Positions 1-64,000 of a stretch of 64,000 nucleotides of DNA are shown here, piece by piece. Where the stretch lies: NCBI RefSeq assembly GCF_036321535.1, contig NC_087464.1, positions 16,616,001 to 16,680,000 of the forward strand, given 5' to 3'. The notes below the pieces were generated by a model. That model saw only the letters and a list, made by a program, of their open reading frames with translations, was not told where the DNA came from and did not search any database. The DNA comes from Camelus dromedarius (taxonomy: Eukaryota). A program made the translations under genes and the position numbers. Numbering within the stretch: the first letter of the stretch is position 1; every line of letters starts with the position of its first letter.

Positions 1-2267
1 TCAGCAGCAGAGTTCAGACTCTGGATATTAGTCAGGACTTTGCCCTGTGAATTCCTAGTGCAACCCCGGTTTTGACTCTGGTTCTACAGTGACAAGCCTC
101 CTAACTGCAGATTCCCCTTTAGATTCCTGCACTGGTACCTTGTGGTAGCACCTTCCCTCACCAGGAGACATGGTGGGGAACAGCCTTGGGAACGCCATCA
201 TTCCTGTTTGCTGGTGGGATGTCCCAATGTGTTTGCTTGGAATTCCTACCTAAGTGCTTCCTTCAGCATTAGTGGCTAGGAAAAAAGCTTAGCTTTCATA
301 GAAAGGCTGGTATGTGTTCTTCCTCTTGAATAATGAGGATAAGGTAACTTGATTTCCCTTTTTTCTTGGCCACTGGGAGGCTCAGCACTAAATGCAGTGC
401 CTATCTCCAATAGGTGTGTTGAGGACCTTATGACCTGCTTATGTGAATCTGTCCTTTGTTTCTGGTTCAGACATTTTCTTCACATTTTTTTTTCTGCTCC
501 TGATTTTAGTGTTTATATTTTACCTTCTTTTCTTTGTATGTCCTTGCCCTTAGTGGAACCACACTGGGGGTATGTAAAAACACCCACCATGCAAACACAC
601 ATGAGGCCGTATTCACAACTGCTTTGCTGGCATGTTGCACTTTTTGCTTCCTCAGCTTCATGAAACTATTTGTTTGCGTGGTTGTGATCCACCGGCAGTT
701 AGGAGATGCCTGGGGTTGAGCAGGGTTACTGCTTCTTGCTTGTTTTTCTTTTCTTATCAGCTGCTTAGAATTTTTAAAATAATTTCTCTCCAAATCCTTT
801 AGTCACTGAAAGCACAAATGGTACCCTGGTGGATAGATGTGTGCATTTCTTTTTATCTTCTTTCTCTCCTTCTAATTTATTTCTTTAACATTACGCAAGT
901 ATAACCTGTAGAATCCAAAAATGATAACAAGAGCAAAGGAAAAAAAATTACGTATGATCCCACCAGGGATACCACTTTTCAACATTTTGTGATTCATCCT
1001 TCTGGATTTTTTTTTTCTGTTTTTCTATTTTTCCCACAAAAAATAGAATCTAACTATACATACTGTTTTATAATCTTAATTTTCATTTCATGGTAAATAA
1101 TTAGTATCTTATTACATATTTTACAGCAATGAAAGATACTTAGAATTTATATCAAGGATACATGCAGTTAATTTTTTTTTAAGTGTACAATTTCTTATCA
1201 TGAAAAGCAACAACTGCCTCAGTCTCCCCCAGGCCTGGGTGAAAGAGGCAGCGTTAATCATTCAGACTTATACGCTCGTTTCCTCCCCTTAAGTCAAATG
1301 CTTATTCCATGATTTCTTGGCTTATCTGACTTACTGGTTTGCTGCTGAGAACAATAAAGCTTTCCATCACTTTCATTACTCTTCCGCACTTCCTCCATAC
1401 ATTTTCTGCCACTCCATTTAGTCACTTCTGTGATTTAAAATAATATACCTAAGCCTCAGTTTCTTGTTCCGCTAACATTGACAGTCCCTTATGGTCCTCG
1501 TTGTCCTCAGAGGAAGAGATGGAGACCACTTTTTCCTCAACTCCCCTCACCCGCAGCCTCACAGTGTCCGTCTATTGTACATTCAAGCCTCTGAGGTCAA
1601 GATTGGTAACATTTACATTCTGTTTAACCATGAATCTTCCATGAGTGACTGTGAGGTGGTGCCAGGGGTTGAAGAGCAGCGCCCCGATGTTTACATTCCT
1701 CTGCCAGTGGAGATCATGTTCCCTGCGACCCATGGTGGTGGGCTGTGCTTACAAGACCTTCTCTTGGGTCTAATGCCACTCAAAGGAGAGTGTCAAATAC
1801 ACTTTCTTTGCTTATATTCTGTTAGGTGCTCAGAATCCATCACTTTATATTTTTGTTCACTTCATATTTTGACCATGCCTTTCTTATATAACTTTGTTTG
1901 CTTGTCTTTCTGGAATTTCTAATGCAACATCATTTTACCAGATGCATAGTATTCCAGCAAATAAAGTATTCGGATTTGTTTTCACCCAGTGCCCTGTGGA
2001 TGGACATTTGGGTGGTTTCAATTTGTCATGAATATGTGTGGTGCTATAATTAATGTTCTTTTACATTCATCATTGTGTGTTTGTTTCTTACATAATATTT
2101 GAGAGTCTGGGAATGCTGCTCTCCTTTAACTCCCCTTGTCCCCAGCCCCTTGCCACCCACTGCCTTGTTGATCTGCTTCAGTAAGATTGGCCCATTCTAG
2201 AAGTTGGTATAAGAGAGTTCTCGTGAGAGGGATGGCCCCCAGGTAATGTCCATCTTCCTCTCTCCAG

Positions 2268-5200
2268 GCTCCGAAAAGCGACCATTCCTCAGATTTGAAG
2301 CTGAAAACATCTCCAACTACACAGCCCTTCTGCTGAGCAGGGATGGCAGGACTGTGTACGTGGGTGCCCGTGAGGCCCTCTTTGCCCTCAACAGCAGCGT
2401 CAGCTTCCTGCCAGGAGGAGGGTACCAGGAGGTGAGATGCTGCCAGGGCTGACTAGGCTGGGCAGAGGAAGGCAGTTGGGAAGATGGACAGGAAAATGGA
2501 CCTTCTGGGCCCAAGGATGATGCAAGCGGGAGAGGGGGAAGGAAAAGAGAGGCATATTCTTCATTCCCATTTGCATTTACCTTCCCCTTTCTCATTCCCC
2601 AGCTGCTGTGGAGCGCTGATGCCGAGAGGAAACAGCAGTGCAGCTTCAAGGGCAAGGACCCACAGGTGAGCTGGCCTCTGGGGGCTGAAGGAGGGAGGAA
2701 GGCCGGAGGGGGGAGCAGATGCAGCCAGCTGTGGTGGAAAGGGCATAGGCTTCTGAGAGGGCCAGACCTGGGGTTGAATCTCAGCCCTGCACTTATTATC
2801 TCTGTGACCTTGGACAAGTAGATTTGCCTGTCTAAGCCTTATTTTACTTAGGATTCAATGAATTAATAGGTATAAAGTACCTGGTACATAATAAGTGCCC
2901 AGATAAACGTTGGCTTCCAGGATGAGCAGTGACTGGGTTGGCGTGGGAGTCTGTCCCTCTGAAGATGATGCCTGACGTGGCAGGTCTGACATAGTCAGGC
3001 TTGGTTTTGGCCAGACCACTGGTTGGGGGCTGGGCCAGCCTGGGGTTCTCCTGGAGGACTCCCCACCATTCCCAGAGGCTTGCTGGTCCTGAGTGCAGGA
3101 TGGGGAGGTGAAGTTGAGGGCAGAAGAGCACTGGTCTTGGAGTCAAGACACAGGTTCAAGTCCTGATTTCTTTTATTCAATAAAAATGTATTAAGCACCT
3201 GCTCTGTGCCCAGGTGCTTTTAGACACTGGATATATCATTGTGAAGAAGAAGAAATCAGTCTGTTTAAAAAGTGGTCACATTACACTTCATTAAAAAAGT
3301 GACATTTGAGCCAAGATCAGAAGGAGGTGAGGGAATTGACCTGGAGAAGAGATAAGACTGTGGATCTTACTTGGAATAAGGTATTTGGGGAACCACTGGC
3401 GGGCTGAGCAGAGGAGTGACATGGTCTGACGTGCGTTTTTAAAGGGTCACTCTGTCCGCCATGGTGGAGAGCAGCCTCCATAGAGCGAGGACAGAGGGAG
3501 AGAGACCAGGGAGGGGCGAGAGGCCATGGTGGCTTGGACCAGGGTGTCCCAATGAAGGGAGTGAGAAATGCTCAGATCCCAGGTGTATTTTGAAGATGGG
3601 GCTACCAGAATTTCCTGATGGAAAAACAAGGGGTGTGAGAGAGGAGGAGTTGAGGCTGGCTGTACAGTTTGGGGTCAGGAACTGAGAAGACAGAGTTGCC
3701 ATTAGTGAAAGGGGAAAGATCTCAGAGGAGAGAGTTTTGGGGGAACTATCAGAAGTTGGGTAGGAGATGCCTGTTGGGCCCTCTCAGAGGCAATCTGCGA
3801 GTCTGGGGTTCAGGGTTCAGGGCTGTGTGTTTCCTCCTCCTCTGGGCTGTAGCTTCCTTACCAGGTGGGGCCAAGACATCTCAAAAGGGAGGGATTCTGT
3901 GCCTTCACCCCAGACCGAAAAGTTTTCCAAACAGAACTAGCTGAGCCCTGAGCTCCCCCTCCTGCACACATTTTTCCTGGTCCTCCATCTACTCTGCCCT
4001 ACGAGACTCCTGGATTCTCTTTTACTCTGGATTTTGAGTGCCAAGAGGCAGAGGCCTCACCACCACCCATCCCCACCCCAATCTGGCTTTGGTGGGATGG
4101 ACTCGGTGGTGCCCCCTGGTGGCTTGTTTGGGCCTGACACCCTCCTCCCTCCTCCAGCGGGACTGTCAAAACTACATCAAGATCCTCCTGCCACTCAACA
4201 GCAGCCACCTGTTCGTCTGTGGCACAGCTGCCTTCAGCCCTGCATGCACCTACATTGTGAGTGCCCCCTCCTCACTCTGGGCTTGCCTGAGAACTGCCCC
4301 TCCTTCTGCCCCTAGCACCGACCCCTGTTGAAGAGCAGGGCCCAGCAGCAGCTTCTTGGCAGCAGTGGGCCCTGACAGCCCAGATGGCCGAATTGCCCTG
4401 TAGGGGATGGGGATGGGATTACCAGCGCACAAAGATTCTGGTGCACCCACAGTCTCGCCTGCTTGCTTCTTCCAGCTCTCTTCCCTGCTCTCGCTCAGTC
4501 ACACCTGCCCACCTTGTCCACCCTCCTCAACTCACGCACACCTTTGCATTTCTGCCCTATGCACACCTTCACAGAGGATGGCATTATGAGGCTGTGGGTT
4601 GGAGCACCAGCTTTGGAGTCAGATGTACCTGGGTTTGAATCATGTCGCTGCTCTTCCCTGGCTCACATCTCCTTTCTAAGCCTCCTCTCTTCTCTGCCAA
4701 GTGGGGCAATAGTGTCCACCACATAGGGTCACTGCAAGATGGGGCTGGCACCATGCCCTGGGTGCTGGGATGAGGAGGACGGCCCATCAGACACCTCCCT
4801 TCTCTCTGGCACACCCCACTCCTTTCCCACCAAGCCCACTCACTCCCTGACATGCCCCTGAGCTCTGCCGTCTGCTCCGCTGCAGAACATGGAGAACTTC
4901 ACTCTGGCCCGGGACAAGGTGGGGAATGTCCTCCTTGAAGATGGCAAGGGCCGTTGTCCTTTTGACCCCAATTTCAAGTCCACGGCCCTGGTGGTTGGTG
5001 AGTATTGGAGTCAGGGGACAGGGGGCTTACTGAGGCTCCATGTGGCGGGGGGCAGGGTGGGCTCCGGGACTGAGCTGGTGGGCCCACACCAGGCTGATTC
5101 CCAGGGGGTGCAGTGACCCTGGGCTGCCATTGGATGGGCTTTTCTTAGTTCCTACTCCCTCCTCTGTCCATCTTGAGCAAGATGCGGAGCATTCGGGTCA

Positions 5201-8200
5201 CTCCAGGCCCTGAGCGGGAAGGGGCCGTGCCGAGGGCCCATTCCCATGGGAATGTTCTCTTGGCAGATGGTGAGCTGTACACTGGAACAGTCAGCAGCTT
5301 CCAGGGGAATGACCCGGCCATCTCCCGGAGCCAAAGCCTCCGCCCCACCAAGACCGAGAACTCCCTCAACTGGCTACAAGGTGATGCCTTCCCACCACCC
5401 ACCAGTGGGCAGTCACGGGAGCCCTCAGGAGGGGCCCTGTCTCCCCAGCAGGGCCTGAGAACAGAGTCTTGCCTGTCTGGGATTCTTGGGCTGACTGTGC
5501 TCCCCACTGGCCCCCACAGACCCAGCGTTTGTGGCCTCAGCCTACATTCCCGAGAGCCTGGGCAGCTTGCAGGGGGACGACGACAAGATCTACTTCTTCT
5601 TCAGCGAGACTGGCCAGGAATTTGAGTTCTTTGAGAACACCATTGTGTCCCGCATCGCCCGCATCTGCAAGGTGACGGGGGCAGGCCATCCCAGAGACCC
5701 CGCATGTGGCTTTCTCCTGTCCTTCATGAGGAACGGCCTGGCTACTGACTTTTCTCTCTCTCAAGTTATAATGTCTCCATTTGTTTTTTTCTTACTTAAA
5801 AAAATGTGAAAATACACACAAAAATCACTTACAAGATAAAGAGGCAGCACGATACTGTGATGAAGAGCATAGACTGGAGCCAGGCCGCCTGGGTGCAAAC
5901 CCTGCAGGTCGTGTGATCGTGGGCAGTTAATTTCTTTACTGAGAAATTAGTTTCCTCCTCTGTTCAGTGGGAATCATAACAAAACTCCCTCAGGGTTATT
6001 AGGATCTGTGGAAAGCTTCTAGGAACATGGTAAGCAATAACTAATTATCGACTGTTTGGTTATAATCCCACCATCCCATCACAATAAGTGACCACTGTTA
6101 ACATTTTAGAATGTTCCTTGCTAATCCTTTTTTTTTGCATATGTATAAATACATATGTATTTATATTATTTAAAACCATTGACTATTCAGTTCTTTAGCT
6201 TCCCTTTTTGCTCAGCAGTGAGTCATTCGTGGACAGACTCCCCTTCGTCCTTTCTCCTGGCATCCTGCAGTAAAGAAAGCACTCTGTTTACTTGGCCAGC
6301 CTCCTGGTGACAGGACCTATATGCTGCAGCCTCAACCTTCTTAATTTGAAACGGAACTCATGCCTGGCTTTATGTCTGTCTCAGCCACCACTGGGGAGGG
6401 GCCAGTGAGGGACACCAAGCATCCCATCCTTGCTTGAGCCTAACCCTGGCCTCTCTCTTCCTCTCCCAGGGCGACGAGGGGGGCGAGCGGGTCCTGCAGC
6501 AGCGCTGGACATCCTTCCTGAAGGCCCAGCTCCTGTGCTTGAGGCCTGACGATGGCTTCCCGTTCAACGTGCTGCAAGACGTCTTCACACTGAGCCCCAG
6601 CCCCCAGGACTGGCGTGACACCCTCTTCTATGGGGTCTTCACATCCCAGTGGTAGGGCCCCCAGGACCCAGCTGGGAAGGGGTAGTGGGATAAGGGGTGG
6701 CTGGGATTGGGGCCCAGGAGCCAGCCTCTGGGCCCTGCTGGCCTCATTGTGAGCCCCAGGGCTACTGGGCTAATCCGGCCACTTCCTTTATAGGCACAGG
6801 GGGACCACAGAGGGCTCTGCTGTCTGTGTCTTCACCATGAGGGACGTGCAGAGGGCCTTCAATGGCCTCTACAAGGAGGTGAACCGTGAGACGCAGCAGT
6901 GGTACACCGTGACGCACCCCGTGCCCTCGCCCCGGCCGGGCGCGGTGAGTGCTGCTCCCTGCACCAGGGCAGGGTGCTGGGAGGATGGGTCTCCACACCA
7001 TGCTGGGGTCACTTGCTTTCTCTGAGCCACTTTCTCATCTTGAAAGTGGGGACAATGCCCAGGACTGCTTGTCTTTCTGGGTTCGATGTAACCACGAATG
7101 TTGAAATGACTTCAGACCTCCCTTCAGGGTACTGACTGCACATGCCTCTCGCCACCCCCTACTGTGAGCTCCTTATTTAGTTATGAAGTGACTGAATGAC
7201 AGGCTGTGGGGAAATAGTCCTTTCTTCTTTCCTTCCAGTCCAGTGGGCTTCTCACCAAGCAGCCCTTGAGATAAGGATGAGTGCCTGCAGTTCTATGGGA
7301 GGTGATCCCAGGAAGCAGCAGGAGGAAACAGGGAAGGGGAGGAGGGGGCAGAGCTAATACCACTGTGCGCAACTGGAGCTCAGTCCCTGGGGCCCTGAGA
7401 GGCTTCGTGGAGCATATCTCAGCGTTGTCCCACTGGGGTGTTTGTCACCAACTCCTGTGACTCGGCGGTCGAGGGTCACTGCGGGGTATCAATTCTTGGG
7501 GCTTTTACAGAGAATGCTCTCAGGCAGAGAGAGTCAGGAAACTCCGGGCAGTATAACTGCAGGCGCCCTCATGCCCCTACGCTAGGAAGCCTTGGTCAGC
7601 CTGGGCTTCCTGAGGGTGCTGGAGAGAGGAAGCTACAGGAGCAGGAAGTGTGGTCACACTTCTTGAGGCCTGGGGCTGGGGGATGGGGGAGTGGACAGGA
7701 AGGAGGGGTGATGGGTGGGCAGAGAGGGGAACCCTGGCAGCTGGGGTCCTTGGGTGCCCCATACCCTTGGTTTTGCTCCTGGGCCTCCACACCAGCACAT
7801 CGGCTCCACAGAACTGTGAGTGCTGTGCCATGGCTCCTGGGTGGGGCAGATACCCCTGCTGTCCACTGGAGAGGCAGGGCTGGCAGTGCTAGCAGGATCT
7901 GCAGGGCCCCCATCCTGCTGGCTGCCCTGAGTGCCACTCACCTCAAGCCACCACCTTCTCCTTCAGTGCATCACCAACAGTGCCCGGGAAAGGAAGATCA
8001 ACTCGTCCCTGCAGCTCCCCGACCGGGTGCTGAACTTCCTCAAGGACCACTTCCTGATGGATGGGCAGGTCCGCAGCCACCTGCTGCTCCTGCAGCCCCG
8101 GGCCCGCTACCAGCGTGTGGCGGTCCATCGCATCCCTGGCCTGCACCGCACTTACGACGTCCTCTTCCTGGGCACCAGTGAGTGCCCACAGCGGGGCGGG

Positions 8201-11076
8201 CTTGGAGTCACGGGGGCCTGGCTGTCAGGACGTGGGGAGCAGGGCCTGAGTGCTGTCCGTGTTGCAGGTGATGGCTGGCTGCACAAGGCAGTGAGCGTGG
8301 GCTCTGGAGTGCACATCATCGAGGAGCTGCAGATCTTCTTACCAGGACAGCCTGTGCAGAACCTCCTCCTGGACACTGACAGGGTGAGCAGGCAAAGGAA
8401 GAATCCAGGCGGAGTGCCCCCCCACTGCCCCAGCAAGATGGAGAGATCCAGGCTTATGGCATAAGCTATCAGCATGTGGGGGCCCAGAGCACGAGAGGAG
8501 GCCCCTTGGGGGGTGGCTTTGGTGGGCACTTGAGCCGGATGTGACTCTGGGTGGTGGCCCTGGCTGCCTGTGCCTGCCTCTTATCCCCCATGTCTGTGCA
8601 GGGACTGCTGTATGCTGCCTCACACTCTGGCGTGGTCCAGGTGCCCATGGCCAACTGCAGCCTGTACCAGAGCTGTGGGGACTGTCTGCTCGCCCGGGAC
8701 CCCTACTGCGCTTGGAGCGGCTCCCATTGCAGGCACATCAGCCTCTACCAGCCTGAGGTGGCCTCCAGGTGAGAGCTCCTAAAGGCTCCTCCCACTTGCC
8801 CATCCTTATGCACTAGGCTTCCAAGCGCCTTCCCTAGGCCCTCTGTAGAATCACCAGCCTCATTTGTGTCCACGGTCTTGGTGTAACTATCAGTCAGCTT
8901 CCCTTCCGACTCTCAAAAGTGTTGTAGTTCAGATTATGTTTGCCTTACCCATCTGTAAAGCAGGGACAAGGTTTGGTAAATTATGAAATGTTACAGTTAT
9001 GAAAAGCCTTGCAGGAGAATGTGGATTGGCATGTGAATGAGGTTAAGTAACAAAAAGTAAGGGCTATGTAATAGTCCGTTAACAAACCCATTAAAAATTA
9101 CTTTCAGGATCACTTATTTAGATTTAAAATATAGATTTAAAATATAGAAATCTTAGAAAATAGAAATAAGCACAAACAAAATAAAAACTACCCTAATCTA
9201 CCACCTACAGAGACTCACAGTGAGATTTTGATAAACATCCTCCCAGATTTTTCCATGTATGTGTAAAATAAAAAAAAATAAAAATGGGATCTGTCTCATT
9301 TGTAGTGTCCATGTTTCACTTGGAGATTCCAGTTCCAGTTTTATATTTCAAAAAACCAATATGAGTATACATATGTACACCTGAAGCGACACACCAAAAA
9401 ACGCTACCTGCCATTATCACTGCATGGTGGATTGTGATTTTTGTAATGTTGTTAGCCTTTCTGCTTGGTTGAGTTTTTCAGATTTCCTGAAAAACAAATC
9501 AGTGCATGTGCATTGCTTTAAAAGAGACAGACAGGGGAGGGTATAACTCATCTGGTAGAGCACATGCTTAGCATATACAAGGTCCTGGGTTCAATCCCCA
9601 GTACCTCCTCTAAAAATAAATAAATAAGTAAACCTAATTACCTCCCCCCAAAAAGTAAAACTAAAAAAATTTTAAGAGATACATACATTCATGCAGCTCC
9701 AGCTGTCCTTCCAGACTTTTTTTAAGGGCTCATACTGCTTTTTAAGTCAGGAAAATATTACAGTAACTTTTATTTGAATTAAGTACTGTGTGGATGGAGG
9801 AGATGCTAGCTCAACCCAGCGAGGTGGGGAAGCCATTTGCCTTTCACCTCTGCTTTGGGCCTGGTGGTCCCTGAGCCTTTCCCCAGGCCCGTGTCTGCAG
9901 GGCCATGTGAGGGCCTCCACTGTACTGAGGGTGGGGAAATGCAGGCTCATGGCGGGTTCCTGGCCTATCCTAGACTCTCTTTGGTTTTCAGGCCATGGAT
10001 CCAGGACATTGAGGGGGCCAATGCTAGGGACCTCTGCAACACTTCCTCCTCCAAGGGCCGATCTCCTGTAACAACAGGTAAGGTGTCCCATCTAAGGGTA
10101 GAGGAGAGGTGGGGCCAAGTCTGCCTAGAGGGCTCCTGCAGGCAGTGATGGGTATAAATGCCTTTCCTCACTTCCTCATCCTTCCAGCCCTACAAGCAGG
10201 GCCCTGGCAAGTGAGACCCACAGTCCTCGAAGTCCCCAGTGTTGCCGTCAAGAGTACAAGGAGCTGGGTGAGCCTGGGGATGCTGTGGACACCAGCCCCG
10301 CTATACCCTGTACTGTCCCTCTTCTGCCGGCAGGTGAGAAGCCATGCAAGCAAGTCCAGTTCCAGCCCAACACGGTGAACACCTTGGCCTGCCCCCTCCT
10401 CTCCAACCTGGCAACCCGGCTCTGGCTGCACAATGGAGCCCCAGTCAATGCCTCGGCCTCCTGCCGCGTGCTGTCCACTGGGGACCTACTGCTGGTGGGC
10501 AGCCAGCAGGAGCTGGGGGTGTTCCAGTGCTGGTCACTGGAGGAGGGCTTCCGGCAGCTGGAGGTCAGCTACTGCCCAAAGGTAGTGGAGGAAGTGGTGG
10601 CGGACCGAGCAGACCAGAGCGGCAGTGTGCCTGTCATCATCAACACATCCCGGGTGAGCGCGCCAGCCGGTGGCAGGGCCAGCTGGGGTGTGGACAAGTC
10701 CTACTGGACCGAGTTCCTGGTGATGTGCGCGCTGTTCGTGTTTGCCATGGTGCTCCTCATTTTATTCTTCCTCTACCGGCACCGGGGCGGCATGAAAGTC
10801 TTCCTGAAGCAGGGGGAGTGTGCCAGCGTGCACCCCAAGACCCGGCCTGTGGTGCTGCCACCTGAGACCCGGCCGCTCAATGGCATGGGCCCCCCTAGCA
10901 CCCACCTCGACCACCGAGGCTACCAGGCCCTGTCAGACAGCTCCCCAGGGCCCCGGGTCTTTACAGAGTCAGAGAAGAGGCCGCTCAGCATCCAGGACAG
11001 CTTCGTGGAGGTGTCCCCAGTGTGTCCCCGGCCCCGGGTCCGCCTGGGGTCTGAGATCCGGGACTCCGTGGTATGA
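2268..11076 (+). CDS. SEMA4B: Semaphorin-4B, 5'-partial (coding exons 2-14; the signal-peptide exon is upstream of the window)
   Basis: Exons, all AG/GT bounded and phase-consistent: 2268-2431, 2603-2665, 4158-4256, 4886-4997, 5267-5380, 5520-5671, 6470-6651, 6794-6944, 7967-8177, 8268-8383, 8602-8768, 9992-10077, 10334-11076. The translation gives a Sema domain ([13 protein letters not shown]...[10 protein letters not shown]...GRCPFDP), a PSI domain ([14 protein letters not shown]), an Ig-like domain, a TM helix and the C-terminal PDZ ligand EIRDSVV. Confidence 0.97.
3174..3790 (-). mobile_element. L2 LINE remnant (approximate bounds)
   Basis: Antisense L2 3' terminus (ttattcaataaaaatgtattaagcacctgctctgtgcc) and typical L2 body text. 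Confidence 0.65.
9534..9670 (+). mobile_element. tRNA-Ala-derived SINE (camelid vic-1-like) in SEMA4B intron 12
   Basis: A box (taactcatctggtagagc), B box (ggttcaatcc), A-rich tail with aacctaattacctcccc; degenerate TSD. Confidence 0.9.
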
Positions 11077-11986
11077 GAGCAGACTTCCAGAGGCGGCCAC
11101 CCTCTGGGGGCCGGGAAAGGTTAGAGGAGTTCGCTGGACCTCTACTCCTCATGGACCACCACCGTGGGGCCCAGCCCCCGGGAATGATGGAGCCAGCCGG
11201 CCTGCTGCCAAGTAGCGAGGCCCCCTCAGTGCCAGACGGCCATGGCCCCACAGGTCCTGGCTGAAGATGGGGGCCTGCCCAGGTGGGCAGAACAGTGCTC
11301 CTTATGTAAACTGAGCCCTTTGTTTAAAAACAGTTGAAAATGTGAAACAAGAGTGAGAAGAGTGAGAGACAACACAGGAGTGCCGCACACACAGCCAACC
11401 CGGTTCGCAGCCTCCCAGCCTCATGGGGGCCTTGGGCTCACCCAGAGTGGTTGCTGGAGACACCAACTGGCCTCTTCTACCTTCAGCCTTACCCTACCGC
11501 CACAGGCTGCTCCTTCTCACTGCAGAGCCGGGGCCAGCTGGGCTCCGGTGGGTCCTCCTGTGCCAGCTGGCCAGGTTGTTGCAGCTGTCATCCCGTCACC
11601 TCAGGGACCGGAGGGCCGTGCTGGCACCACAGCCCTCAGGAGGCTCTGGGCCTGGACCCACCTCCTGGACCTCTCCGGCCTGTATCAGGCTGTAGCCACA
11701 GGAGAGAGGGCAGTGTGAGCCCAGGAGAGAGTACGTGACAGTGTTCACCTTCCCTCAGAATTCCAGGAAGAGACGGTTGCCTGCCTTCCTCTATCCCAGC
11801 CTACAAACCTGTGTTCTTTTCCCCACACCCACCCTGGCCCTATCTTCAAACCCAGTCCCCCAGTTCACCCTGACACCCTGCCAGCCTCCACTCTAAGGGA
11901 TGTTGACACTGCCCTGAGCACAGGGGCCCTGAGTTTATGTGGGTTTTATATTTTTTCTAATAAGATGCACTTTACATTTTTTTTTT

Positions 11987-11992
11987 AATAAA
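11987..11992 (+). terminator. Poly(A) signal AATAAA of SEMA4B
   Basis: AATAAA after a U-rich stretch, about 910 nt past the SEMA4B stop. Confidence 0.75.
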
Positions 11993-12237
11993 ATCTAGAA
12001 TTGAAATTGAATCATGGCCCTTCCTCTTAAAGGCCTGTTGCTTTCTGAGGTTGGTCTAGTTCTCTGAGTTCTGGGAGGTTCTAGGCCTCCTCTTTGAGGT
12101 GCTTGTGGGCCAGAGCCAGCCCATCTTGGCCAACCACACCTCCCAGGTTCTTAAGGTGGGAATTTTAACACAGTGAGAGGGTGGGTGAGGGGATTTGTTC
12201 ACTCTACCTCAGTCCAGGGATGGGGCACAGGGTCTTG

Positions 12238-12240
<3 letters not shown>

Positions 12241-12282
<42 letters not shown>
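12241..12282. repeat. (TG)21 microsatellite
   Basis: Uninterrupted TG run between the SEMA4B and CIB1 3' ends. Confidence 0.97.
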
Positions 12283-12286
<4 letters not shown>

Positions 12287-12621
12287 TAACTTAGAAAAAA
12301 AGTTTTAAAAAGGATCATCCAGTAAAAGTGACGTTTTTCTTTTAGGACACAGTTCTATAAAGTTTAACACGTGGAGAAATCCATGTAAACACCACCAGTC
12401 AGGATCCAGAAGAGCTCCATCCCTAGCTCTACCCTGGCGTACTCACCCTCACGGTGTACTCACACCCTCACTGGCTCCTCGGGAGGAGGGTAGGGAGGCG
12501 GCCACAGTCTGACTTCCTTCTTTAGATCCTTATTCCCAGTGTGATCAAAGGCTCCTGGAAGCCCACTCCTTCCTCATGCCAGCATTTCTAGTGTCACACA
12601 AAGGCTCAAAACTTCTAAACC

Positions 12622-12627
12622 TTTATT
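12622..12627 (-). terminator. Poly(A) signal AATAAA of CIB1
   Basis: TTTATT on the + strand, about 220 nt past the CIB1 stop. Confidence 0.75.
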
Positions 12628-12847
12628 ATTGATTAGTAGAAACACAAACAGAGCGGATGACAATGGCAGTGAGAAGGGGAGAGGCCTTGACGTGGAGGGC
12701 CCTCCCCTGCCCCGGGCAAGACTGCGCAGTGCCAGCTCCAGGCTGGGCCAGCTTGGCCGGCCCTGGCAACACAGGTGTAACCTTGGCCGCAGCTCAGTAG
12801 TGGAAAGGTTCTTTGACAAGGTGCTGGGACACACGCTGTGGCTTCTG

Positions 12848-15731
12848 TCACAGGACAATCTTAAAGGAGCTGAATAAAAGAAGAGTGCACTGGGTTTTCT
12901 GCTAGAAAAGGAGGGTAGGGACTAAACCGAAACTTACCCACCTCTCCCCCAGGACCCTTTGGAATGAGCTAGGTACCATATCTGTGAGTTCCCTTCAGAA
13001 GAAGAGCTACTGTAAGGTATTCAGAGGAAGAAGGAGGCTTTCTCTCACCCCAGGTACCACCTGTCATAATAATGTCCCAGACCCGATGCAGCAGATGGGG
13101 ACCACAGTCATACCTGGCAAAGTCTGGTGAGCGGGAGATGACATGCTGGAACTCAGAGAGATTGATGGTTCCATCCCTATCAATGTCGGACTCTTCTAGG
13201 ATCTGGGAAAGGGAAAGCTTCAGGCCAAAGCCCAACCCTTCCCTCCTGCTCCCTGCCCCGGAGCAGCCTGGCCCAGCTGCTCACATTGTCAATGAGCTGT
13301 TTCATCTCTGAAGCGCTGAGCCGTGTGTCCTCACCCTCTCCTGTAAGGCAGTTCACAAGCTGGCTCAGGTCTTCTCTGTTCAAGGTTCCATCATCATCAA
13401 AATCTAGAGAGCAGACACAGGAAGCCGAAAAGGATGTGGTCAGGATGAGCTCCAAGGCTCCATGAATGACCTCCAGCTCCCAAGTAGTACCACTGCAAAG
13501 ACCGCTTGGGAAGGGCTAGTGTTCCACCCGGCTCCTGGTCCTTACCAAAGATGCGAAAGGCATAGTGGGACTTGATGTCTGGGGTTGCTGTGTCACTGAA
13601 CACACTGAGGAGGTCCAAGAAGTCCTCAAAGCTCAGGCTGTCTCTGTTTGGGGATGTGGAGAAGACCCTGCAGATTCGCTCCTTGAAGGGGTTGGCCTAG
13701 GCAAGAAAACCCTCTATGAACGCCATGGAACGCAGCCTAAGTCACACACTCCAACCCCACCAAGAACTGGAGGGAGCAGTTCAGGATTGCGGGGGAGAAC
13801 GATCAGCACTTTGGGGCCAGCATGGAAGGCAGGGAGACCAATGTGACTCAGCTGGGGAAGGGACAGGGATGGCTTCCTGGCAGTCAGAGCTTAACCCAAA
13901 GGCAAGCCTGGCAGCAGAAAAGGAAGAGGAAAGCATCCTAAGCAAAGAGAAGAAGATGGGCTGATTATTTTAAAACACATTTAATTGAGCACTTACTGTC
14001 TTACAGGCACTAGGCCAGTCACTTTGTGTACAAATTTTCCCAGCAGCCCTATGGAAAGGCAATCAACCTCGGGGATAGGATTTCTCAAAATAAGGTAATT
14101 CAACTCCTCTTAACAGACAAAACTTCTTTGAACCTCCAAGAATGTGTCTGAGAATCTCAGTTTGAAAACATCCTTCTAGATAATTCCCCTGGATAATTTT
14201 GGTAAAGCCCTAGCCCCCAGGAAATTGGGGCTAACCAGATAAAAGACTAGAATGGGGACCAGTGATGGCATGATCTCAAAAGGAGTAGCAGAGGGAGGCT
14301 AGGGGGCTGGCACCTTGAGTTCTGGAAGGCTGAGGATCTGTTCCAAGGACACCCGTGCCTGCAGTGACTCCTCCACACCCCGGTGCTCCAGGGGAAGCAG
14401 CTCACAAAACCGCCTGTGGGCTCTGGCAGAAGGAGGGGAAACTGTTGGTGCGCCTTCCTGGGTGCATTACATCCCCACTCCTTGCCTTGCTACCCATCAT
14501 AAACCAGGTGAGGAGCTAAGCCCCAGACATTGAACTTCTGAGTCTCAGGCATGATAAGCCGAAAGCAGCTATATCACAAGGCAGTACAGACTGGGAGTCC
14601 ATTCTTGTAATGGGTATTTACTGAGGGCCCTCTGTATCCCAGGCACTGTGCTGGGCCCTGGTTCTAGAGCTCCCCAAGGGATGGAGAGGTCGGGAAGGAG
14701 CCAGAAGCTGGCCCTGAAGACCAGTGGAAAAAGAGCTAAGTTGAAATCTCATTCTCTTTCCAGGAATCTCTTGCTGCTCCTGCAGCTATCCTGAACTGTC
14801 TACGCCTTAGGCCCAACCTCATTCCAATTGGGATGTTTTTTGCCAAGGGAAGCCCAGGAATCTCCTTACTCAATTGCCCAGGCCACAGAAAGCTGGCACC
14901 TGGCTAGGAAAGGGGTTCCTCTTATTCAGAGTGTAGTCTTAGGCAAGTTACCAAACTTATCTGAACCTGTTTCATTGTCCATCTACCTCCCTCGTGAGGG
15001 TTAAGTTAGGTAATGTAGGCAACCACTTAGCACAGTTCCTGGCGCATGGGAAGTACTTCATAAGCGTTAACGGTTACTGTATTATTCTGGTAAAGTTGGG
15101 GAAAGGAGCCTGACTCCGCAAGGCTTCTCTGGCTTTGCCAATAGGCAAAGCAGCCCAGAACTACAGCAGCCCCTGACGGACTGGGACAGGAAGTTCGTTT
15201 ACGCAGAAAGCAATGGAGCGCGGGGTCAAAGAGCGCCCATCTATGGCTGGAGGCTGCGAGGTAGCTCCGCGGTGCATAGCTGGGGCCGCCGGCGCGGGCA
15301 GGTCGGGCGCGCTGGGAACAGGGCATAGCCTAGGGCTGGGGGCCCTGGACTCCAGTTCTGGCTCAACTGCTGACCTCAGGCAGGCCTTGCCCCTCCCTCT
15401 GGCGGGGCCTCAGTGTGCCTATCTGTAAGACAGACAACCACCCCCATCCCCCGTCTTGGAAAGCCGTCCCTAGAGGATCCCGGAGGTGAGGTTCGGAAAA
15501 GGACTTACAGTAGGATCTCCTGCTTGGTCAGGAACGTCAAATCCTGGAAGGCAAAACAAGACAGGAGGTCAGTGGGCCGCCGGGAGGCCAGAGGCCGCTC
15601 CCGCCCTGCCGATACTCAGGAACCCCTCTCCCGAGCGCAGAGCCGCGCGCAAGCTCCCTAGAGACCGGTGTCTCGCGCACCTGGTACTCGGCCAGCAGCT
15701 CCTTGGACAAGCGACTGCCAGAGCCCCCCAT
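12848..15731 (-). CDS. CIB1: Calcium and integrin-binding protein 1 (191 aa)
   Basis: Exons on the minus strand: 15731-15681, 15543-15509, 14422-14314, 13696-13546, 13403-13285, 13202-13114, 12869-12848. Myristoylation start MGGSGSRLSKELLAEYQ, EF-hand loops DFDDDGTLNRED and DIDRDGTINLSE, end SSFKIVL*. Confidence 0.98.
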
Positions 15732-16270
15732 CGCCTCGCCGCGCGCACAGCTCCGCCAACTCGTCTCGGGACGCCGGCAACTTTCTCACTTCCGCCCTCG
15801 GGCCGCGTCACCACCCGGTCCCCGCGGCAACCGCTCCAGGGGCCACCGTCCCCGGGCCCGCCCCCTCCTTGAAGTTTCCAGGCGCTCCCAGCCCGGTTCA
15901 GCCTGCCGGATCCCGGTTCCGGGTGGTCCCTGGCCAGCTGGAGGCGGGGCCCGGGGCGGGGCCGGACGCTCCGGGGCGGGGCCCAGGCCTCACGGCCCCG
16001 CCTCCTGGGTGGGCGGGGCGGGCCGCGGCTCGTGCTTTTTTGCGTGCAGGCTGCGCATGCGTTAAGGGCGCCAAGACGTCGGTATGGCCCGAGTCGGAGC
16101 CTGCAGGAAGTCGCGTGCTGCATCCGCCTCACCTGCAGTAGGTGGTGACGGCCACGGCGACCTTGGGCGGAGTCTGGTAAGGGGCATCAGGGAAGTCTCT
16201 GGAGCCAGGGTAACCGAAAAACCTCAAGACTCGCTGAGTGACCCGACGCTGTCGCTTGCCCGTCTGCCGA
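15560..16270. promoter_or_regulatory. CpG-island bidirectional promoter shared by CIB1 (-) and GDPGP1 (+)
   Basis: High CpG density, several GGGGCGGGGC Sp/KLF boxes (about 15940-16020) and an NRF1-like TGCGCATGCG at 16052-16061, with head-to-head gene geometry. Confidence 0.85.
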
Positions 16271-16451
16271 GCGAGGGCTTTTCCACCCAGAGACGTTGCC
16301 ACCCGGCACTTCCTATACATGTATTGCAACCCTCATTCTACCTCTCCAGAAATAACCATAACCTTGCTGCCTACTGAGGCTGTTTACTGAGGGTCCACTG
16401 AATGCCAAGCGCTGCGCATGATTAGCTTGATTCTTACAACAGTTCTGCAAG
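16084..16451 (+). other. GDPGP1: Putative upstream exons of GDPGP1 (exon A ending at 16176; cassette exon B 16350-16451)
   Basis: Donor CTG|GTAAGG at 16176/7, acceptor tctacctctccAG| at 16349/50, donor AAG|GTAAGT at 16451/2. The coding-exon acceptor is tttcAG| at 21728/9. The TSS is not determinable from sequence. Confidence 0.55.
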
Positions 16452-18759
16452 GTAAGTTCTCGTTTTACAAATGTGGAAATGCAGAGGTTCATTGTGGTTC
16501 AGTGACTTGTACAGGCTCCGGCATTTAGAAAGCAGTCCCTCCAATCTAAGGCTGTTTTTCAGGGCTCCCCACTGCTGTCCTCTGACCCCACCCTGCGCCC
16601 AGACTGCTTGCTCAGGGGAGGTAGGGACTGAAGCTGACCTCTTTGCCCTTGTCCCTTCTCAATCTCTAGGACAATGCTTGACACATAGTAGGCTCTCAAT
16701 ATTTATTGGATGCATGCATAAATGAATGAATCTACACTATTCCAAAAGGTGAGGATTACAACGTGCTGAGTTGAGGAAGTGGAGCTGAGATTAATTCTCT
16801 TTTTGTTTTCAGCTTTATTGAGGTATAATTGACAAAATTGTAGGAATTAATTCCTGATTCTTTCAATTCATTCCACTTGCTGATCTTTGTAAAGTCTGAA
16901 TATGAGCATGTCAGTCTCAGTTTAAAGCCTTTAAGGGGTTAAATACCAAATAGCAGCCCTCTGTAATCTGACTTCAGCCTCTTTCTCTTTCTGCTCAGGC
17001 TTTCTGTGTTTCAGCCACTATGGGCTCTCAGTTCCTCTTCTGTCTTATCCTCAGGGAATCCTTTCCTGATTCCCTAGACTAGATTAGGAATCTGTCTTGC
17101 AGAGTACCCAGTGCTTCTGGACAGCATGCTATCATGTTTGCAATCTGTATTTGCTTGGGTGATGATTGGGTTAATGTCTGTTTCCCCCACTAGACTGCAT
17201 GCCCCATGAGGGGCGATGAAAATCATGATCTCCAGGACCTGATATGTGGCAGTTGTGGAGTAAATGCTTGCTGAGTGACTAATTTTCCCGGCACCCAAAA
17301 ATAAGGTGATCATCTGAGAGTGACTTAGTAAGACTCAGATATCAACCTGTGAGTCCCACCATTGTAGAAATACCCCATTCTGGAAAGTAGAGGCTACAGA
17401 GCAGTGGGAATACCAAAACTAGTCAAGTGACTGGAGTGTGGTCCCTTGACTGTTGGCTCTTTCTGTCCAAGAAAGGGTTGGTCTTCAGTTAGTTAAAGGT
17501 AAAGAGCAAGAAGCTGTCACAGTGTCTCCTGTGCTAAACTGAGGAGAGGGAGTGCTGGGCAGCCAAGGCGAATCCCTGGACTTGTTGCTGAGACTCTCAC
17601 TTCATGGTGAAAATGTGGGAATTGGCTGTGTGCCGTAGTGACCAGCTATGATCTAGATCTCCCAGCCACCTCACTTGACTGAACCCTTCTTTATTGAACA
17701 ACCTTTTGATTATAATTTTGCTTCCTGGTAGATTTCTGTATGGAGGAGGGGCTGTACCAACCAGACAATAAGAACATTTTGTGCCATTTGGCATGATTCT
17801 CATTATAAATTATTAAATAGTCATTCTGAGTCAGCCAGCCATCCCTGGTGAGACTGGTTAGCTGATTGTCCTTCCTGTGCCTGATCAACCCTTGAAATAG
17901 TGATGAAACTGGCTGACTTAAAAATAGCTTCTAGTGCTGCTTGTTATAAAATTATTTTGTTTCTTGATTGGATCTTGTACAAGTTTGCTCACTGATCATA
18001 TTTTGCCAATGCTTGGATTTTGAATTCCACCTTTTTTGTTTAGTTTTTTTCCCAAGACATTTTTTTCCCTGCTTGTGGTATTGTTTTCCTCTTCCTGTTT
18101 TCCTTGAGATGTTAGATAGGATGGCCACACGAAGTTTCTCTGAGGCAGTGACATTTGATCTGAGACCTGAAGGAGCCAGCCATAGAAGGAAATCTGGGAC
18201 AAGGGTATTTTTGGCCAAAAGAACAGAAAGCTCCAAGGTCCTGAAGAGAAACAAGTTTAGGAAGAGTGAGAAGCAGAGTAGGCAAGGGGAAGAGGGGTAT
18301 GAGAAGAGGTGAGAGAGGGAGGCACAGCTAAGCCTTGAGAGCCCAGAGGCCATGATGAGGAGACTTTGTTCTAGAGGTTCAAGGTCACATCACTAGTGAA
18401 TGGTAGAACTACAATTCAGACACCTTGTCAGCCTCCAAAACTTAATCTCTCACCTTTCTCCCGGGATGATACCCACTGCACAGGCTTATTGTGAAAGTCA
18501 CCTAAGCGGATTTGGAAAGCCCCCAGCCCATAGCTGGCATGATAAAGATATGCAACTAGTGGTCCCTTTCTCTTCTTATAAAGATTCTGTCCTGTCAGTG
18601 GTCACCATGATTTGTCACTTAAGTATTCCTCTTTATTCCTAGGTAATACTCTTTGCCTCCTAGTTCACTTTAACTTAATTACAACTGTACCTACTTTCAA
18701 TTGATTCTGTTGACCAATATGTCTTTACTTATATTTTTAGTCTTTTGGTGTCACCTTGG

Positions 18760-19910
18760 TCCTAGGTCCTTGGTCCCTCTCCCTGGGTTTTAATGTTATT
18801 CCAAATTTGTACCCAGCCCAGACCTTACCCTTGACCTCCAGGTTTGACTATCCAGCTGCTGACACCACTTCTCTTGGATGCCCAGGCTACATCTCAAACT
18901 CAAGAATCAAAACTGAACTCTTGATCTCTCTCTTCCTCTAGTCACCCTATCCCCACCCCACCTCCCCAGCCTCCTCACCTCTGTAAATGCCGCTGCTGCC
19001 GCACCCGCTTCCTGGAGCCGAGTTGCTCCCAGTTCTTCCCTTTCTGTCAGTCCCCAGAGTCAGCATGTCAGCAGGCCCTGTTAGTTCAGGCTTCAACATG
19101 ACCCATACCGCCAGCTCCTCTCTCTCTCTATTGCCATCTGTGTTGTCCAGTCACCCTCATCCCTCACCTGGCCTTCAGAGAGGCCTCCAAAATGGTCTCT
19201 GCTTCCCCTTTGCTCCCCCTACAATCCACTTTCCACACAACAGTTAGGAAAGGTTTATAAAATACCAGACGATCCTCATGCTTAGAACCTGCCAGTGATT
19301 TCTTACTGTTTAGAATAAAATCCATCTCCTGGGAGGAGGGTATAGCTCAGTGGTGGAGCATCTGCTTAGCATGCACAAGGTCCTGGGTTCAGTTCCTAGT
19401 ACTGCCATTTAATTAATTAATTAATTAATTAATTAAAAATTCCATCTCCTGACCAAGGCCCTGCAGCTAATCTGGCCTCCCCCTCCAGCTTCATCTGGGG
19501 CCCTCATCTCCCCTTTGTCAGCCACGCTCCAGTAACACTGGCTTGTTTTCTGTTCCTTGAACAGGCCGAGCACCTGCCCAACTCAGGGCCTTGGACTTGC
19601 AGTTTTCTTTGCCTAGAGCACACTTTCCTCAGCTCTTCACTGGGGGCCTCTTCTCATCCTTCATATCTCAGCTCAGCTGTCATCTCAGAGCCCTGCCCCA
19701 CCCTCTTGTAGATGTAGGATGCCCTGATCCCCCTCCTCTGTTGTATCACTTGTTTATTTCCCACCAAATGCTATCACCATGGGGAGTCAATGTGTTCCTT
19801 TTGCTTATCATCTGACTCCACCCCAGGATGTAAGTGCCATAAGGATAGGGACTTTGTTCTCCTTATTTGTGACCGTGTCCTCATTGCCTCATACACAGCA
19901 TTACTCCATA
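18760..19910 (+). mobile_element. L2 LINE remnant interrupted by a SINE (approximate bounds)
   Basis: C/T-rich L2 sense text (caaaactgaactc..., cagggccttggacttgc...). Confidence 0.6.
19332..19440 (+). mobile_element. tRNA-Ala-derived SINE with (TTAA)n tail
   Basis: A and B boxes; TSD tccatctcctg at 19321-19331 and 19441-19451. Confidence 0.92.
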
Positions 19911-20106
19911 AGTACTTGGGTTTTGTGGCTTAGCTGAACATGGAGCAGGGTGCCTGGAAGACGTGCCCCCAGAATGTCAGCAGTAGGGATGAGATAGGCA
20001 TTGAACCTGAATAAATTAATGAATGAATGAGAGAGTAAGTGAATACTGTCTTAAGTTTAGCTCAGCAAATTACTGGATTTCTGAAATCTATTTTGAGACT
20101 CACTTA

Positions 20107-20800
20107 AAATTTTTTTTAATTGTGGTAAAATTATATAATATAAAATTTACCATCTTGACCTTTTTAAAATTGTGGTTAAAAAACACTTAGTGTAAAATTT
20201 AACACTGTAACCATTTCTAAGTGTATAGTTCCATAGTGTTAAGTATATTCAGACTGTCTGGTAGCCAATCTCCAGAACTCTTTTCATCTTGCAAAACTGA
20301 AACTCTAGACCCATTAGTCAATAAACAATTCCTCAGTCTCACCTCCCCACGACCCCTGGGAACCACCATTCTACTTTCTGTCTCTATGAATTTGACCACT
20401 CTAGGTACCTTATATAAGTGGAATCATACAATTTTTGTCCTTTTATGGCTGATTTCATTTGGCATGATATCCCCAAGGTTCATCCATGTTACAGCATATG
20501 TCTGCATTTCCTTCCTCTNNNNNNNNNNNNNNNNNNNNNNNNNNNNNNNNNNNNNNNNNNNNNNNNNNNNNNNNNNNNNNNNNNNNNNNNNNNNNNNNNN
20601 NNNNNNNNNNNNNNNNNNNNNNNNNNNNNNNNNNNNNNNNNNNNNNNNNNNNCTTTGATACCCTGCTTTTAATTCTTTTGGAAGAACTATTTCTAAGTAT
20701 AGTTCAGTAGTGTTAAGTATTTTCACATTGTTTTGCCACCAATCTCTCGAGCTTTTTCATCTTACAAACTAAAACTCTATACCCATTAAACTCAGTTTGA
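20107..20800 (-). mobile_element. Old L1 (L1MB-like) 3' end fragments spanning the assembly gap
   Basis: Typical antisense L1M 3' UTR text (aaaatttaccatc...aagtggaatcataca...ttcatccatgtt). Confidence 0.7.
20519..20652. other. Assembly gap (134 N)
   Basis: Run of N. Confidence 1.
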
Positions 20801-21737
20801 CTTTTAATATGTCATTTTGTATGTTTTGTATTTTATTAATGTGAAGTTTCTGGACCAGCAGAGCTGAGGATACCAAAACTTGTTCTGAAGCAACTATTGA
20901 GGTAAACCTTGTTCTGAAGTCCTATCTGGGCCAACAGCAGGCCGTCTCCCTGACACCTCTGGGTCTGCAGGGCTCCCGGGGCCCAGTGGAAGACGAAGAC
21001 AGGCATAGATTTCTACCTTAAAGGATTGACCCAGGGCACTTATGCACACATTGGGACATCCTCACCCAAATGATTCTACGCATGGCCATTTGGAATCACT
21101 ACCCAACAGTGGAAAAGCTATTCTCACAAAAGGAGTAGTCAGCTTTGAAACCCTGGCCATCCTCATGTACTGGAACACTGGTACAGTTTCCTGGAGGGCA
21201 GCTTGACCTGAGCCGTGAGCCTACTCTGACCCAGCGATCTACTAAGATTTTATTTTAAAAGAAAATAAAAACATCTGCAAAGATAGATGCATAGGATGTT
21301 CATCACAACATTGTGTATAATAGTATAAAATTGGCAACAACCTAAATGTACAAGTTAAACGTTGGTTAAAAAATCAAGACCCATCTACATGTGAAATTGA
21401 GGTTAAACGTAAATTGCGATTTTCCCCTGGGCATTGGATAAGGTTGTATTTTATCTTTATTTTTTTCCTCCATTAAGAAAGTTTACTCAATATATATAAT
21501 TTATAGAAATAAAACAATTTTGATTTATATTTTTAATTCAGCAAAAAAATATGCTAATCTGCAGGTGAGTGAATTATGAGTGATTTCTGTATTTTCATAA
21601 TATTTTACCAAAGGCATGTATTAACTTTTTGTAATCAGAACAAACAGTAAAGGTTATTTGAAAATAAAAATAAGATCTCTGGAAATGGCATATTATCATG
21701 CATTTTTCGCCTCTTATGATTGTTTCAGGTCAGCCCC

Positions 21738-22895
21738 ATGGCTATTTCACATGATTCAAATGAAACTTCCTATTTGCTACCTCCAAACACTGAGGACTGG
21801 GAAGGACACAACATTCCTGACTTTGTCTACGGGCAGAAGGAACTTGTGCCAGAAGGGATTCAGTGGCCGAGGAACACACCCAGCCTCCCAGACACACTGC
21901 CACTGTCTCGCTTTGACTCTGCACTCTGCTCGGCCTGGAGGCAGCGGATGGAACTGGGGCTGTTCCGTTACCGCCTAGGGGAGCTGCAGACCCGAACCCT
22001 CCCTGGTGCTGTGGGTTTTGTGGCTCAGCTGAATGTGGAGCGAGGTGTGCAGAGAAGGCGCCCCCAGAACATCAGGAGTGTGAGGCAGGCGTTTGACCCT
22101 GAACAGTTTAACTTCAATAAGATCCGGCCAGGAGAAGTCCTCTTCCATTTGCACCGGGAACCCGATCTCCCTGGTGTGCTCCAGCAAGAGGATATCCTTG
22201 TGGTGATCAACGTCAGCCCCCTGGAGTGGGGCCACGTGCTGCTGGTACCTGAGCCCGCCCGAGGGCTCCCCCAGCGCCTGCTGCCAGGGGCACTGCGGGC
22301 TGGGGTCGAGGCCGTGCTACTGAGCTCACACCCGGGCTTCCGCGTTGGCTTCAACAGCCTAGGTGGCCTGGCCTCGGTGAACCATCTCCACCTGCATGGC
22401 TATTACCTGGCGCACAGACTGCCTGTGGAGGGGGCCCCCAGCAAACCCCTGGACCCTGGGGGCCGTCTGCATCTGCTCCAGGCCCTCCCAGCTCCTGGCT
22501 TTCTTTTTTACACTAGCAGCCCAGGACCTGACTTGGAAGCCTTGATAAGCAGGGTCTGTCGGGCCACTGACTATCTGACTGACCACGAGATTGCACATAA
22601 CTTGTTTGTGACCCGGGGGGGCCCACCTGGAAAGACATCGTCTTCCTCAGCCCTTACAGGGGTCCGAGTAATTCTGTGGGCCCGGAAGCCCAGCTTTGGA
22701 GTAAAGGAAGGCGAGGCGTTCAATGTTGCCCTCTGTGAGCTGGCCGGGCACCTCCCTGTCAAAATGTCCCAGGACTTCAGCAGCCTAACAGAGGCAGCTG
22801 CTCTGGCTCTCATCCGAGACTGTCTGCTGCCCCCAGTCCAGGCAGAAGAGGTACAGGCAGCACTGGTAGCCTTGACAGCCCAGGAGGAGCAGTAA
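21738..22895 (+). CDS. GDPGP1: GDP-D-glucose phosphorylase 1 (385 aa, single coding exon)
   Basis: ATG at 21738 ([16 protein letters not shown]...EEQ*). HIT-like motif HLHLH is encoded at 22383-22397 (H216-H220). A splice acceptor lies 9 nt upstream of the ATG. Confidence 0.97.
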
Positions 22896-23056
22896 TCCTT
22901 CCAGAAGTATTTATTTTGTAACTGAGCTAAGTCTTTTTCCAGAGAGCTGTCCCTCATGGTCATGTGGCCACTTTCACGAATGCCTTCTCACCTGTCTCAG
23001 CCTAAGGGGAGGGATAAGAACTGGTAAGTGGTCTCTTTAAAGAGGAGAAACCTGGG

Positions 23057-23062
23057 AATAAA
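23057..23062 (+). terminator. Candidate proximal poly(A) signal of GDPGP1 (second AATAAA at 23633-23638)
   Basis: AATAAA 160 nt after the stop. Confidence 0.45.
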
Positions 23063-24256
23063 TCGAATGAATGAGCCCTGGTGGATGTATCTGTTGCTTT
23101 TCACCTTTCTTCTTAGACAAGCCCCAGGGATGTCAAACCTATAGTTACAAAGGGAGTGTGTTCAAGAGTTACACACTCCTGACTTTATATGTGCAGACTT
23201 TCCCTTTTGTATCAAGTCTTAGCAAAGTGATAGTTTAATCACTTCCTCTGTTCTTGCCTCTCTGCTCGGTCTTCCTTTGCCCCCCACTGAGTTTTATTTC
23301 TTCATCCTATCCCTCCACCCGATTTGGCTCCCCCATCCATTTGCCCCTGTTGTAGCACATTCTTCGCCCACCTAGCCACCTTGAATTTTCCTACATCCCC
23401 AACGCTGAGCTGAATGTTCTCATTTCATGTGAAAACAAGGTGTCCTCACAACTTGAAAGTTGCAGGTCCTCTTAATACCCCCTTTTAACAGGTGAAGAGA
23501 ACAGGTTTAACAGATGACAGAGGTTTAGTAACCTGTCCAAGTAGCTCAAAAGTAGTGCAGTCAGGACTGCAGCACAGGGCAGTCAGACACCAGAAGCTGC
23601 TGGGGCTGTGCACGTACGACCGACTGCCAGTTAATAAAGTCTCACTGGGATAAGGCAGAATATGCATCACAACCCATTTCATAAGAAAAAGTTTAAAATT
23701 TAAACTCCTATAAAGAATTTTTGGTCACCTTCATGTTTTTGGCAGTGATTTTAGCTTCATGCCTCTTTCTGCAAGGCCTTACCTTGCAGGCTCCAATAAC
23801 ATCACTTTATTTTGCTTGCTCTCTCTCTGAAGGTAGTGCAGATGACCATTATAGCAAAACTGGACTTTGTGTCCAAGGTGATGAGCCCAAATACGAGGAT
23901 TTTCCAGTTTTTCCCTAGGGCTGATGTTTAGAGGAAAGCATTCTCCAGCAAAAAATAAGTTTTTCCATAAAAAATTTTAAAAAGTCGAGTAGGTTTTCTT
24001 TATGGTGGTACTTCTCAGCCACACATACTTTGCGAATCATCAAGAAGGGGATTTAGATGGAAGCTTTTTCTAAGTTTGAATATGGAACACTTAGGAGGCC
24101 CTTTGTAATCAGAGCCCTGAGCTTTGAGCACAGTAGGAAGGTGAGAAGAGATAATCCAGCCCAGGGCCTCTCCACCTCTTTGCTTGCTTTTTAATGGAGG
24201 GTCTCTGATACTAAGGGGTTTTGGACTTGATCTAATGGGAAACTTTGAGAGTTTTA

Positions 24257-24375
24257 GGGAGGAGGATATAGCTCAGTGGTAGAGTGCATGCCTAGCATGC
24301 ATGAGGTCCTGGGTTCAATTCCCAGTACCTATACTGAATAAATAAACCTAATTACCTCCCTCCGTTAAAAAAAAA
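24257..24375 (+). mobile_element. tRNA-Ala-derived SINE
   Basis: tatagctcagtggtagag...gggttcaattcccagtacc plus tail; short TSD agtttta. Confidence 0.9.
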
Positions 24376-25039
24376 GTTTTAAATTGGGGAGCAGCAAGTT
24401 TACATTTTAGAAAGGATACTTAAGCTGCAGTGAATGAATGGATGCAGCAGGGAAGAACAGAATCAGGGAATCCAGTTAAGAGGTTGATGAATGGTGAAAA
24501 TTCAGGCAAGAAATGACGGTTCAGGTACTAGAACAGTGCCTGGAACACTGCTTGTTGAAAGAGTAAGAAAAACGTGTGTCCTGGAAGGTAAGGGACTTAG
24601 AAGCATCTCTAGGAGAGGGTAACAGAGATGATGTCTTTCCAGGTGCCCGTCCCCCATCCTCGGGTCACAAACAAGTTCAAAAAGTCTATGAATGAAAAAT
24701 GACCATGTCTTTTTAAAGGTGGGAAAAATTTTAAGTGTCGTCTAGATTTAGGCACGTGGGATGAACTTAAAATGACAAATTGGGCTGAGTTTGGTAGAGG
24801 TGGTGATCAGAAGTCAAAGTGGCTGGACGTCAGGAAGAGACCACAGTGAAGTCTGATGAGCACCTTGAGGGCATGGGTGCTAATCACGACCGTCCCTCGT
24901 TAAGTGCTGAGACTGTGCTCAAGACATGGTAATTTTAAAAAAATGAAGAAAGGCAAGCAGGTATTTGTCCCGAGCACGACTTGGCCAAATCCGGTGCTTG
25001 GCCTGTGGGTTCAAGGAAAGGATCTGGGTAGGGCTTGAG

Positions 25040-25560
25040 CGAACCGGCGTGAAAGCGGAAAGACTGCAAGTCCCATTATGCATCCGGTCAGCTACAGCAG
25101 GAATTCGGCCTCGCGGGCCGCGGGCTTGATTCCACCGCCAGCCCCCGCCCAAGATGGCCTCGGCGGGCGCCCAGGTGGGTGTGGTTTTCGGGGAGGCCCC
25201 GCCCCCAGAACGCTGCTCTAATGGGAGCCTCCCTCGTGTCCATGGCGACGGCGACGGCGGCGGCGGCGGCTGCCGGCTTGGTGAAGGAGGCGCCGCCGCC
25301 GCCGGGATCTCCGAGCTAGGCACGAACCCCAGGCGCAGTGGGGAGCGGGCTCCCCCTCGCGATTGGCCGGGACAACCAGTCCTGTGGAACAAGGAGGCGG
25401 CTCCGGAGGACCAGCAACGCCCAAGAAGAAGCAAGAGCCAGCTGAAGGGCGGACATGAACGACCAGCTGAGTCCAGCACCAGGCCGATAGGGGCAGACCC
25501 AGCAGCTCCTCCTCCTCGGAACCTCGGGTGGGCGGTGTCTGTCGGGGGCTCCCCCTTTGC
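25040..25560 (+). promoter_or_regulatory. CpG island, putative TTLL13 promoter
   Basis: CpG-rich; ZNF143/THAP11-like GACTGCAAGTCCCATTATGCA at 25062-25082, GC boxes, RFX X-box-like GTGTCCATGGCGAC at 25236-25249; about 600 nt upstream of the first TTLL13 coding exon. Confidence 0.7.
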
Positions 25561-26012
25561 TCTCAGAGCCCAAGGGGTCTTGGCCATTGGGTGCCTGGCC
25601 CCAGTGCATATAGAGAAACTGAGTCGTGGGACAGGGAAAAGGCTGGCCTAGGCGATCTTTGGTCTTCAGCTCTGTTTTAAAAGCAAAGCACCCCCTCCCC
25701 GCCCCAGCGCCCCAGCCATCCACCATCACATGGAAGAATAAAAAAGCTATGGTCATGGTCGCTGCCAGCTCAGATCAGCCCCTGAATGCTTCCTAGAATG
25801 TTATTTGGAGTGATCTTGGATGATGGGGGCTTGTCAGCGAATCCAACATCTCACGGGCAAACCACAGACCCCATTACCTACTTGGAAACATCGCATTCTG
25901 TAGTGGGACTGTTCTGTTCTGAAGGAGCAGCAACATTCCTTATAACACAATGAAGGTCCTTAGCTGGATTTCTGCAGGCCTTCCCGGGCCTGGCGGGAGG
26001 CCTGACATCCAT

Positions 26013-26100
26013 ATACATACATACATACATACATACATACATACATACATACATACATACATACATACGGGAGGTCTGACATCTATATATATATATATAT
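26013..26100. repeat. Compound microsatellite (ATAC)~14 ... (TA)~8
   Basis: Directly visible tandem runs at 26013-26068 and 26084-26100. Confidence 0.95.
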
Positions 26101-26136
26101 TTCACTCCCACCCCTCTCCCTTCAGAATCTAAAAGG

Positions 26137-28251
26137 ATGGAGCCAAATACCTGTAAGACCAGTGAATCAGAGGAAGACTATGTTGAAGAGGAGGGATCTG
26201 AGGAGGAATGTGTTAAAGGGGAAGGTACCACCCCTTCTAACCCTTCTCAGCAGGCACTCTCAAAAGCTGACTGCAATGCATTTATGAATGGAGTTGCCTT
26301 ATCCGTTGTAGCCAAGAAAATACCAAAGAAAGTCATAACCCCAGCTGACCCAGATGACGTAGAAGTTGGGAGGAGAAAGAAAAGGCGGAAACACAGGTAA
26401 TGGTTCCCTGGACCCCCTCACTTGCTTAGCTCCAGAGTCATCCCCTGCCCTTCAACAGCTGGGATCCAAGGTCTTCCCTTTAGCCTAGGAAAGAGGACAG
26501 GGCATACAGGAGATCATTAACCTTTTGATACTACAAAAACAAAGAAAATTCAGAACAATTTGGGCTTGTCTAGTTTAGAATTTCAGCAAGTTGATATCAT
26601 CCTGGCCTTTCCTTTGAATGGCTTCTAGAGAAAATGAATTGCACTGTGCATTTGTTGGGTGTCTCTTTATTGGGGTGCCTGGCAGCCCAGGGTCTATCCT
26701 TCTCTTCCACTCTTCCTGATTTCTGCTCTTCCTCCATTCCAGACCCTTGGCCATCAACCTGACCAACTGCAAGTATGAGAGTGGTAAGCACCCAGCTCGT
26801 CACTCACGCCACTGGGCATAAGAGGGCACTTAGGGCTGTGGCTTTCACCCTGGAGATGGTCCTCCAAGCTGCTCCCAGCCCCCAGATCTCGTTAGGCTGA
26901 GGCTGGTCTATAACCTGTACTGAGCCTCCTGGCTCAGCTACAGGCAGTTGAAACATCATAGTTCGAGTTTGTCTCAGTGGCAGGGCAGGAATCTCCACAG
27001 TTGGCTAACAACAACAAGAGAATGACTGAGGGTCATCATTGCTCCACTGTTCCTAGATTTTACCAGAGATAAGATGAAACCAGGTTAAAACTGTTTTTTC
27101 AACTCAGATTTTGAGGGCGTTTCAGCAATTAAAAAAAAAATCACCAGTTAGGTCAGTCATTTCTAACTCCCCTTATCCCCCCAACCCAGGCATCATACAA
27201 GGGGACCCCCAGAGTGTGAGGCGCCAGTGTGACCCCTACTAAGGGTCAGCTCTATGGGTCAGAAACTATCCTAATTGAGATAGAAGACTGACAAGGACAG
27301 GGAGCTAGGCTCTAGTTTTCTGTCACAGATTTTGGAAGGGCCCTGACAGCCTCATGAGCTTGGAACTGTCACATGGTAACTAGAGTGTGGAGCTGAGGTA
27401 AGAACTATCCCCCTCTCCAACCCACTCTCTGGTCAGGTCTGTTCCTGACCCGACCCAGCTACAGTCCCAGAGCTTGTTACCAGTGCCCAGGCTGGCTCCA
27501 CTGACCTCCCTCTCTCCACAGTGCGTCGAGCAGCCCAAATGTGTGGCCTGAAAGAGGTGGGGGAGGACGAAGAGTGGACAGTGTACTGGACAGACTGCTC
27601 TGTTTCACTGGAACGAGTCATGGACATGAAGAGGTTTCAGGTACAACCTCCCCACCCCAGATCCTAAAGGGACTACCACTCCAGAATGACGACTTGTATC
27701 TTTCTGCCCAGGCACCTGAGGCTGCCACTCTGGGTGGCTGTACCCTTGTATAGAGTAGGAGAGATCATAGCCAGGGGCTTCTAAACCAAAGGAAATATTT
27801 TCCTCTTGGGCCTCTGGTACTTTTGTTATCTGAAGGAAGTGTCTGCTGGGCACATTCTATCTCAATATTTGCCGCTTACCTGGAAGCATCTGTGCTCAGC
27901 TGGCACCCTCCAGGGCGGGTGAGCCTATCCTAGGGGGAAGACTGGGAGGCAGCTCAGAGCTAACAGTAGAGCCAGCTAAATGATCCAGCCTTCTAAGCAG
28001 CTCAGCCTAGCTTCCACATCCATTAAGAGTCAGTGTGGGGTCCTGCACAGCAGTGAGAAAGTCAGGAAAGATGGACCAGGGTCCACAAGCAGACTATTAC
28101 TTCTTATCGGTATTTTTGTTACCCTCTGGTCTTTGTGGTGGTTCGCAGTAAAATAATTTTAAAATGTCTGCAAGCTTATTTTGAGATGAAGCTAAGCAGG
28201 GAGCTGAGACAGTAATGTGCCCACAAATCATGGGAGAAGATCCTGAGAGAT

Positions 28252-28292
<41 letters not shown>

Positions 28293-31200
28293 GACGGCTA
28301 GACATACTCAAGAAGCCCCAAAGAAAGGGCAGGCAGGGAGCAGTTGTAAGATGAGGGTAACAGTAACAGCATTATTGAGGGTTCATTACACAGCAGACAC
28401 TGTTAAGTGCTTTTTCATTCTCATGTCAATAAATTCTCAAAAAAATAGCCTTATGAAAAATAAATTTAAAAAAATTTTAAAGATACTCTTATGTTAAGGA
28501 CATAGGTTCAGGAATACGTGTTCACATAGCTAGTGCGGGGGAAAGCCAGTGCAAGAGCACTGAGCCTCCCAGCACCACGCACTGCAGGCCGAGCAGTGGG
28601 GGTTCCACCATGGCAACGCCTTGCCTTCTGGGAGTGCCAGGGCCGCCCATTCCCTGGAGCTGGTTCTTAGTTTCCTTTCTCCTTGGGGAAATGTTTTCGC
28701 ATTTGCTTTGTGCCAACACACACCAGTTATTCCTACAGGACTGGGCCCTGGTAGTCTGAGGGATGTTACAAGGTGGCTGAAAGGCCCAAAGTCCTGGCTA
28801 GCCCTTCTCACTGCCCCTCATTTCCTAACCTTTCTGTGTATGTGTGTTTGGGGGAGAGGCCAATGGACAGATTCTCACCCACCTTAGGGAACCTTCCCTT
28901 TCTCCGTTGGGGTACTAGGTGCAGTGTTTACCTCCACTGTGACTTCTGCCTTGACCTTCCCAGTCCTTCTCCACTGGTACCTGGGATGCCCAGGCCCCAG
29001 GAACTGCCCTTTACTCTGGTGGGTAGTATAACCAACTGGCTCTGTTTCAGAAAATCAACCACTTCCCTGGCATGACAGAAATCTGCCGCAAAGATCTGCT
29101 GGCTCGGAACCTCAACCGCATGCAGAAACTCTATCCTACAGAGTACAACATCTTCCCCCGCACCTGGTGCCTCCCCGCAGAGTGAGTGATACTCCCCAGG
29201 TTGAGATACTTGGGGAGGAAAGGGTTCACCAACTCAGTTCTCACCAGACTCTGGCCTTGGGACCTAGAATGTCTTAGATGGATGGAAGTAGGAGAGTTTG
29301 GGCTGGTTAAAGAAAAGTAGGTCTCAAACTATTATGTATAAAATAAGCTACAAGAATATATTGTACAACGCAGGGAATATAGCCAGTATTTTATAAGAAC
29401 TATAAATGGAGCGTAACCTTTACAAATTGTGAATATACTATATTGTATACCTTATATAATATTGTACATCAACAATAACTTATATAATATTGTACATCGA
29501 CTATACTTCAACTTAAAAAAAAAACCCAGGGGGAAAAAAAGGAAAAGAAAAGTAGGTGTGAGACTGAGTACTCCAGCAAGAGCATAGACTGGATAACAGG
29601 AAGAAGTCCACAGGGACAGCCATCATGCACAGAAACCCTCTGACCAGCCCCTCTCTGCACATAGCTACGGGGACTTCCAGTCCTATGGTCGTCAGCGAAA
29701 AATCCGCACTTATATCTGCAAGCCAGACAGTGGCTGCCAGGGACGTGGCATCTTCATCACCCGAAATCCACGGGTGATCAAGCCAGGAGAGCATATGATC
29801 TGCCAGCAGTACATCTCCAAGGTGAAGGGTGCCTCAGTACCACCAGGTCCCTCTGCCAGCACTGGGGTGCCCCATCTTTCCCAAAGCCAGGGAGGCTAGT
29901 TTTAGGCCTCCACCCTTCCTGCTATCCCATGTCAATCTTGGAGGCAGTGTGGAGCCAACCTGCTCTGAATCTGAGTTTTTTTACTTTCTAGATATGTTGT
30001 GATCTTGAGCAAATTTCTTAACTTTTCCACGCCTCAGTTTCTTCTTTTATTAGTGGGTATAAAAACAGTAACTACTTTATATGGTTATTGTGAAAATTAA
30101 ATGAGTTATTATGTATTTGAAGCACTTACAACAGTTGGTGGAACATATTAAGTACTTAAAAAGTACAGTCAGCCCTCCATAGCCACAGATGTGGAAACTG
30201 TGGCTATGGAGGGCTGACTGTACTATGCCACTTTATATGAGATTCATGGATTTTGGTATCCCTGAGGTGTCCTGGAGCCAATCCCCTGCAGATACTGAGG
30301 GACCACTGTATTATTATTTTTCCCCGGTGGATTTGCATGCTCTCAGCCCTTCCTCATTGACGGCTTCAAGTTTGATATGCGAATCTACGTCCTGATCACA
30401 TCCTGTGACCCTCTTCGGATCTTCATGTATGAGGAGGGCCTGGCCCGCTTTGCCACCATGCCCTACGTGGAGCGCAGCCACAACAACCTGGTGAGGGGCC
30501 AGGTGGCAGTGCTGGGAGGCGGGGCAGCACTCTCTTCTCTTCCACTGCCAGTAGTGCTGAGGTTCTATGGAAAAACCAGGTAGAGGCTTGTCTCGCAGCT
30601 AACTTATCATGCATGAACAGGCAGTGAAGCCTGTGAGCACCTCAGCACCTAGCTGGGAGGAGAGCATTCAGGGGGTGGTGACTGCAGAAAGGCCATGCCT
30701 GCAGGAATGGCACACTCTTCTCCCCAGCTTACAGGACAGTCCTTGGTGAAGAGGGACAGGAGATGAGCCATCCTGGGGAGGGGAGGGCAATCAAAAGGCA
30801 ACAAAGGGCTGGAGAGGAGAGTTGAGTGGAAGCAGTCTGAGACCACATGGCCACTGTCTTCCCAGGATGACGTCTGCATGCACCTGACCAACTATGCTAT
30901 CAACAAACACAATGAGAATTTTGTCCGGGATGATGCTGTGGGCAGTAAGAGGTATGCCCTACTCTGTTTTCTCCTCTTTCTCTGTCCTTTAGCCCCACAG
31001 TCTCAGCAGCCCATGAAACTGAGATGGCTCATGTGAGGTTGAGCTGGCTCAGCCTTTATAGACCCCTGTACTGTGCCTGACCACCAAGGGCAGCCCCAAA
31101 CCCCACCCTGTAACTAAGCCCTGCTCCAAGCTCATGGCAGCCCTTTAAAGCACAAGAAACCGACACATGGAATTAGGGTTAGTGTTAGTCCCCACTGGTC

Positions 31201-34200
31201 TTCCTCTGAGCACTGGGCCTCACAGGAAGCTGTCAACACTCAACACCTGGCTGCGAGAGCATGGCTACGACCCCCAAGAGCTGTGGGGGGACATCGAGGA
31301 CATCATCATCAAAACCATCATCTCAGCACATTCTGTTCTTCGCCACAACTACCGAACCTGTTTTCCCCAATATCTGAGTGGAGGTACATGTGCCTGTTTT
31401 GAGATCCTTGGGTTTGACATCTTGCTGGACCACAAGCTGAAGCCCTGGCTGCTGGAGGTGAGGATTATCTCCTGGGCTTTACAAAACCAAGGTCCACCCC
31501 TGAACAGGACACCTGGGATAGAAGTGTACGCAGGTGGTGGAACAGAGAATGGGGGACACAGAGGCACAAGGGTGGACAGGAACTAGAAAGTGTAATACCT
31601 CTGCACTTTTGACCTGCTGAGTCCAGTCTTAGTGGTCTCTGGTCTCCACATAACAATCCAGGTTTTGGATCCCAAGTGTTCCTCATGTAAGCCTTACCTT
31701 TAAGGACACTATAGCTATAGTCAGGCTGTCTGATTTGTCCTCACCAGCCTGTGTGTTGGAGGGATCTCTGTGGCAGAGTCCTTCAGCCTTGGAAGTCAGA
31801 ACATTGAGACTCCTTGGTTGAGGCCACTGGAGGGGGATGTCTCCTAGACCCTCCAGCTGGGCCTGCAAGAATCATGACCTGCTCAGGTGGACTAGGAGAG
31901 GGATGAATAATGACTCCTCCTGGCAGGTAAACCACTCTCCAAGCTTCACCACTGACTCACGCCTTGATCGGGAAGTGAAGGATGCACTTCTCTGTGATGC
32001 CATGACTCTTATCAACCTCCGAGGCTGTGACAAAAGAAAGGTGATAGAGGAGGACAAGCGGCGAGTCAAGGAGAGGCTTTTCCAGTGCCACCAACAGCCA
32101 CGAGAAGCCAAGGGCTCCAGGTGTTTGACATGTGTTTAGTCATGTAACTTACCTTCCTTGCTATTAGTTTCCTGAGAGTATAAGTCCTTCTCTAGATGGA
32201 GACGGCAGCCTGGGGCTGACTAGCTATTAAAAACAATTTTCTTGCATAGATAATACATCATGTATCATAGATAATATCTTCAAAATTCAAAAGACACAGT
32301 GAATAGTCTCTCTCCTACCCTCCTCCAACTACTCAGTTTTCTTCCCTGGAGCCAATCAATGTTTCTGGGGTCATGTATATACTTTCACAAACATTTATGC
32401 ACATATATATGTGTATTTATATAAACTGTTTTTCTCCCTTTATCTACCCAGACAGTAACATAACTTTCTCACACTCTGTACCCAATGTATTTTAGAGCTA
32501 TTTCATATTAGCACATAAGGAACTTTATGTGGTTTTATTGGCCATTTTTTTTTAAACAAAGCTCCTCTAGAAACCATTTCCTAAGAAAGTTTATAACGAA
32601 AAAACACAGAAAACATTTAGTTATTCAATAATAGGGTAATGTTTAAATCAGTATTGTTTACCCACTGTTGTTTAATTTTAAGATGGGTTTAAAACATGGT
32701 AATTTGTTGCTGACACCAAATTATAATTCATTAATGATAATAAAAATGAACTGGAGTCGATTTAGGATTATTTCTATAATAGCATCACTCTTCACCACTT
32801 GCATTGCAATATGCAGGACCAGTGTGTATTTGATTTGCCGTGATATCCTGAGGGCCTGGCACACAGCAGGCATTCAGATGTTTGTGTGAACAAAGGTGAA
32901 GTGTAACTGTAAGATACCCTAGGTATTCCCATGAGACTGACGGTGCATGTGACTGTTAGGAATCATGCCTTTCAATGGGGAAAAAAGGTTAAAAACTACT
33001 GGACTTAATAAAAGTACAATCATAGACTCACTAGAATACTAGGCCATTTTAAAATGTTGTATGATCCCATTTTCTTCTAAAACAAGGAAGAAAAGGAAGG
33101 AATAAAAAACAAGTGAGTGGCAAGGCAGGATTCAAACTCAGTAAGTCCTGCCCCAGAGTCCATGCTCATAGCCAATATGCTAATTTCATAGTAAGATTAG
33201 AGGTTTCTAGCTTCTTTCTGCTCTTCTAAATTTTCTTTAATTAACATATACTACTCTGTAATCAGAAACCTAAAATATTATGATAACTTGGAGTGCTAGT
33301 TTATGAATGGATGCCTTTATATTTATGATGAAAACCAGATTTCTGGAAGTCAAGCCTGTTTTCATGGATACACACAGGTGGGACTGGCCATAGATGGGCC
33401 TGGTAGCTTTCATCACACAGGCAGGGGCCAGAAAGGCCATTAGCTAGCAGGAGGTTCTCAATGCCTTAGCCAGCCTTCCTTTCCCTGTTGAACATTCTCA
33501 CAGTCCTTCCCTGACTCACCCTGAGCTTGGTTTCCATAGGCGAGAACAAAGTGAGTCATCCCATGCAGCACTGCTGGACCAGGAACGCTATGAGGATGCC
33601 CACCTTGGGGGGTACCGGCGGATCTACCCTGGGCCCAACACAGAGAAGTATACACCCTTCTTCAAGCACAATGGCTCCCTCTTCCAGGAGACGGCTGCTT
33701 CCAAGGCCAGAGAGGAGTGTGCCAGGTACTTTGCCCTGCACTCTCCTCTGTCCACTTGTGTGGGGGCAAATCCTGAAGCTGAACTGCTCCTCTGCAGGGT
33801 GGAGAGGAAGCCAGATACTTAAGGAAAGAGGAATGGAGTTATAAATTCTATCAGACTCTTAATGACTCAGTTTAGTAGGCTTTCCCATCTTCCCCCTCCT
33901 TCCTTTCCCATCAGTCCTCAGAGCAGATCATAATTTCCTGCTTTCTCCCCATCCCTATTTTCCCTCACCCCTCTTCTCCCGAACACAATTTCTCCAGTAT
34001 CTGAAGCTGCTATGTCTTGTCAGGCAGCAACTGGAAGAGATCCGCCTTAAGCAGGAACAGCAGGAGACCTCAGGCAATAAGAGACGAAAGGAAAACAAGG
34101 ACCAGAACCAGGGTGAATCGGCAGGGGAGAAGAGCCAGTCCAGGGCCCGGCTCAGGAGCCTTTCCACCCACTTGGCTTACAGGAACCGGAACCGGGAGAA

Positions 34201-36164
34201 AGAGGTGTCAGGGGTTTTGTGGCTCTTGCTTTTCTGCAGGAAAACAGGTTGGGACTACTAGAGAAGAGGAGTCTCTTCTCCTCCTGTACAAGAGAGATGA
34301 GTTCCTAATCAGTACACTGAATCTGACTTTTTGGAACAGGAGGTGAGAGAGTGGATAGCAAAGGGACCCTCCCACTAAGGTCAGGGAAGGGACAAAGATA
34401 GAGCGGGCAGGAGTCTTGCAGCCATCCTTGTGGATGATAGGGGACTCATTGGAGATCCTGCATTCATCTCTCATGTACCTTGCAGCTGCCACCAGTACAC
34501 CTGGACACCATGCAGCCTCAAGAAATTGTGGAAGAGGAGGAGCTGGAGCGGATGAAGGCCCTGCTACAAAGGGAAAATCTCATCCGAAGTCTGGGTATTG
34601 TAGAGCAGCTCACCCGCATTCTGCACCCCAGCCACCAGGGCCAGAAAAAACTTCACGAGTATCGGGTGAGAGTCCCTACACAGCCTCTCACAGAACAAGG
34701 GAACAAGGGCTATACTGGCACATGGTGGTGGCCACAGCCAAGGAGGCTAATGTGATGGTATCTGGCAGTGGAGCCTGGGAAAGCAGGGTATGCTGGACCT
34801 TGGGAAAGGGTCTGTTGGTTCCTTTTGCATCTGTTCCCAAGCTCCCTTGTTTTTAGTAATGACATCCAGCAAAGTGCAGCTCCCAACCTCCTCACTTACA
34901 AGAGACTTGTTCTCTATATTCCTGTCTTGCAGTAACCCAAACTCATGACTGACAACTAACAAGGCCACCACCCTCAGTGGCCTCTGTGTAATTCGTCCCT
35001 ATCACTGCCAGTGCCATGGCTCTAATGGGAGAAAAGTAAACAGTTTTGGGCCAACAAAACAGCTGCCGAATTCACTGTTCCCTCGGCTAGTAGAAAACCT
35101 GTTGGGTCCTCTGTTTTTGTTGAACCCTAAAGGAGTAGCTGGTTAAACAGTGGCCACAGCCTAGAAGAGATTTCTTTCAGTTATCTATTTTCTTCCACCA
35201 TTCCATCCAGACTCACAAGAAATGTGGTAAGGGGCTGCTCTTCTCCTCTAGCCTAGATTTCACCAGGACAGGCTGGGCAGTCAAGAACTGCAATCTGTGA
35301 GTTTGGTCCCATTGGTCCTCCTGAGAAGGGCTGCCAAAGAGCAGGTTCCTCACTTCCTGCATCCAGTTCAGCCCCACGAGTTGATCCCCAGGATCTTAGG
35401 GCCACCGTCAAGCATGAATGTTGCAGTTCCACATCATTCCTGGTGCCATCTGCAGCCCAAGAACTTCAACTGGATAAAAGCTCCAGCAGCCATCGGCCTC
35501 TGTTCATTGTCAATGAAGACATCTGGAAGGCACTATTTTCCCAGTGCCAGAGTCAGCCTTACGAGCCGTAAGTATGCAAAACCAGCTTTGGTCACTCTGA
35601 CTCGTGCAAATTCCCACTAGCAAACATTACAGCTGGGATGCTTCCAAAATATTATATGGCACTTCCAGCAGTGTGGGAATGAGGAAGGTACTGGACCCAT
35701 TTATTTACCTCCTATGTACTAGACCCTGGTTATAGAAATAGCAGAAATACAGTCCACAGCACTCAACAAACAGTAACAGGGATGTGGACAAGTAAACACA
35801 CCAATTACAATACAGCGTGGTACTGATGCTGTAGGGAAGCATGGGATGCCATTCCTCTGTGTTGGGAACTGGGCAACAGTTGGGAAAGAGGTGAGCAAAT
35901 CTCTTCTGTGAATATCAACTCAGGGGGACCCATGTTTCCACTGCAGAAGGCCAAGCCAGCAGAAGACTAGAAGCCATAAACCAAGCCCTGGCAGGACGAG
36001 TGTCATCCTCTTTAACCCCAAGCCAGGGCCATCTTCTGCAACGGGAAAGAGTGGTAAGTGGCTTATGGATTGAATGCACCTTGCCCTCCATGCTAGACTC
36101 TGGAAACAGAGCAGCCAAGGCCCAGGATCTCACCCTCTGCCCTGCCTCTGCACCCCTGCTGTAG
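26137..36164 (+). CDS. TTLL13: Tubulin polyglutamylase TTLL13 (814 aa, intact frame)
   Basis: Exons: 26137-26396, 26743-26783, 27522-27640, 29051-29181, 29665-29821, 30347-30490, 30866-30951, 31226-31457, 31927-32120, 33540-33725, 34024-34204, 34486-34665, 35252-35567, 35947-36164 (2445 nt, 815 codons). TTL-domain motifs: [61 protein letters not shown]. The exon 9 donor and the last exons are slightly less certain. Confidence 0.9.
28256..28289. repeat. (AG)17 microsatellite in TTLL13 intron 3
   Basis: Uninterrupted AG run. Confidence 0.95.
29323..29543 (+). mobile_element. 5'-truncated L1 3' end with poly(A) and 14-bp TSD
   Basis: L1 3' UTR text (aaaataagctacaag...gggaatatagcc...tatacttcaa) plus an A tail; TSD aaagaaaagtaggt at 29309-29322 and 29544-29557. 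Confidence 0.85.
30166..30308 (+). mobile_element. TcMar-Tigger MITE (Tigger2a/MER2-like)
   Basis: TA|CAGTCAGCCCTC... and ...GAGGGACCACTG|TA termini with TA duplications; internal gtcctggagccaatccc typical of this family. Confidence 0.8.
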
Positions 36165-36479
36165 CACAACCCTGCACTCCTGGACAGCAGGCACTACAGG
36201 TAAATGCAGGAAGGAAGCCCAGCACTCAGGCTCTCCTGGAGAGCCCCCTTCAGGTTTCCAAAGGGGCAAAGGGTCTTCAATCTTTGCTAACTCAGACCGC
36301 CACCAAACTTCAGTTTGAAAAGCCCTGGCCAGGAACCCTATTTGCATAAGGCAAAACACAAAGACGCCCATAATTCCTCAATTCCATAAGATTATTTCCG
36401 GATCAGTAAAGACTATAAGATGAAGAGAAGCCAGGGCGATGTGCTCATCTCTAACCTTCAAACCTCAGCCTGGATTTAC

Positions 36480-36954
36480 CACTAGATGATGGGTCTGACC
36501 CCTGGGTGAGGCCCGGGACGGGAGGTTATCTGGGAGACAAGAAGCCCCTTTCCCAGAGGAGCCGAGTCCCCACGGCACGGGACTGTCGCCATCAGTGGAC
36601 CGCCAAGAAGACGCCCTTCCCGCCGCCGTGGCGGAGACAGGCCGGCCTGGGCAGCCGTTGGGGCAGAGGGGCGGCTTTTGGCAACTGAACCCGTCTTTTT
36701 ATTAAAGTTCATGCCGTTTTGCAGGCGTGTCCTCTACCTCATTCCCGCCCGCGAATGGCAGGGAAGTCTCCTCCATAATTACAGTCAGGAAGGGTGGGCC
36801 TTGGAACGGTTCAAGCTCTGAAGTCACGCCCTCAGCCGGAAGCGGGAAGGAGGCGCAATCAACCCAGCTTCCTGCCTGCCCCCGTTACTTCCGGTTCCGC
36901 TCCTGGCTTCCGGTGCTGAAGCGTTTTGGGTTATTGAGGGCTGTTTTTGTCGAC
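36480..36954 (+). promoter_or_regulatory. NGRN CpG-rich promoter with an ETS/GABP cluster
   Basis: CCGGAAG at 36836-36842, ACTTCCGG at 36887-36894, GCTTCCGG at 36906-36913, directly upstream of the ATG. Confidence 0.75.
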
Positions 36955-39900
36955 ATGGCTGTTGCTCTGAACCTCTTGCTGGGCGGGCGTGTACGTGCAG
37001 CGGTCGCTCGCTGTGGGTTCGCGACCCGAGGGGTGGCGAGCCCAGGCTCTATCGGCCGCGAGCCGGACCCCGATTCTGACTGGGAGCCGGAGGAGCGGGA
37101 GCTGCAGGAGGTGGAGAGGTACCAGCTCCTTCCCGGGCCCTCAGCCTGAAACAAGGCCTCGTACCCCGGCGCCCCAGGCCTCACCCTCTTGGCCCATAGG
37201 CGTTCTGCCGTGGCGTCCGCAGCGGCCCTTATTTCTCACCCGTTGTCAGGGGCGCAGAGTGTTAGCTCCCTTGGGACCACGGGTCCCTTCACCAGTGACG
37301 TATTTCATCGCCCGCTTAGAGAATTCGGCAGCAGCTTGTGGACTGCTGTTGTTCTAGGTGTTAGACTTACGGGGCGGTGTACTGAGCAAATCTGGGCTGG
37401 CTTATATGGCCAGGTTGCCCTTGCAAAGAGATGCGGGTTGGGCGCCCTGTGTTTAGCCCAAGGCTCTTAAACTACCCATCTAGCTTCCACGCATGGCTGC
37501 TGCCATTGGTTCTCTCCCCTAGAGCCCTGAAACGACAGAAAAAAGCCATCCGGTTCCAGAAAATTCGAAGGCAAATGGAGGTGCCAGGTGCCCCGCCCAG
37601 GACCCTGACGTGGGAAGCCATGGAGCAGATCCGGTAAGACTCTTGGTAGTTCGGATCTGCTGTGATGAGAAGTGAATGATATTGGGGCCTAAAACGCTGT
37701 TTTTATATCTTTTACTTTTTAGTATTTAAGATTTCTAACAGAAAAGTGAAATAAAACGAACTTCACTAAGACCCTCATCTAGGTTTAATAGTTTTTAACT
37801 TTCTGACATGGTTCATTTTTGCTGAAATTTTTAAATAGTAAATTGCAGGCGTCACAACATTTAACTCCTTTAAAGTAGATCATGACGTTCTTGACTAAGT
37901 TCCAGGGATGGAGCTTCCATGGTTTCATTTCTCTGAAGGGAGGATCCATATATTAGAAAAGAGATCCTTTTTTAAATGTGAAGTTTTTTGTTTTGAATAG
38001 GTAATATATTACATATGGCTCAAAATTAGAACAGTATAACATGACATGTATTAAGAAGTATTAATCCCACCCAATCTCCTCTGGAGACTATTTTAAATAA
38101 AGTTTTCTGTGTCATTTTCTAGGTTTCCTTATGCAAATACAAACAAGCAAGTATGAATATAAAATTTTATTTTCACTTCCTTGATCACAAACAGTGTAAT
38201 ACTATGCTGTTCTGCACTTTGTTTACTTAACATATTTTTACACTTCCCGAGAGAGCTCCTCATTCTTTTTTGTAGATGCACAGTAAACTGTAGTTTATTT
38301 TACCAGTCTTTTATGGTGGACACTTGGGTTGTTTCCACCCACGTGCTGTAACAAGTAGTGCTCTAGTGCATAACTTTGTATACACAGCATTTCACATATC
38401 TGTCAGAAGTCTTTGTACATTTCCAGAAGTAGGGTTGCTGAATCTAAGAGCAAATGGATTTGCCATTTGATAAATATTGCTAAGTAGCCCTCCATAGGTC
38501 ATGTACCATTTTTCCATTCCCATTAGAATGACTCTGGAATTGAGACTTAGAGTAAAGGGGATTCTGAGAGCTGATCAAGATTTTATGAGGCTGTAGCACC
38601 TTTGTCCTGTCAGCTTCCTCTCCTGTCTTGGATACCAGCTTTTTCAACGCTTACATCTTCCTACTTATCACCTCCCCTTTTGTGATCAATATAAATATCA
38701 TTTTATGACAAAGAAAAAAAAACAGACCATTAGGTAAGAACCGTTTAAAGTTTCTTGGTCTTCCTCCTTACCTTCCATTCCCATTACCTTACACTTTATT
38801 CACATCTCAGGGGAAGTGGTAGCTCTTCACTAGTCTAGAACCAATCCTCTGGGTTCTCTAGGTCAGATCCCTACCTAATTGATGACTGCCTCCATTTCAA
38901 CACCACTGAACTGAGCCTCAATAGGAAAATTTGCTCATGGCATTCTGCCACTTAAAATCCTTTCTTCACTGTTGCTTTGGGATAAACTCCAGAATCACTA
39001 AGCATGATACAATCTTGCTCCTTCTCACACTGTCACACAAGTTGAGCTGTTCCCAACAAAGGTGATGTACATTTTGTATTTCACATGCTTCTCACTCTGC
39101 CATTATTACCTTTGCTCTTCTTCCTCCCCACTCCCCTCTGCCAGCTTATTAAGGCTCAGCCTTTCAGACCAGCTCTAGCACAGACTTCCTGAAGCAATTC
39201 CTGGGCCACACTGCAAGTGTTGTGATAGCCTGTCCCTGGGTCTCTGAGTGCTCTCACAGCATCCTCTGCTGTGACACTTGTCATAGTGTTCTTACCTGTC
39301 TCCACCACCAGATTGTATGTTCTTTGAAGAGAAGGACAGTCTTCATGCATCCCCAGGTTTTAACTGGGGCCTGGTATGCAGTGGGAGGTGGTCAGCTGAT
39401 ATGAAATAAAGTTACTTGAGTGGCTGAGTATTGTCAGTGCACAGAAATGGAACACAGCCATTTAGTAGCACAAAATAGAGACTATGTTTGCAGTTTTTCC
39501 AAGCCCTCTTTCCATGTATTTATTGCTAGTATTATCAGTTAACTATCTTGATAGGAGACTTCACAGATTGAAAACCTGTTTCTTTTTTTCTTAGGTATTT
39601 ACATAAGGAATTTGCAGAGTCCTGGTCAGTTCCAAGATTGGCTGAAGGCTTTGAGGTCAGCACCGATGTGATTAGAAGGGTTTTAAAAAGCAAGTTTGTA
39701 CCCACATTGGAACAAAAACTGAAGCAGGATCAAAAAGTCCTTAAGAAAGTTAGGCTTGCCCCCTCGCTCCGGCAGCTCCCAGGCTCTGGGGTTACCTTGA
39801 AACCACTTTCTGCAGGCCATTCTGTATCAGGCTCTTTGCTGATGCCGGGGGATGAAGTCTCATCCAAAGGCCATGTTCACATCACAGCATTGAGAGTGAT

Positions 39901-40207
39901 CAAATCGAACACTCACAGTACAAATACACCAAGGAGACAGAAGGGAAGGAATAAAGGAATCCAGGGCCTGGAGGAGGAGAGCTTCATGCCTGTTACTGAA
40001 GCCCTAGGTCATCTGAGAGAGCTGCAGAAGTACTCCACCAATGATTGTGAGGGCACCAGGGCAACTGACTGTGATGGATGGCCGAGTGACAAGAAGCTGG
40101 AAGAGTTGAAGGCAGGGGAGCCAGATGACCAGAACTTTAGCAACAAAGTAGTACAAAGGGGGCGAGAGTTCTTTGACAGCAATGGGAACTTCCTGTACAG
40201 AATTTGA
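36955..40207 (+). CDS. NGRN: Neugrin (mitochondrial ribosome biogenesis factor), 295 aa
   Basis: Exons 36955-37118, 37523-37633, 39595-40207; MAVALNLLLGGRV...EPDPDSDWEPEERE...PPRTLTWEAMEQIRYL...FFDSNGNFLYRI*. Confidence 0.97.
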
Positions 40208-40677
40208 GCGGAACCTGGCTTGTGGTGATGCTTCTCGAAACACAGCTGAGCAAGTATATTTGGATCTGCCTGGATTTCTGTGGATGGATTATCCACCTTG
40301 GAATGGGGGGAAATGATGAGCCTGGAATGTGAGATGAAAGCTGCTTAGATCTGAACCTGACAAAGGGGAGAGAACTTCACAGAGCACATATGTATGGAAG
40401 AAGGGTGAGTGACTGGCTGGGTGGATTCCAGCCTCCTGGATCACTGCTCCTAGTCTGACCTGTGTGGATCTTCAGGATTTACCCTTCTTTCCTGGGCTCT
40501 TTGTTGAAACCAGCCTGTGTTGTGTTGCATGTGTTGTTAGGAGTTTTTGTGATACTTTCAGTATATGTTTGGGAGGAAATGAAAAATTTGCATTTTCACC
40601 TCATTTACTTTTTGATTAATGAACTCTTTAACAGTTCTGGAACTGCTTAGTCCATTGGTTGATTTCATTATGTGCGA

Positions 40678-40683
40678 AATAAA
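40678..40683 (+). terminator. Poly(A) signal AATAAA of NGRN
   Basis: AATAAA about 470 nt after the stop, followed by GT-rich sequence. Confidence 0.75.
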
Positions 40684-40856
40684 GTAAAATGTAGCAGTCT
40701 GTGTTGATTGGTGCTTTCTGGGTTTGGGAGGGTTTCCCTGTGAAGGGAAGGGAAGAGGCAAAGGGTCCCTTGTCTAAATATTGGGAGAGAGATGGGGCTA
40801 GAGGAACCCCCAACAAAGAGCTCTGTGCAGATCAGTCCTACTCAGTGATGGATTTT

Positions 40857-41025
40857 TTTTTCTATTAAAAAAAAAAAAAAGCTGAAGTAGAGTTGATTTT
40901 TAATGTTTCAGGTGTACAGCAAAATGATGCAGTTATATATAAATCTATTCTTTTTCAGATTCTTTTCCATTATAGGTTATTATAAGATACTGAATATAAT
41001 TCCCTGTTCTATATTATACAGCAGG
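40857..41025 (-). mobile_element. 5'-truncated L1 3' end with 16-bp TSD
   Basis: Antisense L1 3' text; TSD ctcagtgatggatttt at 40841-40856 and 41026-41041. Confidence 0.8.
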
Positions 41026-41100
41026 CTCAGTGATGGATTTTGACAGCTAAAAACTGGATATTAGGCCTTCCCTAAACACCCAATCTAAAGTGGCTACTCT

Positions 41101-41190
41101 GAGGAGGTGGGTATAGCTCAGTGGTAGAGCACATGCTTAGTTAGCATGCACATGATCTTGGGTTCAATCCCCAGTACTTCGTTAAAAAAA
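41101..41190 (+). mobile_element. tRNA-Ala-derived SINE (short tail)
   Basis: A and B boxes; TSD aaagtggctactct / aaagtagctcctct. Confidence 0.88.
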
Positions 41191-41504
41191 GTAGCTCCTC
41201 TTTTAGTTGCTAGGGCTCTGAAAGAGATTGGGGTATGGGGGTTTGACAAAACAAAAGAAAAACATGCAAAACAAGCAAAGACTTAAGGGCTCTCAACATA
41301 ATCTCTAGCCACTTCTAAAAGGTTAAGTATCTTACAGTTTTTATCAGATTTTTACAAAGGTATTGTGATTTGCACAAGAACAGCTGCTAGGCCCCCTTTT
41401 ACAAATAAGGAGCTGGTCTCAGGTTTTTGGATATGCCCAAGACCACACAGCTGCAAGTGAGTGACAGCACTGAGACTGCGGGACTTGAACTCAGTTCTGA
41501 TTCT

Positions 41505-41556
41505 CTCTTTTTTTTTTTTTAATTGAGTTATAGTCAGTTTACAATGTCGTGTCAGG
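41505..41556 (-). mobile_element. Extremely truncated L1 3' tip with 9-bp TSD
   Basis: Poly-T plus aattgagttatagtcagtttacaatgtcgtgtc; TSD tctgattct at 41496-41504 and 41557-41565. Confidence 0.7.
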
Positions 41557-42747
41557 TCTGATTCTTAATTCAAGGCTTTTAAAATTCCAGAAATCTAGCA
41601 CTGCCTGGCATAATTTCTGTTAATTTACTGATTGTTTTAGAAATACTTAACACTGGAAAGCGATTATCAATGGACCAATAGAATGAGACATGCAAGCAAC
41701 ATAAGAGTCCAATGACAGTTTTCAACGATGTCTCACTTTAACAATTTACCAACAAAAAATGGCTCAGAATTTGAATATATGAAGGATATTTAATGAAAAC
41801 ATTGATATTCCAACCCTGTCATTCCCTGTCTGTTCATGTATCTCACTGCTATTTCAAATGCTATTAATAGCAATTGCAACATCACTGATTACTGTTAACT
41901 TGAGTGTTCAGTAAAAATGGCAAGGCCCTATCATATGCCAATCAAAGTTAGAAAATCCACATTCTGGTAACAGCAGTGGACAGATAGGACCTTGTTATCC
42001 CTGCTCTGTCACTATCATGTAACAAACGTTTATCAGTATTTTTATGATTTTAAAAAAATGGTATTTTGCCATTAGAAACTTATAGGCATTTCGGAGGAGC
42101 AAGATGCTATTTGTTTAAACTTCCATTTATGACTCCTGCAAATTGTGCCCTTTCCCCAGGGGGCTATGGAAAATTAGAAGCTTTTATTGCAAGCTTGGAT
42201 ATGTTTTCCATTTGTCTCATCCCATACCATTCTAATGCTCACTAAGCTTAAATCTTTTTTTCCATTCTTGCAAATACTGGTCTTTTAAGGCTTTTGCATT
42301 TACTAATTCTTTGTCCCCAGATTTTCACTTGGCTTGCTCCTCGGTTCTTGTCATTCAGGTCTCAGGTCAATGTTGCTTTCTTAGGCCTTCCCTAATCACC
42401 CAGCTCCCTTCATGTTCTATCACCACACCTTGTTTAATTTTCCCCAGTATTTGAAATATATTACGACTGTATTATTTGTCATCACCCACCTTTCCCGCAT
42501 TACAAGGTAGATCCCATGAGTGCAGGAGACCTGTCTGTGTTCATTGCTGTAGTTCCAGCTCTCAACATAGATTTCAATATTGGTTGGGTGAATGAAGAAA
42601 TGAATAGGGAACTTGATACCTATCAGCTGGTCCACAATGGCAGAAAGCTGTGCATTTTACATTTGCCAGCCTACACATCCAGAACTCAGCCAGCAAGGCC
42701 TAAGCTTCCTGTAGGTCGACCTGTTCTTGTTCTGTCCTGTCCTGTCA

Positions 42748-43161
42748 CTGTGTCTCAGATCCTAATCCACCAGCACTGAGGTGTTCTGGGGAACTGTCCC
42801 CACTCCCACCCCCACAGCCCCAGCCCAAGCTGGGAGGCTGGAAAGGGGGAGGGAATCATTCAGCCTGTGTTCCACTGGGCCAGGGTCTTAGGACCCCATA
42901 GTGCTCTGTCCCCAGGCAGTCCTGTTTTAGGACATGATGAAGGACTTTGACACCACACTGGATGAGGTGGAGCTGCACTTTGGGGACACAGGTGAAGCAT
43001 CTGATGGAGGACGCAACAGATGACAAGGCAACATTGGACAAGACTGTGCCCAAGTTGGAGAGAAAGTGACTGGGTGGAATGGGCACCTCAGCAATCCTGG
43101 GGCCAAGCTCTAGAGGCTGCAAACTATAACAGAAGGGATTTAAGTCCCTCCACCCTTGAGG
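42748..43161 (+). pseudogene. HDDC3: Unprocessed HDDC3 (MESH1) pseudogene fragment: degraded exon 2 (~42748-42790) and exon 3 (42916-43161)
   Basis: The frame from acceptor ccccAG|42916 reads AVLF*DMMKDF-DTTLDEVELHFG (compare MESH1 AALLHDTVEDT-DTTLDEVELHFG). After frameshifts it continues QVKHLMEDATDDK..TVPKLERK*, NPGAKL, YNRRDLSPSTLE, ending GAG G|GT at 43161/2. Upstream VSQILIHQ resembles VARILTHE. Confidence 0.88.
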
Positions 43162-43809
43162 GTACATATGTCACTTATCTGCAAAGGGCCACTTCTACCT
43201 CTCTGTGCAGCTGAGATTCAAGCTAAGGAGGGGTGGGTAGGGGGAAGCTTAGTAAAAAATACCAGATGAGCTCTTGAACCCTAGTGTGAGCATAAGAGCT
43301 TTGTTTGTTTTTTGCTTAATCTATTACAGAAATTTTCAAACATTCAAAAGTAGAATATTGTAATGCAATGAACCGCTGTGTACCCATCACCCAGCTTTAA
43401 CATTTAACAAATGGCCCATCTTTTTTCATTATCCTGCATACTTGCCCCACATCTCCCCCTGGCTTATTGTAAGGCAAAGCCAGACATCATATTATTTAAC
43501 TGGTAAGTACTTCAGTATGTGTCTCAAAGAGATAAGGACTGCTTTTTAACATAGGCATATAAGCCATTACTACACCTTGAAATTTTTAGTAATTCTTTAA
43601 TATCAGCTAATCAGCTAATATCCTCATAGTATTCTGGTTAATTTCTTTGAATTGGGATCCAGACAATGCATCATGTCATTATGGCCCAGAAGTCTCTTTT
43701 ATTCTAAAGTGGTTTACCCTTCCACTTTCTTCTCCTTGTCATTTGACAGATCATTTGACCCATATAATTTTCTGCATTTTGGATATGGTTGATTTTATCC
43801 TTACAGTTT

Positions 43810-44395
43810 TTTTTTAACTTTTTTTATTGAGTAATAGTCATTTTACAATGTTGTGTCAAATTACAGTGTAGAGCACAATTTTCCAGTTATACATGAACAT
43901 ACATATATTCATGGTGTATTTTATCATATTCTAACTATTCCCTGTATTTCCTATGAACTAGTAGTTAGGTTTTTTTTTTAATTGAAATATAGTCAGTTTA
44001 CAATGTTGTGTCCATTTCTGGTGTACAGCACATTTCAGTCATACATATACATACATATATTCATTTTCATACTCTTTCATTACAGGTTATTACAATATAT
44101 CAAATATAGTTCCCTGTACTATACAGAAGAAACTTGTATACATATTTTATATATAGTAGTCAGTATCTGCAAATCTTGAACTCCCAATTTATCCCTTCCC
44201 ACCCCCTCCCCCACTGGTAACCATAAATTTGTTTTTTATGTCTGTGAGTCTGTTTCTGTTTTGCAAATAAGTTCATTTGTCTTTCTTTCTTTTCTTTTTT
44301 TGATTCCACGTATGAGTGATATCATATAGTATTTTCCTTTCTCTTTCTGGCTTACTTCGCTTAGAATGACGATTTCCAGGTCCATCCAAGATCTC
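43810..44395 (-). mobile_element. Two younger antisense L1 3' ends (about 43810-43910 and 43970-44395) nested in an old L1ME-like element
   Basis: Poly-T starts followed by attgaaatatagtcagtttacaatgttgtg...tcacttagaatga-like L1 3' text. Confidence 0.75.
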
Positions 44396-44789
44396 GAGGT
44401 TTGATCATGTTTAGCTCTCGGCAATGGGTGATGCTGTGTATTTCCTATGCATCTCACCAGGAGACGATGATGTGATGTTACCACTGATTAATGAGTTCAG
44501 ATATGTCAGCCAGATCTGTCCATTATAATATCTCTTACAAGATTTTTTCCCCAACAAGGTAGATATAGATCATTACCATCACTCCTGAAAATTCACTAAT
44601 TTTCTTCCCAATTTTCATTCCCAAAGTCAATCACTTTTCTGAAGTTTTTCTTGCTCAAGAAGCTGCTATAAACGGCATCATATACATGACACTCTCGTGT
44701 CTGGCTTCTTTCGTCTATTCAGTTATTTTTACTGTATGAACACGCCACAGTTTATTTATTCATTTTCTCACTAAGGGCATTAATGAGTG

Positions 44790-45602
44790 AAAATTCCGGT
44801 ATCCAAAGGTAACAGCTGGCGGGACTGCGCGTCCATTGGCTCCTAAGGCGTTCCTCTTCTCTCCCCTCACACCGGCCCCGCATCTTCATGCGTCTCGCCT
44901 GAGGTTCGGCCTTAGTTCGGAAGCCCTAGAGCTCCTGGCTGGAGGCTAAATTTGTGAAGTAGATTTGATTGACAGCCAAGATCCCCAGTGCTCGGTGCCC
45001 TCCGGACTCCGAGGTGGTTTCGTCCATTTCAGGAAGTTCTGAAAATCGAGCAAGTGCCCAACGCTTGCTTGAGTGAGGCAGGAGGAGAACTGGCGTACCC
45101 TTCAAAGTTAAAGACATAATCCTCTTTTGAAAGGAACGCTCGCCGCTATCCAGGTATGGGACTGGAACGATGACGCGTTGCCGCTCGTTCTGAAATGTCC
45201 CTTCCAGGACGCCGTCCCTTTCCCCTTACGCTAAGCGCTGGGCGAGCGTAACGGACTTCCGGGAGGTCTAGGAAGTCGCCTTTCTCTTTGGCTGGAGGCG
45301 GGTTTTTCTGCGGGTGCAGACCCGAATCCCGCTGACAAGCCGAGTGGACCGGGAGGGGCAGGACGGGGCACGGAGGCTGCAGGCCTGAGGCGAGGTCCCC
45401 TGAGGCTGCGGCTGCCTGACTGAGAGGTGGCCATTCATTCTTCGAGTGTGGCTGAGGAGCGAGGGCCCCTTCGGGGGCTCTTTCGAAGTCAGCTGCCAGA
45501 CCTGAAGGAGAACCACCCTGCGCTTACCCTGGGCCGCTGCCGGCCTTCTCAGAGTGGAGGGCACCCCACTTCTTCCACCCTGCGGCTGAGGTGACCGCTG
45601 CC
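44790..45602 (+). promoter_or_regulatory. VPS33B CpG-rich promoter and 5' UTR
   Basis: CpG-rich; ETS ACTTCCGG at 45255-45262; strong Kozak gccATGG at 45603. Confidence 0.75.
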
Positions 45603-48600
45603 ATGGCTTTTCCCCATCGGCCGGACGCCCCAGAGCTACCTGACTTCTCCATGCTCAAGAGGCTGGCTCGAGACCAGCTCATCTATCTGCTGGAGCAGGT
45701 CAGTGCCCGCCACGCCGGGGGCCTTCACTGCATCAGCAGTTTTGCACTCTCTGGATGAATAGTTCTTTCTTCCTGAGTTCCCTTGATCTTGCTCTTGGCC
45801 CTTGGTATTGTCCTTGGAGCTTCTGTGGCAGGTCCAAAATGAAGCCGGAGGAAAACCGGTGGCAGTAAGGAAAAAAACCGGTGGCTGGAGGAAAACCGGT
45901 GCTTGGGATAACCTGACCAGGGAATTAATGGAAATCACCCCCTCCCTTTTTTTTTCCATACAGGCAAGGGAGACACCACTAGTGCCAGGCATCACTGGGG
46001 ATGGAAAGATAGTTAAGACATCTTTGTCCTTAGGGATTTTACACTCCAGTGGGATGTATGAAACACAAAGTACCACACACAGGGTGTCATGAGTAAGTGG
46101 TAAGGGAGTGATAGCTAGGGTGCCTGAAACAATCATTTCTAGCTAGAGTGATCTAGGAGTTTTATGGAGCTGGAGTTGAAGATAACCATATTTTCCTTGG
46201 AGATGGGAGGGGATGTTCCAGGCAGATGGACTGGTAGGAGCAGAGCTGAGGAACAGGGAAGGACAAGGCATGTGGAACAGGGAAGAGAACGATTAGAAGT
46301 TACACTGTAGGCATTAGGCAGCCACTGAAGATTTTTTCTTCCATCTGTGGCATGAAACAATACTTGAAGATAATTCTAATAGCTGTCATGGAGTTGGGTA
46401 AATGGGCAACAAGAAGGCCAGTTAGGAGACCATAGATCAGACTGAAGTAATAACAAAGGCCCATGCAAACTTAGTGGCAGTGGAAATGAAAGGGAGTGAT
46501 GGATTTTTAAGTCATGGTGAAAGAAGACTCAAAGATTTATTAATTGGTTGTAAAAATTAAGGAGAAGCAAAGCTGAGTTTGAGATTTTTAACTTGGGTTA
46601 ATAGGAAAACAGTGCTGTTACCACAATTGTAAGGATTACATATATAGTCATTTGTTTAATGTCCATTTCCCCCACTAGATTGGAAGGTCCTTAAGGACAC
46701 GGAACATATCTGTTTTGTTCAACATTGTATACCCAGTGAGTACCCAGCTTAGAGTCAGGCACTTAGCATGTGCTTAATAAATATTTGTTGCATGAACACT
46801 GAATGGAAGTGAGAAAAAGAATTAGAAAGAGAAATGGGTTTGGTGAGGGAAGTTGATTAGTTTGGGTTTGGATAGGGTGAAGTTAAGATGCTAGTAGGAA
46901 GTACTGCTTGTAACATTCAGCAGATAGAAATGTAGGGTTGCGGCTGGGGTGAAGATGGGGACTTAGGAGAACCTCAGGGGATGTGAAACCATGTTTTATT
47001 TCTCTGTAATAGGTCCTGGATGGTAGCACAGTGATTTGCACATGAAAGACACTCAACAAATGTCTGAGGAGTTGAAAAGAGATGCTAGTTAGAACCACTA
47101 AAAAAAATTCTATTACATGTTCCATGTATCTCTTAACCTATTTTTGTTCATATTACCACCAGCTTATCAGGTCCTCATTTATTACCCCATGCTTGGGCTG
47201 CTTAATCACATGAATGGACTGTTGCATTAATCATATGAATGGACTCCTTGCTTCTGGTTTCTCATATCTCCAATCCATTTTACCCTCAGTTCCCGGATTT
47301 ACCTAACTGAAATTCTCAGCTAATTGGATGCTTCAGTGCACAAAAGCTTTCTGTTTTCCCTTGTTCTGTAGAAGATGAAATCCAAATTCCCCAACTTGAC
47401 ATTTGGAACCCTGCATGCTCCAATTCTAGTCAAATGTTTCAATCTTGTTTCCCACCATTGCCCTACATCAAGATTTCTCAACCTGGGTGCTGTTGCATTT
47501 TGGCCTGACGTTTTGGGCTGGTAAATCCTTTGTTGTGTGTCCTGTGCATTGTAGGATGTTTAGCAGCATCCCTAACCTCTACCCACTAGATGCTGGTAAC
47601 ATCCCCTGCACCCAGGTTGACAACCAGAAATTTCTGCAAATATTGTCAAATGTCCCCTGTGGGGCAAAATCATCCCTGGTTGGGAACCACTGCCTTACAT
47701 GTACCTTACCCATCAGCCAGACAGAATTGCTTGTTCTGCCCTCACATTCAGCCTGTTCGCTTTCCCTGGCCTTTGCTGGTTTGCCATCTTAATTTATCAC
47801 TGCCAACACTCTACCTATTTGTCAAGGCCTAGATGAGAGGAAACTTTGAATGACTTCCCCCTCTCTGCTGCCCAGTATGGCCTCTCCTTCCTCTGGACAG
47901 ATGAGAGATTAGCATCAGGAGTGATGAAATGGGAACCAGATGACAGGAATTTGGGGTGGTAGAGGGGGTGGGTGGGTGAGGACCATCCTGGGCTATGTTT
48001 TCTGCCTTGGACTTAGGTTATTTTTGTAATTAGAAGATAAATGTTATTTAAAGAGATATTTGGCAGTTAGTTGAGGGGTTGCAGGATATACGGTACGGAT
48101 TTGTTTTGTTTGGCTTTCTTCAGCATGAGATCAGGGTTATCAGGAGGCAGAGTGGAGGAGGCAGTGCAGTAGAGCAGCAATGATGGAGGACAACAAGGTC
48201 ACTAGCGAGCAGGAGGGTTGAGTGATAAAGACTTAACCTTAGAAAGAAGGTGAAATATCTTTCCACTGGTGCAGAAAATGAGAAGACAAAATAGGTGAAT
48301 ATGTAGAGAAATGTCAGCTGTGAATATAGACCATAAATTAGGGGCTGGGGTAGATGAGGTCTAGTGCCCTTCCACCTCAGAGACTGTGCTTCCATTTTAT
48401 GGATGGCTGGATGGGCTCTCAGCCAAGGGAGCTTGTGTGACCTGTGAGTGACCCAAGATACTGTCTCTGTCTCAGCTTCCAGGAAAAAAGGACTTGTTCA
48501 TTGAGGCAGATCTCATGAGCCCTTTGGATCGAATCGCCAATGTCTCCATCCTAAAGGTACCTGCCCCTTTACCCAGGTGGGCTCAGGCCCCTCTTTCCTC

Positions 48601-51600
48601 ATTAAGCAGTTTTTCTTTTGGTGAACAGTATGAGGTACTAAACAGTGACTACCCTTATAGGGTAGATATAGGTAGCTGAGTTGAGTGGACAAAACAGGAT
48701 TGATAATGCTGTTTGTATTCTTTTTGAATTGTTTTATTTTTGGTTTCTCTTTTGGCACTTTGAGGAAGGTTCAGTGGGATGGTCATCAGGGAGATACCTT
48801 GTTCCTAGAATTAACATAAATGGGAGGGAGCCCTTCGAGAAGAGCCCTGTCTTTGTATCACACTTTGGGTTTCTAAGCACTTTTATATCCATTGTTTTGT
48901 TGGATTCTCTCTGTAGCAACATGAAGTAGACAAACTGTACAAAGTGGAGAACAAGCCAGCTCTCAGCTCCAGTGAACAGTGAGTATCTGGGAAGGTCTGT
49001 CTCAGCTCCAAGCTGGAGGAGGTCCCTGCACATTTGCCTTTCATGGCTCCTTGGCCAAGATCTGCACCATGATATTTGTGATACGGTTCACCTCCCTGCA
49101 CTTCTACAGTTTCATCCATTAGTTATGCTTTAGCCTCTTGATTTGTCCCCCTTCCTGCAGTTCCCCCCTCCCTTGTCTCTTCTCTCTAACCCAATCTACC
49201 ATCTTTAACCAGATTGATTAATCTTTCAAAAATATTTTCACTGTGCCCCTCTCAAGAACCTTCAAGGCTTCCTTTACTTACTGAGTGAAGTCCGCATCAC
49301 TCACCACAGATTCCCAGGCCGTCTCCAGGGAGGCCTCACACCCCTTTTCCAGCCCGGTCTCTCAAAGATGCCCTGGAGCTTGACTCAGTATGCGCTCTCA
49401 CGTGCTTCCAGTTCTGTGCTCATACCTCCATGCTTTTGGCCACTCTGACCACCCTGCCTGAAATTCTTTCCTATCTTCACTGCTCTTGTAAAAATACCCA
49501 GCCTTCAGAGCCCAGCTCCCCTCCTCCATGTGGCTCTTAGTTGCCATCCCAGGGTGATTTTCTCCTCCTCTGGATTTGCATGGGGTTTAGTGTTTGTCCT
49601 GTTCACTTGGCACAGTCAGTCACATACTGCCTGTTGTCTGTTTTCTGTTTTTATTTTTTATATTTCTCAACCTAAGTAATGTACACCCTCCCTTGGAGGA
49701 AAAAAGTTCTCCTAGATACATAGAGAATACATCCATGAACCCCAGTTTGAAAAGCATTATTTTATATACTTTCTCGTAATGTGTTTTTTAACGCTTGACT
49801 GTTAATCTACTCCATACATAGGTGCATCTTATTTTGCCCAATAGACTGTAACTTATTTGAGAGCAGGAGCTCCTGGGTCCACCATAGGGCCAACAAGTGC
49901 CCCCAGCTCACCCCAGTATACCTGTCTTATCAAGGGGAGTCTCCTATGGTTGATATGTGGTCGGCCAAGAGAGCTGGCATGGCTTTGGCTGGGGTGAGAA
50001 CTGTAGCAAGTGGTGAAAGGGTTGACATTGTTCCAGTTTCTACCAACTTCATTATTTTTCTTCATGAGGTTTTTTTTTTCCCTTCTCTCCCATAGATTGT
50101 GCTTCTTGGTCAGACCTCGCATCAAGAATATGCGGTACATTGCTAGTGAGTGTGCTGGGCTGTTCCATGTAACTGAGACCTGGGGAAGCATGGGAAGGTC
50201 TAAGGGCCTTGGCCGTAAGAACCCTTTAAAGAGAAAAGACTTGCTTGGGCTGGCCATCCCCCTTGTAGAGGCTCTCCACTTCCTTGCTCCTAGTCTAACA
50301 AGTGGCCCATGGCATTCTAGGTTGCATCCCTTCTGTCTGTAGGTCTTGTCAATGCTGACAAATTGGCTGGCCGAACTCGTAAATACAAAGTGATCTTCAG
50401 CCCTCAGAAGGTGAGTTTGGATCCTGGTGGGCATGGGATAAGATAGAACAGAATTGGGAACTGGGAAAGGGGAGGGGAAGGGGCCAACAGCTGTATCTCC
50501 CTCTAAGCAAATTATGTGTGACTGAACAAAATATCTGTCATTGTCTTTTCTTTAATGTAGTCCTGATCATTTAGCAGAGGGTCTGTCATCAAACTTCCCT
50601 AGATAAGATTGTGGGATTATGAGAGGTGGCATCTACATAGATTTCTTTTCTTTTCTCTTCTTTTCTCTAATTGAAGTATAGCAAGTTATAATGTGTCAAT
50701 GTCTGGTGTACAGCATAGTGTTCCAGTTATGCATATAGATACATATATTCATCTTCATATTCTTTTTCATTAGAGGTTATTACAAGATATTTAATAGAGT
50801 TCCCTGTACTATACAGAAGAAACCTGTTTTTCATCTGTTTTTATGCATAGTGGAGACTTCTTTAAATGAAAAGATTGACAGTTTTGAAGTAGAACCTACT
50901 ATGTATACCTTCTAACACAAATTCCTGTATGGTAATGGTACACAACGTTATGGCTTTTCAATGACTTTCTACCTATATCCCTTTAATAATAAGTATAATA
51001 AATCATCCCTCACCATGCTCCTCTAAGGCATGTGGCTGGGCTTTCCCTGGGTTGTTAGAACTATACCAGTGTACTTTGGAAAAACCTTTTCTTGCACAGG
51101 AAGGGAAACTTAGAGACCATTTTACTGTACCTGACTTCGAGTAGCTTAGGAAACTGAAGCCCACAGTCACACAGTGAGTTAGCATAGCCAGGCTAGGTTT
51201 CTTCCGTCTTTACTTCAATAACTGCAGTGTTTGGTGATCTATCAGAGTATCTCCGTTTCTCGATTCCATCGAGCTCCCCTCTCATCCCCACATCAGTGGG
51301 GTGCATCGTAGGTACATCCTCAATCTCATTGATTGGGAGGAATGATGTACCAAGCCATAGACCTATAAAAGCTATACCAAGCAGTGCATACCACACCTAG
51401 AGCAGGTAGAAATTAAACTGGAAAGCACAGGGATTTATTCCTTTGCTATTTTCCTAAGAAAATTCTAGAGAAAATAGCAGCAGGTAAGACTAAAGATGCT
51501 GAAGCCAAACTGTTTCAGTGTGAATCCTTGCTTTAGCACCTATTACCTGTGTGATCTTGGAAAAGTTATTTAACTGTTCTGTGTCTTAGTTTTCTCATCT

Positions 51601-54600
51601 ATAAAATGGAGTTGATAATAGTGCTTATCTTTTTTAAATGAGATGACTTTCAGTTTCTGTTGAGATGTCTAGTGGAATCACAGGCTTCTACTGTTTTCTT
51701 ATCACATAAAAGGACTAAAAGGAAAGAACCAATGACCTTCCTTTGAAGATCATTTGAAGATTGATAGCACAATTTTACAGCTATTTATTTATTTAGTGTT
51801 GGTTTCTTTTCTTTCTTTCTTTCTTCTTCTTCTTCTTCTTTTTTTTTTTTTTGTGGGGAGAGTAATTAGATTTGTTTATTCATTTTAATGGAGATACTGG
51901 AGATTGAACCCAGGACCTCATGCATGCATACCCTCTAAGGTATACCCTCCCATCACTGAGCTATACCCTCCCCAATCTTACAGCTATTTATCCTGTTCAG
52001 GAATACAAATATATCAAGTATAACATTGTTGTTAGGGCAAGGAAATTATTGAGTCAAATAACCAATCAGAATTACAAGTTGCTTTTGAATGTTATTAAAG
52101 GAGCTTTAATAATAATTCCTAGTTTTTGGAGTCTCACAAAACCCTTTTTTTCAAATTTTACTTCCAAGAACAGATCTGTTTAAATAGGGAATAGGACAAG
52201 TTGGTAATAGTTTCAAATAATCCTGTAAACCTCCATATCACACAGAAGAACAAAATCGATATTGATATTTTTAAGTGAATTTTCTCTTTCTAACACCCTA
52301 TCTAGTCAAATTCTTTGACCTAATTTTCCATCACAGGATGATCTCTCCCTCATTAGCTGTAGGGAAGAGGAAATCTTTATCTCTTCCTGAGACCCTTTTT
52401 GTTAATTGTGAACATTGGTAGTCTTCAAACCAGGCTCTGGAATTCCATCAGTTAGCATTAGAAGTAGGCCCTTCAATTTCAGTTTTACTGACAGAAATGA
52501 GTGAGGGGTAATTAGGACTCTTCTGTGTAACCATAAAACAAGGAGCACATAGCATTAATCTGCCACATCTCATACAGCTTTGAGCGTCAAGAGAGGTAAT
52601 CCTTCTGAAACACTAACAACAATGCCTAGTACATGTAAAATGCGTCCTACACACCCACTGTTATTATTGTCATCATCCTTATTAGACGGAAGTGCCCTCA
52701 ACTTTCTTATTACCTTCAAATGTTTCATCCTTTTCCTACCCATCTCAAAGGAGGATGAGCCACTGGCCTTGTCCCATCTAAGATCAGCAGCTCACCCGTG
52801 TTCTTGGCTCCATCTCTGCCTTCCTCCTCCACTCTCTTGCTTCATCAGGTAGACTGTTTATATCTTCAACCATGTCGGTCTCTTCTAAACAGTTCTCCAT
52901 CCTTCATCTCTTGTCCCTATCAGGGACTCTCCCTTCTTTCATGGCCAGGCTTCTGTGAGGAATTATCTGCTGTCACTGCTTCTGCTTCCTCACATCCACC
53001 TCCATCTTTTCATCTAGTCCCCTAAGGCCTCTGTTGTCAAATCCAGTGATATCTATTTTATGTTCATCCTCCTTAACTTATCTGTCAGTGGACACTGTTG
53101 CTCATTCTTCTTTGAAGCTCTGACCTCCTCTGCCTTTAGAGGTGCCGTTTTCTTCTGGTCCCACCTCTCTATGTATTCTTCCTCAGTCTTCTCTGCCAGG
53201 TCTTGGACTGTGCACCCTTTTAGTTTTGGTTCCCTGGAGTCCTACCCTTAGCTCTCTTCTCTCTGTGTGGTCTTTGGACAAACCACCCACTTTAAATGCA
53301 TCATATGTGCCATTGACCCCCCCCCAGACTGTATGTCCAGACCTCCCTCAGTGTCTCCAGAGGTCCCATGGACATGTCCTAACCAGAAGTCCCTCCATCC
53401 TCTCTCACGCACTGTGCTTTACCTACACCTGCTCCTCCTCTTTTTCTAGAACCTCTCATGCCCTTCTTCCCATCTCTGCCTGCAGGACTCACCCTTCCAT
53501 GACAGTTGAAGTCCCTTCTCCTTTGTAAAGCTTCTCCAGTCTCTCAGGAAGAAAAATACAATCAACTTAATGACTAAATAAAATGGCTGAAAAGGAAACA
53601 AAGCATTAGGCTAGATGATAACGGTGGTCCTTTCTAGATCTAAGAGTCTGGGTTTGCTAATCTTTTTCATTGGGTTCAACAAGTGTGGTCCTCAGCAATG
53701 ACCACAGAGGAACTCCTAAGAAATGAAAAGACCAGAGAAGACGGTTACTAATCAGCTTCCCTTTCTCTTCCAGTTTTATGCGTGTGAGATGGTGCTTGAG
53801 GAAGAGGGCATCTATGGAGGTGAGAGGAGACGAGTGTGAGTGGAAGGGGGAGGGCATGTGGAAGAAGGACATAATGGTTGTTCCCATCTCCTCCTTTCCC
53901 ATGTCTCATTCCTGTCGGCCTATCGGGAGGAGAGGGTCCTGAGAATAGGAAGTCAGACCCCAAATTAGAACACTAGTGAGACAGCGTGAAAGGGATGCCA
54001 GGGTTCCAGTTGGAAATTACCAGCCGCTGTCCTCTCACCTTTCAAGACTTCCACCAGGAGAAATTGTGTCTTCTTTCTCTGTGTTTGCCTCACTCCATCC
54101 TCCATGCAACACAAACCTGGTCATGGTACTCCCCGCTAGAAATCCTGCAGTGGCTCTGAATAAAGCCCAGACTCCTCAGCGTGGCTCCTCCGCCTCTTCA
54201 GTCTGGCCCCTTCCTGGCCTTTAGCCTCATCACATGCCTCTCCTATCTCCCAACTCACTACCCTACAGCCCTGGGGACTTCACACATCTGTTCCTATTGC
54301 CTAGAATATTCCTCACTCTACAACTTTTTGCCTACCTAGACCATACTCAAATTCTAAGCCTAATGTCACTTTTTTAGGGAGGTCTTTCCTCTACCCCTAG
54401 TTGAGGTTAGATCCCTGAAATATTTGTGTCCATGGATTGCTGTTTTACTTCTTTGGAGCACAAAACTAATTACGTTTGTCTGGTGCTCAACTCTCTTTCT
54501 ACACTGGAGGCTCCAGAAGTTAGGAGTGTGTCCCTCTTCACCACCACATCCCCAATGTTTAGCCTGGTGCTTGCACATATGTGGCTTTCAGTCAGTATTT

Positions 54601-57600
54601 AATGAATAGTGAATGAATGTATGTTTTGCCAGCACGCTAATGAAAACACACCATTTATCACATTGTATTATAGGCTGTTATGTACGTGTCTCCTTTCCTT
54701 ACCAGCCTGTGGGCCCCTTCTGGGCAGAAACTGTACCTTATTCATCTCTGAGCATCCTGTGCTTAGTGCAGTACCTGGCGTGTGGCAGGCACTCAGGAAT
54801 TTTTGCATGACTGTGGTGGACCATCCTTTTTTTTTTTTAATACATTTTTAAATTAAAAAAAATTCTTATTTTGGGGATAGGCAATTAAGTTTATTTATTT
54901 TTAGTGGAGGTACTGGGGATTGAACCCAGGACCTTGTGCATGCTAAGCAGGAACTCTACCACTTGAGCTATACCTCCCCCGTGGACCATCCTTCTTAATG
55001 TGGAGCTACGTGCCTTCTGCAGGGAGGCTGATGCTCTCTGTACCCACAGATGTGAGCTGTGACGAATGGGCCTTCTCTTTGCTGCCTCTTGATGTGGATC
55101 TGTTGAGCATGGAACTCCCAGAATTTTTCAGGGACTACTTTCTGGTAAATGCAGGGCCCTTGGGTCTTGGCATCGAGGGGTGGGGACAAACATGGGGTCC
55201 CGTGGGCTAGAAATGTGGATTTAACCTTCGTCCAACTCATGTAATTTATTATGAGTGATCGTGATTTGGAGATTGAATGTTACTGGTTGATGTCCATGGG
55301 GCTTCCTTTGGGATCAATGAAAATGAGCTCTTTCAAGCATTGCCCAGACCCTGCCTTTCTGCTCCAGGGCTTCTAGGCCTAGCCACTTTCCAGATGGATC
55401 TGTCGGGCTGATCCATATCTTTGTGGCCCATGTGGTCCCTGCAGGAAGGAGATCAGCGCTGGATCAACACTGTGGCACAGGCCTTGCACCTCCTCAGCAC
55501 TCTCTATGGACCTTTTCCTTACTGCTATGGAATTGGCAGGTGTGCCAAGGTGAGCAGTTTTGTTGTCCTGATAGTCCCTATTTCACCTGCTGTCTACCCA
55601 CTGAGGTTGTTCATGGGCACCTGTGATGTGAGGTATATTCTTTACTTTGCTTTTATTGCTCCAGAATAGGCCTCAGAGAGAGCTTGTGTGGCTAACAGAA
55701 TGGCAAGAGCCAAGGTCCTCTGGGCAGCATTCCTAAATCTTTAGGGGCAGAGATATTTCTTCACTGGTGTGGGGGAGGATGGGGAGGGATGGACACAGAT
55801 GGGTGTCGAGTAGGTAATATTGTTAATAATTAGCTTCCCTCTTGGGATCAAGGAGAAGTGTCACATGAGGTATCAAAGAGGTTGGGTTCTGTAGGAGTGG
55901 GGCTGCAGTACGGACCTGGACATAAGATTGAGAATTTCTTGGGTCCTGGCAGATGTCACATGAATTGTGGAGGAACCTGGAGGAGGAGGAGGATGGTGAA
56001 ACCAAGGGCCGAAGGCCAGAAATTGGACATATCTTTCTCCTGGACAGAGGTAAACTATGCTCAGCACTCCTCTCATCCGTGGACCTAGAAGACATGAGAA
56101 TGTGGAAAACATGGTAACACAGTTAGGATCCTCAAGTTGGGGCTGTAAATGCCAGTGTTAATTGGGATCATGGGCCCTTGGGCCCCTTGGAAGGCACTTG
56201 AGCTGATACTGAGCAAACTGGGTAAGAGGCTGCGTCAGGGAGGACCCTCATGGTCAGGGATCTCGCTTTCAGACATGGACTTCGTGACGGCACTTTGCTC
56301 CCAGGTGGTTTACGAGGGCCTGGTGGATGACACCTTCCGTATCAAATGTGGTAAGTGGCATCTCGGCGGGATGGAGGTGTCCTCAGCTCCTGGAGCCTCC
56401 CGCGGTGGGGCGGGGCTTGTGGGAGAGACCCAGACTCTGACTATTTGGCAGGGCTTCCAAATAGTTTGGGGGGCCTTTAATGGCAGTTCAAGAAAGGGAG
56501 GAGAAGGAAGGCCTCATCAGAGATCCTCATAGCTGTCCCCTCTGCTTTCAAAGGGAGTGTTGACTTTGGCCCAGAAGTCACATCCTCTGACAAGAGCCTG
56601 AAGGTGCTACTCAATGCCGAGGACAAGGTGAGTGCTTAGGTCCCAGCAGTGGATTTACCCAGGGCCACTGCTTCCATGAGGCTGTGGGTCCCGGTGCTGG
56701 GAGTGGAGGCTGAGTCCCCCAGAGAGAGGGATGCCCCACCACTTAGAGTTTACCCCAGAGCACGTAGCAGGGATTTGACATATATGTATTGATACCAGTG
56801 CAGATGTCTTGGTACTTTTGCTGGAACAGCTGAGCACTCTTCCTGTGCTGTCATGACACTGATGAGGTAGGAAGGAACAAGGTGAGGTTCTGTACAGTAA
56901 GTTCTTCCTGTCTTGTTCCCCTCACAGGTGTTTAATGAGATTCGTAATGAGCATTTCTCCAATGTCTTTGGCTTCTTGAGCCAGAAGGCCCGGAACTTGC
57001 AGGCCCAGTATGACGTGAGGCTCCCCGCCCAGTTCTCTGTCTGCTTCCTCAGTGGCTCCCCTTCTGATACTAGAGTGGGTGGGCACTGAGGGAGGGTAGT
57101 GGTTGCTCACATCTGAGGGCAGAGAGGTTGAACTCATGGGACGTCCCCACAGCGCCGGAGAGGCATGGACATCAAGCAGATGAAGAACTTCGTGTCACAG
57201 GAGCTCAAGGGACTGAAACAGGAGCACCGCCTGCTGAGCCTCCGTAGGTTTCAGCTTGAGGGCAGGGTGAGGGAATGCTGAGAGATTTGCCCCCAGGAGG
57301 AGGTCCCCGTCATCTGGCAGATAATGCTTTTATTTGGTCTAAAGTGGGAAGAAGTGCTTTTGCATTTTGCCTTAAGAGGTTTTTATTCTTCTGGACAATA
57401 AAGAGACATCCTTCTTGAACCAGGACTATGTCAGCTCCCCTTCCATCCTCTCTGCAGATATTGGGGCCTGTGAATCCATCATGAAGAAGAAAACCAAGCA
57501 GGACTTCCAGGAGCTCATCAAGACTGAGCATGGTAACTTGGCTACTTCTCACGCTCTGCTTCCCTGGCTCCCAGCCCCAGCCCACCCTGAAAAGATGCTC

Positions 57601-60600
57601 TCTGGCTCTTTCCAGCTGATGCTGGCTGTGTGGAATGCTGGTTCCTGCTAGAAGTCCTGGGGTCCCCTTAACCCACCCCAAGGATGGAGAAAGAGATGGG
57701 GAGACAGATGCCCATTAGCATAGACGGCAACAGCTGAGCTGCTCCCCCAGTAACAGGCTGTCCTCTGATTACTCACAGCGCTACTGGAGGGCTTCAACAT
57801 CCGGGAAAGCACCAACTACATTGAAGAGCACATAGACCGGCAGGTGAAGTGGGGTGGGGAGGGTGAAGGATGTGGGGATGTGGTGGGAATGGCATTTAGA
57901 GGTGGGGCTCAAGCAGAAGGAAGAGGGGAGAAGAATGCGTTATGACACTTGAATTCTCCTTGCCTCTTTCTTCCTGTGCAGGTGTCACCTATAGAAAGCC
58001 TTCGCCTCATGTGCCTTTTGTCCATCACTGAGAATGGTGAGTCCCAGGGACAAAAGATGCCAGATTGAAAAGCTAGACCTTAGGAATGGAATAAATCATT
58101 TTGAATGAGAGAGAACTATCTTAGCAGACAGAATGTTTCTGTGTAATCTTGTGGATTCTTTCCCCTGTAAAATAAAGCAGTTTTTGTTTTGGGTGAAACA
58201 GGTCATAGAGTAATTTATTGTCCCAGCCCTAAGCAGGACCATATCCAGGCCCCTAGAACAAGGCCTGTCCCACCATAGGACTGCAAAGGGGTAGAGCTGG
58301 GCAGCAATTCTCTCATCATTCCATCTGGCCTCCTATCCTCAATAAGATTTCATAATAAGGACACAGTCCAAGAAAAATCAATTTCATAAACATTTTAAAA
58401 GCCTGGACTGCCCAACCTTTCATGGCAACTTGTTTTGACTGTTGAAGTCTTCCAATTAGTGAACATTCTTTAAGGTTGTTCCTACCCAGAGAAGTAGTCT
58501 GCTTATTCTGGATTCCCTTTAGTGTAGTTGGAAGCCCATTTCTTCTTACCTCTATGGAGAAAAATGTCTAAGACGGCACTTTGGGAACTCATTTAAACAC
58601 CTTTCCTATTGCTCCGTAGCTGTAAAGCAGTTCCCAGGAGAACTGGCCCATAGCCTGGAAGAAAAGCCCAGGAAGGCCCTCCTCCTCCCTTCTGCTGCAT
58701 CCCACCGCACCTCCCACTACGGATTGGATTCGCATTCGTTTCAGTGTTCCTTCCTCAGGGCTCTTCCTTGGAACTCTCAGATCCAGGCTTTATAAAGTTT
58801 TTAATAAGCAAACTTAAATTTAGGAGTCAATTTAGAGTCAACTGCATAGGATGTAAGGTTAACATCATTTACTGATGCCTTCCTTCTGATTAGGGTTTTG
58901 GGTTTTTTTTGTTGGTTTTTTGTTTTGGTGGGGGGAGGAGGGTTTGCTGGTTGGTTGGTTTGGCTATACACTTTAGGACACCTCAACTGGCTCATGAACC
59001 TGTTGTCATGAACCTTGATTTTCCTCAGGTTTGATCCCCAAGGATTACCGATCCCTGAAAACCCAGTATCTGCAGGTAAGGTCAGGAGAATGCATTCTTG
59101 AGGGAACTTGGTGGAGGGAGGTCATTGGACATTTTTGAAAGAGGCAAAAGAAATGGTCCCGTTCTTGCCCACATCACCACCCTGTTCCCATGTGGCCTCC
59201 CTCTCAGAGGTTGTGGGGATAGTCACCCCTCAGCACACAGAGACCCTTCCCACTGCTGTTGTATCACTCTGCTCGCCTCTCATGTGGCCAGTGCAGGGGG
59301 AGTTTGTACAGTTCAGCTATTGGACCCAGTGGTGAGTTCTTACCCCTGGACTCTCCCTCCCTTTAGCACCTTGAGAGGCAGTGATACAGCTTTCCTTCCA
59401 GGTCTTCCTCAAGTCCTGCCTCATCTGTGAAGCCTTCCCCACCATCCTTACATCCATAGCTTTCTGAGTTCTTTCATTGTTTCGTGCTGCTTTTATTCTT
59501 CTTTGGTGTTTGGTTATTTCTGGCATGAAAATCTTTCCCACAAACAAGAGTGAGCTCCTCAGGACACAGACTGCATAATCCTTCACCTCGTGTCAGCTAA
59601 CAGTGCTAGACCCCTGGCAGACGCTCGGTAGAGAGCTTCATTGCATTTTCTTCAGAGCTATGGCCCTGAGCACCTGCTCACCTTCTCCAATCTGCGGCGA
59701 GCTGGGCTCCTAACAGAGCAGGCCCCGGGGGACACCCTCACAGCTGTAGAGAGTAAAGTGAGCAAGCTGGTAACGGACAAGGCTGCAGGTGAGCAGGAGC
59801 CCAGGTAACCTGTTTCCCCTCCTCAGCTGTTGTTGCCTCTTCTCAACAGGCAGAGCACCCTGAGAGGGAAAGAATGAGCTGGGGGTTGGGGGAGGAAGTG
59901 ATTCCTTACTGTTAACTGTCCTCACTGCCACTACTTCTGCTAGTAAGAGCACTTTCCGGTTAGTGAACACTGATGTGCTAAGCCCTTTAGATACAGTTCC
60001 TCATTTAATCCTCATAGAGTTTCTATATGGTAAGTTTTATTATCTCCATTTTACAGATGAGGAAACTGAGACTTAGAGAGGTTAAGGGACTTGTTCGAGG
60101 TTCCTCAGTAAGTCAGATTTGAACCCAAGTCGGTTTGACTCCAAAGGTCATACACTTAACCAGTAAACTAGGGTCACCCTGTAGATTGCATTTAGTAGAC
60201 AGCTGGTACCCTGTAGGAGAGGGAAGACTGTGAGTGGGAAGAGTGGTGAATGTCTTCATCAATTCCAGGGAACTAGAGGTGACTAGCTTTGAGGGGGATC
60301 TTCAAATGTGATAGGTCTTGCTATTTGAGAAGAGGTGGTCCTCTTATTTTCTGGATGGTATAGCCTGTGGCAGCATCATTAATCCATAAACCTTAGATGA
60401 AACTCAACACTGATTTCTTTCCCAGGAAAGATTACTGATGCCTTCAGTTCTTTGGCCAAGAGGAGCAATTTTCGTGCCATCAGCAAGAAGCTGAATCTGG
60501 TATGTAGAACAGGGGTGGGTAGGGGAGGTGACAGGTTCAGTCCTCTGTGGAGTACTTTGAATCCACAAAATCTTCTCTGTCATTTTGTTTTTATAAAGAT

Positions 60601-61960
60601 CCTTTCATTTAGTAGCATTATAGCATGAGCTTAATTTAATAACAAGAATAACACAAAGATTCATTCATTTAATAAACACGTAACAAGCAGCTGCCAATGT
60701 CACAGAATATGCTAAGTGCTGCTTCAGTGACAGACCCATCCCATGTCACTGAGGGGTCAGAAAGGGGCAGCCTTCCCTCTTGCCCTTCTTAGGGAGCATG
60801 GGAACTCATTCAAGAGAATCAGCAGGTACTGAACAGCTTTCATCTTCAGTTACGGATTCTTTTTTTTTTTTTTCCAGAGGTAATTGCTGGTTCTCCCTTT
60901 AGTTGAAGTATGAACTGTTCTTAGGGATATGCCACTTTTCTCTGACCCTGTAAAGGCCTAGAGGGTTGAGTTGTCACTTGCCTCATGCAGTCCCTTTTAC
61001 CCTCTAGATCCCACGTGTGGATGGCGAGTATGATCTGAAAGTGCCACGCGACATGGCGTATGTGTTCAGTGGGGCTTATGTGCCCCTGAGCTGCCGAATC
61101 ATTGAGCAGGTGAGAACAGGTGACTTGCTCCCATTCATATTTCATGCTCTCTGCTTTCTCTTAGTCCCTGGCCTGGCCTAGTTTTTAACTACCCTAGTGA
61201 CTGGCAAGAACCCTGGCAGTCTGACTGCTACTCGACTTGAACCTAGCACTTGTGCCTTCCCAGGTGCTGGAGCGGCGAAGCTGGCAGGGCCTGGATGAAG
61301 TGGTGCGGCTGCTCAACTGCAGTGAGTTGGCATTCACAGGTGAGTGGCCTTGACCGGCAGAGGGTGGAGGCGGGCTGGGTGGACTGAGAGGAGGGCTGGA
61401 TGCATCACCCAGTAGAGTGAGCGAGCGAGCAAGTGAGCTGGGTGAAAAGCTGAGTCTGGTCTGATATTCGCAGACATGACCAAGGAAGACAAGGCTTCCA
61501 GCGAGTCCCTGCGCCTCATCTTGGTGGTGTTCTTGGGTGGCTGCACGTTCTCGGAGATCTCAGCCCTCCGATTCCTGGGCAGAGAGAAAGGTGAGAACCA
61601 GCCTCCATGGGATCCTGAGGGCAGCACTCAGGAAGCCTTTTTTACTGGGCTCTGGGTACCACTTGCTGCCATTTGCTGTGGGCTGAATAGCAGGGAGCCC
61701 GGTTCCAACAAGCTTGCATGGCAAGTTGCTGTGCCCAAGAGCATGGCACTGATGTCTCTGTGTCTGTAAACTGGTACTCTGACCCAGCTAAGGCAGTGGA
61801 ACTGGAGAGGCTTGACATGGCTCATGTTGGGGACCTAGTTCTGCTCTCAGTCACATATGGTGGTGCTTTTGACTCCTTAGGGTACAGGTTCATTTTTCTG
61901 ACAACAGCAGTCACCAACAGCGCTCGCCTTATGGAGGCCATGAGTGAGGTGAAAGCCTGA
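45603..61960 (+). CDS. VPS33B: Vacuolar protein sorting-associated protein 33B (Sec1/Munc18 family), 617 aa
   Basis: 23 exons: 45603-45698, 48476-48556, 48917-48978, 50096-50145, 50343-50410, 53774-53819, 55050-55144, 55445-55549, 55953-56049, 56273-56350, 56554-56627, 56928-57014, 57153-57243, 57458-57532, 57779-57843, 57982-58036, 59029-59075, 59656-59788, 60426-60499, 61008-61109, 61264-61339, 61474-61590, 61881-61960 (1854 nt); [19 protein letters not shown]...[10 protein letters not shown]. Confidence 0.98.
47469..47692 (-). mobile_element. MER20 (hAT-Charlie) full-length copy in VPS33B intron 1
   Basis: Reverse complement of the MER20 consensus (...tttctcaacct...ggatgtttagcagcatccc...cccactagatgc...aaatgtcccctg..ggcaaaatc...gaaccactg); 8-bp TSD ccctacat / ccttacat. 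Confidence 0.9.
50641..50855 (-). mobile_element. Antisense L1 3' end in VPS33B intron 5
   Basis: Same L1 3' text as 43970-44160 (attgaagtatag...ttccctgtactatacagaagaaac). Confidence 0.75.
51853..51973 (-). mobile_element. tRNA-Ala-derived SINE, internally rearranged
   Basis: Reverse-complement B box (ttgaacccaggacc) and A box (cactgagctata) with a T/CT-rich tail upstream. Confidence 0.8.
52640..54815 (+). mobile_element. L2 remnants on both sides of VPS33B exon 6 (approximate; exon 53774-53819 lies between them)
   Basis: L2-like text ending in cagtacctggcgtgtggcaggcactcag. Confidence 0.5.
54829..54980 (-). mobile_element. tRNA-Ala-derived SINE, antisense, just upstream of VPS33B exon 7
   Basis: Perfect 13-bp TSD gtggaccatcctt at 54816-54828 and 54981-54993. 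Confidence 0.93.
59950..60165 (-). mobile_element. MIR SINE (other MIRs at about 2770-2900, 5850-6050, 16400-16520, 29940-30150, 51490-51640)
   Basis: MIR core ccattttacagatgaggaaactgag. Confidence 0.8.
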
Positions 61961-62218
61961 AGTTTTCCCTGCCTGTGTTGAAGTCTTCCCTGGACACATT
62001 CCTCGGATACAGGAGTTTGACTCCCAGCTGCTAATAAATGTCTACCAACTGTCCTACTAAGAGCTGGGAGCAGGGAACTTATTTGGGATTTAGAGAAGAA
62101 ATCTGAGGAGAGCGTTCACTTCCTGCCCCCAGGATATTTCTTTTTGTTTATGAGGTACAGTCAGTGCTGATGAGGAGGAAGGGGATCTTTTGCTAAATCC
62201 TGTTTAAGTATCATTGTA

Positions 62219-62224
62219 AATAAA
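62219..62224 (+). terminator. Poly(A) signal of VPS33B (another AATAAA at 62033-62038)
   Basis: AATAAA 260 nt after the stop. Confidence 0.65.
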
Positions 62225-63339
62225 GCCTCTACTCTCAATATAGTATGTTTAATTCTGGACATGTACTTCCATTTTGATTAAAGCAGAGGGGACTTTACGT
62301 AGGGGCTTTGTCTGCTCCGTGGCCTGGACTCGGTATTAGCTCTGGGCCTGGTCTGGTTCTTCCTTGAAACTTTCCCTGTACTGGACTTTCCTCAACCATA
62401 CAATGAGGGGGATGGATTAGGTAGATGATCAGCAAGCACCCTTCCAATTCTAAAATTCTGTGATTCATTAAACTTTAGAAAAAAAATGAGTTTGTTATTT
62501 TAACTTGAGGAGGTACTTGAATTTTAAGCCTTTTGTTTCTTACTGCAGAATGAAAGATTGTGTCCCCCGTTAGAGCAGTTTCAGGCATTGGCAGACTGTG
62601 GTCCTATAAAGATCACGAGTGCCCTCCTAAGTGCTGATTCTAGTGAACTCTAACCACATCTGTTAGTGGTTTCTTTTCCATCCTCTTTGAACTTGATCTC
62701 ACTGATGAGCACCCTTTCCTTCCTGAAATTCTTGTATTCAGCTTCTGTGACATGCTTTTTTGTCCTCCTGCAGTCTTCTGGGCTGCAGTTCCATCTCCTT
62801 TGATTCCTCTGGGCATCCCCCTTGGTTGACGTCTCCTCTCGCTGTCCTTAGTTGTTATCCTGTTAACCTGTATATCTCAAACTTTTGTCTCACTGTTGAG
62901 CTTTACACCATTATTTCCAACCTGATCGTTCCACAGGCACTTCAAACTCAACACGTCTAAGATAAACTCTCAAACTGAACCTCTTGTCCCCACTTGGAAT
63001 CCCTAAATCTGCTCTTCTTTCTGTATTTCCTTAATCGACATTCTTATCATCTACTCGGGTTTTCTTTGTGCAGGAAATTATATCCCTGACTTCACATTTT
63101 TTATTTTTAGCCCCTACGTTCAGCTGGTCCCCCTACCTATTATTTCTAAATGCTTCTAGTTCATCTTCTTTTCACCATCCCCATGGCAGAGGTACTTGTT
63201 TTTGGCTTGGCTTTTGCAAAACTGTCCCTCCCGGTTGCTCTGCCTCCTATCTGTTCTCCTGTTCACTTTTGATAAGTGCTGCCACTTGTCAAAAGAAAGA
63301 TCCTAACCTGTGTTGTTGGATCATCAAAAGTATTCTTTC

Positions 63340-63459
63340 TGAGGGGAGGGTAATAGCTCAGGAGAGCTATGCTTAGCATAGCTAAGAGCATGTGCTTAGC
63401 ATGCATGAGGTCCTAGGTTCTATCCCCAGTACCTCCTCAAAAAAAAAAAATGGGGGGAA
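63340..63459 (+). mobile_element. tRNA-Ala-derived SINE with internal duplication
   Basis: 14-bp TSD aaaagtattctttc at 63326-63339 and 63460-63473. Confidence 0.9.
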
Positions 63460-64000
63460 AAAAGTATTCTTTCCATAGAAGAATGATAATGCTATATGAG
63501 TACAAATTCCAAGGAAAATGCATACCTCAAGCGTCTAGCTAGAATCTTAACAGTGCTACTTACATCAGGCTAGTGTGCAAGATCAAAGACACTGCTGCTG
63601 ACAGAGCTGTTAATTTGCAGAAAGAATATGTGGCAGTTAGAAGATTCTATGGCCAAGTGAATAAACAGTCACAGTGCATTGCACTTACATTCTAGAACAA
63701 TGCTGTTCAATAGAAATACGACCCCTTTTTATACACACATTAAACAGTGTTGTATGTGCTGAGTATGTGCTCTGAATTGATATCTTCCAACGGTTCTGTG
63801 ACTTTGTTAGCTTCAGAACTACAGTGTAAAGGACATGATAGCAAAATTGGTCTTATCTCTGGATACTTACAACGCTGGCTGTGGGAACCTATCTGAAGAT
63901 CACAAGTTTTTGAAGTTTTCTGGAAAACTCTCAAGTTAATCAACAAAGAATGCAAGTAAATTTTAAAAGTGGTGCCTGTAGGCCACACATTACATGGTAT

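Follow-up and report, generated by a model that had tools for sequence, protein, structure and literature searches.

HDDC3/MESH1 sequence between NGRN and VPS33B in the dromedary

The window, by which we mean the whole 64,000-nucleotide stretch of Camelus dromedarius DNA that was analysed, contains SEMA4B, CIB1, GDPGP1, TTLL13, NGRN (+), a decayed remnant of HDDC3/MESH1 (the relic) and VPS33B (+), in this order. The upstream neighbour of the relic is the last coding exon of NGRN (39638-40207, + strand), identified by an ORF 100% identical to Camelus neugrin. Downstream lies the CpG-rich promoter region of VPS33B (44400-45600, + strand), with a CpG observed/expected ratio of 0.63 in the 44-46 kb segment and colinearity with the start of pig VPS33B; VPS33B-like ORFs are found at 50010, 56149 and 61476, and the exons of this gene run beyond 61.7 kb. 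The relic occupies positions 42749-43161 on the + strand, 2.5 kb downstream of the NGRN stop codon and approximately 2.3 kb upstream of the VPS33B start, and consists of decayed exons 2 and 3 of HDDC3 with intron 2 between them.

MESH1 is the metazoan homologue of SpoT, a Mn-dependent (p)ppGpp hydrolase and NADPH phosphatase (PMC9894426, PMC7644958, bioRxiv 10.1101/325266). A preliminary description of this DNA, made from its letters alone, had proposed an HDDC3/MESH1 pseudogene fragment here and had assigned a set of signature strings to exon 3. All of these strings are in the sequence: three-frame translation of 42700-43200 gave DTTLDEVELHFG at 42949-42984, with ATDDK, VPKLERK, NPGAKL and NYNRRDL downstream in shifted frames. 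Human MESH1 (PDB 3nr1) was the best PDB match for two colinear stop-free pieces of the relic, covering residues 61-79 (E 0.004) and 77-100 (E 0.15); 3nr1 and 5vxa were the top matches of the relic pieces, each piece being marginal when taken singly. A PDB search with a third piece (43005-43211) returned chance matches only, and Pfam assigned no domain to nine stop-free relic pieces, which were too short.

Searches with entire proteins and at the DNA level bore out the proposed identity. Real MESH1 protein queries were reached via the ORF of the better-preserved elephant relic, while a region-restricted search from the mouse-lemur relic ORF yielded no MESH1 candidate. The tblastn search of the 64-kb window with these proteins, which the preliminary description had put forward as a check, gave four colinear segments corresponding to MESH1 residues 23-46, 56-79, 79-101 and 105-136 and mapping to 42696-43160, with summed E values of 1e-9 to 6e-9, and no significant MESH1 match elsewhere in the window. 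Blastn of the Camelus ferus HDDC3 gene against the NGRN-VPS33B interval of the window (40208-45000) produced a single match, 69% over 289 nt (E 5e-27), the alignment beginning 88 nt inside intron 2. An nhmmer profile of seven orthologous relics, built from the relic copies plus 1.3-1.5 kb of flank per side, had a single match on the C. ferus HDDC3 locus (L009 10387-10816; E 1.6e-73). This match extends from 20 nt before the end of intron 1, through exon 2, intron 2 and exon 3, to the GTA that opens intron 3. The relic derives from MESH1 residues 38-137, including the region of the HD motif. No remnants of exon 1 or exon 4 were detected by tblastn on the window, by searching peptides of eight species against eight intervals, or by searching the relic profile against four functional loci.

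We conclude that the fragment is a real, non-functional, unprocessed HDDC3/MESH1 pseudogene of approximately 440 bp. A functional gene of the Pfam HD_4 family would have an ORF over four exons encoding approximately 179 aa. The relic, although it shares its origin with residues 38-137 of the enzyme, cannot encode that enzyme: exons 2 and 3 alone are present, and they carry two stops and several frameshifts.

Exon-intron structure of the relic and lesions in camel

The relic begins with the 3' end of intron 1 (42725-42748, + strand), a polypyrimidine tract and acceptor site delimited by the nhmmer match, which starts 20 nt upstream of the real exon 2 (L009 10387), and by multi-species alignment. 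A stretch resembling 'YPVSV' is this tract and acceptor rather than the start of exon 2; exon 1 of the real gene encodes the PIG residues. In the camel relic the acceptor has changed from AG to AC. Exon 2 follows at 42749-42789 (+ strand), as seen by tblastn (residues 23-46), nhmmer and alignment; it measures 41 nt against 56 nt in the real gene, and its donor GT has become GG. The remnant of intron 2 (42790-42915, + strand) is 126 nt long, whereas that of camel HDDC3 measures 110 nt; the blastn alignment takes in 88 nt of this intron. Exon 3 (42916-43161, + strand) corresponds to MESH1 residues 57-137 and was delimited by the PDB search, tblastn, blastn, nhmmer and alignment. It keeps both flanks in camel, AG at 42914-42915 and GT at 43162-43163.

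The intact flanks of exon 3 had been noted in the preliminary description, as had an exon-2 remnant about 125 nt upstream, which was found at 42749-42789, 126 nt from exon 3. The same description had regarded the fragment as a genomic duplicate rather than a retrocopy. This stands, since the relic has kept an intron 2 homologous to that of the real gene, and the DNA alignment suggested as a check (HDDC3 exons 2-3 and intron 2) gave a colinear match that includes this intron homology. A processed pseudogene was ruled out because the relic has, besides intron 2, the final 20 nt of intron 1 and the donor of intron 3; as the profile match takes in the end of intron 1, intron 2 and the start of intron 3, the relic is a DNA-level copy.

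The lesions listed from the letters were all found. A TAG at 42928-42930 (+ strand) replaces the codon for His61 of the HD metal-binding motif (His61-Asp62), the catalytic His of the enzyme. This stop was seen in camel only among the seven species sampled; the corresponding codon is CAT in the relics of pig, elephant, lemur and armadillo, CAC in panda and CAG in zebra. The claim that the HD motif is destroyed thus holds for camel, but not as the founding lesion, because the change is a late one of the camel lineage. At 42986 (+ strand) a 1-nt frameshifting insertion, again in camel only, is evident from alignment with the six other relics and the real genes: the camel relic reads GGGGACACAGG, whereas the others read GGGG-CACAGG. 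Positions 43028-43042 (+ strand) are a 15-nt imperfect tandem duplication of 43013-43027 (12 of the 15 positions identical), which is confined to camel and is without counterpart in the six relics and four functional genes. Finally, a TGA stop at 43067-43069 (+ strand), also in camel only among the species sampled, takes the place of CGG in the real gene and of TGG in most relics.

The living camel HDDC3 gene

The functional camel gene used for comparison is that of C. ferus, a species of the same genus as the window. Intact HDDC3 is located there between UNC45A and MAN2A2 (locus L009), with exons at 10001-10112, 10407-10462, 10573-10813 and 11115-11245. The spliced coding sequence specifies an intact 179-aa protein, 169 of its 179 residues being identical to a fur-seal MESH1. 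The preliminary description had raised the alternative of a unitary gene loss should intact HDDC3 be missing elsewhere; the intact gene between UNC45A and MAN2A2 in Camelus rules this out. In Tamandua (anteater) the functional HDDC3 likewise adjoins UNC45A, and the two genes are arranged head-to-head in both camel and Tamandua. Judging from human gene order together with the strands of the C. ferus locus, the relic and HDDC3 would be in direct orientation, approximately 60 kb apart.

The deposited C. ferus protein (P0162, 199 aa) runs from exon 3 into intron 3 (10814-10881) and then uses another acceptor. Canonical splicing between 10813 and 11115 of L009 yields the usual 179-aa MESH1, and the 199-aa model looks like an annotation error.

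Shared lesions and neutral decay across placental mammals

VPS33B lies 5-8 kb downstream of NGRN in pig, zebra, panda, elephant, mouse lemur, armadillo and field mouse. Inspection of this orthologous interval in other mammals, another proposed check, recovered the relic, colinear and alignable, in six further placentals (pig, zebra, panda, elephant, mouse lemur and armadillo). In the murid Apodemus only a weak trace of approximately 100 nt is recognisable (L008 17046-17157), a short remnant that fits the faster neutral decay of rodent genomes.

Lesions were compared in an alignment of seven relics and four functional genes (camel, anteater, possum and echidna). Two deletions, one of 14 nt in exon 2 and one of 4 nt in exon 3, are common to all seven placental relics (camel and the six others), and placental lineages other than camel carry independent frameshifts and deletions of their own. 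The two shared frameshifting deletions indicate that the gene was already dead in the ancestor of Laurasiatheria, Euarchontoglires, Afrotheria and Xenarthra. Exon 3 had appeared open in the multi-species consensus of the relics; alignment with the functional genes overturned this reading by revealing the shared 4-nt deletion.

This age bears on the suggestion, made from the camel letters, that the fragment is the fossil of an old local duplication or rearrangement at a breakpoint interval. The event is old, and the relic predates crown placentals. We found no link to the human inversion breakpoint, the NGRN-VPS33B adjacency being intact in all non-human species sampled, including lemur.

The relic evolves neutrally and has no present function. 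Minimum changes at codon positions 1, 2 and 3 of the relics number 73, 61 and 63 (p 0.56); the corresponding figures for the four functional genes are 24, 18 and 70 (p 1.6e-10). Terminal branches of the relics measure 0.09-0.19 substitutions per site, and their stem branch 0.17. Pairwise comparison across orders gives a mean identity of 0.72-0.79 for the relic, and the neighbouring non-HDDC3 sequence at 42260-42730 is equally conserved.

We considered whether the fragment has been co-opted, either spliced as an exon into a non-coding or read-through transcript or acting in the regulation of VPS33B or NGRN. Such a role might be read into the AG and GT that flank exon 3 in camel and several other species, and into the level of identity retained across orders. 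However, the even spread of substitutions over codon positions, terminal branches in the neutral range and the equal conservation of the adjacent sequence argue against it, as do the loss of the donor in lemur and armadillo and the large deletions in pig. Some runs guessed to be RNA hold 46-93% of the sampled words of the relic, but libraries confirmed as RNA-Seq hold only 5-15%, and neither word share can be interpreted alone. We regard co-option as extremely improbable.

Position of HDDC3 in a marsupial and a monotreme

The NGRN-VPS33B side of the comparison was extended to one marsupial, the brushtail possum, and one monotreme, the echidna. Possum has an intact HDDC3 flanked by its two neighbours (NGRN - HDDC3 - VPS33B, all +). 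Echidna has the same order and strand, again with intact HDDC3. Tblastn searches confirmed the NGRN exons of the two species and, in possum, an exon of VPS33B. The camel relic (NGRN - relic - VPS33B, all +) therefore occupies the position and orientation of the living possum and echidna gene, while functional placental HDDC3 is at a locus that is not syntenic with it (UNC45A-MAN2A2 in camel, beside UNC45A in Tamandua). Since the living HDDC3 of possum and echidna lies in this very interval, the relic would most likely be the decayed original. The preliminary description had placed the functional gene beyond VPS33B and taken the relic for the fossil of a local duplicate. The UNC45A-MAN2A2 location of the living gene agrees with the first part; the direction does not, given the possum and echidna gene in the interval of the relic.

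The opposite direction deserves consideration in its own right. HDDC3 might always have been located between UNC45A and MAN2A2, and exons 2-3 might have reached the NGRN-VPS33B interval by a partial local duplication whose daughter copy died there. Under this reading the functional parent with homologous introns would lie a few genes away, as it does, and detection of exons 2-3 alone is as expected of a partial copy. However, the living gene of possum and echidna sits in the interval of the relic and in its orientation, and the reading would then need either two further moves to one spot or a move in the mammalian ancestor that was later reversed. We judge it very unlikely.

Living placental HDDC3 keeps all three introns at the positions of the marsupial and monotreme genes, which indicates that the living copy was made from DNA and not from mRNA.

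NCBI labels the gene 'MESH1-like' in three marsupials, and among the matches listed there is one MESH1 protein per marsupial. We rejected orthology of the relic with a second living marsupial paralogue, because marsupials have ordinary MESH1 proteins and it is the possum gene itself that lies in the NGRN-VPS33B interval. The names are plausibly explained by lost synteny with human, that is, by non-positional orthology.

The NCBI models at these outgroup loci fuse TTLL13 and NGRN, giving products of 1068 aa in possum (L010 1-1573) and 1050 aa in echidna (L012 1-8079) that carry both TTL and Neugrin Pfam domains; the two genes are separate in the placental loci. Either read-through annotation or a real fused transcript would account for these models.

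Relationship of the relics to living HDDC3 genes

A tree of the relics with HDDC3 orthologs, also proposed in the preliminary description, was obtained by maximum likelihood (ML) from exons 2 and 3 (297 columns) of the seven relics and four functional genes. It recovered the seven relics as a monophyletic group (100/100), joined to the placental functional genes to the exclusion of possum and echidna (94/95). Other features of the sequences point the same way. The relics share the placental-derived LDEVELHFGAQV, where marsupials have LEEVEEHFGAEV, and the relic-consensus intron 2 is 70-71% identical to that of placental functional genes and approximately 51-54% identical to that of possum and echidna. 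The relic profile scored 237 bits on the camel gene, 175 on anteater, 80 on possum and 57 on echidna. With moderate confidence, these sequence comparisons place the relics and placental functional HDDC3 as closest relatives, the possum and echidna genes lying outside.

Within this group, the ML tree nests the relics with the camel functional gene instead of placing them outside both placental functional genes (94/91), which conflicts with the presence of the relic in armadillo. The expected topology, with the two placental functional genes as sisters, was not rejected by the approximately unbiased (AU) test (p 0.06). This suggests that the nesting reflects composition bias, a long-branch effect or old gene conversion; we take it for noise or compositional bias. 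The Tamandua HDDC3 gene is richer in GC, and differences in GC content are a possible cause.

These results also bear on an older duplication with reciprocal loss. Both loci would then have been occupied in the therian or mammalian ancestor, marsupials and monotremes keeping the NGRN-VPS33B copy and placentals the UNC45A-MAN2A2 copy, and the likeness of the relics to placental genes would be due to conversion before their death. The long stem branch of the relics could be taken in favour of this, as could the nesting with the camel gene, which hints at a signal that is not tree-like, and the 'MESH1-like' label in three marsupials. However, the AU test rejected a functional therian clade without the relics (p 0.0027) and marginally rejected a clade of relics and possum (p 0.037), and the relics share both placental-derived residues and an alignable placental intron 2. 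The label carries little against the single MESH1 protein per marsupial among the matches listed, and plausibly stems from the lost synteny with human. Reciprocal loss is in our estimation unlikely.

A proposed relocation of HDDC3 on the eutherian stem

Taking gene positions and sequence relationships together, we consider it quite probable that the relic is the decayed original HDDC3/MESH1 at the ancestral NGRN-VPS33B site and that the living eutherian HDDC3 is a relocated duplicate. It is likely that HDDC3 was copied at the base of Eutheria from between NGRN and VPS33B to a head-to-head position with UNC45A, together with a promoter containing a putative CTCF motif, and that the fossil was kept in every placental sampled. 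We infer the direction of the move by parsimony, and its timing likewise indirectly.

Under this proposal, the whole gene would have been copied as DNA on the eutherian stem, after the marsupial split and before the placental radiation, with its introns and proximal promoter kept. The copy would have landed between UNC45A and MAN2A2, a few genes away and probably in the same orientation. The new copy would have kept the function. The original would have been inactivated and would have decayed neutrally until exons 1 and 4 could no longer be recognised, leaving in every placental sampled approximately 440 bp that run from the end of intron 1 through exon 2, intron 2 and exon 3 to the donor. The camel lineage would later have gained the His61 stop, the +1 insertion, the 15-nt duplication and the TGA. 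As for mechanism, a small dispersed duplication would fit, as would a tandem duplication of the HDDC3-to-UNC45A block and a subsequent deletion that removed the redundant copies from VPS33B to UNC45A.

The promoter is represented by GGCGCCAGGGGGCGCTGTG and close variants, which are found 60-130 nt upstream of the HDDC3 ATG in camel (L009 9914-9941), possum (L010 ~9913-9939), Tamandua (L011 9880-9960) and echidna (L012 9880-9960), and are doubled in Tamandua and echidna. We presume from its resemblance to the CTCF consensus that this is a putative CTCF motif. Its conservation across the relocation suggests that the daughter carried the proximal promoter.

Comparison with known systems and significance

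Gene relocation through duplication, with the original silenced, has precedent. In the human pair DPY19L2 and DPY19L2P1, it is the pseudogene that shares synteny with the mouse gene, the functional copy having moved (Carson, Cheung and Scherer 2006, PMC1475853). As proposed here for HDDC3, the ancestral copy was silenced and its descendant is active at a new locus, which amounts to gene relocation. However, the DPY19L2 event is recent, primate-specific, placed within low-copy repeats and between chromosomes, whereas that of HDDC3 would be approximately 100-160 million years old and probably intrachromosomal over a few genes, with no detectable flanking repeat and exons 2-3 left. We found no literature report of an HDDC3 pseudogene at NGRN-VPS33B, of HDDC3 synteny, of HDDC3 relocation or of an NGRN/VPS33B inversion, and the HDDC3 case is unreported as far as we found.

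The relic resembles an ordinary unprocessed pseudogene in keeping its intron and splice-site positions, in its frameshifts and stops, and in having a functional paralogue in the genome. It differs in that such a pseudogene is usually the new copy, whereas here the relic would be at the ancestral position and the functional gene would be new. Like a unitary pseudogene, it has a living positional orthologue, the gene of possum and echidna; unlike one, it is accompanied by an intact paralogue of the same gene that keeps the function in the genome. There is also a likeness to orphan retrogenes, in which a retrocopy replaces its parent, the daughter taking over the function while the parent decays. 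The daughter HDDC3 would likewise have taken the function from a decaying parent, but the living gene keeps all three introns and was made from DNA.

The interest of the relic is in its history and not in any function. Placental HDDC3/MESH1 would not be the positional orthologue of the marsupial and monotreme gene, a point that bears on synteny-based orthology calls, and the new head-to-head neighbourhood with UNC45A on the eutherian stem may have altered the regulation of MESH1. The case would offer a clean and datable example of relocation by duplication and silencing, a process invoked in models of hybrid incompatibility. As a fossil of approximately 440 bp and more than 100 million years of age, the relic would further be a fixed marker in the NGRN-VPS33B interval, which was later split by an inversion in the human lineage; if this history is correct, the fossil could help to place later breakpoints such as that of the primate inversion.

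Flanking sequence

Immediately upstream of the relic, where the old intron 1 and exon 1 would be expected, positions ~42430-42625 of the window hold a stretch that ends in TCAATATTGGTTGGGTGAATGAAGAAATGAAT and that we take, by resemblance, to be the 3' half of a MIR-type SINE. It is common to camel, pig, zebra, elephant and lemur. Elsewhere in the window, a run of 134 Ns (20519-20652) falls inside the GDPGP1 region. On the downstream side, the counterpart of the camel VPS33B promoter (window 44391-45487) is present twice in giant panda, at 19205-20297 and 21751-22813 of locus L004, approximately 2.5 kb apart; this doubling is either a tandem duplication or an assembly artefact.
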